In this document: positions 1-64,000 of the stretch, in pieces | Layout: each line of letters begins with the position of its first letter | Numbering within the stretch: the first letter of the stretch is position 1 | From: Chloroflexota bacterium | Lineage (GTDB): Bacteria > Chloroflexota > Dehalococcoidia > Lucifugimonadales > UBA3495 | NCBI GenBank assembly: GCA_002721995.1 | Contig: PBMF01000019.1 | Coordinates: forward strand, 6,102 to 70,101 | Direction of reading: 5' to 3' | DNA length: 64,000 nucleotides | The notes under the pieces: model-generated | Seen by the model: the letters and a program-made list of their open reading frames with translations, nothing else | What the model was told of the DNA's origin: nothing | Databases searched by the model: none | Translations under genes and position numbers: made by a program

Positions 1-84
1 ACAGCTATCGGCCAGAGACGGGATGGCGCCAGCATCACGGAAACACCGACGAGAATCGCGGTCCATGCCGAAGCGAGATGTGGA

Positions 85-339
85 CTAGCCATTAACAAGA
101 TGATTCCGAAAATGGTGACTAGTCCGCCTGAGGGTATCGGCCGATCGTACGGCAGCTCTCGTTAGAGACAGGGTCCATAACTGGATTCCAATCAGCACGA
201 TTAGTCCGACCCCGGAAACTATTTGTGCGGCGAAGACTGCCCTGTCCCAATGGGTCAATTCATCGACCGTTTGAACTACAATTTCTTCCATTACCAAACC
301 TCGATATGAATATATCGTCTCGGTAATACATATTTCCAC
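85..339 (-). CDS. hypothetical small membrane protein
   Basis: 84-codon ORF with one hydrophobic span (VSGVGLIVLIGIQLW). Lies in a lower-GC patch. No family recognised. Start uncertain (M1 or M17 at 291). Confidence 0.3.
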   Translation of the reverse strand: MEICITETIYSYRGLVMEEIVVQTVDELTHWDRAVFAAQIVSGVGLIVLIGIQLWTLSLTRAAVRSADTLRRTSHHFRNHLVNG

Positions 340-470
340 ATCGGATGATGGCGTATGCAGAGGTCTTTAGGTGGCGGTGCGCAACATCAGTGCAGTTTCG
401 TGTAGGTGAGGCGTCCCTGCGGTACAAAATAAGCGGATGAATGAAATATTGGCATCCCCTCCCACGTCAC

Positions 471-968
471 TCAGTAAAACCCCCGCCGCTCCCTGATCCA
501 GTCCAGCCGGCGCCGGCTCAGGGGCCACAGCTTGCAGAGGTCGGTCTTGGCTTCTTTGATCCCTGGCTGTTCGGGGAAGAGGGTTATCATCCAGAGGGAG
601 AGCATGACGAAGACCGGGGCGATGACCATGAGCAGCGGGCGGGCCAAGCGGTAACCCGACCACAGCGAGGCGGAGAGCAGCACCACCCCGAAGAAGGGCG
701 TGATTATCAGCCGGAACAGCAGGTGAATCGGCCCGCCCAGCATCTGGCCCAGCAGGTACAGCGGGTGGGCCAGGAACTTGAACACCCGGTCCAGCGGCAT
801 GGCCGCCGCGACAACCATATCGTTCAATTTGATGGCCGGGCCCAGCAGCCGGTCCGTTTCCTTCAGGGTCTCGATGTGGGCGTCCCACATCTCCAGCGCC
901 GTGCCGGTGAGGGTTATCGCCAGCCTCCGGTCGTGCTCTGAAGTTTCGTTGTTCCCGTTTTCGTCCAT
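471..968 (-). CDS. hypothetical integral membrane protein
   Basis: ORF 471..1040. Two to three hydrophobic helices (FRLIITPFFGVVLLSASLW; LLMVIAPVFVMLSLWMITLF). ATG at 968 preferred; 1040 is an alternative start. Confidence 0.45.
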   Translation of the reverse strand: MDENGNNETSEHDRRLAITLTGTALEMWDAHIETLKETDRLLGPAIKLNDMVVAAAMPLDRVFKFLAHPLYLLGQMLGGPIHLLFRLIITPFFGVVLLSASLWSGYRLARPLLMVIAPVFVMLSLWMITLFPEQPGIKEAKTDLCKLWPLSRRRLDWIRERRGFY

Positions 969-1078
969 GGTCTTTCCGCCCCTATATGCGGCCCCCCACT
1001 TTGGCCCGAAAGTGTATCCCACACATCGTCGCGATGCCACCCATCCACCTCCGGATCACCCTGCCATGGGCAGGCGCC

Positions 1079-1089
1079 TGTGATAGAAT
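1079..1089 (+). promoter_or_regulatory. candidate extended -10 promoter element (TGTGATAGAAT) for metG
   Basis: TGnTAGAAT lies 42 nt upstream of the metG start. The 15-nt string CGCCTGTGATAGAAT is repeated exactly at 18258-18272. Confidence 0.45.
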
Positions 1090-1130
1090 ATCCGTGCCCA
1101 AATCCGTAAATCGTAACTGGATATCTCCGC

Positions 1131-2822
1131 TTGCCTGAACGCATATTGGTCGCCGTTGCCTGGCCCTACGCCAACGGCCCCCTGCACCTGGGCCACATCG
1201 CCGGCTGTTACCTGAGCGCCGACATCTTTGCCCGTTACCACCGCATGAAGGGCGACGACGTCCTCATGGTCTCCGGCAGCGACACCCACGGCACCCCAAT
1301 AACGATCAGGGCCGACCAGGAAGGCATCACTCCCGAGGAAGTGGTGGACCGCTACCACGGGATGTTCCTGAAGTCCTGGGAGCAGTTGGGAATCACCTTC
1401 GACCTGTTCACCACCACCAACACCGAGAACCACCAGAAGGTGGTCCACGACGTGTTCAAGTCCCTTCACGAGAAGGGCTACATATATACCGACAACATGC
1501 TCCTGGCCTACTGTCCCCAGTGCGATCGGTACCTGCCCGACCGCTACGTCGAGGGCACCTGTCCCCACTGCCAGAACGGCCGGGCCCGGGGCGACCAATG
1601 CGACGCCTGCGGCCGCACCCTGGACCCCCAGGAACTGGTGGGACCCCACTGCTCCATCTGCGACACCACCCCCGAGTTCCGGGACTCGGAGCACTTCTTC
1701 CTAAAGCTCTCGGCCTTCGAGCAGCCGCTGTTGGAATGGGTGGAAAAGCAGGACCACTGGCGTTCCAACGTCAAGAACTTCACCCGCCAGTTCCTCCGCG
1801 ACGGCCTCAAGGACCGGGCCATCACCCGCGACCTGTCCTGGGGCGTGCCCCTGCCCCTGGAAGGCTACGAGTCCAAGCGCATCTACGTCTGGTTCGAGGC
1901 GGTGATCGGCTACCTGTCGGCGGCGGTGGAATGGTCCCAGCAGAACGGCTCCGGCAACTGGGAGGACTTCTGGAAGGACGCCGACACCAAGAGCTACTAT
2001 TTCATCGGCAAGGACAATATCCCCTTCCACAGCATCATCTGGCCCGCCATCATCATGGCCTATGGCGACGGCCTGAACCTGCCCTACGACGTGCCGGCCA
2101 ACGAGTTCCTCAGCCTGGAGAACCAGAAGTTCTCCACCAGCCAGAACTGGGCCGTGTGGGTGCCCGACTACCTGGAGCGCTACGACCCCGACCCCCTGCG
2201 CTACCTGCTGTCCATCAACATGCCCGAGTCCGGCGACGCCGATTTCTCCTGGTCAGGGTTCGTCCGCCGCAACAACGAAGAACTGGTGGCGACCTACGGC
2301 AACCTGGTGAACCGGGTGCTCTCCTTCACCTTCCGTAACTTTGAAGGCAAGGTCCCCGGTGTTCAGTCCCTGGATGAAGTTGACGAGGGCCTGCTCCGCA
2401 CCGCCCGGGAGACCATGGACTCGGTGGACGAGAGCCTCCACAACTGCCGGTTCAAGGCCGCCATAGCCCAGGCCTTCAGCCTGGCCCAGGAGGCCAACCG
2501 CTACCTGGACACCAAGGCCCCGTGGCAGTCCATCAAGGAGGACCGGGCGCTGGCCGGTTCCAGCCTCACCGTGGCCATGAAGGCCATCAACTGCCTGAAG
2601 ACGGTGCTCTATCCATTCATGCCCTTCAGCTCCCAGAAGGTCCACGAGTTCCTGGGCTTCGACGGCCGGATCGAGTCGGAAAGATGGGACTACCAGGCCC
2701 TGGTGGACGCCATCCAAGCCGGGGCGGACCTGCGCCAGCCCTCGCCCCTGTATACTAAGCTGGACCCGGAAATAATCGAAGAAGAAGTCCAAAAACTGGG
2801 CATCGCAGCGCCCAGCGAGTGA
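1131..2822 (+). CDS. metG: methionine--tRNA ligase
   Basis: Class I aaRS motifs: WPYANGPLHLGH (HIGH-type) and KFSTSQ (KMSKS-type). Zn knuckles CPQC/CPHC/CDAC/CSIC. TTG start, TGA stop. Confidence 0.93.
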   Translation: MPERILVAVAWPYANGPLHLGHIAGCYLSADIFARYHRMKGDDVLMVSGSDTHGTPITIRADQEGITPEEVVDRYHGMFLKSWEQLGITFDLFTTTNTENHQKVVHDVFKSLHEKGYIYTDNMLLAYCPQCDRYLPDRYVEGTCPHCQNGRARGDQCDACGRTLDPQELVGPHCSICDTTPEFRDSEHFFLKLSAFEQPLLEWVEKQDHWRSNVKNFTRQFLRDGLKDRAITRDLSWGVPLPLEGYESKRIYVWFEAVIGYLSAAVEWSQQNGSGNWEDFWKDADTKSYYFIGKDNIPFHSIIWPAIIMAYGDGLNLPYDVPANEFLSLENQKFSTSQNWAVWVPDYLERYDPDPLRYLLSINMPESGDADFSWSGFVRRNNEELVATYGNLVNRVLSFTFRNFEGKVPGVQSLDEVDEGLLRTARETMDSVDESLHNCRFKAAIAQAFSLAQEANRYLDTKAPWQSIKEDRALAGSSLTVAMKAINCLKTVLYPFMPFSSQKVHEFLGFDGRIESERWDYQALVDAIQAGADLRQPSPLYTKLDPEIIEEEVQKLGIAAPSE

Positions 2823-2823
2823 A

Positions 2824-3807
2824 ATGCTCCACGGTCTAGACCAACACACCAACTCCATCTATGCACCGGTCCAAGAAGGACTGGTCAAGGTGGAAGAGAA
2901 ATTGCGCAGCCTGGCGAAAGCCGAGACATCCCACGTTAAGCCCCTGCTCCAGTACGTGACCGAAGCCGGCGGCAAACGGGTGCGGCCCGCCATCACCCTG
3001 CTGGCAGCCCAGTTCCACCCCCACGACCCGGCTCGCCCCGTGCTCATGGCCAGCGCCGTGGAACTGCTGCACCTGGCCACCCTGATCCACGACGACACGG
3101 TGGACAACTCGCCCCTGCGTCGGGGCCGGTCCACGGTCAGCAACACCTGGAACTCCCACGTGGCCGTGCTCTTCGGCGACTACGTCTTCGCTACGTCGGC
3201 CACCTTCGTCTGCGACACCCAGAACATCCGGGTGATCCGCCGCTTCTCTGAGACCATCATGGAGCTGGCCAGCGGTCAGTTGATGGAGTATTTCACGGCC
3301 TTCGACCCGGTCCAGGCCCGTAACCTCTACAACGACCGCATCTACCGCAAGACTGCATCCCTGTTCTGTACCGCCAGCGAGTCGGGCGCTCTGTTGGGGG
3401 AGGCCCCGGAGGAAGAGGTTCAGGCGCTCAAGGACTATGGCTACAACCTGGGCATGGCTTTCCAGGTGGGCGACGACCTGCTGGATTTCCAGGGCGACCC
3501 CACTGACCTGGGCAAGCCGGTGGGTAGCGACCTGATGAACGGAGTTCTGACCCTGCCGACCATCATGCTCCTGGAACGCTACCCCAACGACGACCTGGTG
3601 CCCTCCCTGTTCCAGGACCCCACCGACCAGGCCAAGCTGCAAAAGGTGCTGGAGGTCATCAACAACTCGGCCATCCTGGCCGACTGCGAGCAGGTGGTCC
3701 AGGACTACTGTGACAAGGCCCGCCAGTCCCTACAGATACTCCCCGACTGCGCCCCCAAACAATCCCTCCTAGACCTGACCGACTACGTAACCGCCCGCCG
3801 CCGCTAG
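2824..3807 (+). CDS. polyprenyl diphosphate synthase (IspB/HepT-like)
   Basis: Two Asp-rich motifs: LIHDDTVDN and FQVGDDLLDF. The ATG lies 1 nt after the metG stop, suggesting translational coupling. Confidence 0.88.
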   Translation: MLHGLDQHTNSIYAPVQEGLVKVEEKLRSLAKAETSHVKPLLQYVTEAGGKRVRPAITLLAAQFHPHDPARPVLMASAVELLHLATLIHDDTVDNSPLRRGRSTVSNTWNSHVAVLFGDYVFATSATFVCDTQNIRVIRRFSETIMELASGQLMEYFTAFDPVQARNLYNDRIYRKTASLFCTASESGALLGEAPEEEVQALKDYGYNLGMAFQVGDDLLDFQGDPTDLGKPVGSDLMNGVLTLPTIMLLERYPNDDLVPSLFQDPTDQAKLQKVLEVINNSAILADCEQVVQDYCDKARQSLQILPDCAPKQSLLDLTDYVTARRR

Positions 3808-3891
3808 CCGGCACCGGCTGAGCCGGGTCTCCACCGGACGGGTGGCCCAGGCCTGGTGGGGGATTCTTGCCAGTGAGCTACGAGGTGGCGG

Positions 3892-3992
3892 CCGTTCGTG
3901 GTGAGCCCGTCGAACCACCGCCCACGCCGCCGGACACACTTTCCCCAGTTGGTTGACTGGCGAGGCCCCTTCGACAAGCTCAGGATGAGCGG
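3892..3992. repeat. A-type ~100-nt imperfect palindromic intergenic element, copy 1
   Basis: Left arm CCGTTCGTGGTGAGCCCGTCGAA pairs with right arm TTCGACAAGCTCAGGATGAGCGG. About 75% similar to 4227-4323 and 47013-47093. Confidence 0.75.
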
Positions 3993-4018
3993 ATTTTGGG
4001 ATTGCAGCCAAACCGCAA

Positions 4019-4047
4019 CGTCATTCCAGCGACGGCTGGAATCCAGG
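4019..4047. repeat. B-type hairpin repeat (GTCATTCCAGC-GACG-GCTGGAATCCAG)
   Basis: 8-bp stem ATTCCAGC/GCTGGAAT. Related inverted copy at 4090-4117 and a half copy at 47120-47132. Confidence 0.7.
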
Positions 4048-4089
4048 AAATGTTCCATATCCCTGCCGTTTGATTTGCCAAGAGCCTAA

Positions 4090-4117
4090 CTGGATTCCGG
4101 CCTGCGCCGGAATGACG
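4090..4117. repeat. B-type hairpin repeat, inverted orientation
   Basis: CTGGATTCCGGC-CTGC-GCCGGAATGACG. Same family as 4019-4047, on the opposite strand. Confidence 0.7.
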
Positions 4118-4158
4118 CGAGGCAGGACGTATTCATGGAACACGGCAACAAAGCTGTA

Positions 4159-4178
4159 GGGTGGGTTCCAACCCACCC
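4159..4178. repeat. C-type GC-rich hairpin (GGGTGGGTT-CC-AACCCACCC)
   Basis: Perfect 8-9 bp stem. Same architecture as GGGCGGGTT..AACCCGCCC at 28137-28161 and 46941-46969. Confidence 0.65.
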
Positions 4179-4226
4179 GGCTACCCAGCAAACCGAATTC
4201 CAACCGGCTAGACTAGCCTGCACCTG

Positions 4227-4323
4227 CTCATGGTGAGCCTGTCAAACCACCTCCGCTCCGCATGACACACTTCCACCTTTGGGATGACTGATGCACGCCC
4301 TTCGATAGGCTCAGGACGAACGG
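4227..4323. repeat. A-type palindromic intergenic element, copy 2
   Basis: CTCATGGTGAGCCTGTCAAACCACC...GCCCTTCGATAGGCTCAGGACGAACGG. Direct repeat of 3892-3992. Confidence 0.75.
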
Positions 4324-4355
4324 TTTGTGAGGTGGCCAGTGAGGAGCGGGTCCGC

Positions 4356-5066
4356 CTAATGCTCCGCGGCTTCTGACCTGACGGGGTTGTAGGTGACCCT
4401 GACCACCGGCGACTGGGACTCGTTCTTCCACTGGTGGTGTTCGTTGGGCGGCACCAGGATGGAGTCGCCCGCCGTCACCGTGTAGTCCTTGCCGCCGCAG
4501 ACCAGTGTGGCAGTGCCCTCCAGCATGTAGACCACGTGCTCCCACTCGTGGGTGTGACCGCCGGTATCGGCGTGGCTCACCGCGCCGGGCGCCATGGGGT
4601 CGTTGTGGAGCATGACGTAGTTGGGCGCGCCGTCCTTGCTGCCCAGCAGCACGTGCCCCTGGGAGCGGTCCAGCTCGGTGTGGTTGCGGATCACCGGTGG
4701 CACTCCGGTGCCCTGTCCGCCGTCGTTCGGGGCCCCTCCGCTCTGAGCGGCAATCAGAGGGTTGATCTCGATGCGGTGGATGTCGCCCTGGCCGCCGTTG
4801 TTCAGGGTGTAATGGTCAACGTTGGGCGGAATGAACATGGCGTCTCCGGCCTTAACCGGGTACTCCTTGCCGTCGCAGATGAGAGTCCCGCTGCCCTGGA
4901 TGATGTAAACCTCATGCTCCCATTCGTGGATGTGGTGAGAGCTGGTCTCGCCGGGCTTGATGTGGGAGAAAGTCATGGTGCAGGTGGGCGGGTTGTCGTC
5001 CAGGGTCACCAACCGGGCCCTGGCGCCGTCGAAGATTTCGTTCGTGCTTCTGATTACCGGTTCCAT
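4356..5066 (-). CDS. bicupin (two tandem cupin domains) protein
   Basis: Two cupin barrels with His-rich metal motifs: SSHHIHEWEHEVYI and GGHTHEWEHVVYM. SD AGGAGG upstream of the ATG. Confidence 0.8.
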   Translation of the reverse strand: MEPVIRSTNEIFDGARARLVTLDDNPPTCTMTFSHIKPGETSSHHIHEWEHEVYIIQGSGTLICDGKEYPVKAGDAMFIPPNVDHYTLNNGGQGDIHRIEINPLIAAQSGGAPNDGGQGTGVPPVIRNHTELDRSQGHVLLGSKDGAPNYVMLHNDPMAPGAVSHADTGGHTHEWEHVVYMLEGTATLVCGGKDYTVTAGDSILVPPNEHHQWKNESQSPVVRVTYNPVRSEAAEH

Positions 5067-5108
5067 GGGAATTTCCTCCTAGATTGCTCGATTGGATGGT
5101 TGTTTCTA

Positions 5109-6128
5109 TTACTCCACCCGGTAGACCCGGACGGCGGTGTCGTGGAACATCTGCACCCGCTCGGTCTCCGAGTAGCCCTTGGTCAGGCGCTTGAAGGCGT
5201 TGTAGAGGATGTTGTAGGAATGGCCCACCTTGTCCGGCGGGAAATTGCTTTCGATCATGCAGCGGTCAGGCCCGAACTGCTGGATGCAGTAGTCCATATA
5301 GGGGGCCATGGTCTCGGCCAGTTCCTCGGAGCCGATGGGTTTGTCCCTGGCAGCCCAGTCGTAGCCGGTTCGGGGCTGGCCGATGCCGCCCAGCTTGACC
5401 ACCACGTTGGGGCACTTGGCCACCTCGGCGATGCTCTTCTGCCAGGTGGGGATCACCTCATCGTCCCGGTTGGCGTAGGGGCCGACCCGCAGCATGCCGC
5501 CGATGTGGTTCAAGATGATGGTCAGGTCCGGTACTGCTTGGGCGAACTCCACCAACTGGGGAAGTTGGGGGAAGTACATCCAGGCGTCGAAGGTCAGGCC
5601 CATGCGCGCCAACACCCTGGCCCCCGCCCGGAAGTTTTCGTCGGGCATCTGGTCCTTCAGACCGTAGGAGTTGTTGGCGATGCGGGGGTCGTCGTCCCAG
5701 GTGAGCCCGTGGCGGATGCCCCGGAAACGCTGGGGGCTGGCGGCTTGCAGGGCCTCCAAAACTGGGGCCACTCCCTCGCCCAGGTTCAGGTTGGCGTGAC
5801 CGACGATGGACGCCGCGGCCTTGGCTGGTCCGTAGAGTCCGGTGGCAGCGGCGGCTGCCAGGCCCTGGACGAACTCCACCTCGCCCACCGGCTTCATCTC
5901 CTCGGGCCCGTCGGGACGGTACATGGCCCGGGTCTCGACGAACACCGTGGAGCGCACGTTGTGCCCGCTGTTCAGGTCGTCATACAGCTCGGGCAGCAGG
6001 TAATTCTGGTAGGGGATGCGGGCCGGACGCCGGTCCCAGAAGTGGTGGTGAGGGTCGCAGATGGGAATGTCCGGCTCCAAGGTCTCCTCTTGGGTCAGGG
6101 AATGCCAGTCGTTGCCTCCGAAGGGCAT
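5109..6128 (-). CDS. amidohydrolase-2 family metal-dependent hydrolase (TIM barrel)
   Basis: N-terminal CDPHHHFWD metal motif typical of the PF04909-like family. SD GGAGG upstream. Confidence 0.8.
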   Translation of the reverse strand: MPFGGNDWHSLTQEETLEPDIPICDPHHHFWDRRPARIPYQNYLLPELYDDLNSGHNVRSTVFVETRAMYRPDGPEEMKPVGEVEFVQGLAAAAATGLYGPAKAAASIVGHANLNLGEGVAPVLEALQAASPQRFRGIRHGLTWDDDPRIANNSYGLKDQMPDENFRAGARVLARMGLTFDAWMYFPQLPQLVEFAQAVPDLTIILNHIGGMLRVGPYANRDDEVIPTWQKSIAEVAKCPNVVVKLGGIGQPRTGYDWAARDKPIGSEELAETMAPYMDYCIQQFGPDRCMIESNFPPDKVGHSYNILYNAFKRLTKGYSETERVQMFHDTAVRVYRVE

Positions 6129-6182
6129 GAGGGCGCCTCCAGTCCAGAGTTAGCGAGGCCCGATGATACCACGCCTACCGTA

Positions 6183-7709
6183 CTAACGCCCCTCCCAGAC
6201 CCGCTTGCCACCGATCATGGTCATCTTGGCCTTGATGTCCTTCAGTCCCTCGGGGTCGATGGCAAGCGGGTCGGCGTCCACCAGCACCAGGTCGGCCAGT
6301 TTGCCGGGAGCGATTGAACCCTTCTCGGTTTGGGTGCCCTCGGACTCCGCCCCGGACAGGGTGTACATCCGCAGGGCATCCGCGACGCCGACTTTGTTGG
6401 CGTCTCTGGGGAACTCCTGACTTTGGTGGTCCTTGCGGGTGACGGCGCTGTAGATGGCCGGCCAGGGGTTTGGGTTGGTCACCGGTGAGTCCGAACTGAA
6501 CACCACCCCGATGCCTGCGGACGCCAGCGCCCCGATGGGATAGAGGTGGGGCTGCAGGTCCGCCGAAACGTTCTTGCGGTAGCCGGGGCCGTTCCAGTGC
6601 ACCAGCCCGGGTTGGGTGACCACCATGGCCCCGCTGCTCTGCACCGCCGCCAGTGTCTCCGGTGGGCACTCGGAGCAGTGTTCGATGCGGTGGGGTACGG
6701 ATAGCTTGGGCAGCCCGGCGATCACCTGAGCCGCCGCCAGCACCGTCTCTTCTTCCACACAGTGGACAGCAACCGGGAAGCCTGCCTGGCAGGCTTGGGC
6801 GGCCAGTTCGGAAAATTCCTCCAAGCTGGGGTGCAGGGCGCCGGTGCTCATGGTCAGCACGATCTTGGCGTGGCCCTGCCGGAGCCAATCGTCACCCGGA
6901 AGCGCGGACAGCTCATGCACTCGGCCGGCCCCGGCCATCATGGTCACCCGGGCCTGCAGGGTTTCGGCGTCGATCAAATCACGGAAGGCCTGCCATCTTT
7001 CGGGGCCGTTCTCCGGGCCGGCGTCCTGGAGCGAGGTTATGCCGTAGCTGAGCAGCAGCCGGTTGGCGGCGGTGACACCCTGGGCCATCTTGTTCCGGCT
7101 GCGTCCCCAGTCCACCCGCTGGGCCAGGTACCCCGCCATCTCAAGGAGCACGCCGGTGGGTTCGCCGCTCTCGTCCCGCTCGATGACGCCCTCCACCGGG
7201 TCCGGGGTGTCGGCGTTGATACCGGCCAACTGGAGTCCCAGGCTGTTCAGCACCACGGCGTGGCCGGAGCGGTGGTCCAGCCGCACTGGATGGCGGGGCG
7301 AAATCACGTCCAAGTCGTGCCGAGTCGGATGGCGCGACTCGTCCAGGGCCAGGTGGTCGTACCCGTAGCACCTGACCCATTCGCCCGGCGGTACGATGCG
7401 GGCCCATTCGAAGACCCGGTGGGCGATGGCCGCCACAGAGGACGCCCGGTCGGGACGGCAGTCCAGCTCCTGGGTGGTTCGGGCCAGGGATAGGAGATGT
7501 ATGTGGGAATCGATGAACCCGGGCAGCAATGTCATCCCTTGGCCATCTATCTCCCGGGTGTCGGGCCCCGCCAGGCTTCTAATCTCATCGTTGCTGCCCA
7601 CCGCCAGGATGCGGTCTCCCGCCACAGCCACCGCCTGGCCCGTGGGACCGGCGGAGTCCATGGTGAGTACGTTGGCGTTCAAGATTATCGAGTCGGGCTG
7701 CTGCGGCAT
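6183..7709 (-). CDS. amidohydrolase-3 family (YtcJ-like) metal-dependent hydrolase
   Basis: [10 protein letters not shown] motif. Starts NANVLTMD and ends [10 protein letters not shown], with family-typical length. Start chosen at the ATG with SD GAGGGA; the ORF extends to 7739. Confidence 0.82.
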
Positions 7710-7812
7710 AAAGGGCATATCCCTCGGTATCAAAATCAAACAAAAAAGGGGATGACCATTTGGTCATCCCCCTAACTTTACCCTCAGTGGATGGGAAAGT
7801 GTTAGTCGCTAT

Positions 7813-8343
7813 TTACCCGTTGGATTCCACCATGCGGGCCTTGTCCATCTCCTCTTGGAGGGCGGGCACCGGGTTCTTGTCGGCGAAGACGTAGGGGTTG
7901 GAGTAGTCCGGGGCCTTGCCGGTGGGATTGGTGATCTAGACCGAGGCCTTCAGGGCGATGCCGCTGAAGTCGTGGAAGTAGATTTAGTGGATGAAGTTGT
8001 GGTCAACCACCGTGGTCACTTGCTGACCGGCTTGGACCAGGCGGTCTTGCAGCTCCAGCAGTTCCTCTTCGGTCTCCACATCGAAGGAGACGTGGTCGAA
8101 CTGGATGCGTCCGGCGGCTTCCAATCCGGCGGGCTTGTGGAAGTCCTCGGCGCCCTCCCACTCGAAGAAGGCGATGGTCGAGTTGGGGCCGGTCTCGAAG
8201 AAATAGTGCCGGGCGTGCAGGCCGTTGGGGTTGTTGCCGATGGCCGCAACCAGGGGGAATCCCATAACGTCCCTGTAGAAGCGGACGGTCTTTTCCATGT
8301 CGTTGGTCACCATGGCCAGGTGGTTGATTCCGCGAGTCTTCAT
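7813..8343 (-). pseudogene. VOC (glyoxalase/dioxygenase) family gene interrupted by in-frame TAA (7984-7986) and TAG (7936-7938)
   Basis: ORF 7984..8343 begins MKTRGINHLAMVTNDMEKTVRFYRDVMGFPL. The same frame continues FIH*IYFHDFSGIALKASV*ITNPTGK... to a TAA at 7813. The family-typical H-x-I-Y-F-x-D-x-x-G motif spans the first stop. Confidence 0.65.
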
Positions 8344-8529
8344 CTTCCCTCCAGGGATTTAGCCGTCGATTTTTGGAGTGTATCACCGGGGCTTAACGTC
8401 TGCCCCTTCCAGTACTTGGGGGCGCAAAGTAGTTGCATGAGCAAGTATTATTGAGCAACGATACAGGAAAGAAGTTGCGGTGTCAACTATTTTTATTAAC
8501 CCTAGCATGAATGAATAGGGTCGGTGGTG

Positions 8530-8535
8530 TAGAAT
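8530..8535 (+). promoter_or_regulatory. candidate -10 element TAGAAT (GTGTAGAAT)
   Basis: Same hexamer as the other candidate promoters. Lies upstream of SD ACAGGGAG and the TTG at 8568. Confidence 0.3.
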
Positions 8536-8567
8536 TTTCCCTACCAGGCACGAGAACAGGGAGCGAA

Positions 8568-9233
8568 TTGCAGCAACCGGACAAATTGGAGTTTAAGGCG
8601 GTCGTCTTCGACTGGGACCTGACCCTGTGGAACAGTTGGGACATCCACATGAACCTCATGCGGCAGACTGCCGACGCCCTGGGTTATCCCCGGCCCATCG
8701 CCGCTGACCTTGGTAAGGAATACTCCCGTCCCTTCCTTGAGCATCTGGCCTGGTTCTTCCCCGGCAACCAGAAGCAGGTGTTGGACATCTACATGGACTT
8801 CTACCACGCTGCCGTCTGGCAGGAACACCGAGTTTATCCGGGCGTGGTTGACCTGCTCCAAAAATTGAAGGACAGCGGATACCGCACCGGAATTCTTTCC
8901 GACAAGCGCCAGATGTTCGGCGTTCCCGAGTTCGAGCACTCCCAGTTGGAGAGTGTCGTGGACCTGGCCCAGTTCTTCGGTGAGGGTATGAGTCCCAAAC
9001 CCGACCCCGCCGGGCTCCAGGGTGTGATGGACTCTCTGGAAGTCTCGCCGACCGAGTGCCTATTCGTGGGGGACAGCCACCGTGACATAGAGTGCGCCCA
9101 GCGCGCGGGAGCCTGGAGCGGGGCGGCTTTGTGGGCGTCGGTGGAACCGGAGCGGGTCTTAGCTTTGGACCCCCAGTTCCAATGGGAGAAGATCGACGAC
9201 GTGCGGGTGACGCTGCGGCTGGACGGGAGATAA
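8568..9233 (+). CDS. HAD-family phosphatase (DxDxT type)
   Basis: Motif I is VVFDWDLTLWNS; motif IV is FVGDSHRDIECA. The ORF opens at 8511. TTG at 8568 is preferred because of the SD and the upstream TAGAAT. Confidence 0.75.
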   Translation: MQQPDKLEFKAVVFDWDLTLWNSWDIHMNLMRQTADALGYPRPIAADLGKEYSRPFLEHLAWFFPGNQKQVLDIYMDFYHAAVWQEHRVYPGVVDLLQKLKDSGYRTGILSDKRQMFGVPEFEHSQLESVVDLAQFFGEGMSPKPDPAGLQGVMDSLEVSPTECLFVGDSHRDIECAQRAGAWSGAALWASVEPERVLALDPQFQWEKIDDVRVTLRLDGR

Positions 9234-9240
9234 TCCGAAG

Positions 9241-10140
9241 CTAGACGGTTATCCCCAGCGACGCGGCGTTGTGCTGCTCGTCGGCGTGGTAGGAACTGCG
9301 GACCAGGGGCCCCGACGCAACGTGCTTGAACCCCATGGCCTCGCCCGCCTGGCGCAGTTCTTCGAATTCCCGGGGGTGATAGAAGCGGTCGATGGCCACA
9401 TGGCGGCGGGAGGGGCGCAGGTACTGGCCGATGGTGAGCAGGTCGCAGTCCACCTTCCGCAGGTCCTCCATGGTTTCCAGCACTTCCTCAGTAGTCTCGC
9501 CCATGCCCACGATGATGCCGGACTTGGTCACCGTTGCCGGGTCGATGTCCTTGGCCTTGGCCAGAAGCTCCAGCGAGAGCTCGTAATTGCCCTTGGGACG
9601 GACCTTGGGGAAGATGCGCACCGTGGACTCGATGTTGTGGTTGAGCACCGCCGGCCCGGCGTCGATCACCCGTTTCAGGGCGGGCCATGAACCACCGAAG
9701 TCAGGTATAAGCACCTCAACCCGGCAGTCCGGACTGGAATCCCTGATCTTGGTGATGCAGGAAGCGAAGATGTGGGCGCCGCCGTCGGGCAGGTCGTCTC
9801 GGTTCACCGAGGTGATGACGCAGTAACTGAGCCCCATCGCCTCCACCGTCTCGGCCACTCTCCGCGGTTCTTGCAGGTCCAGGCCGTTGGGGCGTCCCGT
9901 GGTCACCGCGCAGTAATGGCAGCGGCGGGTGCAGATCTCGCCCAGAATCATGAAGGTGGCGGTTCCCCGGTCCCAGCATTCGCCGATATTGGGGCAGTGG
10001 GCCTCCTCGCAGACCGTGTTCAGCCGCTGTCCCTTCATCAGGTTCTGGAGTTCCAGATAGCGGGGGCTGCCCGGCATCTTAACCTTTAGCCATTCGGGCA
10101 GGCGGGGTCTAATCTCCAATTTTTCGGGGCGTTGGGTCAC
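9241..10140 (-). CDS. lipA: lipoyl synthase
   Basis: CEEAHCPNIGECW auxiliary cluster motif and radical-SAM CTRRCHYC. GTG start. Confidence 0.93.
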   Translation of the reverse strand: MTQRPEKLEIRPRLPEWLKVKMPGSPRYLELQNLMKGQRLNTVCEEAHCPNIGECWDRGTATFMILGEICTRRCHYCAVTTGRPNGLDLQEPRRVAETVEAMGLSYCVITSVNRDDLPDGGAHIFASCITKIRDSSPDCRVEVLIPDFGGSWPALKRVIDAGPAVLNHNIESTVRIFPKVRPKGNYELSLELLAKAKDIDPATVTKSGIIVGMGETTEEVLETMEDLRKVDCDLLTIGQYLRPSRRHVAIDRFYHPREFEELRQAGEAMGFKHVASGPLVRSSYHADEQHNAASLGITV

Positions 10141-10192
10141 GGTTGCTCCAGTGGGATTGTGAGGTCTGCCGATTATACCAAGTAACCGGACC

Positions 10193-10804
10193 TTATAAGA
10201 GGGTTATGGGCGGGCGTTCGGGCCGCCGCCGTTCCGCCGCGATGATGGAATCTATGTCCGCCACCGCCTGGTCCAGATTGTCCTTCCGGTTCACCACCTG
10301 GTAATTGAACTGGCTGGCCAGCTTCATCTCTTCCGACGCCGTGTTCAGCCGCAGTTCCATCTCGGGGGTGGACTCGGTCATGCGCTGGGAGAGGCGTTCA
10401 TGCAGTTCGCTGAAGGAATAGGGGACCATGAAGATGAAGAGGGCGTCTGGGGCCATGGCGCGCACCGTGGCGGCGCCCTGGACATCGATCTTCAGGATAA
10501 CATCCTTTCCTGATGCCAGGCCGGATGTCACCTGGCTCTTGGGTACGCCGTACCAGTTCCCGTAGACCTGGGCGCACTCCACGAACTCGCTGCGGTCCTT
10601 CATGTCCAGGAAAGTGGGCTGGTCCAAGAAGATGTAGTCCTTGCCGTCCTGCTCGCCGGGGCGGATGGGCCGTGTGGTGGCGGTGACCACAAAATGCCAG
10701 GGGCGTTCCAGCTTTCTCAGTTCATTCAGGGCTGCGTCCTTGCCCACCCCTGAGGGTCCGGACAGGACCACCAATAAAGGCGTTTCCGCGGTCGTGTCGG
10801 CCAA
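10193..10804 (-). CDS. gmk: guanylate kinase
   Basis: P-loop LSGPSGVGKD and ATTRPIRPGE motif. TTG start. Confidence 0.9.
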   Translation of the reverse strand: MADTTAETPLLVVLSGPSGVGKDAALNELRKLERPWHFVVTATTRPIRPGEQDGKDYIFLDQPTFLDMKDRSEFVECAQVYGNWYGVPKSQVTSGLASGKDVILKIDVQGAATVRAMAPDALFIFMVPYSFSELHERLSQRMTESTPEMELRLNTASEEMKLASQFNYQVVNRKDNLDQAVADIDSIIAAERRRPERPPITLL

Positions 10805-10809
10805 CCTGG

Positions 10810-12132
10810 CTACCTTGCGTCCTGGGTGAGCAGGTCCAGGTCCCGCCAGAATTCGGGATAGGAAACGGAGGCGTCGGGCGCGCCGTGTACCGTGGTCTCA
10901 CCCCCGGCCAGGAGGCCAGCAACCGCCATGGACATGGCCAGGCGGTGGTCGCCGTGACTCTCGCAGTCGGCGCCGGTGAGCCGGCCGGTGCCGTGGATGA
11001 CCATGCCGTCTTCCCGGGCTTCGATGTTGGCGCCCAGCCGGGTCAGTTCGGCCACTGTGGTGGCGATGCGGTCGGATTCTTTTACTCGTAACTCGGCCGC
11101 GTCCCGAATCACCGTGTCGCCGGAGGCGAAACAGGCGGCCACGGCCAGGATGGGCACCTCGTCCAGTATCCGGGGGATCATGTCTCCGCCGATCTCGACT
11201 CCGTGCAGTTCAGCTGGCGAGATCTGCAAGTCGGCCACGGGCTCTCCACCCTCGGTGCGTTCGTCCACCAGCTTGAGCCCGTCTCCGGCGCCCATCTCCT
11301 GGAGAACATCCACGATGCCGGTGCGGCTGGGGTTCATGCCCACACCGCTGACCAAGATCCTGGCATCTCGCTGGCAGAGTCCGGCGACGATCCAAAAGGC
11401 GGCGGAGCTGATGTCGCCTGGCACGGTGATGTCCACCGCGTTGAGCTGGGTTGGGTGGACCGTCAGGTCCAGGCCGTCTTCCTCGACGTTGCCGCCCATG
11501 GCTGAGACCATGCGCTCGGTGTGGTCCCGGGAGAGGGCCGGTTGGTGGATAACGGTATCGCCCCGTGCGGAAAGGGCCGCCAGAATTATGGCCGATTTCA
11601 CCTGGGCGCTGGCCATGGGCAGGTCGTATTCGATGCCCTGAAGTTCGCCGCCGCGCACTGTCAGCGGGGCCAGGGAGTCGCTCTGCCGGCCCATGATCTG
11701 GGCGCCCATCTGCTTCAGAGGCAGGACGATCCTCTGCATGGGACGGCTGCGGAGGGACCCGTCTCCGGTGATGACTGAGACAAAGGGTTGGGAGGCCAGG
11801 ATGCCGGAAAGCAGGCGCATGGATGTGCCGCTGTTCCCTGCATCCAGAATGTCCGCGGGTTCCACCAATTGGGGGCCGCTGCCCTTGATGCGGTAGCTGC
11901 CTTCGGTGCCTTCCGGGTGGATATCAACCCCCATGGCCTGGAGGCAGTACATGGTGGAGATAACGTCTTCGCCGCCGGAGAGGCCCTGCACCAGGGCGTC
12001 TCCCTGGGCAATGGCGTTGAGGATCAACGAGCGGTGGGAGATGGACTTGTCGCCCGGCACCGAGAGCACGCCGCCCAGGGAGGCGGCACGGCCGACGCTG
12101 CGGGAAGGACTGGACGGAGGAGCGGTGCTCAT
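10810..12132 (-). CDS. aroA: 3-phosphoshikimate 1-carboxyvinyltransferase (EPSP synthase)
   Basis: VPGDKSISHRSLIL, NSGTSMRLL and VKESDRI motifs; 440 aa. Confidence 0.93.
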   Translation of the reverse strand: MSTAPPSSPSRSVGRAASLGGVLSVPGDKSISHRSLILNAIAQGDALVQGLSGGEDVISTMYCLQAMGVDIHPEGTEGSYRIKGSGPQLVEPADILDAGNSGTSMRLLSGILASQPFVSVITGDGSLRSRPMQRIVLPLKQMGAQIMGRQSDSLAPLTVRGGELQGIEYDLPMASAQVKSAIILAALSARGDTVIHQPALSRDHTERMVSAMGGNVEEDGLDLTVHPTQLNAVDITVPGDISSAAFWIVAGLCQRDARILVSGVGMNPSRTGIVDVLQEMGAGDGLKLVDERTEGGEPVADLQISPAELHGVEIGGDMIPRILDEVPILAVAACFASGDTVIRDAAELRVKESDRIATTVAELTRLGANIEAREDGMVIHGTGRLTGADCESHGDHRLAMSMAVAGLLAGGETTVHGAPDASVSYPEFWRDLDLLTQDAR

Positions 12133-12153
12133 GACGCCGATCGCCCGGCCTGG

Positions 12154-13167
12154 CTAGTCCTTTTTGAGCACGTCATTCTTTAGTCCGCCCATCATCTTCT
12201 TCTGGGCTTCCATGCCTCGGCGGCCAATGAACATCTCCGCCATGCTTTCGGCGAATGACGGGATGTCCGAGGACGGGCCATTTATCTTGTCCATGGTCGA
12301 AAAGATGCCGGCCTGCCAGCGGTCCCGGGCTTCCATGGCATCAACAAAGACCTGGTGCACGGATTCGGGGTCCGGCTCTTCTTCGGTGGCCAGCAGGTTG
12401 CGCAGGTCGTAGAGTTCTCTGATGTAGGCGTCCATCCAGGCCACGATGGGCTCGCGGTTGGTCATGCAGATGTCCCGGTGCATGATCGGGTCGCCGGACG
12501 CCAAGCGGGTCAGGTCTCCGAAGCCGGTCGACGCCAGAGGGCCGATGTCGTCCCAATTTGTGCTCTTGGAAGTACAGCCCATCAGCGCCACCGACATCAT
12601 AAAGGGCAGGTGGCTGGCGGCGGCCACAAAACTGTCATGCTCTTCCACTCCGATGAAGAAGGGTTTGGCGCCTATGGACTCTGCCAGGGTCGTAACCGAG
12701 GAGACGGCGGATTTTTCTGCCGTCGTGCTGGGGATTATGCAGTAGGGGCGTCCCTTGAACATGGTGCCGTCGGCGTTCTGGGGGCCGGACTTTTCCCGGC
12801 CGGCCATCGGGTGGCCGCCCACAAAGCTGACGGTCTTGGGCAGGACCTCTTCCGCCCACTGGAGCACCACGCGCTTTGAACTGCCGATGTCGGTGACGAC
12901 GCAGCCCTCTTCAAAGTCGCCGGCGGTGGCTTCCATCATCTCCCGCATGGACATGACCGGAGTGGCGAAGACCACCACGTCGGCGCCTCTGATAGCGTTG
13001 GATAGACGGGACTCCACTTTCTTGAAAGCGCCCGTTTTCTGGGCGCCGGAGCGGGCGGAACTGTCGTAGTCGGTGCCGACTACGTCCACCTGCAGGTTCG
13101 AGTCCTTGATGGCCAGGGCCAGGGAAGTGCCCATTAGTCCTGTGCCGACTATCGCTATCGTGGTCAA
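12154..13167 (-). CDS. tyrA: prephenate dehydrogenase
   Basis: Rossmann motif IAIVGTGLMGTSLA and GGHPMAG motif. Adjacent to aroA. TTG start with SD GGAGG. Confidence 0.85.
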   Translation of the reverse strand: MTTIAIVGTGLMGTSLALAIKDSNLQVDVVGTDYDSSARSGAQKTGAFKKVESRLSNAIRGADVVVFATPVMSMREMMEATAGDFEEGCVVTDIGSSKRVVLQWAEEVLPKTVSFVGGHPMAGREKSGPQNADGTMFKGRPYCIIPSTTAEKSAVSSVTTLAESIGAKPFFIGVEEHDSFVAAASHLPFMMSVALMGCTSKSTNWDDIGPLASTGFGDLTRLASGDPIMHRDICMTNREPIVAWMDAYIRELYDLRNLLATEEEPDPESVHQVFVDAMEARDRWQAGIFSTMDKINGPSSDIPSFAESMAEMFIGRRGMEAQKKMMGGLKNDVLKKD

Positions 13168-13291
13168 AGGGCCTCCGGGTGTAGGCAGGTAGCCAATTTG
13201 AGCGTGAAACGCCGTCCTGCCTGGGCGTCTATCTTACACCATTAGCTGCCTAGCCGGAACCTTGGTCGCCCGTGTTCGCCGTAGGGGAGGC

Positions 13292-14230
13292 CTACCTGCG
13301 GGAGGCCAGGGCAGCGGCCACGATGTCCGTGCGTACCATCTTTTCGTAGGACTGTCGTTCTTTGGCCAGGCCGGCGGATAGCAGGATATCGTGCAGGTTC
13401 TCGAATTGGGGTTGGTTTAGCGTCGGGTCGGTGGGCCAGTTGTTCTGGGCCTTGAGGCGGGCCACCGACTTTACCACCAGGTCCAGGGGGATGTCCGGGA
13501 AGAAATCTGCCACAGCCTCGCCCACCTCGGACGCGTCGTGACTGGCCAGCCAGTCCAGGGCGTTGGCATACCCCACGGTGAACCGGTGCACGGTGTCCTG
13601 CTGCTTCTCCAGGAACCCGTGGGTCGCCGCGAATGAACTGAAGGCCAGATGTCCGTTCTCCGGTCCCAGGGCCACCGCCAGATGGGCCGTGCCATCGTCC
13701 AGCAGTTCTTCTGCCGACGGTTGGGGCAGGTGGATGTACTCGGCTTGGCCATCGCGGAAGGCGGCCATGGCCTGTCTGATGTCCAGTCCGGTGAGCAGGT
13801 CCAGATCGCCGGGGTCGATGTCGTGCCGCTTGAGAGCGTAGGACAGGGAAGCCCAGGGCATGGGCGAGAAGCTGACGGGAATGAGCTTGGCGCCTCGCAA
13901 GGACTCCCACTGGAAGTCGTCCTGCTTGGTCCGGCTCAGGATGAAGAAGCCGTCCCGGGAATTGATCTCGGCAAAATGGACGGGCACCGTCTCCGCACCC
14001 CAGTCCGAGGCGATGATGGAGCGCATGATGCCGCTCTGGACGATATCCACCGCGCCGGCGTTCAGGGCGCTCATGGGGTGGGCGAATTCTGGTGGACACG
14101 TCTTGAAATCGACGTCCAAGCCCTCTTTTTCCAGGAAGCCGCCCGCCACCGAGACGTAGATGGGCGTGTAGAACAGGGTACGGATGACTTCGACCAGTCT
14201 CAGGGGCTGCCGGTTACTGTTTGATGCCAA
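13292..14230 (-). CDS. NMT1/THI5-like (ABC substrate-binding-fold) protein without signal peptide
   Basis: Periplasmic-binding-protein type II fold signature (FYTPIYVSVAGGFLEKEGLDV). No N-terminal hydrophobic leader. TTG start with SD AGGAGA. Confidence 0.6.
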   Translation of the reverse strand: MASNSNRQPLRLVEVIRTLFYTPIYVSVAGGFLEKEGLDVDFKTCPPEFAHPMSALNAGAVDIVQSGIMRSIIASDWGAETVPVHFAEINSRDGFFILSRTKQDDFQWESLRGAKLIPVSFSPMPWASLSYALKRHDIDPGDLDLLTGLDIRQAMAAFRDGQAEYIHLPQPSAEELLDDGTAHLAVALGPENGHLAFSSFAATHGFLEKQQDTVHRFTVGYANALDWLASHDASEVGEAVADFFPDIPLDLVVKSVARLKAQNNWPTDPTLNQPQFENLHDILLSAGLAKERQSYEKMVRTDIVAAALASRR

Positions 14231-14270
14231 GTTGTCTCCTAGTATTCGGTCCCGCCGGTCATCGGAAAGT

Positions 14271-15065
14271 CTAGGCGTTGAGGAAGGGCATCAGTTCGCC
14301 CAGGAATGCTTCGGGGTCTTCCACCTGGGGGATGTGACCGATGCCAGGTAGAAAGGCCGTGCGGGCGTTGACGATGTTGTTGTGCAACAACTCGGCGCCG
14401 TCCCTCAGCCGGTCCACATCGCCGTAGAGTACCATCGTGGATGAGGCCTTCACCAGCGGCAGGCGGGCCATGATGTCGTAGTGGGCCAGGGACTCCATCA
14501 GGTTGCCCACCCAGAGCCCGGCCTTGGCTCGGCTTGCGTTGTTGGCGTCCAGCCATTCCTGCTTGGGGTTGGCGAAGGTGGTGGCCTCTTTGAGGCTCTT
14601 CAGGGTGCGCGCTTTGGGCATGCCCTTGTCGTCGTACTGGCTGGCGGCTTCCTTCAGCCGTTCCTTGGCGGTGAAGGGACTCCACACGGGGCACCCCACC
14701 AATACCAGCTTGTCCACCCGTTCGGGGAAGCTGGCGGCGGTCTCCGTGGCGAGCACAGCCCCCACCGAGTTGCCGACCAGGTGGGCGCGGTGGATGTTCA
14801 ATACCTGACAGGCATGGTCCAGCGCCTGGGCGTAGTCCGGTAGGTTGAAGTGGCGGGCCGGTTTGTCCGAGTCGCCGTGGCCCAGCATATCGAAGGCGTA
14901 ACAGGTGTAGGACTCGCTGATGGAGTCTATGACGCTCTCCCACGTCCAGATTGACGTGCCCAGGGGGTGGAGCAGCACGACCGGATAGCCGCTGCCCTTC
15001 TTAACGAAGTGCATATTTCCCGCTGGAGTGGGAACGGTATCGGTCAGGTCTCGGCGTACGAACAT
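14271..15065 (-). CDS. alpha/beta hydrolase
   Basis: HGDSDKP, nucleophile elbow GNSVGA and C-terminal GHIPQVE. Confidence 0.82.
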   Translation of the reverse strand: MFVRRDLTDTVPTPAGNMHFVKKGSGYPVVLLHPLGTSIWTWESVIDSISESYTCYAFDMLGHGDSDKPARHFNLPDYAQALDHACQVLNIHRAHLVGNSVGAVLATETAASFPERVDKLVLVGCPVWSPFTAKERLKEAASQYDDKGMPKARTLKSLKEATTFANPKQEWLDANNASRAKAGLWVGNLMESLAHYDIMARLPLVKASSTMVLYGDVDRLRDGAELLHNNIVNARTAFLPGIGHIPQVEDPEAFLGELMPFLNA

Positions 15066-15369
15066 GGGGCCCTTCTCCTAAAAGCCTAAAGCCCTGCCGC
15101 AGGGGCGGTCAGGCGTAAGTTGGCGCTATCGTACTCACCGCTAGGCCCTCTGTCAATTTGGTTTGGACACCGTTTCAAATTTGACCTTTGGTGCCTGTTG
15201 TGGAAAAATTTGTCTTGGAACGGGACCCGCCAACGACTGGTTGGGACGACCTGTTCCCGTGCCCCGGCATCCCTTTGCAGCCAGACCTCGGCGCCCCGGC
15301 TTTAAGCTCAGAAACCGCCAAACCGGCCCAACGTAACACTCGCATACCTGATGGGTCACAGGGGGTAGG

Positions 15370-16881
15370 GTGATAGGTGAACCCACTTGGACTCGGGAAA
15401 AACTGCAACGGCTGGTCCACCGTGAGATCGGCGACTATCAGTTGATCGTCGTATCCAACCGCCAACCGTACGTCCACGAATTGGTTGAAGGCCGGATCAG
15501 CATCAACTCGCCGGCCGGCGGACTGACCACCGCCATCGATCCCCTCATGCAGGAGTGCGGCGGCACGTGGGTCGCCTACGGAGGCGGCGAGGGCGATTAC
15601 TACGCCGTTGACGAGAAGAACCGAGTCCAGGTCCCGCCCGATGACCCCTCCTATACGCTGCGGCTGGTCTGGCTCACTGAGCAGGAACAGAAGGGCTACT
15701 ACGCGGGGTTCTCCAATGAGGGACTCTGGCCCCTCTGTCACAACGCCTTCATCGAGCCGACTTTCCAGGCCGCCGACTGGGAGACCTACAAGACGGTGAA
15801 CAACGTGTTCGCCAGGCAGGTCTTGGACGAGATTGACGGCCGGCCCGCCGCGGTGTTTACCCAGGACTACCATCTGGCCCTGCTGCCCCGCCTGCTCAGG
15901 GAGGCCGATCCAGACATCATCACCGGTCAGTTCTGGCATATACCCTGGCCGACCTACGAGATATTCCGTATCTGCCCCTGGGGCGACCAATTGCTGGACG
16001 GTCTCCTGGGCAACGACCTGTTGGGCTTCCATATCGGCGACCATTGTGACAACTTCATGGAGGCCGCCTCCAGGGTCATCGGTTCCCAGGTGCACGATGA
16101 GTACAACCTGGTCTACCAGAAGGAGGAGCCGACCATCGTCCGGCCCTTCCCTATCAGCGTGGACTTCGAGGCGATCAATGAGGAGTCCCAGAGCCCGGAG
16201 GTGACGCTGGAGATTGAGCGGGTGATGGATGAGTTCGACCTGGGCGGCAAGGTTGTGGGTCTGGGTATCGACCGCATCGACTACACCAAGGGGATTCCAC
16301 ACCGCATCCGGTCCATCGGACGGTTCTTCGAGAAGAACCCCGAATATACCGGAAAGGTCGTCTTTGTCCAGGCTGGCGTGATGAGCCGGGCCAACATCCA
16401 CGCCTACCAACAATTGTCGGCGCAGATCGACCACGAACTTGAAGACGTCAATGGACGGTTCAGAACCGACAACTGGCAGCCCATCATCTATCTGCCGGAC
16501 AATCTGCCCGCGGTCACCCTGGCGGCCCTGCGGCGAATCGCCCGGTTCTGCGTGGTCAGTTCCCTGCACGACGGCATGAACCTGGTGGCCAAGGAATATG
16601 TGGCCAGCAGGTTCGACGAAGACGGCGTGCTGATTCTCAGTCCCTTCACCGGTTCGGCCCACGAGCTGACCGACTCGCTGATCGTGAACCCCTACGCCAC
16701 CGAGGAATTCGCCGATGCCATCTTGGACGCAGTGGAGATGCCCGTGGAAGAACGGCGGGAGCGCATGGTCAGGATGCGGGACGTGGTGGAGGAGAACAAC
16801 ATCTACATGTGGGCCGCCAGGCTCTTTGTGGACATGATGCAGGGAGCCCGCCGGTCCCGCCGGCCCATCCGGTCCCTTTAA
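15370..16881 (+). CDS. otsA: alpha,alpha-trehalose-phosphate synthase
   Basis: VSNRQPY and GLWPLCHN motifs; GT20 length. Followed by otsB. GTG start. Confidence 0.9.
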   Translation: MIGEPTWTREKLQRLVHREIGDYQLIVVSNRQPYVHELVEGRISINSPAGGLTTAIDPLMQECGGTWVAYGGGEGDYYAVDEKNRVQVPPDDPSYTLRLVWLTEQEQKGYYAGFSNEGLWPLCHNAFIEPTFQAADWETYKTVNNVFARQVLDEIDGRPAAVFTQDYHLALLPRLLREADPDIITGQFWHIPWPTYEIFRICPWGDQLLDGLLGNDLLGFHIGDHCDNFMEAASRVIGSQVHDEYNLVYQKEEPTIVRPFPISVDFEAINEESQSPEVTLEIERVMDEFDLGGKVVGLGIDRIDYTKGIPHRIRSIGRFFEKNPEYTGKVVFVQAGVMSRANIHAYQQLSAQIDHELEDVNGRFRTDNWQPIIYLPDNLPAVTLAALRRIARFCVVSSLHDGMNLVAKEYVASRFDEDGVLILSPFTGSAHELTDSLIVNPYATEEFADAILDAVEMPVEERRERMVRMRDVVEENNIYMWAARLFVDMMQGARRSRRPIRSL

Positions 16882-16889
16882 CCCGATCG

Positions 16890-17672
16890 ATGCCCCACCT
16901 GTTGAATGTCTGGCCCAGCGTCAGCCGCCAACTGTCCAGCGCCCACCGGGTGCTGCTGCTCTTTGATTACGACGGGACTCTGACCCCCATAGTCGCCCGG
17001 CCCGAGATTGCCACCCTGACGGAAGAGACCCGCCAGAGATTGACCACCCTGTCCCGGATGGACCGGTTCGTGGTCGGAGTCGTAAGCGGCCGCTCCCTGG
17101 CCGATGTGGAGTCCCTGGTGGACGTACCGCGCGTGGTCTACGCCGGTAATCATGGCCTGGAGATCAGCGGCGGCGGCAACGACTATGTTCACCCCCAAGC
17201 GCCTTCTTACGTGGCCGAATTGTCCGAGATCACCGAGACCTGCGAGAAAGAACTGGCTGGGATTCCAGGCATCCTGGTGGACAACAAACGGCTCACGCTC
17301 ACGGTCCATTTCAGGAGCACTCCCGACCGGTACAGCGGGCAGGTAGATGCCGTCGTGGTGGCTGCTGCCGCTCCCTACGTCGAGGTGGGCCGGATGAAGG
17401 TCACCAGGGGTAAAAGGGTGGTGGAGGTCAGGCCAAACCTTGACTGGGACAAGGGCAAGGCCATCTTGAAGATCAGGGAAGACTGCGGTGACCGTCCGCT
17501 GCCGGTCTTCTTCGGGGACGATCAGACAGATGAGGACGGGTTCTCGGTGGTACAGGATCTGGGGGGGCTGGCGGTATTCATCGGGCCGCCCCGGGAGCGG
17601 ACAAAGGCGCTCCACCAACTGGAGTCGCCCGCCGAGGTCGGACAGGTCTTGGCGCTTCTGGCCGGGCTTTAG
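16890..17672 (+). CDS. otsB: trehalose-phosphatase
   Basis: HAD motif LLLFDYDGTLTPIV and FFGDDQTDEDGF. The ATG at 16890 lies just after the otsA stop. Confidence 0.88.
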   Translation: MPHLLNVWPSVSRQLSSAHRVLLLFDYDGTLTPIVARPEIATLTEETRQRLTTLSRMDRFVVGVVSGRSLADVESLVDVPRVVYAGNHGLEISGGGNDYVHPQAPSYVAELSEITETCEKELAGIPGILVDNKRLTLTVHFRSTPDRYSGQVDAVVVAAAAPYVEVGRMKVTRGKRVVEVRPNLDWDKGKAILKIREDCGDRPLPVFFGDDQTDEDGFSVVQDLGGLAVFIGPPRERTKALHQLESPAEVGQVLALLAGL

Positions 17673-18124
17673 CCCCTGCCGTTTTGCTCCACCCGGGTCA
17701 GCTTGTCCAGCCGGCGCTGGAACCGGGGTTCGGGGATGAACGAGGCCCCCAAGAAGGCTTCCAAGACTGCCTTGGCAAGCTCGATGCCGATGACTCTTCC
17801 GCCGATGCAGACCACGTTCATTGCGTCATGTTCCACACCCTGGTGGGCTGTGTAGGTGTCGTGACAAAGGCAGGCCCGGATGCCCTTCACCTTGTTGGCG
17901 GTGATGCAGGCGCCGACACCGCTGCCGCAGATGATGACTCCCCGCTCTGAATCGCCGGAACAGACGTCGTTGGCAACTGCGGCGGCAAAGTCCGGATAGT
18001 CGTCGTCGGGGTCCATGGCATGGGCCCCCAGGTCATTTATCTGATGCCCCGCAGACTCCAGCCAGGCGACGATCTCATTCTTGAGTTCAAACCCGGCGTG
18101 GTCTGCCCCGATGGCTACTTTCAT
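17669..18124 (-). CDS. rpiB: ribose-5-phosphate isomerase B
   Basis: MKVAIGADHAGFELK and ICGSGVG motifs. Its stop overlaps the otsB stop. Confidence 0.9.
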   Translation of the reverse strand: MKVAIGADHAGFELKNEIVAWLESAGHQINDLGAHAMDPDDDYPDFAAAVANDVCSGDSERGVIICGSGVGACITANKVKGIRACLCHDTYTAHQGVEHDAMNVVCIGGRVIGIELAKAVLEAFLGASFIPEPRFQRRLDKLTRVEQNGRG

Positions 18125-18261
18125 TGGTCCACCCCAACCTGGGAATCGCTTCATCCTAACAACGACCCAAGCATACTCACTGGGTCAATCGGGCGCAAGA
18201 CCGGACCCTGGAGGCACATTCTCTTTCCCCTTCCCCATTTCCGTTTCGACCGGATGCCGCC

Positions 18262-18272
18262 TGTGATAGAAT
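18262..18272 (+). promoter_or_regulatory. candidate extended -10 promoter element (TGTGATAGAAT)
   Basis: Identical 15-mer to the metG upstream element. Lies 62 nt upstream of the HAD gene ATG at 18334. Confidence 0.45.
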
Positions 18273-18333
18273 TTTCCAGTCTCAGTTGGGCCCTTCGTGC
18301 CCTCGTTCCCGGCCAAATCTTAAAGTTGGTCAA

Positions 18334-19041
18334 ATGATCAAAGCGGTATCCTTCGACTTCTACAACACCCTGGTACGGTTCTGGCCGCCCCTGGAAGATA
18401 TTCAGCAGGCCGCATGCCGGGAGCAGGGGTTGGAAGTCTCAAAAGAAGCCATAACCCGCGGTTATGCCGTGGCCGATATCTACTTCAACCGGGAGAACGA
18501 GAACCGGTCCCTGGGCCAACGCTCCGAGGAAGACCGCCTGGACTTCTTCTCCCGCTACGAAAAGATAATCCTGGATGAAGCCGGCTTTCCGGTGGACCTG
18601 GAAACGGCCAGAAAGGTCTGGCTGGGCACCACCAAGATCCCCAAGGACTTCGCCCCCTTCGATGATACGGTCCCCGCGCTGAAGGCGTTGCAGGAATCGG
18701 GCTACAAGCTGGGAATCATCACCAACCTGCGGCGGGACATGAACGAGATTTTTCAGCGTCTGGGCCTGTCGCCCTACCTGGATTTCACGGTCAGCTCCGA
18801 AGAGGCGGGAATCGAGAAGCCCCACGCCCCCATCTTCATGGCGGCGTTGAAGAAAGCCGAGGCCGCGCCGGAAGAGGTGGTCCACGTCGGCGACCAGATA
18901 CGCTCCGATGTCATGGGCGCCAACGATGCCGGCATGCAGGGTGTGCTCATCGACCGGACCGGCCACACCTCAGAGGGCGCCGAATGCCCCACCATCTCCA
19001 GCCTGTCTGAGCTGCCCCAACTGCTGAAGAGCCTGGCCTAA
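18334..19041 (+). CDS. HAD-family hydrolase, haloacid-dehalogenase-like (DxYxT motif I)
   Basis: VSFDFYNTLV, ITNLRRD and HVGDQIRSDVMGA motifs. Confidence 0.78.
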   Translation: MIKAVSFDFYNTLVRFWPPLEDIQQAACREQGLEVSKEAITRGYAVADIYFNRENENRSLGQRSEEDRLDFFSRYEKIILDEAGFPVDLETARKVWLGTTKIPKDFAPFDDTVPALKALQESGYKLGIITNLRRDMNEIFQRLGLSPYLDFTVSSEEAGIEKPHAPIFMAALKKAEAAPEEVVHVGDQIRSDVMGANDAGMQGVLIDRTGHTSEGAECPTISSLSELPQLLKSLA

Positions 19042-19142
19042 AGCGGATATCCCCCACCGGATACCTACTGTGGTGGCTGGGGACTGATTGGTGATACCCT
19101 GTTGGCAATCTGACCAGTGGGAAAAGTACCCAGGAGGGCGTC

Positions 19143-19796
19143 ATGGCCGAAGAGTCCCAAGCTGCGAAAAAGGATAATGAAGCGGTCCGTGTCGCTGTCT
19201 GGTACGACTACGTTTGACCCTGGTGCTACGTCGGCCTGGAGAGAGTCGACAAGCTGGCCAACGAGTACGAGATAAACGTGGAGGGCCGCGCATACCTGTT
19301 GCGTCCTGACACCCCCAAGGAGGGCCGGGAACGGCCCCAGCGCCCCGGCGAGACCGCCGATGAGCTCTCAGAGCCACTGCGGGGACAGGCCAAGGAAGCG
19401 GGGCTGATCATGAAGCCCCCGGCCCGGACGCCCAACACTCTCTACGCCCTGGAAGCCACCGAGTACGCCCAGCAGCATGGCAAGTTCCTGGAGTTCCACC
19501 ACGCCGCCTACAAGGCGTTCTGGGAAGACCGCAAGGACCTGGGAGAGCTTGAAGTGCTCCACGCCGTGGCCCATGAAACCGGCTTGGACGCCGACGAGAT
19601 GGTGAAGCACCTGGAAGAAAAGACCTATGCCGAGACGGTGATGGCCCAGTACCAAGAGGCCTTGCAGTACGGCATCAGCGGCATACCCACCTTCCTGGTG
19701 GGGAACCTGCTCTTCACCGGCGCCCACCCCTACAACATCTTCAAGTCCGCCATGGAGCGCTTCTTGACCGAAGGTGTGCCACCGGCTTCCGAGTAG
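19143..19796 (+). CDS. DsbA/FrnE-like thiol oxidoreductase with in-frame TGA at the CxxC position (candidate selenoprotein, U-P-W-C)
   Basis: SD AGGAGG (19132-19137) plus ATG at 19143. The translation reads VRVAVWYDYV-TGA(19215-19217)-PWCYVG, in frame with ORF 19278..19796, which carries GISGIPTFLVGN. Confidence 0.7.
19230..19250 (+). promoter_or_regulatory. candidate bacterial SECIS-like hairpin
   Basis: GUCGGC/GUCGAC forms a 6-bp stem (one G-U pair) with a G-containing 9-nt loop. It starts 12 nt after the in-frame UGA. A longer alternative pairing is 19229-19236 with 19256-19263. Confidence 0.35.
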
Positions 19797-19813
19797 CCCC
19801 GGCTCCAACCTAG

Positions 19814-19852
19814 AAAAAAGAAAAGGCCCGCCATTGGCGGGCCTTTTCTTTT
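19814..19852. terminator. bidirectional rho-independent terminator
   Basis: 8-bp GC stem GGCCCGCC/GGCGGGCC with a 3-nt loop, flanked by an A-run and a T-run. Lies between the convergent dsbA-like and ABC genes. Confidence 0.8.
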
Positions 19853-19869
19853 CGCATTTGTCGGTGCTG

Positions 19870-21786
19870 CTAGTCGTCGGCCGGGGCAGGGACCGGGGCA
19901 CCGCCGCCTTGGGCTTCGTCCCCGTCGATGGGCAGGCCGTAGTTCACCGCGTAGAGCCGGGCGTAGGTGCCGCCCTTCTTGGCCAGCAGTTCCTCGTGGT
20001 TGCCCTGCTCCACCAACTCGCCTTGGTCCAGAACAACGATGTTATCGGAGTTACGGATGGTGGACAGCCGGTGGGCGATGACGATGGAAGTCCGGCCCTT
20101 GAGCACTTCGTTCAGCGCCCTCTGGATCAACACCTCAGTATGGGTGTCGATGTTGGCGGTGGCTTCGTCCAAGATGATGACCCTCGGGTCGCCGACAATG
20201 GCCCGGGCGAAGCTGATCAACTGCCGCTGGCCGACGCTGACGTTGATGCCGCGCTCGGCCATGACCGTGTCATATCCGTCGTCCAGGGACATGATGAAGT
20301 CGTGGGCGCCCACGGTTTTGGCGGCGGCGATCACCTCTTCGTCCGTGGCGTCCTCGTTGCTGTAGCGAATGTTGTCGGCCACGGTGCCCGAGAACAGGTA
20401 GGGTTCCTGGAGTACCATACTCATCTGGCTGACCAGGGAATGGCGCGTCACGTCTCTGATGTCGTGCCCGTCCACGCTGATGCGGCCGTTGCTCACGTCG
20501 GCGAACCGGTGGATCAGCGTCACCAACGTGCTCTTACCGGCGCCGGTGGAGCCGACCAGGGCCACATTCTGGCCGGGCTTGATATGGAGGTTCACGCCCT
20601 TCAGTACATCAACGTCGGGTACGTAGTGGAAGTACACGTCCTCGAACTTGATCTCACCCTTGATCTCGGGTAGTTCGGTGGCGTTTTTCTTGTCCACAAC
20701 CTCTGGTCTTAGGTCCAGCACCTCGAAGATGCGTACGCCGGCGGCCATGGCCCTCTGCAGTTGGCTGTACTGCATGGTCAGGTGTCGGACCGGCTCGAAG
20801 AACCTCTGTATCCACAGGGCGAAGGCCACCAGAACGGCCCAGTCCAGGTTGCCGCCTTTGACCATGACACCACCGACCAGGATTACGCCGAAGCCCATTC
20901 CGATGCCCATCAAGGACTCGACCAGGGGCTGAAGACCGCCGGAGTAACGGCTGGCTTCCAGGTTGGCGTTCAGGTACTCGGTGTTCAGGTCGTCGAAGTG
21001 CTTCATGTTGATTTCCTGGCGGTTGAAGCTTTCAACGACACGGACGCCGGTGATGTTTTGGTTGTACTCGCCGTTCACCATGGCGATGGCCCGGCGGATG
21101 CGCATGAAGGAGTGGCGGGCGAACTTCTGCCAGTAGCCCAGTATGAAGAAGAGCACCGGCAGGATGCTCATGCTGATCACGGCTAGCCGCCAGTCCACCA
21201 CCAGCATGATGACGATGATCCCCACCAAACTTAGGATGTCGGACAGGCTTTGGACTATGAGTTCAAATGTCTCCTGCAATTGGAGTACGTCGCTCTGGCT
21301 TCGCGACATGATGCGTCCCACCGGGGTGCGGTGGAAGAAGGAGGGCGACAGAGCCTGCAGGTGGTTGAACATCCCGGTGCGCAACGAAAATAAGATGCCC
21401 TGCCCCACCTTGGGCATGTAGACGAACTGCACGTAATTGGAGCCAAAGTGGACGAGAGTTACCGCGAAGAAGATTCCGCCCACCACGTGCAGGCGCCATA
21501 TCTCACCGGCGTTAACGGCCCACTGGATACCGACCATCATCAGGAGGGGTACGGTCACGTTGCCCACGGTGTACATCAGGACGGCGGCCAGGGCTATGAA
21601 GGCGTCCTTCTTGTAGGGCCAGATGTAGGTCATCAGCCGCATGACGACCTTGTGGTCGTACGCTGCGCCCACCACGGTCTCGTCGGTCAGGTTGTCCTCG
21701 GTGGCCACGCGCATGCCGCTGGAGCCCATGCCCCGCATGCCGCCCATCATTCCGCCGACGCCGCCTCCAGGTCCTGAAGCCCTCAT
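19870..21786 (-). CDS. ABC exporter, fused permease/ATPase half-transporter
   Basis: Six-TM domain followed by Walker A GSTGAGKST, signature VGQRQLISFAR and Walker B IILDEAT. Gly/Met-rich N-terminal extension. Confidence 0.88.
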   Translation of the reverse strand: MRASGPGGGVGGMMGGMRGMGSSGMRVATEDNLTDETVVGAAYDHKVVMRLMTYIWPYKKDAFIALAAVLMYTVGNVTVPLLMMVGIQWAVNAGEIWRLHVVGGIFFAVTLVHFGSNYVQFVYMPKVGQGILFSLRTGMFNHLQALSPSFFHRTPVGRIMSRSQSDVLQLQETFELIVQSLSDILSLVGIIVIMLVVDWRLAVISMSILPVLFFILGYWQKFARHSFMRIRRAIAMVNGEYNQNITGVRVVESFNRQEINMKHFDDLNTEYLNANLEASRYSGGLQPLVESLMGIGMGFGVILVGGVMVKGGNLDWAVLVAFALWIQRFFEPVRHLTMQYSQLQRAMAAGVRIFEVLDLRPEVVDKKNATELPEIKGEIKFEDVYFHYVPDVDVLKGVNLHIKPGQNVALVGSTGAGKSTLVTLIHRFADVSNGRISVDGHDIRDVTRHSLVSQMSMVLQEPYLFSGTVADNIRYSNEDATDEEVIAAAKTVGAHDFIMSLDDGYDTVMAERGINVSVGQRQLISFARAIVGDPRVIILDEATANIDTHTEVLIQRALNEVLKGRTSIVIAHRLSTIRNSDNIVVLDQGELVEQGNHEELLAKKGGTYARLYAVNYGLPIDGDEAQGGGAPVPAPADD

Positions 21787-23621
21787 CAGTTGTCCCCTCC
21801 CAGCTCAGCGGCCAGTATGGGGCTGCTGGAGCTTTCGGCTGGGGGCAGTGCCGCGTCCAGGAGCATCTCCTCCTTGGGGCGCAGTTGCAGGTCGTAGATC
21901 TCCCGGTAGATGCCGTTGGCGGCCAACAGCTCTTCATGGGTGCCCTGCTCGGCTATCTGCCCGTCTTTCAGCACCACGATGAGGTCGGCTTCGCGAACGG
22001 TGGAGAGCCGGTGGGCGATGACGAAGGTGGTCCGGTCCTTCATGACGTTGACCATCGCCTGGTGGATCATCCTTTCCGTCTGGACGTCCACACTGGAGGT
22101 GGAGTCGTCCAGGATCAGCACCGGCGGATCGATCAGGATGCTCCTGGCGATGGAAAGGCGTTGCCGTTGGCCGCCGGATAGGGTGGAGCCCCGCTCGCCG
22201 ACCCAGGTGTCATAGCCGTCGTCCAGGGAGTCTATGTGGTCGTGGAGTTGGGCCACCTTGGCGGCGTTTATCACGTCTTCGCGGGTGGCGTCTTTCACAC
22301 CGTAGGCGATGTTGTCATGGATGGTGGCGCTGAACAGGAAAACGTCCTGTTGGACGATTCCCACGTTCTGGCGCAGGGACTCCAGGGTGAAGTCTCTGAT
22401 GTCCTGACCGTCGATGGTGATGCGGCCTTCGGTCACGTCGTAGAAGCGGGGCAGCAGGTTGACGATGCTGCTCTTGCCGCTGCCCGGCGCGCCCAGGATG
22501 GCGGTTATCTGCCCCGGCTTGGCCGAGATACTTACGTGTTGGAGCGCCTGCATCCTCTCTTCGTAGGCGAAGGAGACATCCTCGAATTCCGTATGCCCTT
22601 TGGCGTCCTTTAACACGGCGGCGTTGGGCTTCTCCACGACCGGCGATTCGGCGTCCAGCACCTCGAACAAGCGGCTCCCAGAGGAGATGGCCCGGGAGAA
22701 GGCGTTGATGATGAACGACGACATCCGGATGGGGAAGGTCAACTGGTTCAGGTAGAGGATGAACTTGGTCAGCCCGCCGGCGGTGAGGTCGCCCCTGATG
22801 ACCTCCCAGCCCCCGTACCAGAGGATCAGGCCCAACCCGGCGGTGAAGAAAAGGGTCATCCAGGCGCTGTTTGTGCCCTGGAGCCGTTCTGAGTGGAAGT
22901 ACTCCTCGCGTAGTTCCTGGGCCTTCTTGGCGAACTTCTCTTTTTCGTGTTCCTCGGAGGCGAAGGCTTTGACCACATGGATGCCCACCAGGTTTTCCTG
23001 GAGGATGGTCACGGCCTCGCCCATGCGCTGCTGGACCTCCAGCCACATGCGCCGGAGTCTGCCCATTACCATGGAAGACCGGACGACGATGAAGGGCACG
23101 AAGGCCAGGCTGATCAGAGTCAGCTCCCAGTTCATGAAAAGCAGGATTGCGACCAGGGCCACCAGCCGGACCACAACCTCCAGTGAGCGGATCAGGCCCA
23201 TGTTCACGAAACGGCGGATGGACTCCACGTCGGCGGTGGCCTTGGACATCAGGTCGCCGGTGTGTTCTTTGTCGTGGTAGGCGAAACTCAGGTGTTGCAG
23301 CTTGTCGTAGAACTGATTGCGGACAACGTAGGACACCTTCTGGGAAAGGGAGTCGGTGCAGTAGGTGCGGGCGAAGTCCAAGAACCCCCGCAGCAGGCTG
23401 GCGCCCAAGATGGCCAGGGCCAGGAAGGTGAGGGTCTGGGTGCTGACGGCTTTGCCGACGACGCCCTCCGCGTCGACGGCGACCAACTGGTCGATGGCTT
23501 CCCCGAATAACTGGGGTATGAGCAGGGAGACGCCGACGGCGCCAAAGAAACTCAGATAAGCCAAGATCAGGCGGACACGGAATATCCACGCGATCTTGGT
23601 GATTCGGATGAGGATTGCCAT
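21786..23621 (-). CDS. ABC exporter, fused permease/ATPase half-transporter (partner subunit)
   Basis: Walker A GAPGSGKSS, signature LSGGQRQRLSIAR and Walker B LILDDSTS. Its stop overlaps the downstream partner's start. Confidence 0.88.
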   Translation of the reverse strand: MAILIRITKIAWIFRVRLILAYLSFFGAVGVSLLIPQLFGEAIDQLVAVDAEGVVGKAVSTQTLTFLALAILGASLLRGFLDFARTYCTDSLSQKVSYVVRNQFYDKLQHLSFAYHDKEHTGDLMSKATADVESIRRFVNMGLIRSLEVVVRLVALVAILLFMNWELTLISLAFVPFIVVRSSMVMGRLRRMWLEVQQRMGEAVTILQENLVGIHVVKAFASEEHEKEKFAKKAQELREEYFHSERLQGTNSAWMTLFFTAGLGLILWYGGWEVIRGDLTAGGLTKFILYLNQLTFPIRMSSFIINAFSRAISSGSRLFEVLDAESPVVEKPNAAVLKDAKGHTEFEDVSFAYEERMQALQHVSISAKPGQITAILGAPGSGKSSIVNLLPRFYDVTEGRITIDGQDIRDFTLESLRQNVGIVQQDVFLFSATIHDNIAYGVKDATREDVINAAKVAQLHDHIDSLDDGYDTWVGERGSTLSGGQRQRLSIARSILIDPPVLILDDSTSSVDVQTERMIHQAMVNVMKDRTTFVIAHRLSTVREADLIVVLKDGQIAEQGTHEELLAANGIYREIYDLQLRPKEEMLLDAALPPAESSSSPILAAELGGDN

Positions 23622-23923
23622 CTAGAGGATTACCATCAAATCGTTCGTATCTGCCCAGTCCACCTACCGCAGAAAAGTTGTGGCGGCAGGCCGCGGGATT
23701 CCGGCGCGCCGCCCTCCAGGGCTATTTGCGGGACGGGAGAATTTGGTCCGCCGGCAGTGAGACATCACGCCGGACAATCTAGTTCATCATAAACCCTAAT
23801 ACATGGGCCATTCAAGCATCGCCAGCGTCAATCAAAGACGGGTGGCTGAACATAATATGGCCGGGCCTTGAGGCCTGTTCGCGTTCCCGATCGAGGGGGA
23901 AATTACCCTACATATCCCTGATG

Positions 23924-25603
23924 CTACATCCGCTCGGGGGCGCTCATTCCCATCAGCTCCAGGGAGCGCCGGAACACAATCTGGGCGGACTCCACCAGTT
24001 TCAACCGGGCCGCCGTCATGGCGTTGTCCTCTTCATTGGAGGAGACAACCCGGCAGTTCTCGTAGAACGCGTGGAAGGCGTTGGCCAGGTCCAGAGTGTA
24101 GTGGGGCAGGTGATGGGGCTCCAGGGTCGCCGCCATCTGGTCGATCAACTCCGGCAGGCGCAGCATCGCGCGCACCAGGTCCAACTCGCTGCTGGTGGTG
24201 AGCAGGCCGACGTCGCCGTTGCTCCAGTCGATGTTCTTCTCCCGGGCCAGGGCCAGGATACTGGCGTTCCTAGCGTGGGCGTACTGGACGTAATAGACCG
24301 GGTTCTCCGCCGATTCCTTCTTGGCCAGTTCCAGGTCGAACTCCATCTGGGTTGAGGGAGTGCGGGCCAGGAAGAAGTAGCGGCAGGCGTCCTGTCCTAC
24401 CTCTTCCGCCAACTCCCGCAGGGTAACGAAATCCCCGGTGCGCTTGGACGCCCGGACCACGTCTGCGCCGCGGCGCAGAGTGACCATCTGGGAGATGAGC
24501 ACGGTTAACCGCTCTGGCTCGATGCCCAGGGCCTCCACGGCTGCCTTCATTCTTGGCACATGGCCCTGGTGGTCGGCGCCCCAGATGTCCACCACCGAGT
24601 CATAGCCCCGGCCGACGAACTTGTTGTAGTGGTAGGCGATGTCCGACGCGAAATAGGTGGGTTCGCCGGTGGAGCGCACCACCACGTTGTCCTTCTCGTC
24701 TCCCAGTTTGGTGGAATCGAACCACAGCGCTTCATCCCGTTCCGAGAGATAGTCCTTTTCTCGGAGCAGGTCCATGGCCGTGTCATACTCGCCCTGCTGG
24801 AAGAGGGTACGCTCGCTGAACCAGTTGTCGAACTCCACCCCGATGCCGGTCAGGTCGTCCTTGATCAGGCCGACCATCTTCTCCCGGCCTATGTCTCCGA
24901 TCTCGCGGAGGGCCTGATCCTCTTCCATGTCCAGAAAGCGTTCACCCTCGGCATCGGCGATCTCTTTGGCCAGGTCGGCGATATAGTCGCCCTGGTAGCC
25001 GTTCTCCGGCATGTCCGATTCGCGGCCGAATGACTCTTTGTAACGGGCCAGCACAGAGCGGTAGAAAAGCTGCATCTGGTTACCGGCGTCGTTCACGTAA
25101 TACTCGCGGGTGACGTCGTACCCGGCAGCCTCCAGGACGTTGGCCAATGCGCTGCCCAGCACCGCTCCCCTGGTATGGCCCACATGGACCGGACCGGTGG
25201 GGTTGACGCTGACGAACTCGATCATCGTCTTGCGGCCCACGCCGGAATCGACGTTGCCAAAGGTGTTGCCCGCCTGCCGGACCGTCTCCACCTGCTGCTG
25301 GAGCCAGGAGTCTTTGAGGTAGAAGTTGACGAAGCCCGGCGGTGCCGCTTCCACCCGGTCGATGACGTCGCCGGTGGGAATATTTGCCGCCAATGCCTGG
25401 GCCAGCTCCAAAGGGTTTATACGGGTGGCGCGGGCCAGCCGCAGGGGCAAGTTGGTGGCGAAATCGCCGTGGTCCGAGTTCCCGGGCCGCTCGACCTGGA
25501 TCTCGGGCATGGTCTCCAACTGGAGCAGACCTTCCGCGCGGGATTTCTCCAGGGCCTGGGCGACCAGTTGTTGGATTGTCTCTATCAATAATGGGGCCGG
25601 CAT
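23924..25603 (-). CDS. argS: arginine--tRNA ligase
   Basis: SVNPTGPVHVGH (HIGH), the DALR-type C-terminal domain and a terminal M are typical of ArgRS. Confidence 0.92.
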   Translation of the reverse strand: MPAPLLIETIQQLVAQALEKSRAEGLLQLETMPEIQVERPGNSDHGDFATNLPLRLARATRINPLELAQALAANIPTGDVIDRVEAAPPGFVNFYLKDSWLQQQVETVRQAGNTFGNVDSGVGRKTMIEFVSVNPTGPVHVGHTRGAVLGSALANVLEAAGYDVTREYYVNDAGNQMQLFYRSVLARYKESFGRESDMPENGYQGDYIADLAKEIADAEGERFLDMEEDQALREIGDIGREKMVGLIKDDLTGIGVEFDNWFSERTLFQQGEYDTAMDLLREKDYLSERDEALWFDSTKLGDEKDNVVVRSTGEPTYFASDIAYHYNKFVGRGYDSVVDIWGADHQGHVPRMKAAVEALGIEPERLTVLISQMVTLRRGADVVRASKRTGDFVTLRELAEEVGQDACRYFFLARTPSTQMEFDLELAKKESAENPVYYVQYAHARNASILALAREKNIDWSNGDVGLLTTSSELDLVRAMLRLPELIDQMAATLEPHHLPHYTLDLANAFHAFYENCRVVSSNEEDNAMTAARLKLVESAQIVFRRSLELMGMSAPERM

Positions 25604-25660
25604 TGGGGGATGTCCTTCGCTCTTCCGACGGCCGTCCGGCAGTCCAACGGCACCGAAGCT

Positions 25661-25695
25661 AAAAATTAAGAAAGGCGGCTTTCAGACAGCCGCCT
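25661..25695 (-). terminator. intrinsic terminator/attenuator hairpin in the argS leader
   Basis: Minus strand reads AGGCGGCU-GUCUGAA-AGCCGCCU followed by UUCUUAAUUUUU. It lies about 60-90 nt upstream of the argS ATG, with no gene upstream on that strand. Confidence 0.55.
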
Positions 25696-26004
25696 CACCT
25701 GGGTGCCACCGGAATATTTTATCACAGAGCCCCGGCATCACAGTCACAAACACCGGCCGTGATTCAGTGTTAGAAGGGGTATTTGGGCTTGATGTAAGCC
25801 GGTAGGCAAGCGGCCGGCGTCACACGCCAGATGTCATTATGGCTAACCTGGCTGTTAGAATTATTGGAAGGCTTTTTTCACCGGCAGCGGCCCTGATTTT
25901 GCGGGAGATCTGGGGCCGTTGGAAGGCCCGGTAATCTTGCTGCTGCGAGGCTTTTACAGGCCCTCTGTCGGCCTGCGCCCTATGAACAATCGGCCAATAA
26001 CCGA

Positions 26005-27408
26005 ATGATGGAACAGCCCCAAACCACACCGGCCAGCAATCAAGTCGAAGATCAGCCCCGGCCACCGGAAGAGGTGATCCAGGAGCTGGTCCAGGAGATC
26101 GGCAACCTGTTGGATGCCGGTCAACAGAAAGACGCCATGGGCCGTTTTGCCCTGCTGCACCCCGTTGATCAGGGAGAAGTCCTTGATGGACTGGCCCGGG
26201 ACCTGAGGCAGGCGCTCCTAGTGGACCTGAACCCGGCGGCCGTGGCGGAGATTCTGGAGTACCTGGACCCCGAAGAGTCCTTTGAAATGGTCGGAGGTCG
26301 GGAACCCGTTGCCCTGGCCCAGGTGTTGGACCTCACCGGTCCCGATGTCGCCGTTGACCTCCTGCGTCAGATACCGGAGGACCGGCAGCAAGAAACCCTG
26401 GAGGCGATGTCCGATGCCAGTGAGGTAACGGAACTGCTCCAGTACCAGGACGATACCGCCGGCGGCCTGATGACCCCCGAGTATCCGGTGGTGAAGCAGT
26501 CCACGACCATCCCCAACGCCCTGGACCAACTCCGTTTGCTGGGACCCGACGCCGAGGACATCAACTCCATGTTGGTGGTCGATGAACAGCAACATATGGT
26601 GGGTTCCCTGAGCGTGATGCGGCTTGCCCTGGCCCGGCCAAACGCGGTGGTCGGCGACATCATGGACCTGGACTTCCATTCTGTGACCGCTGAGACCGAC
26701 CAGGAAGAATGCGCGCGGGTGATGCAGCGTTACAACCTGGGACTGCTTCCGGTGGTGGACGATGAGGGGCATCTCACCGGTGTGATTCTCGCCGAGGACC
26801 TGGTGGACGTTGTCGAAGAAGAGGCTACCGAGGACATGTTCCGCATTGCCAGTGTGGGCGGGGAACGCATATCCGGACCCCTGAGAAATTCCCTGCGCAG
26901 CCGGCTGCCCTGGCTCTACATCAACCTGGCCACGGCATTCCTGGCTGCGGTCATGGTGAGCCTTTTCGAGGACACCATCGCCAAGGTGGTCGCCCTGGCG
27001 GTCTTTCTGCCGGTGGTGGCCAGCCAGGGAGGAATCGGCGGCACCCAGACCGTCACATTGGTGGTGCGCAGCATGGCCCTGGGCGAGGTGCCCCGCCGGT
27101 TGGGGCTGCGACTTTTGGCCAGGGAAGTCGCCCTTGGCATCATCCACGGGATAGCCCTGGGAGTGGTGGTCGGTGTGGTTGCCTATCTATGGAAGGGCAA
27201 TTTAGTACTGGGTCTGGTTTTGGGTCTGGCCATGTTGGGCAATATGCTGGTGGCCGGTATGGCCGGCGCCGGCGTGCCCCTGCTGCTCCGCCAACTGCGG
27301 ATGGACCCGGCGGTGTCCTCGGCTGTGTTCGTCACCACCTTCACCGACGTGATCGGCTTTGTGCTGTTCCTCAGTATGGCGGCTATTTTCGTGCAACGCT
27401 TGGTATAG
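26005..27408 (+). CDS. mgtE: magnesium transporter MgtE
   Basis: MgtE N-domain, tandem CBS domains and a C-terminal 5-TM domain with the PVVASQGGIGGTQT motif. Confidence 0.9.
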   Translation: MMEQPQTTPASNQVEDQPRPPEEVIQELVQEIGNLLDAGQQKDAMGRFALLHPVDQGEVLDGLARDLRQALLVDLNPAAVAEILEYLDPEESFEMVGGREPVALAQVLDLTGPDVAVDLLRQIPEDRQQETLEAMSDASEVTELLQYQDDTAGGLMTPEYPVVKQSTTIPNALDQLRLLGPDAEDINSMLVVDEQQHMVGSLSVMRLALARPNAVVGDIMDLDFHSVTAETDQEECARVMQRYNLGLLPVVDDEGHLTGVILAEDLVDVVEEEATEDMFRIASVGGERISGPLRNSLRSRLPWLYINLATAFLAAVMVSLFEDTIAKVVALAVFLPVVASQGGIGGTQTVTLVVRSMALGEVPRRLGLRLLAREVALGIIHGIALGVVVGVVAYLWKGNLVLGLVLGLAMLGNMLVAGMAGAGVPLLLRQLRMDPAVSSAVFVTTFTDVIGFVLFLSMAAIFVQRLV

Positions 27409-27420
27409 AGAGGAGAGGGT

Positions 27421-28110
27421 ATGTCTGGACAGATAGCCCTGGTCGGAGGCGACGAGTTCCGAACCGGCTGTGAAGATATGGACCGGAGAATCATGGCGGC
27501 ATCGGGTAAGGATCCCGCGAAAGTGGTGGTGGTGCCAACGGCCACCGCCAACTCCGCCCCGGCCAAGGCGGCCAACGACGGCGCAACCCACTTCGCCGCC
27601 CTGGGAGGGGATCCCAGCCAGTTGATGCTGCTGGAGCGCGGTCAGGCCCAGGACCCGGCCTTCTTCGGCGGTGTTAACCAGGCGGATGTCGTGTACTTCA
27701 CCGGCGGCAGTCCCGAGCATCTATTGGAAACGGTGCAGGACTCCAAGTTTCTGGCGACCCTTCAAGAACTGTTCGCCAATGGGTTAATACTGGCCGGTTC
27801 CAGCGCCGGGGCCATGGCCATGGGATCGGTTATGCGCCGTCCTCGGGCCGGAGGATGGGTGGACGGCCTGGGACTGGTGCCGGGGGTTGTGGTCCTGCCC
27901 CACCACGAGCGCCGCGACCCGGCTGAGACATCACGGGAGTTGCAGGATTCAGCGCCGGGCGGTCTAACCTACCTGGGCATCGACGCCCGCACCGGGTGTT
28001 TGGGGACGCCCGACAACTGGCAGGTGGTGGGTTTCGGAAAGGTCACCGTTTACCAGGGGGGCGAGTGGCAGGTATTCCAGGCAGGGGACAAACTGCCCGC
28101 CGGGTTCTAA
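27421..28110 (+). CDS. peptidase S51 / cyanophycinase-like (class I glutamine-amidotransferase-like) protein
   Basis: VYFTGGSPEHLL and nucleophile motif AGSSAGAMAMG. Strong SD GGAGAGGG. Confidence 0.65.
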   Translation: MSGQIALVGGDEFRTGCEDMDRRIMAASGKDPAKVVVVPTATANSAPAKAANDGATHFAALGGDPSQLMLLERGQAQDPAFFGGVNQADVVYFTGGSPEHLLETVQDSKFLATLQELFANGLILAGSSAGAMAMGSVMRRPRAGGWVDGLGLVPGVVVLPHHERRDPAETSRELQDSAPGGLTYLGIDARTGCLGTPDNWQVVGFGKVTVYQGGEWQVFQAGDKLPAGF

Positions 28111-28136
28111 TTCCAAGAGAGTTGGTTGATGCGAAG

Positions 28137-28161
28137 AGGGGCGGGTTGGAAACCCGCCCCT
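28137..28161. repeat. C-type GC-rich hairpin (AGGGGCGGGTT-GGA-AACCCGCCCCT), probable bidirectional terminator
   Basis: 10-11 bp perfect stem between convergent genes. Same family as 46941-46969 and 4159-4178. Confidence 0.7.
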
Positions 28162-28190
28162 ACGATTTTCTCGTACCCAGAGAGAGCTCG

Positions 28191-28811
28191 TTACTTGGCC
28201 CGCTTCCGTAGTTCCTCGTAGACGGTCTCGGGCTGGACTCCGCTGGCGGCGAGCAGTACCAGTGTGTGGTAGAGCATGTCGGCTATCTCGCCAGGGAGGT
28301 TTTCCTTGTCGGCGATGGCGGCGGCGATGGCGGTCTCTCCGGCCTCTTCCACCACCTTCTGGGCGATGCGGGGCACGCCATCTTTGAACAGGCTGGTTGT
28401 GTAGCTGCCCTCGGGCATGGCCTCCTGCCGGTCTTTGATGACGGCGAAGAGTTCGCCCAGGATGCTGGGGCCGGCCTCGGTATCCTCGTACTCCTCGGGC
28501 AGGCCCTCCAGCTTGTTGAAGAAGCAGGAGACATCGCCGGTGTGGCAGGCCGGGCCGTCGGGGTTGACCTTGAGCAGGATGGTGTCGGCGTCGCAGTCCA
28601 GCCAGGCTTCGGTCAGGTTCAGGTAATTGCCCGACATCTCGCCCTTGTGCCACAGGTCCTCGCGGCTCCGGCTGTAGAACCAGACCTGGGTGCCCTCCAC
28701 GGTGCGCTTCAATGAGCCGGGGTTCATGTAGCCCATCATCAACACCTGGCCGGTGTTGGCGTCCTGGGCGATGGCTGGCAGCAGTCCCTGCTCGTTGAGT
28801 TTAACTTTCAT
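28191..28811 (-). CDS. hisIE: bifunctional phosphoribosyl-AMP cyclohydrolase / phosphoribosyl-ATP diphosphatase
   Basis: HisI motifs (GLLPAIAQD, WFYSRSR, CHTG) fused to a HisE C-terminal half (LGEE..EAGE..DLLYH-like). Confidence 0.9.
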   Translation of the reverse strand: MKVKLNEQGLLPAIAQDANTGQVLMMGYMNPGSLKRTVEGTQVWFYSRSREDLWHKGEMSGNYLNLTEAWLDCDADTILLKVNPDGPACHTGDVSCFFNKLEGLPEEYEDTEAGPSILGELFAVIKDRQEAMPEGSYTTSLFKDGVPRIAQKVVEEAGETAIAAAIADKENLPGEIADMLYHTLVLLAASGVQPETVYEELRKRAK

Positions 28812-28855
28812 GATTCGCCTTCAAACTTCCCCTCAAGTTTCGATGAAATATTTGT

Positions 28856-29563
28856 TTAGGACTTGAGGCCGCCATCCAATAACTGGGGCAGCTCCAAGAG
28901 GCTGGATACTCGGTGGGTGGGCTTCGGTAAGTCCGGGTTAAGCGGCCGGTCGTCCCGGTTGACCCATACCGGATGCATCCCAAGCTGGGAGGGTCCGTAG
29001 ACATCCTCAAGCTGGCGGTCACCCACGTAGGCCGTTTCGTCGGCAGTAACTCCCAATCGCTCCAGCATCATCTGGAACAGTTCGGGCCGGGGTTTGTAGA
29101 TCTGCGCCTGCTCCGAGGAAAGCACGGTTTCAAACCCCACCTGCAGTGCCTTCAAGTTGGGCAGCAAGAATCCATCGTCGGCGTTGGAAAGAATCGCCGT
29201 CCGGTACCGCTTTTGGACTTCGGCCACCGCGTCGTCGGTCTCCGGATAGGGCTCCCGCTGGGACAGGTCCAAGAAGAACTGCTCGGTGGCGGCCTGGGAA
29301 TCGCCGTCCAGTTTCAAGATGCCGAATGAACGCTCATAGCCCCCCTTCCAGGCGGAAAAATAGCTCTGGAAGGGCCGGTCCGGGTCAACCCTGGTCTTGC
29401 CGAACTCCTCGTTGGCCGGCAGCCAGTGCTCCCACAACTCGTCGGCTGTTGTGTCCAGGCCCTGCTGTTTGATGATGGTGGCGAAACTGGACTTGCTGAT
29501 TCCTGAGGGGTTCTGCACCAGGGTCTCGTACATGTCGAAGATTACGGTGGTGATTCGGGGCAT
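28856..29563 (-). CDS. HAD-family hydrolase, haloacid-dehalogenase-like (DxYxT), embedded in the his operon
   Basis: TVIFDMYETLV, ILSNADD and YVGDRQLEDVYG motifs. Sits between hisF and hisIE with 6-44 nt gaps. Confidence 0.75.
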   Translation of the reverse strand: MPRITTVIFDMYETLVQNPSGISKSSFATIIKQQGLDTTADELWEHWLPANEEFGKTRVDPDRPFQSYFSAWKGGYERSFGILKLDGDSQAATEQFFLDLSQREPYPETDDAVAEVQKRYRTAILSNADDGFLLPNLKALQVGFETVLSSEQAQIYKPRPELFQMMLERLGVTADETAYVGDRQLEDVYGPSQLGMHPVWVNRDDRPLNPDLPKPTHRVSSLLELPQLLDGGLKS

Positions 29564-29569
29564 GAGGCG

Positions 29570-30406
29570 TTACCTGCTCTCTTCGACGCCGGTGTAGGCA
29601 GGCCTCACCGGAACGCCCTTGGACTTGAGATATGCCTTGGCCTGGTCAATGGTGAAGGTCCCAAAGTGGAAGATACTGGCCGCCAATACCGCATCGGCCT
29701 TGCCCTCATCCAGGGCCTGGTATAGGTGTTCCAACTCCCCCGCCCCGCCGCTGGCGATGACCGGCACCGGCACGGCCTCGGAGATGGCACGGGTCAGGGC
29801 CAGGTCGTAGCCCGCCAACTGTCCGTCCTCGTCCATGCTGGTCAACAGGATCTCTCCCGCGCCCAGTTCCACTACTCTGACGGCCCATTTCACGGCATCC
29901 AGGCCGGTGGGAGTGCGTCCGCCGTGGGTGTAGACCTGCCAACCGGATGTGGCGTCCATGGCCAGGCTGGCGTCTTCGGGTGTGGGCGTTTCTTCGCCGG
30001 CGACCGCCCGTTTGGCGTCGATGGCCACCACGATGCACTGGTTGCCGAAGGCCGCGGCGCCCTGGGCCACCAGATCAGGTCCGTTCACCGCGGCGGTGTT
30101 GAGGGACACCTTGTCCGCGCCGGCCTTGAGCATGCGGCGCACGTCCTCCACCGAGCGGATGCCGCCGCCCACCGTCAGAGGGATGAAGACCTGCTCCGAG
30201 ACCCGCTGCACCACGTCAACCATGGTGTCTCTGGAGTTGGAACTGGCGGTGATGTCCAAAAAGACCAGCTCGTCGCCGCCCTGTTGGTCGTAGAAAGCGG
30301 CCAGTTCCGCCGGGTCTCCCGCGTCGCGGAGTTCGACGAAACTGACGCCCTTCACCACCCGGCCGCCGTCGACATCCAGGCACGGGATTATACGTTTGGT
30401 CAGCAT
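29570..30406 (-). CDS. hisF: imidazole glycerol phosphate synthase cyclase subunit
   Basis: [19 protein letters not shown] and ASGGAG motifs. Start taken at ATG 30406; the ORF extends to 30487. Confidence 0.92.
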
Positions 30407-30510
30407 GTTGGGGAATGAATCTCCAGGGTATCGGGGTCGCTGTAGCAGTATAACACCGTGCCTGGGCCGGACTCGGTGTGCCATCATTTGGCGGGAGCCT
30501 GCGGTTGGGC

Positions 30511-30516
30511 TAGAAT
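30511..30516 (+). promoter_or_regulatory. candidate -10 element TAGAAT
   Basis: GGCTAGAATGG lies 28 nt upstream of the ATG at 30544. SD GGAGGGA at 30534-30540. Confidence 0.35.
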
Positions 30517-30543
30517 GGCGCTACTTTTTTCTTGGAGGGAATC

Positions 30544-30945
30544 ATGGCTCTTACATTAGCCGAGGCCAACCGCATGGTGGAGGCCGCCATCGCCAAGGCC
30601 AACGAACTGAATATCAAGATAAATGTTGCCGTGGTGGACGCCGGCGGAAGGCTGGTAGCCTTTAACCGTATGGACGGCGCCATCTGGGGCGGCGCGTACG
30701 GTTCACAGGGCAAGGCAGTCGCCTCCGCCGCATTTGGCCGCACCAGCGGTGAATTACAGGAGCGGGCCACTTCTCCCATCGTCAGCGGGATTCTTGGGGC
30801 CGAGGGCGGCCACGGCATACCCAGCCAGGGCGCTGTGCCCATCCGCCGGGATGGCGTGCTCGAAGGAGCGGTCGGGGTCGGCGGCGGTACCAGCCAGGAA
30901 GACGAGGACTGTGCCGCGGCCGGAGTAGCCACCCTTCAGGGCTAG
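30544..30945 (+). CDS. GlcG/HbpS-like (DUF336) heme-binding protein
   Basis: LTLAEANRMVEAAIAKA..INVAVVDAGGRLVAF.RMDGA and GGAVPI..DG..GAVGVGG signature. Confidence 0.78.
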   Translation: MALTLAEANRMVEAAIAKANELNIKINVAVVDAGGRLVAFNRMDGAIWGGAYGSQGKAVASAAFGRTSGELQERATSPIVSGILGAEGGHGIPSQGAVPIRRDGVLEGAVGVGGGTSQEDEDCAAAGVATLQG

Positions 30946-31682
30946 GGGACCAGCGCCGTCACGGCAACCGGGCCGCCGCTGCCGCCCTCCAACCGGAGCA
31001 GACCTATGACCAGGAGCGCTCCGGAGGGCGGCAGCAGGTCCAGGTTTGTCAGGTTCTCAAGGACTATGGCGTGCCGTTCCAAGGCGTACCGGCTGACGGT
31101 CAGTCCCTTGTCGTTGCCAGGCTCAGCGCCGGCGGTGTCGGTGCCCAGCCCGGCGGCGTTCCGAGATTCCAGCAGCATCCGGGCTGCTTCCAGGCCAAAG
31201 CCTGGGAAGTGCAGTTGTTCTGCTGACTCGCCGCCAAGGTACCGCTTTGGGTCAGCCCACCTGTGTTGCCAGCCGGTGCGGAGCAACGCCAGGCAACCCT
31301 GGGGGATGGGACGGTGGCCCGACTCCCAGTCCAGGACGTCGTTCATGGTCAAAGCGTAGTCGGAGTCTTTTTCTGCTTGGGCCGTCACGTCGATGACGAT
31401 GGCCGGGCGGACCAAATCGGTGGGTGAGAAGGCCCCGTGGCCTGCGCCGCCGGGTATGAGGCTGGAAGGTGCGCTCAGATGGGTGCCCGAATGCTCGCCC
31501 ATGGCGAAGCGGCGCAGGAAGTAGCCGTCGCTTTCCTGTTGGGCCACTGTCTCAAATTGAACGTCTGGGTCGCCGGGCCACCGGGGAATCTCCTGGCTGA
31601 CCGGCCAACTCAGGTCGATTACCCTGGAATAAGAGATGGACCCGCCAAAGACGGGTCCATCATTTTGTGGTTGGGTCGCCAT
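30942..31682 (-). CDS. cyclase-family protein (kynurenine-formamidase-like fold)
   Basis: GEHSGTHLSAP, a degenerate HxGTHxDxPxH motif. Family-typical length of about 245 aa. Confidence 0.6.
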   Translation of the reverse strand: MATQPQNDGPVFGGSISYSRVIDLSWPVSQEIPRWPGDPDVQFETVAQQESDGYFLRRFAMGEHSGTHLSAPSSLIPGGAGHGAFSPTDLVRPAIVIDVTAQAEKDSDYALTMNDVLDWESGHRPIPQGCLALLRTGWQHRWADPKRYLGGESAEQLHFPGFGLEAARMLLESRNAAGLGTDTAGAEPGNDKGLTVSRYALERHAIVLENLTNLDLLPPSGALLVIGLLRLEGGSGGPVAVTALVP

Positions 31683-31784
31683 GCACTAATCCCCCGCTAT
31701 CAAGCCCCGTACAGGCAGAGCCCGTACAGACATCCGCACATTCTCCCGCCAAAGGGACCAGGTGACAACCCGGAATTTGCTTGT

Positions 31785-31997
31785 TTAGATGCGGGCCGGT
31801 TCGCGGGCCGGCGAGTGGACGGTCCTGCTTGCTTGCAGGATGGCCGTCCGCTTCACGTCGTTGTCGATCCACTCCATGGCCTCGCGGCTAGTGCCCCGCG
31901 CGGTCAGCTCCGGCCGTTCCGGGCGCGTGCCGTGGACCGAATAGCTGATGGCAGGAATCTCCTCGTTGATGACATAGCCCCGGTAGAAAATCCTCAT
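31785..31997 (-). CDS. hypothetical small protein
   Basis: 70-codon ORF (MRIFYRGYVINEE...) preceded by a strong SD GGAGGAGG. No family recognised. Confidence 0.45.
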   Translation of the reverse strand: MRIFYRGYVINEEIPAISYSVHGTRPERPELTARGTSREAMEWIDNDVKRTAILQASRTVHSPAREPARI

Positions 31998-32133
31998 GAT
32001 TGCCGCCCTCCTCCGATATTCCGCGGTCGTCCAGACCATTACAGGCCGCTGCGGGACGCCGCATATCCGGTGCAGGACGTATGTTCTAACTTTCCACCGG
32101 AAGGGTCAACGGGGAAATGTCATAGCCGGCTTT

Positions 32134-32853
32134 TCAGCAGTCACCAACCGATGCGGTGCCCAACACCACGTGGGGCGGGACGGGTTGGGCCAATACCCCT
32201 CCCGAAGATGGGCGGTCGTTTTGGCCGGGGAAGCTACGGCCAAGTCCGCCGGACACCGTGGTCAAGTCCATCTCCGTGGCGCCGCCCTGGACCCAGGTCA
32301 CGCTCTGCTTGGCATCAGTGCTGCCGATCTTGAAGGTGATGGTCTGACCGCTGAAGGAAGAACCCGAACCCTAGGTTACGAACAGGGTGTACTCCCCCGA
32401 GGCCACCGTCGTTGTGGCGGCCTGCGAACCGTTCACCCAGGCTGATACTTCTGTCCCGTCCGCAGCCAACCGGCAGGCTACGGCCAGGGTGGGGAAGGGT
32501 GTGGCGGACGGTGTCGGCAGGGGGATGCCGGTGGGCGTCGGCAGGCGTGAGCCGCTCTTGGTGGGTGTGGAGACGGTGATGAATGGCGAGGAGCTCTGGG
32601 TCGGAGTCGGGGAGGGTACTGCCGTGGCATTGAGCAACGCCTGGACCGTGGACTGCACCCGGGCGGTTATGGTCGCTTCGGTGTCGGGCGCCTCTGTAGC
32701 CTCCGGCGCCGGCTGGGTGGCGGACTGGTTCTCGGCGATCAGGGCTTGGACCGTGGCCGCCAGGTCGGGAGGGGGCGTGCCAGTGAGGGTCAACTCACCG
32801 CAGCCCAATACCAACAACAAGATGGGGACCAATAAAAAGCCCAGACCTTTCAT
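32134..32853 (-). CDS. secreted lipoprotein with a Thr/Pro-rich linker and a beta-sandwich-like C-terminal domain, interrupted by in-frame TAG (32371-32373)
   Basis: Signal peptide plus lipobox (LLLVLGC). ORF 32371..32853 ends ...ASGEYTLFVT*. The same frame continues GSGSSFSGQTITFKIGSTDAKQSVTWVQGGATEMDLT... for 78 codons to a TGA at 32134. Confidence 0.6.
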
Positions 32854-32908
32854 CCACGTCCTCCCAACAACACATTTGAACGGCCTCGCCCAACGGGCCG
32901 CGGTCTGT

Positions 32909-34168
32909 TCAGCTTGCGGCCCTGGCGACCTCTTCGATGAATTCGTCCAGGGATCTCGCCTCTTCTTGCGACGACTCCATGTCCCGCACCATGACCTCGC
33001 CCTTGGCGATCTCGTCCTCGCCCAGGATCAACACGTAGGGTATGGAAAGGGCGTTGGCCTGGCGCATCTGGCCTCTGAGCCCACGGGACCCGCTGCCAAG
33101 GATGGCCCCGACACCTGCCCGGCGGAGGCGCACCGACAGTTCAAGGGCGGCGACGCGGGCATTGGCTCCCGCATTGATGATCAGGTACTTGGGTGACGGC
33201 TCGTCGGGCACCGGCACCTCGCTGCGTTTCAGGTTCAGGGTCAGCCGCTCCAGGCCGGTGGCGAACCCTATGCCTGGAATGTCCCGGTCGCCTAGTTGGC
33301 TGATCAGGCCATCATACCTGCCGCCCCCGCAGATCGTGGACTGGCCGCCGCCGTCTTCGGGTTGCACCTCAAAGACCGTGCGGGTGTAGTAGTCCAGACC
33401 ACGCACCAGCCGGTGGTCGATCTGGTAGGGCAGTCCCATGCTGTCCAGATAGGTGAGCAGCTTTTCCCAATGCTCCTGGCAGGCCTCGCAGAGGTGTTCC
33501 GCCGATTTGGGAGCGTCATTGCCCAGGGCGTGGCAGGTCTCCACCTTGCAGTCCAAAAGGCGCAGGGGGTTGCGCTCCAACCGGCCCTTGCAGTCCTGAC
33601 ACAGGTTGGCGGAGTGGCCCGAGTAGTAATCGCGAAGTTTGGAGACGTAGGCCGGGCGGCATTCGGCGTCGCCGATGCTGTTGATCAGCAGGTTGATGTC
33701 GGTGAGGCCCATGCTGGTCATGAGGTCCCAGGCAACGTCGATCACCTCGGCGTCCACGGAGGGGTCGGCGTCGCCCAGCACTTCCACGCCGAACTGGTGG
33801 TGCTGGCGGAAGCGTCCCGCCTGGGGGCGCTCGTAACGGAACACGGGGCAGAAGTAATACATGCGCACCGGCTGGGGCAGGTTGTGCATGCCGTGTTCCA
33901 GGTAGGCCCGGCAGACGGGCGCGGTGCCCTCGGGACGCAGGGTGACGCTGTCGCCGCCCCGGTCTTCGAAGGTGTACATCTCCTTTTCCACGATGTCCGT
34001 CCCTTCGCCCACTGACCGGACGAAGAGATTGGAGTCCTCAAATGTGGGTGTGTCGATGCGGCCAAAGCCGAACCGGGCGGCTACATCCAGCGCCTTGGAC
34101 TCGATATACCGCCAGTATTTTTGTTCTTCGGGAAGGTGGTCCGCGGTGCCCCGGGGCGCTTGAAACAA
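32909..34168 (-). CDS. hisS: histidine--tRNA ligase
   Basis: Class II motifs: YFCPVFRYERPQAGRFRQHHQFGVE and GGGRYDGL. TTG start. Confidence 0.92.
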   Translation of the reverse strand: MFQAPRGTADHLPEEQKYWRYIESKALDVAARFGFGRIDTPTFEDSNLFVRSVGEGTDIVEKEMYTFEDRGGDSVTLRPEGTAPVCRAYLEHGMHNLPQPVRMYYFCPVFRYERPQAGRFRQHHQFGVEVLGDADPSVDAEVIDVAWDLMTSMGLTDINLLINSIGDAECRPAYVSKLRDYYSGHSANLCQDCKGRLERNPLRLLDCKVETCHALGNDAPKSAEHLCEACQEHWEKLLTYLDSMGLPYQIDHRLVRGLDYYTRTVFEVQPEDGGGQSTICGGGRYDGLISQLGDRDIPGIGFATGLERLTLNLKRSEVPVPDEPSPKYLIINAGANARVAALELSVRLRRAGVGAILGSGSRGLRGQMRQANALSIPYVLILGEDEIAKGEVMVRDMESSQEEARSLDEFIEEVARAAS

Positions 34169-34206
34169 GGTTAGAAATTTCTCCGAAATCGATTACTCAA
34201 GGGCAT

Positions 34207-34212
34207 ATTATA
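34207..34212 (-). promoter_or_regulatory. candidate -10 element TATAAT for hisS
   Basis: Minus strand reads CAGCCTATAATATGCC, about 39 nt upstream of the hisS start. Confidence 0.35.
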
Positions 34213-34269
34213 GGCTGATATCGTCCCGTATGGAATCGCGCGGCCCCAGCAGATGGGCAAAGAATGGGG

Positions 34270-35190
34270 CTAGTCCTCGGACGGAACGCCGTCTTTGTGG
34301 GGGAGCAGCACCGAATATAGGAAACTGTGGACCGGAGTCGGCACCCCGAACTGCTTGCCCAGCCTGACGACGGCACCGGAGAGGGCGTCCAGTTCTGTGG
34401 GTTGGCTGGCCTCGTAGTCGGCGTGCATCGAAATCTGGAATTCCGGAAGGGATTCAATCCATTTCAAAGACTGTTGGGTCAGGTCTTCGGAGAGTTCGAT
34501 CCCCTTGGCGAGTCCCACGGCAAGAGCCTCGTCCATCGCGTCGCAGAACATCTTGCGGGCGTCGGGGAACTGGAGCAGTTCCTTGGCCTTGGTTTGCGCG
34601 GCGCTGGTGACCCCTGCCAGGGAGCTCAACACCACGAATTTTTCCCAGAGCACCTTCATGGGGTCGGGGGAAATCTCGGTCTCGATGCCGGCGTCCCGGA
34701 ACGCTTTGCGAAATTCCAAGGCGCGGAGATTCTCGGTGTCCTGTACCTCGCCGAAGGAGATCCTGGCCGGCACATCTTCGACGATCATCCCCGGTTCGCT
34801 GATGTGGGCCGATGCCCAAAATGACCCGGGAAGAATATTGCCCGAGCCCAGAACGGCCCCCAGATGTTCGTAGCTCTCCACGCCGTTCTGCAGGGTGATG
34901 ACCGCAGTGTCAGGCCCCACCAAGGGCTTCAACGCCGTGATCACGTGCCGGTTGTGAAAGGTCTTGACCGTGAAGAGGACCAGGTCCACCGGGCCGACCT
35001 CGGCCGGGTCGTCGGTGGCGTTGACCTGGACCACGAATTCTCTGTCCGGGCGGACCAGCTGCAGGCCGTTCTCCTTGATGGCTTCCAGGTGGGGGCCCCG
35101 GGCGATGAGGGACACGTCATTGCCCGCCTTGGCCAGCAGACCGCCAAGACAGCCGCCGACACCGCCCGCTCCCATGACTGCTATGCGCAT
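34270..35190 (-). CDS. 2-dehydropantoate 2-reductase family oxidoreductase (paralog 2)
   Basis: MRIAVMGAGGVGG Rossmann motif. ApbA/PanE N- and C-terminal domains. Confidence 0.8.
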   Translation of the reverse strand: MRIAVMGAGGVGGCLGGLLAKAGNDVSLIARGPHLEAIKENGLQLVRPDREFVVQVNATDDPAEVGPVDLVLFTVKTFHNRHVITALKPLVGPDTAVITLQNGVESYEHLGAVLGSGNILPGSFWASAHISEPGMIVEDVPARISFGEVQDTENLRALEFRKAFRDAGIETEISPDPMKVLWEKFVVLSSLAGVTSAAQTKAKELLQFPDARKMFCDAMDEALAVGLAKGIELSEDLTQQSLKWIESLPEFQISMHADYEASQPTELDALSGAVVRLGKQFGVPTPVHSFLYSVLLPHKDGVPSED

Positions 35191-36113
35191 GGGGCCTCCG
35201 GAGGCCCGGATATATGGGGCAGGAGCATGGTGTTTACCAGGTCGTGGATGGGTGTCGGCACGCCCAGGTTGCGGCCGATGCGTCCCACACAGCCGACGAT
35301 GGCCTCCAACTCCAGGGGCTTGCCGTCTGCCAGGTCGATCTGCATGGAACCACGGGCGCCCAATGGCCGGTTGGCGATGAGACTGATTGCGGTCTGAACG
35401 TCATCGTCTCCGATATCCACGCCACTGGCATTGGCCACCGCCGCCACCTCGGCTATCGCCATTTTGAACAGCTCGGCCCCTTGGGGCATGTCCATGAGGT
35501 CCCTGGGCGCGATCCGCGCCACCGAGGCCAGTCCGTTGGCCGGGGTGTTGTACAGCACCTTGGACCAGAGGACCTTGTCCACGTCGTCGGACAGCTCCGT
35601 CGTGATGCCACCCTTGGTCAGCGTTTCCTGGACCGCCTCGGCCCTGGGTGTGCGGGGGCCGGCGGACTCGCCGAATGCGATGCGGGCGGGGAAGGTCCCC
35701 TGTCTCACCACACCGGGGGATATGATGTTGCCAATCATGTAGGCCGCTCCGGGCAGCACGTGATCGGCGCCAATCACATCGGCGATTTCGCCCGCGCTCT
35801 CAACCCCGTTCTGCAGTGTGAGCACCAGGCTGTCATCCCCGATGAGGGGTTTTAGCAGTGGGATGGCTTCTTGGTTCTGGTAGGTCTTCACGGTGAAGAG
35901 CACCAGGTCCACCGGGCCCACTTGGGACGGGTCATCGGTGGCTGGGACATTTACCTTGAAACTGTCCTCCCGCTGCATCACTTCCAGGCCGTTTTGCTGG
36001 ATGGCTTGCAGGTGTGCTCCCCTGGCAATGAGCGTCACATCGGACCCCGCTTGGGCGAGCATCCCGCCGTAGCAGCTTCCGATCCCCCCGGAGCCCATCA
36101 CCGCGATACGCAA
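35181..36113 (-). CDS. 2-dehydropantoate 2-reductase family oxidoreductase (paralog 1)
   Basis: MRIAVMGSGGIGS motif. Tandem paralog of the downstream gene, overlapping it by 10 nt. Confidence 0.8.
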   Translation of the reverse strand: MRIAVMGSGGIGSCYGGMLAQAGSDVTLIARGAHLQAIQQNGLEVMQREDSFKVNVPATDDPSQVGPVDLVLFTVKTYQNQEAIPLLKPLIGDDSLVLTLQNGVESAGEIADVIGADHVLPGAAYMIGNIISPGVVRQGTFPARIAFGESAGPRTPRAEAVQETLTKGGITTELSDDVDKVLWSKVLYNTPANGLASVARIAPRDLMDMPQGAELFKMAIAEVAAVANASGVDIGDDDVQTAISLIANRPLGARGSMQIDLADGKPLELEAIVGCVGRIGRNLGVPTPIHDLVNTMLLPHISGPPEAPCA

Positions 36114-36114
36114 A

Positions 36115-37353
36115 CTAGACCACTCCGTCCGTGCGCATCTGTTCCAGCTCCTCGGGGCTGACCCCTCCGATGGAGCAGAGTATGTCCTCGTTGTTCTCTC
36201 CCAGAAGGGGCGGTTGGTTGTTGGGGGTCTCGGCGCCGCCGGCGAATTTGATGGGTGTGTTCACCGTGCGGAAGATGCCGCCCATGTCGTTGCCCCCGTT
36301 GATGAACATGCCCCGGGCTTCCAGGTGGGGGCACTGGTCCAGGTCTTCCTGGTCCTGCACCATGCCCATGGAATAATCGATCTCTATCAGCGCGCTGGTC
36401 ACCTCGGCCTTGGTGCGCTGCATGGTCCAGGCTTCCAGGGCGGGGACGAAGTTGCTCATGTAGAACTCGCCGCTGACCCCGACTCCCAGATAGCGGTCGT
36501 CATCGCAGAGGTCCTCCCGGTCCATGAGCCGCCACAGGTCCTTCCACTTCTCTGGCCCGCCGGCGCCGGCCAGCACCACCCAGCCGTCCTTGGCCCGCAG
36601 GGGCAGTTGGGCGCTGAGCATGTTCTCCCTCTCCCGGCCCGATGTCTGCCCGGTGGCCTGGTAGAAGGGCATGGTGCTTGTCATGTGGGCGGCCATGCAG
36701 TCGTACATGGCCATGTCTATGAAGGCCCCCTCGCCGGTGCGGTGGCGGGCTTCCAGGGCCATCATTATTCCCAGAGCCGTCCAGACTCCGGGCACCGAAT
36801 CGCCTATGTTGTCGCCCACCATCTGCGGGCCGCCGCCGGGTTCGCCGGTGACGGTCATCCAGCCGCCCATACCCTGGACACAGGGGTTGTTGGCCGGCCA
36901 GTGGGAGTAGGGTCCAGGCGCGGGGCCGTCGGGGTCACCGTAGCCCGTGAGGCTGGTGTAGATGATCCGTGGGTTCAGTTCCTTTAGAACGTCGTAGCTG
37001 TAACCCAGACGCCGCAGCGCCCCCGGCCCCCAGTTGTCCAATAGTATGTCCGACTCTTTGACCAACTTCTCGAAGGCCGCCTTGCAGCGGTCGTCGCGGA
37101 GGTCCAGGGAGACGCTCTTCTTGTTGCGGTTCAGACCCAGGTAGCGGGCGCTCACCCGCTGTCCGTCCGGCCCGTCGATGAAGGGGCCGTTGCCCCGACC
37201 TCGTTCACCGACGCCGGGCCGCTCGATCTTGATGACCTCGGCCCCCATGTCGGCCAGGATCATGGAGCAAAAGGGCCCCGCCACGATGTGGGTCACGTCC
37301 ACGACCCTGATACCCTCCAGGGGCAGCGAGGGTCTGTTCTGTCCGGTGGTCAT
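36115..37353 (-). CDS. family III CoA-transferase (CaiB/BaiF type)
   Basis: LEGIRVVDVTHIVAGPFCSMILADMGAEVIKIE N-terminal signature; about 410 aa. Confidence 0.85.
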   Translation of the reverse strand: MTTGQNRPSLPLEGIRVVDVTHIVAGPFCSMILADMGAEVIKIERPGVGERGRGNGPFIDGPDGQRVSARYLGLNRNKKSVSLDLRDDRCKAAFEKLVKESDILLDNWGPGALRRLGYSYDVLKELNPRIIYTSLTGYGDPDGPAPGPYSHWPANNPCVQGMGGWMTVTGEPGGGPQMVGDNIGDSVPGVWTALGIMMALEARHRTGEGAFIDMAMYDCMAAHMTSTMPFYQATGQTSGRERENMLSAQLPLRAKDGWVVLAGAGGPEKWKDLWRLMDREDLCDDDRYLGVGVSGEFYMSNFVPALEAWTMQRTKAEVTSALIEIDYSMGMVQDQEDLDQCPHLEARGMFINGGNDMGGIFRTVNTPIKFAGGAETPNNQPPLLGENNEDILCSIGGVSPEELEQMRTDGVV

Positions 37354-37367
37354 GTTCAGCTTCCTGC

Positions 37368-37898
37368 CTAGCCCTCTGATTTGTATTCGGAAAAGTCTTG
37401 GCCCAGTCCTTGGTCGATGAAGCGCTTGCCGTTCTGTACATACCGGGCAGTGGGGTTCTTCAAACGCTCGGCCTGGGCTTCGGACAGGGGTCTAGCCTTA
37501 CCGGGAACGCCGATCACCAAAGAGTTGGGTTCGACTCTGCCGCGTACGATGGCCCCGGCCCCGATGAAGACGTGGTCGCCCACGTCTCCGTCCTCCAGCA
37601 CCACGGCGTTAACGCCGATGAGCACGTTGTCGGCAACCTTGCCGCCGTGGACCACCGCGCCGTGGGTCATCAGTACGTTGTCGCCCAACTCCAGGTGGTC
37701 GTCGGTATGGAGGACGCAGTTGTCCTGTATGGAGCAGTTCTTGCCGATGATGATGTCGCCGTAATCGGCCCGGATCACGGCGCCGGGCCAGATGCTGGTG
37801 TTCTCACCAATGGTCACGTCGCCAACTATGTAGGCGGTCTCGGCGACGAAGGCGGAAGGGTGGATGCGGGGGCTCTTGCCGTCTAGTGGGCGGATCAA
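37368..37898 (-). CDS. gamma-carbonic-anhydrase-like hexapeptide-repeat protein (CaiE/PaaY/YrdA family)
   Basis: Left-handed beta-helix hexapeptide repeats (IGENTSIWPGAVIR..IGKNCSIQDNCVLH). TTG start with SD GGAGGA. Confidence 0.82.
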   Translation of the reverse strand: MIRPLDGKSPRIHPSAFVAETAYIVGDVTIGENTSIWPGAVIRADYGDIIIGKNCSIQDNCVLHTDDHLELGDNVLMTHGAVVHGGKVADNVLIGVNAVVLEDGDVGDHVFIGAGAIVRGRVEPNSLVIGVPGKARPLSEAQAERLKNPTARYVQNGKRFIDQGLGQDFSEYKSEG

Positions 37899-38052
37899 GT
37901 CGTTCCTCCAAAGGTTAATGGGTTGGGGTCCAAGGGACGGTAAAAGTAGTTCTCCGTGGCTGGAAGATGGGGGTTGGGCCGGAGTAAGAATACACGCTGG
38001 CCCGTATGCACGCCACTTTTCGTGCCTGAAAACCTCCCCTTGGACGGGCCGG

Positions 38053-38619
38053 TTAGACCCCGAAAACCCTGGTCAACCAGTCGGCTCCGACGGCGCAGGC
38101 ATAGGCGAAGACCAGGAATTTCAGCAGCTTTCCCGCCCAGACGACGGCCAAGAACCGCCATACCGGGTAGCGCAGCGCGCCGGCGGCGATGCCCACGACG
38201 TCGAATACCGGGTTGGGCACCAGCGACACCAGGAACAGCAACAACCAGCCACGGGCCTGCATCCAGCGTTCCATCTGCTGGTAGACGCGGCTCCGGGCCA
38301 AGACGTCCCGGCCCGTGTAACCCAGGTAATACCCGCTCAGTTCACCGGCGGTCTCGGCGGTGCCCGCGATGAGGCCCACCAGGAATGGACCGAGGAAGAT
38401 TGCCGTGGCGCAGGACGTTGCCAGGGCGGGCACCGGTATGACCAGACCCGCGCTGGCTACCAAAGCGCTCAAAGCCACCGCGCCGTAACCGATCTCCGAC
38501 GCGCCGAAGCTGTTCCGGAGCAGCAGTGCGGTGATGATGGCCGCGAGCACCAGGGCCAGGATGCCCAGGCGCACCAGGTTCTCCGTTTTGCGCCAGTCTA
38601 TCCGGGTGACGTGGTTCAT
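38053..38619 (-). CDS. VTT/DedA-like (SNARE-associated) membrane protein
   Basis: Multi-TM protein of 188 aa with a LVSLVPNPVFDVVGIAAG motif. Confidence 0.55.
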   Translation of the reverse strand: MNHVTRIDWRKTENLVRLGILALVLAAIITALLLRNSFGASEIGYGAVALSALVASAGLVIPVPALATSCATAIFLGPFLVGLIAGTAETAGELSGYYLGYTGRDVLARSRVYQQMERWMQARGWLLLFLVSLVPNPVFDVVGIAAGALRYPVWRFLAVVWAGKLLKFLVFAYACAVGADWLTRVFGV

Positions 38620-39491
38620 CGACCGGCTGGACCGGAAAGCAGGAATTCGGTCAGCATGGCGTTCACCACGTCAGGCTTTTCCATGTGGGGCCAGTGTCCG
38701 CACTCGGGGATGATGTGCAGACTGCTCTCGGGGAGTTGGCGGCGTACAACTTCGGCGTGGGCCACCGGGATGATGACATCTTCTTCGCCCCAGATGGTCA
38801 TCAGGGGCACTTGGCAGTCTTTCAGCCGGTCCAGGATGTAGCCCTCGGGGCGCAGACCGCGGATGTTTATGCTGGAGCGGATGGACTTCAGCATGGCCAT
38901 GCGCGTGCCGGGCATACGTTTGATTCGGAGCAGTTCTGGGAACAGTTCTTCCAGAATCGGCGGGGGCCGGTGAAACATGTATCTGGTGGTTTCAGCACGC
39001 TCGGTGAACCAGGGCCGGTAGATAAGCTCTCCCAGCAGCGGCACCGAGACCAGCCGAAGGAACCAGGTAACCCGGCGTCCGAACCCGCCCGGCGCTATGA
39101 GCGCCATCTTCTCCACCATCTCCGGGTGCTCCAGGGCGAACAGCCCGGCCACCACGCAGCCGGCGGAATTCCCAACCAGCGAGAACTTCTCCAGTTTCAA
39201 TGCTTGGGCCAGGTCGTAGATGAATTCGGCGGCGGAGGCGGGTGCGTAGTCCAGGTGGTCCGGTTTGTCTGAATCGCCGAAGCCGGGCAGGTCGGGAGCG
39301 ATGACCGCGAAACCGGCGTCCACCAGCGGGTCGATGTTGCAGTACCAGGTGATGAGGGAAGTGCCCAGCCCGTGGAGCAGCACCACCACCGGCTTTTCAG
39401 GGCCGGAGACGCCGGAAGGGGCCTGGACATAATGTACATCCAGGCCCCAAACGCTGACTCTTTTGTGCTCCGCCCGCTCCATGGGTTTCAC
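38616..39491 (-). CDS. alpha/beta hydrolase
   Basis: LLHGLGTS, GFGDSDKP, nucleophile elbow GNSAGC and C-terminal CGHWPHMEKP. Confidence 0.82.
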   Translation of the reverse strand: MKPMERAEHKRVSVWGLDVHYVQAPSGVSGPEKPVVVLLHGLGTSLITWYCNIDPLVDAGFAVIAPDLPGFGDSDKPDHLDYAPASAAEFIYDLAQALKLEKFSLVGNSAGCVVAGLFALEHPEMVEKMALIAPGGFGRRVTWFLRLVSVPLLGELIYRPWFTERAETTRYMFHRPPPILEELFPELLRIKRMPGTRMAMLKSIRSSINIRGLRPEGYILDRLKDCQVPLMTIWGEEDVIIPVAHAEVVRRQLPESSLHIIPECGHWPHMEKPDVVNAMLTEFLLSGPAGR

Positions 39492-39503
39492 CCGCGGCCG
39501 GGA

Positions 39504-41996
<2,493 letters not shown>

Positions 41997-42034
41997 GATG
42001 ATTGCTCCTGAGAATCTATGAAAAAGGACCGGCG

Positions 42035-42379
42035 CTATCGGCGCCTGGCCGCATCGTTTTGGTTCTGGTTTTGCAGGGTGTTGACCGCCTCGGTAAGCTG
42101 CTTGACCTCAGCCTCCAGCTCCTCGATACGGTTCATCAGTTTCAGGGCCACTTCCGCGCCTGCCAGGTTCAAGCCCATGTCCTCGGTCAGCGCCTTGAGA
42201 CGGCGCAGACGCTCTATGTCGGCCATGGAGTAGAGACGCTGACGGCCCCCGGTGCGCGACGGCCAGATGAGTCCCACACGCTCGTAATGGCGCAAGGTCT
42301 GGGCGTGCACTCCGACGATGCGGGCGGCCACACTGATGACGAAGCAGGGTTCATTTTGGAACTGGTTTTCAGTGGTCAT
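42035..42379 (-). CDS. hspR: MerR-family heat-shock repressor HspR-like
   Basis: ISVAARIVGVHAQTLRHYERVGLI helix-turn-helix motif. Positioned between the J-protein and clpC genes, as in hspR operons. Confidence 0.75.
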   Translation of the reverse strand: MTTENQFQNEPCFVISVAARIVGVHAQTLRHYERVGLIWPSRTGGRQRLYSMADIERLRRLKALTEDMGLNLAGAEVALKLMNRIEELEAEVKQLTEAVNTLQNQNQNDAARRR

Positions 42380-42381
42380 AT

Positions 42382-43308
42382 CTACTCCTCGTCGGCCGGG
42401 GTGGTCTTACCGTTTTCTTTTTCGTCGGGTCCGGGGCCTCCGATGCGCTTAGCCCTCAGGCCCTTGAACATGTCAATTTCTTCGTCGGTGAACTCGGAGG
42501 GAAGTTTCACCTTTACGGTGGCGAACAGGTCGCCCCGGTGGGCCACGTCGCTCCTGGCGCTCCGGGCGGAGCTGCTCAGTGCGGGCATACCCTGACCGGC
42601 CAACCGGAACCGGCGTCCGTTCTGGGTCCCCTTGGGGATGGTCAACGCCAGCTTTCCGGTGAAGGTAGGCACGGTCAACTCCCCGCCCAACACTGCGTCG
42701 TCCACGGGGACGTCAACATCAACGAACAGGTCCTTGCCCTGGCGGCGGAACCTGGCGTGTTCTTTTACCGATACCACCAGGTAGAAGTCTCCGCCATAGC
42801 TCTGTTCGGCGGAGATATGCACCTTGGAGCCGTCATCCACGCCGGGCGGTATCTTTACCTCCAGGCGGCGTCCGTCCTGCAATTGCAACCGACGGGCCGC
42901 GCCGGAGAACGCCTCTTCCAATGTGACGGTGACTGGGTATTCGGCGGGCGGCGGCCGGAAGTCCTGGCCACCCATGCCCATGCCGCCGAAGAACTGATCG
43001 AATATTCCGCTCCGGCCACCCCGTCCCATGCCGCCCATGTCGGTGAAGGTGAAGCCGCGTCCGTTTCCCGCCTGCTCAAAATGGTCGGCGTGTTTCCAGT
43101 CGTCGCCGTAGCGGTCGTACTTACGCCGCGATTCCTTGTCCGACAGGACGGTGTAGGCCTCGTTTATCTCTTTGAATTTCTCTTCCGCCGCCGGGTTGTT
43201 CTCGTTCACATCGGGATGGTGTTGGCGTGCGAGACGACGAAAGGCCGCCCGGATGTCTTTTTCCGAGGCGCCTTTATCGACTCCCAATGTGTCGTAATAG
43301 TTGGCCAT
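42382..43308 (-). CDS. J-domain co-chaperone (CbpA/DnaJ type lacking the zinc finger)
   Basis: YYDTLGV...HPD J-domain, a G/F-rich region and two C-terminal beta domains. No CxxCxGxG repeats. Confidence 0.85.
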   Translation of the reverse strand: MANYYDTLGVDKGASEKDIRAAFRRLARQHHPDVNENNPAAEEKFKEINEAYTVLSDKESRRKYDRYGDDWKHADHFEQAGNGRGFTFTDMGGMGRGGRSGIFDQFFGGMGMGGQDFRPPPAEYPVTVTLEEAFSGAARRLQLQDGRRLEVKIPPGVDDGSKVHISAEQSYGGDFYLVVSVKEHARFRRQGKDLFVDVDVPVDDAVLGGELTVPTFTGKLALTIPKGTQNGRRFRLAGQGMPALSSSARSARSDVAHRGDLFATVKVKLPSEFTDEEIDMFKGLRAKRIGGPGPDEKENGKTTPADEE

Positions 43309-43393
43309 AAAAACCGGGTCTGTCCGATCCTGCTTCCCCCGTATTTGGTACGGGTGTATTTAGTACAAGGTAACTGAGTCCAATTGTAGGTAA

Positions 43394-43412
43394 ATTGAGA
43401 TTGATTGTCAAT
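43394..43412. promoter_or_regulatory. inverted repeat ATTGAGA-N5-TGTCAAT (possible operator)
   Basis: Lies in the AT-rich divergent promoter region between the J-protein/hspR/clpC operon and hsp20. Arms match 6 of 7. Confidence 0.3.
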
Positions 43413-43439
43413 ATAAAATATAGGTATATAACCAAAAAA

Positions 43440-43460
43440 CTTGACAATTAGCGCTCAACT
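43440..43460. promoter_or_regulatory. HAIR-like (HspR-associated inverted repeat) element CTTGACA-N6-GCTCAAC overlapping a TTGACA -35 box
   Basis: Resembles the HAIR consensus CTTGAGT-N7-ACTCAAG, matching 5 of 7 in each arm. Lies about 85-105 nt upstream of the hsp20 ATG. Confidence 0.35.
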
Positions 43461-43543
43461 ATTGAAAATACAGATTGTCAGAAATGGACTGCCTTAAGCC
43501 ATTTCAAGATTAATTAATACCCAAAATTCAGGAGGAGACTGAA

Positions 43544-44020
43544 ATGGTATTGACCCGATGGGACCCGTTATATGAAATCAGGCGTGCGCACCACCTGGCG
43601 AACCGGCGGCTGGCCGGCTTCCCCTCATTTTTCGCCGGACGCGGATTTGTGGGCGAGGACGAAAGGCGGGAGTGGTCCATTCCCCTGGACATCGTCAGAG
43701 ATGAGGAAAAGGTGACCGTCCAAGCTAGTATCCCCGGCGTCGACCCCGACGACATCGACGTCACCATCGAAGGCGGTGCGCTCACCATCAAGGCTGAGAC
43801 CAAGACGGAAGAGGAGTGCAAGGAAGGCGACTATGTCGTCAGGGAGTGCCGGACCGGCTCCTTCCACCGTTCGCTCCGCCTGTCCGATGACGTGGACACC
43901 GACAGTGTGGAGCCCCGTTACGATAACGGCGTGCTGACCATCACCCTGCCGGTGGCCGAGGCCAAAAAGGCCAAGCGTCTGAAGGTGGCATCCGGCGCGG
44001 CCCTTCAAGAAGGCAAGTAG
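43544..44020 (+). CDS. Hsp20/alpha-crystallin small heat-shock protein
   Basis: Alpha-crystallin domain (PLDIVRDEEKVTVQASIPGVDPDDIDV...YDNGVLTITLP). SD AGGAGGAG. Confidence 0.9.
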   Translation: MVLTRWDPLYEIRRAHHLANRRLAGFPSFFAGRGFVGEDERREWSIPLDIVRDEEKVTVQASIPGVDPDDIDVTIEGGALTIKAETKTEEECKEGDYVVRECRTGSFHRSLRLSDDVDTDSVEPRYDNGVLTITLPVAEAKKAKRLKVASGAALQEGK

Positions 44021-44060
44021 ACCTCTCAGTCCAACCGGCTAGCTGGGCCGGGTCTGTCAA

Positions 44061-44093
44061 AGGGCGTCTCCCATCAGGGAGGCGCCCTTTTTG
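44061..44093 (+). terminator. rho-independent terminator of hsp20
   Basis: 11-bp stem GGGCGTCTCCC/GGGAGGCGCCC, a 4-nt loop and a T5 tail. Confidence 0.8.
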
Positions 44094-44098
44094 CTTCC

Positions 44099-44136
44099 AA
44101 AAAAAGGGCCCCAGTGAAGGTTGTCCACCGGGGCCC
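44099..44136 (-). terminator. rho-independent terminator (minus strand)
   Basis: GGGCCCCGGTG..CACTGGGGCCC stem followed by T7 on the minus strand. Downstream of the lipoprotein gene. Confidence 0.65.
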
Positions 44137-44290
44137 TAATCCGGGCGCCCTTGGGGGTAAGGCGCCCTCTAATGGGGAACGGAAATGTCTTAGGAGGATG
44201 AGCTGAACGTCTCCGTTTCTCATTTACTACTACGACGATGCCCGAAAGTTGGATGCAGTCATTTGGATGTGTTCAAAGTGAATTGGATTC

Positions 44291-45268
44291 TTAGAGTCGT
44301 TTCGCCACGGTTTTGGCCAGGGATTTCACGCCTGCGGCATCGACCAGGGGTGTCAGTCCGTCTGACTGGGCGGTGTGCAGCATGGCGAACCACACGCCCT
44401 TCTTCACGCCCTTCTTGAAGATGACCATGGTCCCGATGCCGGACCCGTTGAGTTCGATGTGAGAGGCGGCGTCTCCGATTGTATCCGGCAGGTCTTGGAT
44501 GCCCGGTGTCTCCCTGACCACAGTGTCATAATGCTCGGCTGCCGCTTCTGCGGAGTCGAATTTGATGGTGCTCAGGGTGAGACTGAGCGGATCGTCGGTG
44601 GTGACGAAGTTCAGTGAGTCGAAGGATTCCATGGAGGCGACCTGAGCCGGGTCAAACTCGGCGGCCCGGGACCTAAGGTCTATGTATACGGTTTTGAGGT
44701 CGACTCCGCCGGCCAGATCGGACACCTCGTCGGGGGTGATGAGCGAACCGATGGTCCCAGCAGGTGTTTCCACCGGCTCGGACACCGTACCGGATGAAGA
44801 GGCGATGGCGAAGGTCGGCAGGAACTCGACCATCGCGGTGACCACCTCGTAATCGGGAGTGCCCTAGAAGAGCTCCACCGCGTCCAGGATGCGTTGGGCA
44901 GATCGTTCCAATGCAACCTCGTGTTCACCGACCAAGCGGGAAAGCCGTTCGGGGTCTGCCCCGGCGAAAAACCCGGTAAACTCCTCGAACCTCTTCCCCA
45001 TCTCGTCCATAGCATCCGCCACATCCACGCCCGAGGCGTTGCGAGGGCTCGCTTGTTCCAACACAACGGCGAACTCTTCCATGAGCTAGACGTACTGCTC
45101 CATCTGCTCCTCGTCGGTTAACTCTGGAGCCGGGTTGGGGGCCACCTGTACTGTTGCGTCTTGAGCGGCCGTAGGCTCAGGTCCAGTTCCAGTCGAATCT
45201 CCGCCGCAGGCGGCCAGCAACGTGAGCAGAGAAATCGCCATCAATGCCGTGATGAAAAAGCGCGTCAT
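44291..45268 (-). CDS. lipoprotein, single reading frame interrupted by two in-frame TAG codons (45086-45088 and 44864-44866)
   Basis: Signal peptide plus lipobox (LLTLLAAC). The three ORFs 45086..45268, 44864..45082 and 44291..44845 share one frame and are contiguous (..EQYV*LMEEF.. and ..AVELF*GTPDYEV..). Confidence 0.6.
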
Positions 45269-45357
45269 TTGGTCTCCAAGTTTTGTTGGTATGCCCTCTA
45301 GACGGAGCCGCCGGGGAAAAAGTTCCCGGTAGCCGGAAGTTTCCTGCGGGGTCTGTC

Positions 45358-45386
45358 TTGAGCGAACAATTGCCAGGTGCTACAAT
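45358..45386 (+). promoter_or_regulatory. candidate promoter TTGAGC-N17-TACAAT (TGc extended -10) for tRNA-Asn
   Basis: Canonical spacing; about 43 nt upstream of the tRNA 5' end. Confidence 0.45.
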
Positions 45387-45428
45387 TCGCTAGGCTAACA
45401 ACCACGGCGACACCCTCTTTTTGAACGT

Positions 45429-45503
45429 TCCCCGATAGCTCAGCGGTAGAGCGGGCGGCTGTTAACCGCTAGGTCGTAGGTTCGAATCCTACTCGGGGAG
45501 CCA
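45429..45503 (+). tRNA. tRNA-Asn (anticodon GTT), CCA encoded
   Basis: Manual cloverleaf: acceptor stem TCCCCGA/TCGGGGA, D arm GCTC..GAGC, anticodon loop CTGTTAA, T arm GTAGG-TTCGAAT-CCTAC, discriminator G plus CCA. Confidence 0.92.
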
Positions 45504-45560
45504 TTTTTTGGCCTTCTTTTCACTACCTGGATTGTTCCATTTCCACGTTTCGGGTCTGAT

Positions 45561-45782
45561 ATGAGCGACGCCGCGGGGACCTGTCTCCCCACAACCCAGT
45601 GGTACCTGTACTCCGAGGAAGATGAGACCCTGGGCAGCAGGTACACCAGCGCCATTCCCGAAGTGGGAGCAACCGTCGAAGACGCGGGCGAATTGGGTAC
45701 GGCCGAGATCGTGAAAGTGACCGAGCTCCGGGCCACCTGCGCCATGCGCCGGTTCCGAGTGGACGTGCGCAAATCGGGCTAG
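45561..45782 (+). CDS. hypothetical small acidic protein
   Basis: 73-codon ORF on the strand free of other genes. No family recognised and a weak RBS. Confidence 0.3.
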   Translation: MSDAAGTCLPTTQWYLYSEEDETLGSRYTSAIPEVGATVEDAGELGTAEIVKVTELRATCAMRRFRVDVRKSG

Positions 45783-45874
45783 ACCGCCCCAACTCCGGGT
45801 CTGCGGCCTGGGGCGCAATCTAGCTTCATCCGAGAACAACCGGCAGGATTCACCCGCAATCCCTGGAGGCAACC

Positions 45875-46231
45875 ATGAACGGCAAACTGCATTATCTGGA
45901 AATCGTCACCCACGATGTTGACTCTCTCTGCACGTTCTACACGCGCACCGCGGAATTGCAGTTCAATGGGCCGGACGGGGATCTGGGCGGCACCCGTGTT
46001 GCAGAGCTTCCTGGCGGGTCCCTCCTCGGCGTGTGGGCACCCCTCAGAAACGATGAAGGACCCCTGTGGCGAATCTATCTACGCGTGGACGATCTGGACA
46101 CCGCGGTTGGTGCTGCTCGTGATGCCGGTGCGGAAATCGCGGTCGAGCGCATGTCTCTCGGCGGTGGACACGGAGACATTGCCATCGTTCTGCACGGAGG
46201 CGTCGAGCACGGATTTTGGCAGACCGGATGA
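45875..46231 (+). CDS. VOC/glyoxalase-like domain protein
   Basis: LHYLEIVTHDVDSLCTFY N-terminal VOC strand; 118 aa; SD GGAGG. Confidence 0.65.
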   Translation: MNGKLHYLEIVTHDVDSLCTFYTRTAELQFNGPDGDLGGTRVAELPGGSLLGVWAPLRNDEGPLWRIYLRVDDLDTAVGAARDAGAEIAVERMSLGGGHGDIAIVLHGGVEHGFWQTG

Positions 46232-46377
46232 CCTTGTCATAGCCTGGACCTGCCGAGTGCGTCTGGTAGTGTTCGGTGCGGGGCGTTTTTACCGGGCCGG
46301 TCATCGTGTAAAATTGACCGGTAACCCAATCAAACATCACATCATTGGTGATGAGGAACCCTGGAGGAGCTTTTTCC

Positions 46378-46863
46378 ATGCCTTCATTTGACGTGGTCTC
46401 GAGGACCGATCTGGCCGAAGTCGATAACGCGCTGAACGGTGTCGAGCGCGAGATAAAACAGCGGTTCGATCTGGCCAATACCAAGTGCGCCGTGGTCCGG
46501 TCTGACGATACGCTGACCATGACCGCCGACGACAACATGAAGATGGAACAGGTAAAGGAGCTGTTGCGGCGTTACCTGGCCCAGCGCAAGGTTGAACTGG
46601 GAGCGTTGGAATTCGGCGAACCCCAGGACGCGGCCGGCGGCAGTCTTCGCGCCGTGGTCAACATCAAGCAGGGCATCGACGGAGACCTGGGCCGCAAGAT
46701 CAGCAAAGAAGTAAAGTCGGCCAAGATGAAGGTCCAATTGTCCATCCAGGGCAACGAGCTGCGCGTGTCAGGCAAGAAACGGGATGACCTGCAGGCAGTC
46801 ATAGCCTTCATCAAGGACATGAAGAACAAACAGCCCCTCCAGTTCGTGAACTTCCGGGACTGA
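46378..46863 (+). CDS. yajQ: YajQ-family (UPF0234) nucleotide-binding protein
   Basis: MPSFDVVS...EVDNA...QRFD start and ...PLQFVNFRD C-terminus are family hallmarks. SD GGAGGAG. Confidence 0.88.
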   Translation: MPSFDVVSRTDLAEVDNALNGVEREIKQRFDLANTKCAVVRSDDTLTMTADDNMKMEQVKELLRRYLAQRKVELGALEFGEPQDAAGGSLRAVVNIKQGIDGDLGRKISKEVKSAKMKVQLSIQGNELRVSGKKRDDLQAVIAFIKDMKNKQPLQFVNFRD

Positions 46864-46883
46864 TTCTTGGGCAATGGCCGGTG

Positions 46884-46912
46884 CGCCCCTTCGACAGGCT
46901 CAGGGTCAGCGG
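46884..46912. repeat. A-type element, right-arm half copy
   Basis: CGCCCCTTCGACAGGCTCAGGGTCAGCGG matches the right arms at 3965-3992 and 4296-4323. Confidence 0.6.
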
Positions 46913-46940
46913 CTAATCCAAATGAGTATGACGAAGAAAA

Positions 46941-46969
46941 GTAAGGGCGGGTTTCTAACCCGCCCTTAC
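46941..46969. repeat. C-type GC-rich hairpin (GTAAGGGCGGGTT-TCT-AACCCGCCCTTAC)
   Basis: 13-bp perfect stem. Same core as 28137-28161. Confidence 0.7.
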
Positions 46970-47012
46970 TACTTTATAAGTCAACTTCCCGACAAATCGA
47001 ATCATGGCACAA

Positions 47013-47093
47013 CCGCTCATGGTGAGCCCGTCGAACCACGCCCTCACCAGCGGAATGACTTATTCGCGTCCTTGGACAAGCTCGTGACGAACG
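47013..47093. repeat. A-type palindromic intergenic element, copy 3
   Basis: CCGCTCATGGTGAGCCCGTCGAACCAC...GTCCTTGGACAAGCTCGTGACGAACGG. Confidence 0.7.
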
Positions 47094-47119
47094 GTGTGTG
47101 AGACGACAGCCAATCCGCA

Positions 47120-47132
47120 CCGTCATTCCGGC
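47120..47132. repeat. B-type hairpin, left-arm remnant (CGTCATTCCGGCC)
   Basis: Matches the arm of the 4019-4047 and 4090-4117 hairpins. No complementary arm follows. Confidence 0.4.
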
Positions 47133-47157
47133 CGTTTTACTTCCAGGTTGAAGAAAT

Positions 47158-48210
47158 CTAGTCCGCGAAGTTGGGCATGACCTCTTTGGCGAAGAGGTCC
47201 AGGGACGCCAACACCTTCTGGTGGTCGATGCCGCCGTAGTTGATGAAGAATATGATCTTCTCCACCCCCGACTTCTGCAGACCCTTGATGCGCTCGGTCA
47301 GGTCGTCGGGCGTGCCGAAGAGGGCCACGTTCTCATACATGGCGTCGTAATCGAAGGTGACGTCCCTGGTGAACCGCCGCCGGTAGGCCTGGTATTCGTC
47401 GGGCAGCAGTTCCACGTTGTTGTCCCGGGGCGCGCCCACCTCCTGACCCGTCTGCTTGAACCACATGAAAGGCGCTTCCGTGTCCTGCCGCGACTGGGCC
47501 ATATTGGGGGCGGTGTACATCGCCCGGGCAACCACCACCCGGCCGTCGTTATAGGTGTTCCCTGCTTGGGAAAGGGCGCTCTTGTAATTCTCGATCTGTT
47601 GGGCCACCTGGTCGAAGGGCTCGCCCTGGCCGATCATCAGGTTCCAGTCGTTGCGCGCCACCCGGTTGACGCTGTCCTCGCTGGAGGCCGCCACGAAGAT
47701 GGGCGGGTGGGGCGCCTGCACCGGCCTGGGGTGGACGGTCATGTCGTTGAACTGCCAGAACTCGCCGGCGTGGTCGAAGGGTTCGTCGGAGGTCCAGGCC
47801 TTGGTCAAAACGTCCATGGTCTCTTCAAAGCGACGGCTGGCCTCATCCATGGGGATGTTCAGTTTATGGAACTCGCCCCACTGGAAGCCCCGGCCCGCGC
47901 CGAAATCCAATCGCCCATCGCTGAGCAGATCGACGGTGGCCGTCTGCTCCGCCAGTTGGATGGGGTTGTGGAATGGAATCACTGTGACACCGGTGCCCAG
48001 ACGGATGGTGCTGGTGACGCCTGCCAGGTAGGCCAGAAGGGACAGAGTCGCCGAGACGATGCCGTGGCGTGAGAAGTGGTGTTCGGTGATCCACACGGAC
48101 TCGAAGCCCAGGCCCTCGGCGTGCTGTACCTGTTCCATGGCTTCTTTGTAGTACCTGACTTGTTCCTTTGGGTTGGGCAGCTGGACCGATTGGAACAGAC
48201 CGAATTTCAT
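47158..48210 (-). CDS. LLM-class (luciferase-like) flavin-dependent monooxygenase
   Basis: MKFGLF..., FESVWITEHHF and LDLLSDGRLDFG.G.G signature. Confidence 0.85.
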   Translation of the reverse strand: MKFGLFQSVQLPNPKEQVRYYKEAMEQVQHAEGLGFESVWITEHHFSRHGIVSATLSLLAYLAGVTSTIRLGTGVTVIPFHNPIQLAEQTATVDLLSDGRLDFGAGRGFQWGEFHKLNIPMDEASRRFEETMDVLTKAWTSDEPFDHAGEFWQFNDMTVHPRPVQAPHPPIFVAASSEDSVNRVARNDWNLMIGQGEPFDQVAQQIENYKSALSQAGNTYNDGRVVVARAMYTAPNMAQSRQDTEAPFMWFKQTGQEVGAPRDNNVELLPDEYQAYRRRFTRDVTFDYDAMYENVALFGTPDDLTERIKGLQKSGVEKIIFFINYGGIDHQKVLASLDLFAKEVMPNFAD

Positions 48211-48297
48211 TGTTTATCTCAACAAATGGAATGGGCCCCGGAAAACGGGCCTAGTTTAACCAATATCGGTTGGGGGCGGTAGTGCCGGGCTACCCGG

Positions 48298-49455
48298 CTA
48301 GGCAGTCGTAGTTTCCGGCTCCCGCCAGATGCCGAGGAGCAGTTCTCGTTCCGCGATGAGGGATGCGGCGAGTCCCGCCAGAACTTTCCACAGGGTCGAA
48401 GTGATCCCAGCGAAGGAAAAGGGTGTCGCTGCCACGGCGAAGGCAACCATGGCCCCGAAGGCCAGGTTGCCGCTGAACGCCCTTTGGAAGGTGTCTTGCA
48501 GCGAGGCGAATATGGCCAGGCCGGCCAGGGCGATGGTCAGGGTGAGGGTGGCGGCTGTCAGGTTTGCCCAGTAACGTTTTTCCTTGGGGCCGGCGTCCGG
48601 TCCGGCCAGTATGGCCACCCCGGTGCGGGCCACGATGGCCGGGTGTCCGCCGAACAGGGAGTTGATAACTGAGGTGGCGCCGATGACAACCGAGATCCGG
48701 TTGACGGGAACCGTGTACCCCTGTCCGATGAGAAAACCCAACCCCTGCACATTGCCCAGGCCCAGAGCCAAGACCACCATGGGCAGGCTGATGGCAAAGA
48801 CCGCCGGCATGGAAAAGTCCATAGCCGGGAAATCCACAGTAGGCAGACCCCAGGTCATGGCTTCGGGAGTGGCCTGGCCGCCGATCAGGACACTGATCGC
48901 GCCGAAGAGCACGGCCAACCCCACGGGCGGCACTCTCGGATTTCCGATGAGGCGGCCCAGTAGATAGCCGGCCACGGCGGGGCCCTCCACCGTGAAATCG
49001 GCCACCGTTGCGTCCACCAGCCTGGTCACGTAGCCAAAGATACTGCCGGCGAACATGCCCATCACGATGGGAATGGGGAGCCACGGAATGATCCGTTCGC
49101 CCACCCCCATAACTCCCAAAACTAGGATCAGTACGCCGGCTACAAGATTGGCCCCGACCATCTCGGCGAAGGTGAACTCTCCGGCCAGGGTGCCGAGGTA
49201 GATCAGCCCCGGGATACTCCAGGTGATGGGCACGGGTATGCGGTAAACGAGGGTAAGGGCGACGGAAGCGACGGCGCCGCTGGTCCAGATGATGAAGATC
49301 CAACTGGAGGACTGGGCGGCGGTCAGGCCCAGTTGGCTGGCAACGGCTATGTGCAGGGGCACCGCTCCGAAGGCGTACCAGACAAACCCGGTGACCCCGG
49401 CCCAGAAGGCCGGAGCGTTGATATCGCCGTATATTCCGCGAAACTTGGCAAACAT
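48298..49455 (-). CDS. benE: BenE-family benzoate/H+ symporter-like transporter
   Basis: Polytopic membrane protein of about 385 aa. BenE-like N-terminus (INAPAFWAGVTGFVWYAFGAVPL..). Confidence 0.65.
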   Translation of the reverse strand: MFAKFRGIYGDINAPAFWAGVTGFVWYAFGAVPLHIAVASQLGLTAAQSSSWIFIIWTSGAVASVALTLVYRIPVPITWSIPGLIYLGTLAGEFTFAEMVGANLVAGVLILVLGVMGVGERIIPWLPIPIVMGMFAGSIFGYVTRLVDATVADFTVEGPAVAGYLLGRLIGNPRVPPVGLAVLFGAISVLIGGQATPEAMTWGLPTVDFPAMDFSMPAVFAISLPMVVLALGLGNVQGLGFLIGQGYTVPVNRISVVIGATSVINSLFGGHPAIVARTGVAILAGPDAGPKEKRYWANLTAATLTLTIALAGLAIFASLQDTFQRAFSGNLAFGAMVAFAVAATPFSFAGITSTLWKVLAGLAASLIAERELLLGIWREPETTTA

Positions 49456-49600
49456 CGGTGGCAGAGTAGTACACGAAATCGGTGGACTGAAACGTCTTGG
49501 CTACCATGTGGCCCTTGCTTCCCAGGGTTGCCGCCACTAGGATTATCGACGGCCACCTCCCAGCGGCCGGACACAATCCCAGGAGCCACCCACCACCAGT

Positions 49601-50881
49601 TTGCGCGCAGAACCATCCCAATCCCAGGAAACTCCGCCGGCGTCGGCGGCCCCGCCCCCACGACGCCGGGTCCGGACCTTCTCCTCACTCCAGAAGCACG
49701 TCAATTACCGGTACCTGTGGACCGGCAACCTCTTCGCCAACTGCGCCCAGTGGCTCCAGTTCATCACCATCGGCTGGCTGGCCCTGGACATCAGCGGCTC
49801 GGTCCTCCATTCCATCCTGACCGTGGCGGTGCGGGCGCTTCCCGTGCTGCTCCTGGGACCGTGGGGCGGTGTTCTGGCCGACCGTTTGGACCGCCGCAAG
49901 CTGGTCATGTCCGGCCAATTGGTGATGCTTACCACAGCTTTGGTCTTTGGTTTCATGGTGGCCGATGGACAGGTGGACACCATCTGGCACGTCTACGGAT
50001 ACATGCTGGTCTCGGGCACGGCCTTCGCCTTCGTCCAGCCCACCCGCCAGGCCCTGGTCGCCAACACCGTCCCCAAGGAAGACCTGGGCAACGCGCTGGC
50101 CCTGAACGCCATGGCCGTCACATCCATGCGGCTCACCGGCGCGGCCATCAGCGGCGTGCTCATCGAGACCTTGGACTTCCAGTGGAACTTCTTCGTGGAG
50201 TCGGGCCTCTACGGCGGCATGATTCTGCTGCTGGTGCCCATGAGGACGCCCCACCGGGAGGAATCGGAGCGCCGCCGGTCTTCACCCATGGCCGACTTGA
50301 AAGAGGGTCTGCGCTACATCGTGGGCCGCAGCGACATGCTGCGTCTGATGCTGATGAACTTCGTCCGCACCGGGATCTTCATGCCCCTGCTGCTGTTCCT
50401 GCCGGCCTACACCGAGGAGGCCCTGGGCCGTGGGGCCGGAGTCAGCACGGCCATGATCGTGACCATGGGAGCGGGCGGCCTGACGGCGACGGTGATGATC
50501 TCGTCCTTCGGGTTCTTCACCAAGAAGGGGTTGGTGACACTGATAACGCTGATCTCCGGGTCGTCGGTGGTCCTGACACTGGGGCTGTCCCAGTGGGTTT
50601 GGCTGTCGGTGCCCATAATGCTGCTTATGGGGCTGTCCCAAACACACTTCATCGTGGCCAACCAGACCCTGATACAGACCCTCGTGCCGGACAATCTGCG
50701 GGGCCGCGTCACCAGCGTCTGGCACTACGAACAGGGGCTGATTCCCCTGTTCGCCGCCCTCACCGGTGGGGTGGGAGTGGTAGTGGGCATCGACACCGCC
50801 ATGGCCATCGGCGGCGCCATCGCAGTGGCCGTTTGCCTGATGTTCTTGGTCCGCTTCTCCGACATCCGCGGCCTGGACTAG
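49601..50881 (+). CDS. MFS transporter (EntS/MFS_3-like)
   Basis: YRYLWTGNLFANCAQWLQFITIGWLAL start; 12 predicted TM helices; TTG start. Confidence 0.78.
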   Translation: MRAEPSQSQETPPASAAPPPRRRVRTFSSLQKHVNYRYLWTGNLFANCAQWLQFITIGWLALDISGSVLHSILTVAVRALPVLLLGPWGGVLADRLDRRKLVMSGQLVMLTTALVFGFMVADGQVDTIWHVYGYMLVSGTAFAFVQPTRQALVANTVPKEDLGNALALNAMAVTSMRLTGAAISGVLIETLDFQWNFFVESGLYGGMILLLVPMRTPHREESERRRSSPMADLKEGLRYIVGRSDMLRLMLMNFVRTGIFMPLLLFLPAYTEEALGRGAGVSTAMIVTMGAGGLTATVMISSFGFFTKKGLVTLITLISGSSVVLTLGLSQWVWLSVPIMLLMGLSQTHFIVANQTLIQTLVPDNLRGRVTSVWHYEQGLIPLFAALTGGVGVVVGIDTAMAIGGAIAVAVCLMFLVRFSDIRGLD

Positions 50882-50885
50882 CGAC

Positions 50886-51245
50886 CTACTCGACCGGCGT
50901 CGTCGACCAGTTGATACTCGCGTAGGTCCAAGAGATCTTGAAGGGCTCATCGCCGTGGTTGGCGATGCTGTGGTGGGCGTTCGGCGGTATGAAGGCCGCG
51001 TCGTTGGGCCGCACGATGTGTTCTTCGCCGTCGATGACCATCAGACCCTCGCCCTCGATGACGATCACCGATTCCTCGGCGTCGTGGTAGTGCAAGGGCG
51101 CCTTGGCCCCGGCGGCGAACTCGGCCACCCCGCTGGATATCTCTGTGGCCCCGGTTTCGCCGTCCACCAGGCTGGACAGTAGCACGCCGGGCCGGCGCTC
51201 CTCATGTTCCACGCTGTTGAAGGGGACGAATTTGGCTTTGGGCAT
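50886..51245 (-). CDS. cupin-domain protein
   Basis: Single cupin barrel (APLHYHDAEESVIVIEGEG...IPPNAHHS). SD GAGGAG. Confidence 0.8.
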   Translation of the reverse strand: MPKAKFVPFNSVEHEERRPGVLLSSLVDGETGATEISSGVAEFAAGAKAPLHYHDAEESVIVIEGEGLMVIDGEEHIVRPNDAAFIPPNAHHSIANHGDEPFKISWTYASINWSTTPVE

Positions 51246-51263
51246 GGTGACTCCTCGGTCCTG

Positions 51264-51932
51264 TTAAGGCGTGCTCAGGTCCCAACCGGGCAGCGACATG
51301 TAGCCCTCGATGGGGACCACTGACTCGGTCGAAAGGCCCTGGGCCAGCTTGATTCTCTGGATGTTGTAGAGGTGGGTTATGTGCTCGAAGTACCGGTGCC
51401 GGAAGATGGTCTCCAGGGTGAACCAGATTCTGGTCGGGACTTCGGTGTCGCGCCGCAGACCGGGATGTATGTTGTAGTACCAGGGCCATTCGCCGTCGTC
51501 GGCGAACTCGAACTCCTTGCCGCGCATCGACCCGACGGTCTCGTTGGCCAGGATTGTCTGTCCCAGGGCCAGACCCTGATGCAGTTTTTCCAGGATGACA
51601 CCGATATCCCAGTAGATGTCCTCGTCCAACCTGCGGTCGTACTTGGACCGGGTCAGGGCCCATGTCTCCTCGGGGCTGGGCAGGCCTGATGGGAGGCCGT
51701 TTGGGTACATGGCCGCTCCCCAGCGCTGCCAGAACCACCGAAAATTCCCCGAGGCCATGTGGCTCAACTGGCGGCGGATGCTCCAGCCGCTCCAACCCCA
51801 TTTGTCCGACTCAAAGTCCAACTGTTGCTCGGTGAGACCGGTAACCTCGGCGGCGGCCGTCCGGTACATGTCAGACTCGAAGTGGGGAAAGAGCAGCACC
51901 GCCGGAGAGTCATTGCTCAGTTCTTCTGGCAT
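51264..51932 (-). CDS. DinB-like four-helix-bundle protein
   Basis: WSIRRQLSHMA motif, typical of DinB_2-type proteins; 222 aa. Confidence 0.5.
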   Translation of the reverse strand: MPEELSNDSPAVLLFPHFESDMYRTAAAEVTGLTEQQLDFESDKWGWSGWSIRRQLSHMASGNFRWFWQRWGAAMYPNGLPSGLPSPEETWALTRSKYDRRLDEDIYWDIGVILEKLHQGLALGQTILANETVGSMRGKEFEFADDGEWPWYYNIHPGLRRDTEVPTRIWFTLETIFRHRYFEHITHLYNIQRIKLAQGLSTESVVPIEGYMSLPGWDLSTP

Positions 51933-51943
51933 GGTGAATCCCC

Positions 51944-52744
51944 TTAGATCCCCTGCCAGTAGCGGCGCTCTTCCCCGCGGACGAACCGGCCGAAACCGGG
52001 GTCGGGGAAGTGGCCAGCGGACACCAGGGTGCCCTCTGCCTCAAGCAGGTCCATGACCGCGTGGCGGGTGACGCGCGCCGTGTCGGGGTCGATATCGAAC
52101 TCGGGGCACCAGTCTGTGTAATGGGCCTGGATGGGACTGTGGGCCACGTCGCCCAGGATGAAGGCGTGTTTGCCCTTGGAAGTGACGCGGATGGAGTTGT
52201 GGCCGGGGGTGTGGCCCGGCGTGGGATAGGATTGCAGCTCCGGGGTTATCTGGTACTCGCCGTCCATTAGGTCCATAACGCCGTCTTCCTTGAGGGGCAG
52301 GACCTGGGGCACCACGTACTCCACGGTGTTGATCACGTCGGGTTGGGTCCAGTAGTCCCAGTCCTTCTGGGGCACCAGGAAGCGGGCGTTGGGGAAGTTG
52401 GGCTTGCCGTCGGTGTAGTTCCAGCCCACGTGGTCGGGATGGACGTGGGTGAAGACCACCAGGTCCACGGCCTCCCGGTCGATGCCCTTGGCCTTCATGT
52501 CCTCCAGCAGGTAGCAACCCTCGCCCTGCATGCCGGTGTCCACGATGATCAACTTGCCCGAGGAACGGACCGCCAGGGAACCCCAACGGTGCTTGCCGTT
52601 CTCGTGGTCGGCCATCAGCTCCGGGTATTCCTGCCACTGTTCCATTGTGGTGTGGGGGAAGGCCACGAAGGGTGAGCGAAGGGGCAGATTGTCGTTCAGG
52701 GAAATCAGCTCAACGTCGCCGACTTGTACGATGTGGTTGGGCAT
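51944..52744 (-). CDS. MBL-fold metallo-hydrolase
   Basis: FTHVHPDHVGW (HxHxDH) and TPGHTPGH motifs. ATG at 52744 with SD GGAG; the ORF extends to 52831. Confidence 0.85.
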   Translation of the reverse strand: MPNHIVQVGDVELISLNDNLPLRSPFVAFPHTTMEQWQEYPELMADHENGKHRWGSLAVRSSGKLIIVDTGMQGEGCYLLEDMKAKGIDREAVDLVVFTHVHPDHVGWNYTDGKPNFPNARFLVPQKDWDYWTQPDVINTVEYVVPQVLPLKEDGVMDLMDGEYQITPELQSYPTPGHTPGHNSIRVTSKGKHAFILGDVAHSPIQAHYTDWCPEFDIDPDTARVTRHAVMDLLEAEGTLVSAGHFPDPGFGRFVRGEERRYWQGI

Positions 52745-52784
52745 TGCAAACTCCAAATAATCTGGTCTGGCGCTCCCTCGAAGG

Positions 52785-53447
52785 TTAGAGCTCAAATGTC
52801 TTTTTGTAGATGCTGGGCGAGCCGTAGCCATGGGTGATCAAGGCCATCATGTCCGCGTTCCTGGGGTCGGCAGTTATCTGGGCCTCCCATTCCGGTGAAC
52901 GCGAGGCGAGTTCATTCTCCATCTCATAGACCACCGAATACATGGGGTCTTCCCCACGGACCGTCTTGTACCGTCTGCCCCGGATTATCCCGGGGACCTT
53001 CTCAAAATTCGGGACGAATACGGAGTCGTACCATTCGTTCCATTCCGTAGCCCTTTCGGCGGGGATGTTCATGCGCCCCACGTGGAGGGCGGGGGCCATT
53101 CCGCTGTTCGCCACCTCGTCGGTAAGGGAATAGGGAAAGATCATTTCATAGAGCGGATTGAAGAAATTCTCACCGATGAGGGTTGGCCCCATGGTCTCGC
53201 TCCACTTGGATTTGGTGCGCTTGGTAAAGCCGTCGCCCAGCACTGCGGCGGGGCTTTCCAACTCGTAGCAGGCCAGGTGCTTGGGGCCGCTGTGCACGGC
53301 CTCGTAACGGGCGGCGTCCAGGACGCCCGGGACGTTCAGGATCTCCTCGATGTGCTCGGTGTTGTACCATTCGTTGAACTCTTCTTCCCGGTCCGCTGGC
53401 ACGTCGCACCAGACCATGAGCAACCCAGTCCCTTTCTTGGCGGCCAT
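52785..53447 (-). CDS. tandem dimeric alpha/beta-barrel (EthD/DUF4286-like) protein
   Basis: Two repeats of E-(E/W)-(F/N)-(N/E)-WY...(V/I)PG(V/I)...RY (EEEFNEWYNTEHI..VPGVLDAARY and ATEWNEWYDSVFV..VPGIIRGRRY). Confidence 0.5.
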   Translation of the reverse strand: MAAKKGTGLLMVWCDVPADREEEFNEWYNTEHIEEILNVPGVLDAARYEAVHSGPKHLACYELESPAAVLGDGFTKRTKSKWSETMGPTLIGENFFNPLYEMIFPYSLTDEVANSGMAPALHVGRMNIPAERATEWNEWYDSVFVPNFEKVPGIIRGRRYKTVRGEDPMYSVVYEMENELASRSPEWEAQITADPRNADMMALITHGYGSPSIYKKTFEL

Positions 53448-53637
53448 ATATTTCTCCCTATAAGCGGCGGTGTTCTGTTACGGTGATGCAGCGAACACTA
53501 TAGCTCAGGTTTGGGCCGCCGGAAATACGGCCTGCAGATTGAAATAAAGATAGGGCCCGCCTGCCACGTTAGGCCCTTGGACTCAGGAAAAGCCAATCTC
53601 AACTCCAACCAACACAACCCCAAAGGCCAACCGTAGG

Positions 53638-54885
53638 TTGTTCTACGGATGGGCCATCGTCGCCGCGTCGGGGCTGGTGGTCTTCAGCAGCGGGCCCGGC
53701 CAGTCCTACGTCTTCTCCATCTTCATTGACTCCATCATCGCCGACACCGGCCTGTCCCGCCCTGGCATCTCCGCCCTATACATGGCCAGCACCGGGGTCA
53801 GCGCCGTCCTGGTGGCCATAGTCAGCCGGCTGGCCGACCGTTACGGGCCTAGAGCCATGCTGGTGGCCATCGGACTGGGCTTCGGCGGCGGCTGTTTCGG
53901 CATGGCCACCGCCACCAACATCGTGCTCTTCTACATCGCCTTCGCCAGTCTCAGGGCCCTGGGCCAGGGGTCTTTGACCATCAACGCGGTGCTGTTGGTG
54001 AACCAGTGGTTCGTTTCGAGAAGGGGCAAGGCCATAGCGATGATGGGGCTGGGGGCCGTGCTGTCCAACGGCGCCTTCCCGCCGGTGGCCAGGGCCTTGA
54101 TCGACGGCATCGGTTGGCGGGAGGCCTACGGGGTCATCGGAGTGGCGTCCATCCTGCTGATCGTGCCGGTGACATTGTTGGTGGTGAGAAACAGGCCCGA
54201 GGATGTGGGACTGTTCCCCGACGGCGCCGACGAGCCGCCGGCCACGGAGGTCCGCCGGGCCAGGGCCGGAGCGCCCAGGGAGGTCAGGGTATTCAGCTCA
54301 ATGAGCTTCTGGCTTCTAGCCCTGTCATTGGGGACGCCGGGACTGGTGTCTACGGCCCTGGTGTTTCACCAAACGTCCATCTTCGAGGAGAGCGGTCTCA
54401 GCGCCACACTGGCGGCTGGGGTGTTCATCGTCTTCGCCGCGTCGTCTGCGGTGAGTTCGCTGGTGGCAGGGTTCGCCGTGGACCGCACCGGTCCCAAGCA
54501 GCTCTATGCCTTCACCATGGCCACTCTGCTGGTGTCCCTGGTGCTGGCGGTGGCCATAAACTCGGTGTTCATGGCCGTGGCCTACGTGCTGGTGATGGGC
54601 GTGGCCGGCGGCTGCCACCACATAGTCCAGGGGGTGATCTGGGCGCACTACTACGGCCGGCACGGGTTGGGCCGGGTGCAGGGTTCGGCCATGACCATCA
54701 ACTTCTGCGCCTCGGCCATCGGCCCGCTGCCCCTGGCGTTGTTCCGCGACCTGAGCGGCACCTACACCCTGGGCATGGTGGTCATGATGGCCCTGCCGGT
54801 GCTGTCTGTGGTTGCCCTGGTCTTGGCCCGGCCCGGCGACGCCGAAGTGGTGGACGCCACACCGGTGACGGCCCCGGAAGACTAG
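53638..54885 (+). CDS. MFS transporter
   Basis: 12-TM profile; LADRYGPR loop motif; TTG start. Confidence 0.78.
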   Translation: MFYGWAIVAASGLVVFSSGPGQSYVFSIFIDSIIADTGLSRPGISALYMASTGVSAVLVAIVSRLADRYGPRAMLVAIGLGFGGGCFGMATATNIVLFYIAFASLRALGQGSLTINAVLLVNQWFVSRRGKAIAMMGLGAVLSNGAFPPVARALIDGIGWREAYGVIGVASILLIVPVTLLVVRNRPEDVGLFPDGADEPPATEVRRARAGAPREVRVFSSMSFWLLALSLGTPGLVSTALVFHQTSIFEESGLSATLAAGVFIVFAASSAVSSLVAGFAVDRTGPKQLYAFTMATLLVSLVLAVAINSVFMAVAYVLVMGVAGGCHHIVQGVIWAHYYGRHGLGRVQGSAMTINFCASAIGPLPLALFRDLSGTYTLGMVVMMALPVLSVVALVLARPGDAEVVDATPVTAPED

Positions 54886-54922
54886 GCCTTCCGGGGCCAT
54901 TCCTCGGGGAGCTATCCACTCC

Positions 54923-56548
54923 CTATTTCATGTACGGGCGCTGCCACAACAGGGCGGGGTTCAGGGCCTCTTTGATGGTCCGGGGGCTCATCCACCTGGT
55001 CAGGTTCAGCCAATGCCCTGACTTGTCATTGGTGCCCGAGCGCCGGCCGCCGCCGAAGGGCTGGCGGTTTACGATGGAACCGCTGGGCTTGTCGTTGATG
55101 TAGAAGTTGCCGGCGGCGAACCTGAGCACATCCTCGGCCATCTTTATGGCCTCATCGTCGCGAGCGAAGATGGAACCGGTAAGCCCGTAGGCCGTGGTCT
55201 CATTGCACAGGTGGAGCATCCCTTCGTAGGCCTCGCCCGGATAGACCAGTATCGTCAGCACCGGACCGAAGATCTCCTCGGTAATCAGCTTGCCCTTGGG
55301 GCTGGTGGTCACCACCAGCGTGAGCTCCACGAACCAGCCGTCGGTATCGTCGCACCGGCCGCCGTAGATGACTTCGTACTCGTTGGCGTGGTTCTTGGCG
55401 AACTGGATGTAGGACTTCACCTTGTCGAAGGCCGCCTGGTTGATGATGGCTCCCATGGCCACGTTCAGGTCGTCCACCGGCCCGTAACGCACGTTGGGAA
55501 TCTCATCCAACAGCAGGCTCCTGATGTCGTCCCACAGGCTCTCCGGCACGTACATCCGCGATGCCGCGGAGCACTTCTGGCCCTGGTACTCGAACGCGCC
55601 ACGGATGGCGTTGGCAGCCACAGCCAGTGGGTCGGCGGAGCGGTGGACCATCATGAAGTCCTTGCCGCCGGCCTCGCCCACCACCCTGGGGAAGCTCCGG
55701 TATTTGCCCAGGTTTGCGGAGATGCGCTGCCAGAGATGGAGCAGGGTCTCGGAGCTGCCGGTGAAGTGGAGTCCGGCCAGCGACCTGTGGTTGAACAGGG
55801 TCTTGGACTGGGACGATTCAAAGGGCATGAAATTGATCACGCCGTCGGGCAGGCCGGCCTGCTGGAGAATCTGCATGATACGGTAGTTGCTGAGCAGCAC
55901 CGACCGCGAGGGCTTCCAGATAACGACGTTCCCCACCATTGCCGGGGCCGATGGCAGGTTGCCGGCGATGGCAACGAAGTTGAAGGGCGTCACGGCGGCG
56001 ACGAACCCCTCCAAGGGACGCCAGTCAAAGCGGTTGTGCTCTTCCACCCCCTGACCGGGCTGCTGCTCGTGGAGGAGCTCCGCGTAGTAGGCGTTGAACC
56101 GCCAGAAATCGACCAACTCTATCAGGTCGATCTCCGCTTCGTAGGGAGTCTTGGACAGGTCCATCATGATGGCGGCGATCATCTCGATGCGCTTTGGTCC
56201 GGCCAGTATGTCGGCCGCCTCTCGGAAGATGTCCGCCCGTTCCCGTCCGTCCATGGCCGACCATTTGACGTGGGCCCGCCGGGATAGTTCGATCGCCTGC
56301 AGCAACTCGACCTCTCCGGCCAGGTGGGCCTTGGCCAGGGCGCGGCGGTAATCGTGGGGTGGACGCACCTCGGTAGTCCTGCCGGTGCGAACCGGGGTAC
56401 CGCCGATTATCAGCGGGATCTCCACATACTCGCCCTTGATGGATTCCAGGGCGGCGATCAGTTGTTCACGCTCCGGCGTGCCCGGACCATAGGTGAGCAG
56501 CTGGTCCATCTCGTTTCTGGGCATCTCAGCCATCAATAATTCGGCCAT
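54923..56548 (-). CDS. pruA: L-glutamate gamma-semialdehyde (1-pyrroline-5-carboxylate) dehydrogenase
   Basis: ALDH superfamily with catalytic EYQGQKCSA and the P5CDH-type N-terminus TYGPGTPERE. ATG at 56548 with SD GGAGGTG. Confidence 0.82.
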   Translation of the reverse strand: MAELLMAEMPRNEMDQLLTYGPGTPEREQLIAALESIKGEYVEIPLIIGGTPVRTGRTTEVRPPHDYRRALAKAHLAGEVELLQAIELSRRAHVKWSAMDGRERADIFREAADILAGPKRIEMIAAIMMDLSKTPYEAEIDLIELVDFWRFNAYYAELLHEQQPGQGVEEHNRFDWRPLEGFVAAVTPFNFVAIAGNLPSAPAMVGNVVIWKPSRSVLLSNYRIMQILQQAGLPDGVINFMPFESSQSKTLFNHRSLAGLHFTGSSETLLHLWQRISANLGKYRSFPRVVGEAGGKDFMMVHRSADPLAVAANAIRGAFEYQGQKCSAASRMYVPESLWDDIRSLLLDEIPNVRYGPVDDLNVAMGAIINQAAFDKVKSYIQFAKNHANEYEVIYGGRCDDTDGWFVELTLVVTTSPKGKLITEEIFGPVLTILVYPGEAYEGMLHLCNETTAYGLTGSIFARDDEAIKMAEDVLRFAAGNFYINDKPSGSIVNRQPFGGGRRSGTNDKSGHWLNLTRWMSPRTIKEALNPALLWQRPYMK

Positions 56549-56654
56549 GGGGTTCACCTCCATTTCCACCTGGCGCGCATTGCCGGACGGCGCAGACAGG
56601 GGCATCCACCGAAAGAGCGTCGCCTTTTGATCAGTTGTAGACAGTTACCGTTTT

Positions 56655-57710
56655 TCAGCCCTCGTAGGCGTAGGCGTAACTGGGGCTGGTCACTCGACCT
56701 CCTTCAACGATGATGTAGTCGCGGTCGATGGGTTCGCCCGCGAAGAAACTGGTCAGGCACTCCCGGATGCCGTTGGAATAGCGTTTCTGGGCTTCCAGGG
56801 ACGTGCCTGAGACGTGGGGCGTCATGGCGTGGTTGGGCATGTTCCGCCAGGGGTGGTCGGCGGGAGCGGGCTGGGGGTACCAAACGTCCCCGGCATAGCC
56901 CGCCAGATGACCGGACTCCATGACCTCCACCAGGGCGTCGGTGTCCACGATACGGCCCCGGGCCGTGTTCACCAGGTAGGCGCCCTTCTTCATGCTGTAG
57001 AGCAGTTCCCGGTTAAAGAGGCCCTGGGTGGCCGGAGTGAGGGGTATGTTGATGCTGACCACGTCGCTCTCGCGCACCAGGGGCAGGAGCTGGGAATAGC
57101 GGGCACCCAGGGTCTGCTCCTCGGTGGTGCTGAGGCGGCGGTAGCCAAAGTAGGAAGTTCGGACGTCGAAGGGCTTGAGACGGGCCGCCACCCGCTGTCC
57201 GATGCGGCCCATGCCGCAGATGCCCACCGACTTGTCCTCCAGGTCGTGGGAGCGGGCGGCCACCTTGCCGATGTCCCAGCCGCCTTCGGTGACCTCGAAA
57301 TACGAGGGGAAATAGTTGCGGACCATGGTGAGTATCTGCATCACCACGTGCTCGGCGACGCTGACCACGTTGCTGCCGGTGATCTCGGCTACGGTGATGT
57401 TGCGTTCGGCGGCGGCGGCCAGGTCGAAGTGGTCGGAGCCGACGCCGGCGGTGAGGAGAAGTTTGAGATTGGGGGCCATATCCACCCGCTCACGGGTGAT
57501 ATAGGCGGGCCAGAAGGGAGTGGCGATGAGAACGTCGGCCGTGGGCAGGTGGGATTCAAGCCCGGCGTCGGTGTCCGAGATTGCCACCAGTTCGTGTCCC
57601 TCGGACTCCAACCACTGGCGCAGCCCAAGGGCATTTTCCGCGCAACCCAGCAGTTCGGGGGTTGCCGCAGCGGCGGCCCCTCCCGGATAAAGCACGGCTA
57701 CGATTTTCAT
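56655..57710 (-). CDS. fdh: NAD-dependent formate dehydrogenase
   Basis: TPFWPAYIT, GSNVVSVAEHVVM, GMGRIG and DVWYPQPAP..HPWR..MTPHVSGTSL motifs. No in-frame TGA. Confidence 0.85.
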   Translation of the reverse strand: MKIVAVLYPGGAAAAATPELLGCAENALGLRQWLESEGHELVAISDTDAGLESHLPTADVLIATPFWPAYITRERVDMAPNLKLLLTAGVGSDHFDLAAAAERNITVAEITGSNVVSVAEHVVMQILTMVRNYFPSYFEVTEGGWDIGKVAARSHDLEDKSVGICGMGRIGQRVAARLKPFDVRTSYFGYRRLSTTEEQTLGARYSQLLPLVRESDVVSINIPLTPATQGLFNRELLYSMKKGAYLVNTARGRIVDTDALVEVMESGHLAGYAGDVWYPQPAPADHPWRNMPNHAMTPHVSGTSLEAQKRYSNGIRECLTSFFAGEPIDRDYIIVEGGRVTSPSYAYAYEG

Positions 57711-57986
57711 GGCGTCCTCCTGTTCGATATTATTCCGTTGGAATCTATCGGTGGCGAAGGTGTCGCCCGGCGCGGGGCCTGATAGCTGCCAGGGGGGCGG
57801 TCGCAGACCGCTTTGGGAGTACCGCCTGGATTATTAAAGGACGGGCTAGGAGTGGCCGTCCGGCTGTTTAGGAGTCCAAAGACCACCCAGCCTACTATCT
57901 ATCTTAACCGTTGGGGTCTTGGTTCATCCACTGGCAGATGCCCAACCACGCCTATCGCCCACGATAATTGCCGCCCCTTGTGCCGT

Positions 57987-57996
57987 TGTGTAGAAT
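57987..57996 (+). promoter_or_regulatory. candidate -10 element (TGTGTAGAAT)
   Basis: Lies 39 nt upstream of the ATG at 58035. SD CAGGAGA at 58021-58027. Confidence 0.4.
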
Positions 57997-58034
57997 GCGC
58001 CCACGATTCTGCTCATCGGACAGGAGATTTGGCA

Positions 58035-58853
58035 ATGGACCTGGGACTGAAGGACAAAAAGGCATTTGTGGGAGGCGGCAGCCGTGGCATCGGCAAGGCC
58101 ATCGCGCTGGAATTGGCGCGGGAAGGATGCGATGTGGTCATCGCTTCCCGGACCCAATCCGCCTTGGAAGAGACAGCAAAAGAGATCGAAGACATCACCG
58201 GCCGGAAGGTTATCCCCATGGTGCTTGATGTGACATCCCGTGAGTACGTCGACCGCGTCGTGGCCGAAGCCGCCAGCCAATTGGGCGGCCTGGACATTCT
58301 GGTCAACAGCGCGTCGTTGCCCGGTGGTTCTCCCAACGCCATCGGTCCCATCGACACCGTAGACGAGGACGCCCTGATCGGTGATTTCGACGTGAAATAC
58401 GTGGGCGCTCTGCGCTGCGCCCGCGCCGCCCTTCCCTTCCTGAAGGAACAGCCCTGGGGCCGGATCATCAACATCAGCGGCGGCAACGCCAGGAACGCCG
58501 GCAACCTGAGCGGCGGTGCCCGCAACGTGTCCCTGGTCCACATGACCAAGACCCTGGCCACCCAGGTGGGCAAGTTTGGCATTACCGTCAACTGCATCCA
58601 CCCGGGCACCACCCGCACCGAGCGGACGCCCAGCCTGATGGAGGCCAGGGGCAAGGCCCTCGGCGTCAGCCCGGAAGAGGCGGAAAAGCAGGACTTCACC
58701 GACGGTTCCCCTCGGGGCAACCACATCAACCGGATGGTCGATGCCTCGGAGATCGGCTATCTGACCGCCTATCTGGCATCGGACAAGTCGTGGGCGGTGA
58801 CCGGCGAGGTCATCATGGCCGGCGGCGGCACCGGAAATTCGGTCTACTACTAG
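58035..58853 (+). CDS. SDR-family oxidoreductase
   Basis: GGGSRGIGKAIA cofactor motif and NSAS; classical SDR length. Confidence 0.85.
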   Translation: MDLGLKDKKAFVGGGSRGIGKAIALELAREGCDVVIASRTQSALEETAKEIEDITGRKVIPMVLDVTSREYVDRVVAEAASQLGGLDILVNSASLPGGSPNAIGPIDTVDEDALIGDFDVKYVGALRCARAALPFLKEQPWGRIINISGGNARNAGNLSGGARNVSLVHMTKTLATQVGKFGITVNCIHPGTTRTERTPSLMEARGKALGVSPEEAEKQDFTDGSPRGNHINRMVDASEIGYLTAYLASDKSWAVTGEVIMAGGGTGNSVYY

Positions 58854-58931
58854 ATCCAACGAACTAAGAATCCACAGAGGGCGCCGTGCCGGCACCGGGA
58901 CGGCGTCCCTTATTAGGTGACCCACAGACCA

Positions 58932-59129
58932 ATGTCGACCAACGACCTATCAGAACTGGACCAAGACGTAAACGAAGTCAGGCGGCGCGTGGAAGCCCTG
59001 GCCAACGACATGCGCGGTCTGGGCATGGACCTCAGGGTGTCAGCCGAAGAGTACGGGCCGGAACGGGACTCGGATGGCACCATAACCCGCACCGTTAGCT
59101 TCAACTTCAAGATCGCCCAGCAGGACTAG
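58932..59129 (+). CDS. hypothetical small protein
   Basis: 65-codon ORF (MSTNDLSELDQDVNEVRRRVEALAND...), predicted helical N-terminus. No family recognised. Confidence 0.35.
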   Translation: MSTNDLSELDQDVNEVRRRVEALANDMRGLGMDLRVSAEEYGPERDSDGTITRTVSFNFKIAQQD

Positions 59130-59139
59130 GCGCCGATTT

Positions 59140-60399
59140 CTAGCGGCGGCCCAGGGCCATGGCCGTGGCCTCCGGCATACCCCGCAACCGCAGCATGGCC
59201 GCAGTGCCCAGCGCGGGCCCGATGGCCAGCACCGCGAAGGCCGGTCCCCAGCCCATGGAGTCCGCCATCACCGGCAGGAACCGGATGGGCGCGATGGTCA
59301 AAAGAAACCCGATTCCCGTCTGAAAGGCCAGAGCCGTCCCCCGGTAGGCGTCCTCGGAAAGCTCGGTGAGGGCCGTGGAAAACTGGGCTGAGTCGGCCAC
59401 GACGGATGCTCCCCAAATCATGGCCACGATGGCGATCAACACCCCCCACTCCACGGGCATGAAGCCGATGTAGAGCGCCGTTCCCCCGCTGATGACCATG
59501 GCCCAACTGGTGGCTGCCGTCCGGCCCATGCGTTCTGCGAAGACCCCGGTGGCTACACACCCCACCGCCCCGGCGATGAACACCAGGAAGGTGACCAGGC
59601 TGGCCAGGTCCAGGGAATCACCGATCATGCTTTTGGTGCCGTAGACCGTGGCCAGGAAGGCTGGTATCCAAGCCCACATGGCGTAGAGTTCCCACATGTG
59701 GCCCAGGTAGCCAAAGAGCACCAGTCTGGTGGACTTCACCCGCACAGTGTCCAGGATGTAGCTGGGCTTGAACTGGCGGGCGGGAACGTCTAGGGGGCCG
59801 TCCTTGACCAGGAAGTAGACGATGGCCCCGGCCAGGGCGGCCAGTCCCGCGCTCAGGTAGAGGGTGGTTTCCCACTGGGCCACGAAGATGGACCGCAGTA
59901 GGTGAGGCGAACCACTGCCCAGGGTGAGAGCGCCAATCATGACACCGATGGCGATCCCCCGGCCGGACAGGAACCAGCCGGAGATGATCTTCATACCCGG
60001 TGGATAGACACCGCCCAGGAAGACCCCGCTCAGGAGACGCAGCACCAAAGCGGTGGCGAACCCGCCGGGCACGAACACTAGGGCCGCGTTGGTCGCCCCC
60101 GCCAGTACAGCACAGATGGCAAAAACCTTGCGAGTGTTTATAACGTCCACAAGGTTGGTGATAGCTATGAGCAGCGTGCCGATGACGAAGCCTATCTGGA
60201 CGGCGATGGTCAGCCAGGCGATATCTCCGCTGGAGAACCCCTTTTCTGCCTCCAAGGCAGGGGCGATGGCGTTGGTGCTGAACCAGACGGTGAGGCTGAG
60301 GACCGTGGCGACGGACAGATAGGCGAGCATCCGCCAGCGGAGGGGATGTTCGCCGTTTCCGTGTTCAGGCGCGGCGTCGTTCTGCTGGGAGTCTGCCAA
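59140..60399 (-). CDS. MFS transporter
   Basis: 12-TM profile. TTG start 4 nt downstream of the stop of the preceding metE-like gene. Confidence 0.78.
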   Translation of the reverse strand: MADSQQNDAAPEHGNGEHPLRWRMLAYLSVATVLSLTVWFSTNAIAPALEAEKGFSSGDIAWLTIAVQIGFVIGTLLIAITNLVDVINTRKVFAICAVLAGATNAALVFVPGGFATALVLRLLSGVFLGGVYPPGMKIISGWFLSGRGIAIGVMIGALTLGSGSPHLLRSIFVAQWETTLYLSAGLAALAGAIVYFLVKDGPLDVPARQFKPSYILDTVRVKSTRLVLFGYLGHMWELYAMWAWIPAFLATVYGTKSMIGDSLDLASLVTFLVFIAGAVGCVATGVFAERMGRTAATSWAMVISGGTALYIGFMPVEWGVLIAIVAMIWGASVVADSAQFSTALTELSEDAYRGTALAFQTGIGFLLTIAPIRFLPVMADSMGWGPAFAVLAIGPALGTAAMLRLRGMPEATAMALGRR

Positions 60400-60402
60400 C
60401 TT

Positions 60403-61545
60403 CTACCAGAGTTCCGCGCTGGCCAGCCGGGCGCCCTCCACCATGGATGCCAGTTTGGCCCAGGCGACCCTGGACTCAACACGGCGGCCCCAGGCGGATG
60501 TGCCGAAGCCGCAGTCGCTGCCCACCATCATGTTTTCTTTCCCGACGATACCGGCATAGTTGGCGATCCGCTGGGCGATGAGGTCCGGGTGCTCGATGAA
60601 GTTGGTGGTGGTGTCCAGGACACCAGGGATGATCACCTTGCCCTCGGGCAGTTTCACGTCCTCCCAGACCTTCCACTCGTGGGCATGGCGAGGATTGGCG
60701 CCCTCGAAGGAAATGGCTCCGGGCGGGGCCTTGATCACGATGTTCACGATCCTCTTCAGGGGCACGTCGTAGTGATGGGGACCTTCGGTGTTGCCCCAGC
60801 AGAGGTGCATGCGCATCCGGTCAGGCGGTAGACCGGCCAAAGCATACTGTAGTACCTCGACGTGCATCTCCACTATCTTGATGAACTCGTCCTCGCCCAG
60901 GTGGGAGAACTGGGTGATGCGGGTCATTGCCAGGTCGGGGCAATCTATCTGGAGTAATAGCCCGGAGTCTATGATGGCCTTGTAATCGTCCTTCATCACG
61001 TCGGCCAGGGCGTAGAGGTACTCCTCTTCGCTGGCGTAGAACTGGTTGGGCAGGAAGTTGGCGATGACGCCGGGAGAGGCGGAGGTCATGAAGACCTCTT
61101 CGGCTGCCATTCCTTCGGTGGCCGTTTTGAGGCGCTGGATTTCCCGCTGGACCGCGTCTTTGTCCTTCCACCCGACGGGGCCGGTACAGGCGGGCCAGGG
61201 AAGAGTCGCCGAAGATGGGCCCCTTTGGGCGGCGAACTCGGGGAACTCCAAGTCGTCTTTTCGGGGCACGGTACGGATGATCTGTTCGCCGTCGTACCCG
61301 GTCAACCGGTCTTTCACGTAGGTGGCGTACTGGACCCGTCCTTGCTCGCCGTCGTTTATAACGTCGATTCCGGCGGCCACCTGTCGGGCTACCACATCGG
61401 CGACGCCCTCTTCCACGCTGGCCCGGTATTCCTCGGCTTCGGCGTCCTGGTGGTCCAGCCTGGAACGCAACACTTCCTGCAGCTCAGGAGAGCGGGGCAG
61501 GCTGCCGGTATGGGTGGTCAGTATCCGGGTCTCACTTCGCTTCAT
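60403..61545 (-). CDS. cobalamin-independent methionine-synthase-like (MetE C-terminal domain family) methyltransferase
   Basis: ILTTHTGSLPR N-terminus and the Zn-ligand region HLCWGN...DCGFG, typical of the single-domain MetE-like family. Confidence 0.7.
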   Translation of the reverse strand: MKRSETRILTTHTGSLPRSPELQEVLRSRLDHQDAEAEEYRASVEEGVADVVARQVAAGIDVINDGEQGRVQYATYVKDRLTGYDGEQIIRTVPRKDDLEFPEFAAQRGPSSATLPWPACTGPVGWKDKDAVQREIQRLKTATEGMAAEEVFMTSASPGVIANFLPNQFYASEEEYLYALADVMKDDYKAIIDSGLLLQIDCPDLAMTRITQFSHLGEDEFIKIVEMHVEVLQYALAGLPPDRMRMHLCWGNTEGPHHYDVPLKRIVNIVIKAPPGAISFEGANPRHAHEWKVWEDVKLPEGKVIIPGVLDTTTNFIEHPDLIAQRIANYAGIVGKENMMVGSDCGFGTSAWGRRVESRVAWAKLASMVEGARLASAELW

Positions 61546-61711
61546 CGTCTGGTCACGCACCTCTCATTGGCCGAGCCCGTTGGGTGGAACGGATTGTACA
61601 CGGTCTGAAAGGGGGAAGTAAGAACCAGCGGGAGAAGGGGGGCAGCTCTGGAGCGCGGGACCGAACGCGGCCAATGCTCAAGAATACCGCAGCTAGGTGC
61701 AGGGAATGGGG

Positions 61712-62138
61712 TTATTCGTCGTTGGCGGTGATATCGACGGGAGATGTTGCGGGAATCTCTTCCTCCGGCCCTCGGGGACTCCCGATGAGTCCGCTTCGGG
61801 ATTGGGGTATTCCGTTCTCGTCGCCGAGCAGCTTGCCCACCCGTTCGATGATCTCTTCAACTTTGAAGGGTTTGGTCACATAATCGGCCACACTCAGCCG
61901 GTAGCCCCGGTCCTGATGTCCCACCACGGAAATCATCGAGATTGGGATATTGGCGGTGCACGGGTTCTTCTTGAGTGATGTCACAACGTCAAACCCGTTG
62001 ATATCGGGCATCATCACGTCCAGAGTTATCAGGTCCGGATGTCAGGGATACATCGAAGCCCCCTTTGCTCAAAACGAAGCTGAGAGACCGAACGATATTC
62101 GGCTCGTCATCGACGATCAATATTTTGTTTCCTTCCAT
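61712..62138 (-). pseudogene. CheY-like response-regulator receiver gene disrupted by an out-of-frame internal deletion
   Basis: MEGNKILIVDDEPN...GGFDVSLTSG is in one frame (ORF 61989..62201). PDLITLDVMMPDINGF...KPF is in another (ORF 61712..62017). The DD-to-D spacing is about 12 residues short of a standard receiver domain. Confidence 0.6.
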
Positions 62139-62249
62139 TGGAATCTTTGCCTCCGCAAGGCCGCCGGCGCAGGCGGGGACCGGCGCGGACCAGGTTTTCA
62201 TTGCATTTAGAATTTGGACCCAAACCTACCCACAGTTCGGTAAGGTCCA

Positions 62250-62255
62250 TTCTAC
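62250..62255 (-). promoter_or_regulatory. candidate -10 element TAGAAT for the response-regulator gene
   Basis: Minus strand reads AAAGTAGAATGG, about 110 nt upstream of the ATG at 62138. Confidence 0.3.
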
Positions 62256-62387
62256 TTTACCGGTCGGGTATCAAGTGTGCCAAAAACTAACAGGGGAATT
62301 TCGTAAGAGTCTGTCCCATCCATCTGGGCGAGGGTGCCCGTGCCAACCCAGTGAGTGACCTCTACTTCAAGTCGGCCCAGCCCCAGG

Positions 62388-63161
62388 CTACGGGCGGTCC
62401 GCTTTTTCTTCGTAGCCTCGGGGTGTGATTACTTTGCCGCCGTGCAGGTAGGTGGTGGAGTTCCCGATGACCACGATGGTGACCATGTCCACCGATGCCG
62501 CTGCCTGCTCCAGTTCTTTTAGGGTGGTTACCATGACCCGCTGTCCGCTGCGGAAGGCGTCACCGACGATGCCGACGGGTGTATCGGCCGGCCGGTGCTT
62601 CAGAAGTATCTCGCGGGCTTCCAACAGTTGGGTCTGGCGGCGTTTGCTGCGGGGGTTATACAGTGCCACCACAAAGTCTCCCTGGGCCGCCGCCTCCAAC
62701 CGGGAACGGATCTTTTCCCAGGGCGTGAGCAGGTTGCTCAGGCTGATGGCGCAGAAGTCCTGCATCAGCGGTGAACCCAGCACCGCGGCGGCGGCCTGCA
62801 TGGCAGACACGCCGGGCACGGTTTCCACCGCCGGGCTTTCGCCGTTCCAACCACGGTCGGTGAGTACCCGGAAGACAGGACCGGACATGCCGTAGATGCC
62901 GGCGTCGCCGGAGGAAACCACGGCCACCGTCTTGCCGGCGTAGGCCGAGTCAACCGCAGCGGCGGCCCGCTCCAGCTCGTGGCCCAATTCCATGGAAACA
63001 ACCTCTTTGCCGGTGATCAGAGACTGTATCTGGTCGATGTAGGCCCGGAAGCCAATGACGACGTCGCTTTGGGCCAGGGCCTGGGAAGCCGCGGGGGCCA
63101 GGTAGTCGGGGTCTCCGGGGCCGAGGCCCACCAGGAATATCTTGCCGGATGGTGTGGTCAT
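62388..63161 (-). CDS. cobJ: precorrin-3B C17-methyltransferase
   Basis: IFLVGLGPGDPDYL motif. SAM-dependent tetrapyrrole methylase family. Follows cbiG. Confidence 0.85.
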   Translation of the reverse strand: MTTPSGKIFLVGLGPGDPDYLAPAASQALAQSDVVIGFRAYIDQIQSLITGKEVVSMELGHELERAAAAVDSAYAGKTVAVVSSGDAGIYGMSGPVFRVLTDRGWNGESPAVETVPGVSAMQAAAAVLGSPLMQDFCAISLSNLLTPWEKIRSRLEAAAQGDFVVALYNPRSKRRQTQLLEAREILLKHRPADTPVGIVGDAFRSGQRVMVTTLKELEQAAASVDMVTIVVIGNSTTYLHGGKVITPRGYEEKADRP

Positions 63162-64000
63162 CTACTAGCGCTCCCAGCAGTTTCAAATGTCTTTCGAGCT
63201 ATTGCTATGGTGGCCCGCTCGGTCTTCTTGCGAGTAACCAATAATTCATCTGCCCCGGCGGTCAAGAGCGCCGACGGCTCGGCCACTCCCCAGACTCCAA
63301 CCAGGCCGTGGGCCCGCTCGGACTTGGAGGTGATCGCACCGGGGTTTGTTTCAAACACCCCGTTCAGTTCTCCGGCCCCGTGGCAGACCAACGGGACGCC
63401 GTGGCGCTCGGCCAACTGCAACAGGCCGGGTTCGGCTTGCTTGATGTCAGCGGTGGCGATGGCTGAGAGGCATTCTGGCGCAAGACCGTGCTCCCGGCAG
63501 GTCTCGACGAGAAAGGACTCCAGTTCTTCCACCGGGACACCCCTTCGGCAGCCCATGCCGACGACTAGGCTGCGGGGCCGGTAGACCACGGTGGTCTTGT
63601 CGGCCAGCATTGTTTCCAACGGGTCCGTTTTGTCGGTCACGATGAGGGCGGCGGCACAGGCCGAAGCCGCCAGATCCTCCAAGGTTTGGTAAACCGTGAT
63701 GTTCTCGGGAAGGGGCTTGTCATGGGGCCACCAGTCCGGTTCTCCCGCCCCCTGCCAAAGCCCGATGGGTTGGCCGTTGATCACGGCGGCGCTGGCCCGG
63801 GTGACGGCGGAAGAATCGGCCACCAACCGCCAGCCGCACCCCTGGCCCAGCAGGTCGACGGCCAAGGTGCCCGAGGCATGGGAGGCCGACGTTATCACCG
63901 GCGTGGCTCCCAGATGCCGGGCGACGTCCTGGGCCAGCCTGTCAGCCCCACCGATGTGCCCGGAGATAAGGCTGACGCAGAACCTGCCGGCGTCGTCCAC
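63158..64000 (-). CDS. cbiG: cobalt-precorrin-5A hydrolase CbiG (N-terminus beyond the window edge)
   Basis: SLISGHIGGADRLAQ..LGATPVITSAS and C-terminal VVGMGCRRG motifs. Truncated by the window end. Confidence 0.8.
   Translation of the reverse strand: MDDAGRFCVSLISGHIGGADRLAQDVARHLGATPVITSASHASGTLAVDLLGQGCGWRLVADSSAVTRASAAVINGQPIGLWQGAGEPDWWPHDKPLPENITVYQTLEDLAASACAAALIVTDKTDPLETMLADKTTVVYRPRSLVVGMGCRRGVPVEELESFLVETCREHGLAPECLSAIATADIKQAEPGLLQLAERHGVPLVCHGAGELNGVFETNPGAITSKSERAHGLVGVWGVAEPSALLTAGADELLVTRKKTERATIAIARKTFETAGSASR

Follow-up and report, generated by a model that had tools for sequence, protein, structure and literature searches.

DsbA-like proteins with a UxxC motif (COG2761/PF01323) are an established selenoprotein family (PMC1088965, PMC1794560, PMC13188914), first reported in 2005 from the Sargasso Sea and counting 45 genes in 41 organisms by 2016 (PMC1088965, PMC5029168, PMC13188914). 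The original prediction, which placed DsbA-like selenoproteins in marine metagenomes, agrees in this with a family published since 2005 (PMC1088965, PMC13188914). The SAR202 gene described here shares with "form 1" of the published family the PF01323 domain, Sec where CxxC has its first Cys, a downstream SECIS hairpin, a marine origin, and widespread homologs with Cys; judged by its domain and its UxxC motif, it fits this family. Across SAR202 (two clades, 57 species) the Sec form is fixed, and our searches returned no close Cys form. The BSepDB survey, which confined its selenoprotein search to species having two or more of SelA, SelB, and SelD, lists two Dehalococcoidia MAGs with 49 and 46 selenoproteins (PMC13326102).

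At the level of the Pfam clan, the periplasmic DsbA of E. coli has in common with the SAR202 protein a CxxC-type centre and, presumably, a thioredoxin fold with a helical insert. The SAR202 protein, on the other hand, belongs to the FrnE/COG2761 branch and is probably cytoplasmic, and periplasmic DsbA structures are weak matches to it (E about 1e-5), in the C-terminal half only. The FrnE protein of Deinococcus radiodurans shares the xPWC context (IWSDIACPWCYIG in FrnE, VAVWYDYVUPWCYVG in SAR202), a similar domain length, and the G-x-G-[IV]-P-x-F loop, and has Cys at the position where the SAR202 protein has Sec. FrnE also extends into a C-terminal tail, where a second pair of Cys residues serves to regenerate the active site. 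Unlike FrnE, the SAR202 protein has no second pair, as it ends at residue 217 and contains one Cys. It appears to be FrnE-like in fold and motif but not FrnE-type as to the second Cys pair, and because of the single Cys and the early end its recycling partner would have to differ from that of FrnE.

The SECIS element of E. coli fdhF is likewise a hairpin within the coding sequence just past the UGA, with a G-initial apical loop, at ~21–24 nt from the UGA overall; the loop begins at +21 or +22 in fdhF and at +23 or +24 in SAR202. The fdhF hairpin and the SAR202 hairpins have no sequence similarity. Most SAR202 hairpins are perfect stems of 8–9 bp with a 3-nt loop, while the variant in our window has a bulged A and a GGAG loop, and both kinds would presumably be bound by SelB. 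A further difference from the E. coli fdhF/SelB system is that the SAR202 gene is also under synonymous constraint at codons −5 to −1.

A DsbA/FrnE-like reading frame interrupted by UGA

The window, meaning the whole 64-kb stretch of SAR202 DNA that was analysed, contains the gene on its forward strand, with the following features:

19132–19137, + strand: Shine–Dalgarno sequence AGGAGG, read from the sequence, 5 nt ahead of the start codon
19143–19796, + strand: full coding sequence of the candidate DsbA/FrnE-like selenoprotein, 217 codons including UGA-25, then the stop codon TAG
19215–19217, + strand: in-frame UGA, residue 25, putatively read as selenocysteine; TGA in 113 of 113 related loci, aligned to the leading Cys of CPWC in 5CNW and 3GL5
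19215–19226, + strand: predicted active-site motif U-P-W-C (Sec25, Cys28), from the translation and the alignment to 5CNW and 3GL5
19230–19250, + strand: SECIS-like hairpin with apical loop GGAG at 19238–19241, after a 12-nt spacer from the UGA
19686–19688, + strand: codon of Pro182 (motif GISGIPTF), which would be the cis-Pro of the thioredoxin fold, aligned to FrnE and SCO1869 (cis conformation presumed)
19278–19796, + strand: mis-called short ORF of 172 aa with a GTG start, in the same frame as the full coding sequence, an artefact of the UGA being taken as a stop
19816–19852, no strand assigned: hairpin resembling a bidirectional intrinsic terminator, GGCCCGCC-AUU-GGCGGGCC, with an A run and a U run on its flanks

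From the ATG at 19143, the frame comprises 24 sense codons (MAEESQAAKKDNEAVRVAVWYDYV), the TGA at 19215–19217, and then PWCYVGLERVDKL and onward, closing at the TAG at 19794–19796 when the TGA is read through; this TGA is the only one in frame in the 217 codons (19143–19796). Reading the sequence confirmed the Shine–Dalgarno element and the ATG that had been proposed as its start, and GISGIPTFLVGN was found in the read-through product as had been stated. The 172-aa ORF, said to be continuous with the upstream segment, does lie in the same frame, and a single Pfam DSBA match (PF01323) spans the TGA, covering residues 17–204 and profile positions 2–190 of 191 at E = 4e-34 (118.5 bits against a curated cutoff of 25.6). 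The closest PDB sequences are those of D. radiodurans FrnE, 5CNW and 5CP1 (5CNW at E = 5.5e-17, with residues 8–203 aligned), followed by the putative DsbA oxidoreductase SCO1869 (3GL5, E = 1.5e-14). By these matches the gene is assigned to the DSBA/PF01323 family and, within it, to the FrnE/COG2761 branch. No NCBIfam selenoprotein model matched the DsbA-like product above its cutoff.

The alignments place VRVAVWYDYV-[TGA]-PWCYVG over IRVDIWSDIA-C-PWCYIG and MRVEIWSDIA-C-PWCYVG in 5CNW and 3GL5, so that U-P-W-C meets C-P-W-C column for column, directly after beta1. The expectation that a homologous Cys would align with the TGA was borne out, since the first Cys of CxxC sits there in both structures, and the TGA would accordingly hold the position of the nucleophilic first Cys. 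Cys28 is the sole Cys of the 217-residue product. Towards the C-terminus, GISGIPTF aligns with GITGVPFF in FrnE and GATGVPFF in SCO1869, in the G-x-G-[IV]-P-x-F loop before beta3. Because no hydrophobic N-terminal segment is visible by eye in the translation, the product is probably cytoplasmic. Taken together, these features point to a thiol-disulfide oxidoreductase of the DsbA/FrnE family, of 217 residues, in marine SAR202 (Dehalococcoidia, Chloroflexota).

Several other features of the surrounding DNA were recorded. The element at 19816–19852 (−30.2 kcal/mol, z = −6.72, with 0 of 200 shuffles folding as well) separates the DsbA-like gene from the convergent ABC transporter gene and looks like a bidirectional intrinsic terminator; a consensus terminator scanner gave no report at this site. 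At 34270–36113 on the minus strand, two tandem ketopantoate reductase (ApbA/PanE) paralogs overlap stop to start and adjoin a family III CoA-transferase gene. The right end of the window (62388–64000, minus strand) reaches into a cluster for cobalamin biosynthesis (CbiG, precorrin methylases), which in a locus of the same population (L123:3947–10774) continues with CbiC, CbiX, CbiD, and GlutR. In another related locus (L001:7795–8877), a DDE transposase gene (DDE_Tnp_1) lies between rpiB and a HAD hydrolase gene; the region is otherwise syntenic, and the transposase gene is absent from the window.

Conservation of the UGA codon and of the downstream hairpin

The codon at this column is TGA in all 56 loci from assemblies and metagenomes and in all 57 loci from GTDB species-representative genomes, many of which are closed chromosomes and all of which are titled Chloroflexota, Dehalococcoidia, or SAR202. 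Combined, TGA is found in 113 of 113 related loci and Cys in none, with no frameshifts or other stops. The Shine–Dalgarno element, ATG, TGA, and hairpin are base-for-base identical in three independent assemblies of the window's population (one Logan SRA run, one Tara ENA assembly, and one NCBI assembly). Whether the codon is really TGA rather than TGC or TGT, a doubt raised at the outset, is settled by these identical assemblies together with the 113 loci. The DsbA-like genes form two clades that are 41–47% identical to each other; identity to the window's protein is 64–99% in clade 1 and 43–47% in clade 2. Across both clades, W20, Y21, D22, Y23, position 25, P26, W27, C28, and Y29 are invariant, as are G180, P182, and F184. 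A Cys form was found neither among 5.8 billion proteins searched with the N-terminal 70 residues nor in the GTDB species genomes with the pattern WYDY[IV]C, one of two patterns used in the genome scan.

The public record of this gene is another matter. That the locus would be mis-annotated as a truncated gene was correctly foreseen: the best 120 database homologs are all 142–184 aa long and cover 64–83% of the query, and those with names come from SAR202 MAGs. One gene call (P0121, on a 669-bp ENA contig) reads the Sec UGA as Trp (WYDYIWPWCY); it was evidently made with an alternative genetic code and represents a second type of mis-annotation for the family.

Ahead of the TGA, substitutions follow a coding pattern in the same frame, like that downstream. 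In the 10 codons upstream of the TGA, pairwise differences within clade 1 fall at codon positions 1, 2, and 3 in the proportion 427/183/1270, with 1011 synonymous and 463 non-synonymous changes; the downstream coding sequence gives 903/416/3641, with 3175 synonymous and 1196 non-synonymous. In most clade-1 orthologs an (A)GGAG(G) element stands at an equal distance ahead of the upstream ATG.

Just past the TGA, the original prediction described a hairpin with a 6-bp stem beginning 12 nt downstream; it is there, and the stem reads GUCGGC/GUCGAC. Folded with ViennaRNA, 19230–19250 prefers a stem of 8 bp that has a single bulged A and is capped by a GGAG tetraloop, at −10.0 kcal/mol. Its z-score is −2.43, with equally good folds in 6 of 200 shuffles, and −0.99 when the context is 48 nt. 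The window carries a weaker variant with an AGA codon; most orthologs use CGG for this Arg codon and have a perfect stem of 8–9 bp with a G-initial triloop. Pairing in the 8-bp helix is 97.7% across 82 distinct sequences, compared with 25–51% when the 3' partner is slid by 1–3 columns. Compensatory changes occur at three pairs in 17 cells (C:G to G:C twice, C:G to U:A once), and the observed covariation score was reached by 0 of 500 shuffles. One of these pairs, CUG to UUG together with CGG to CGA, is synonymous at both codons, so only RNA pairing explains the change.

Synonymous diversity in clade 1 tells the same story from the coding side, with a five-fold drop at the hairpin: codons +5 to +11 have a diversity of 0.094, against 0.34 for the spacer and 0.517 for 41 codons elsewhere. 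No variation is seen in the codons of Gly+6 and Val+10, whereas the remaining Gly codons have diversities of 0.46–0.65. The hairpin at 19230–19250 is real and under selection, and the claim of a hairpin at SECIS spacing holds in its position 12 nt after the TGA, its conservation, its covariation, and its synonymous constraint. An Rfam search of 19100–19400 at permissive thresholds returned a chance miRNA match only (E = 4.9). Codons −5 to −1 (19200–19214) are also synonymously near-invariant in 75 clade-1 sequences (Tyr-4 0.05, Asp-3 0.10, Ile-1 0.00), which suggests that the recoding context, or RNA pairing, extends upstream of the UGA.

Probable selenocysteine decoding in SAR202

When 1.39 Mb of SAR202 DNA was screened for in-frame TGAs with conservation on either side, the DsbA-like family and two more emerged. 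One is an ArsM-type SAM methyltransferase of 248 aa (NWFS-U-VAGA), found on contigs that carry clade-1 genes (L001, L060, L061, L065), whose best NCBIfam matches are arsenite-methyltransferase selenoprotein models and PRK11873 (E = 2e-46). The other is an ORF of 93 aa (LDYLAxIG-U-GGHAKVSVDTYARK, with the core IG-U-GGHAK), which lies ~2.3 kb downstream of the clade-2 DsbA-like gene in 19 loci and matches the NCBIfam "CC/Se motif family (seleno)protein" model NF041239 at 34.4 bits, just below the cutoff of 40. Their positions are as follows:

L001, ~15230–15980, − strand: ArsM-type gene with a conserved in-frame TGA at 15661 (GLANWFS-U-VAGAKEG); corresponding TGAs at L060 16001, L061 15776, and L065 10435
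L109:12555, L113:12371, L114:12477, and L041:5365: TGA sites of the 93-aa CC/Se-type ORF, with 15 further clade-2 loci

Both families have covarying hairpins of their own, GGAAGGG-GUG-CCCUUCC or GGAAGGC-GUU-GCCUUCC in the ArsM-type gene and GGUGUC-GGUC-GACACC in the 93-aa ORF. The apical loop begins at +23 or +24 from the U of the UGA in the ArsM-type, CC/Se-type, and DsbA-like genes alike, and one SelB-type reader would fit all three hairpin families. By these sequence features, the SAR202 lineage appears to use Sec in further genes. On L001 the ArsM-type gene has an ABC exporter pair on one side and argS on the other; the window lacks it, and just ~300 bp separate 23621 and 23924 there.

The decoding machinery itself was sought in the same DNA. 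In the 64-kb window, ARAGORN and Rfam reported only a tRNA-Asn and no tRNA-Sec, and Pfam matches to SelA, SelB, or SelD were absent among 50 window ORFs scanned in addition to the candidate gene. In ~20 kb beyond the window ends, reached via the window's own proteins, there was no selA, selB, selD, or tRNA-Sec, and nothing was found in the 1.39 Mb of related SAR202 loci by tblastn with E. coli SelA, SelB, and SelD together with ARAGORN. These regions amount to a few percent of each genome, which makes the result uninformative rather than negative. Annotated plasmids held no Chloroflexota selA, and selA of Miltoncostaea oceani was taken as the query instead; a protein search with its product returned only actinobacterial relatives, at identities of at least 60%. 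The Sec machinery is presumably present in the same genome; the other selenoprotein genes on related contigs and the Dehalococcoidia MAGs of BSepDB (PMC13326102) support this indirectly.

We consider it very likely that UGA-25 encodes selenocysteine under the direction of SelB and a SECIS element, and that the product is a cytoplasmic FrnE-like oxidoreductase with a U-P-W-C centre. Translation would begin at the ATG at 19143, and the UGA at 19215 would be recoded as selenocysteine, rather than as another residue, instead of ending the chain. Recoding would be directed by the hairpin 12 nt downstream, whose G-initial apical loop lies ~23 nt from the UGA and to which a SelB-type elongation factor would bind with its Sec-tRNA(Sec). 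In the finished enzyme, Sec25 would act as the attacking nucleophile and Cys28 as the resolving residue, and the U-P-W-C centre would cycle between the selenol/thiol and the selenenylsulfide. The proposal of a candidate selenoprotein with U-P-W-C is supported by the frame, the Sec/Cys alignment, the fixation of TGA, and the covariation of the hairpin.

Alternative readings and significance

The UGA could instead be read through without Sec, either by a near-cognate tRNA (Trp, Cys, or Arg) or by a Cys-tRNA(UCA) delivered by a SelB-like factor, giving W- or C-P-W-C. In keeping with this, no Sec machinery was seen in the DNA examined (the window, its ends, and the 1.39 Mb of related loci), and C directly follows the UGA in all loci but one, UGA followed by C being a leaky termination context. 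Plain leakiness, however, needs no conserved and covarying hairpin at SelB-type spacing, and hairpins of this geometry accompany two further established selenoprotein families on related contigs. If the product contained Cys, TGC or TGT would be expected somewhere, and neither occurs in any of the 113 loci. If it contained Trp, the nucleophile position would be lost, and Trp at this position of CxxC oxidoreductases inactivates the enzyme. We regard read-through of this kind as very unlikely. A smaller chance still attaches to the existing annotation being right, with translation starting at the GTG at 19278 or nearby to yield a fragment of 172–183 aa and leaving the 24 codons and the TGA untranslated. 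Every public gene call among the best 120 begins downstream, but the called starts vary among orthologs in codon (Leu, Met, Val) and in position, as gene-caller artefacts do. The upstream segment has coding-type substitutions in the same frame, a Shine–Dalgarno element and ATG are conserved ahead of it, and WYDY[IV]-U-PWCY is invariant in clades less than 47% identical. A start at 19278 would delete the active site, as the original prediction argued, since beta1 and the whole redox centre would be missing; a predicted model of residues 26–217 alone is poor (mean pLDDT 67.4), with the thioredoxin half badly formed and the helical insert at block pLDDT values of 81–97.

That the locus is a pseudogene, contains a sequencing or assembly error, or belongs to a genome with a reassigned UGA has next to no probability in our estimation. 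The one public call that reads the TGA as Trp could be cited in favour of reassignment, but it comes from the 669-bp contig called with an alternative code. Error and decay are at odds with three identical assemblies and with a TGA fixed in 113 loci and 57 species free of frameshifts and other stops. Within the window, UGA serves as an ordinary stop, ending 5 of 43 Pfam-supported genes (TAG ends 26 and TAA 12); so many TAG and so few TGA stops seemed unusual to us for a genome of 62% G+C. A screen for TGA-bridged ORFs gave antisense-frame artefacts only, with no other coding-like in-frame TGA in the window. Because UGA is an ordinary stop and no second coding-like in-frame TGA exists there, a reassigned code is excluded. 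A pair of ORFs at 4356–6128 (minus strand), considered as a TGA-split gene, was rejected: these are separate Amidohydro_2-like (339 aa) and bicupin (236 aa) genes in the same frame, with two stops in a row and a short spacer between them.

Returning to selenocysteine insertion, a stronger version would hold that the enzyme is obligately selenium-dependent in SAR202 and that the recoding signal may extend beyond the downstream hairpin to codons −5 to −1. We think this unlikely; if true, a lineage dominant in the deep ocean would have a variant SECIS context, and a requirement for selenium would be linked to SAR202 redox metabolism. The gene is a further case of a selenoprotein class known for ~20 years and reveals no new mechanism. 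Its useful outcome is a corrected gene model, along with a Sec form fixed across SAR202. The public calls of the DsbA-like gene examined here are truncated and lack the catalytic centre, or else give Trp for the UGA. A conserved redox enzyme is therefore under-reported in SAR202 proteomes, and so, more broadly, are the selenoproteins of the group. Together, the DsbA-like, ArsM-type, and CC/Se-type genes indicate that pelagic SAR202 use selenocysteine routinely. As SAR202 is an abundant deep-ocean group, this bears on the need for selenium, as a trace element, in the dark ocean.
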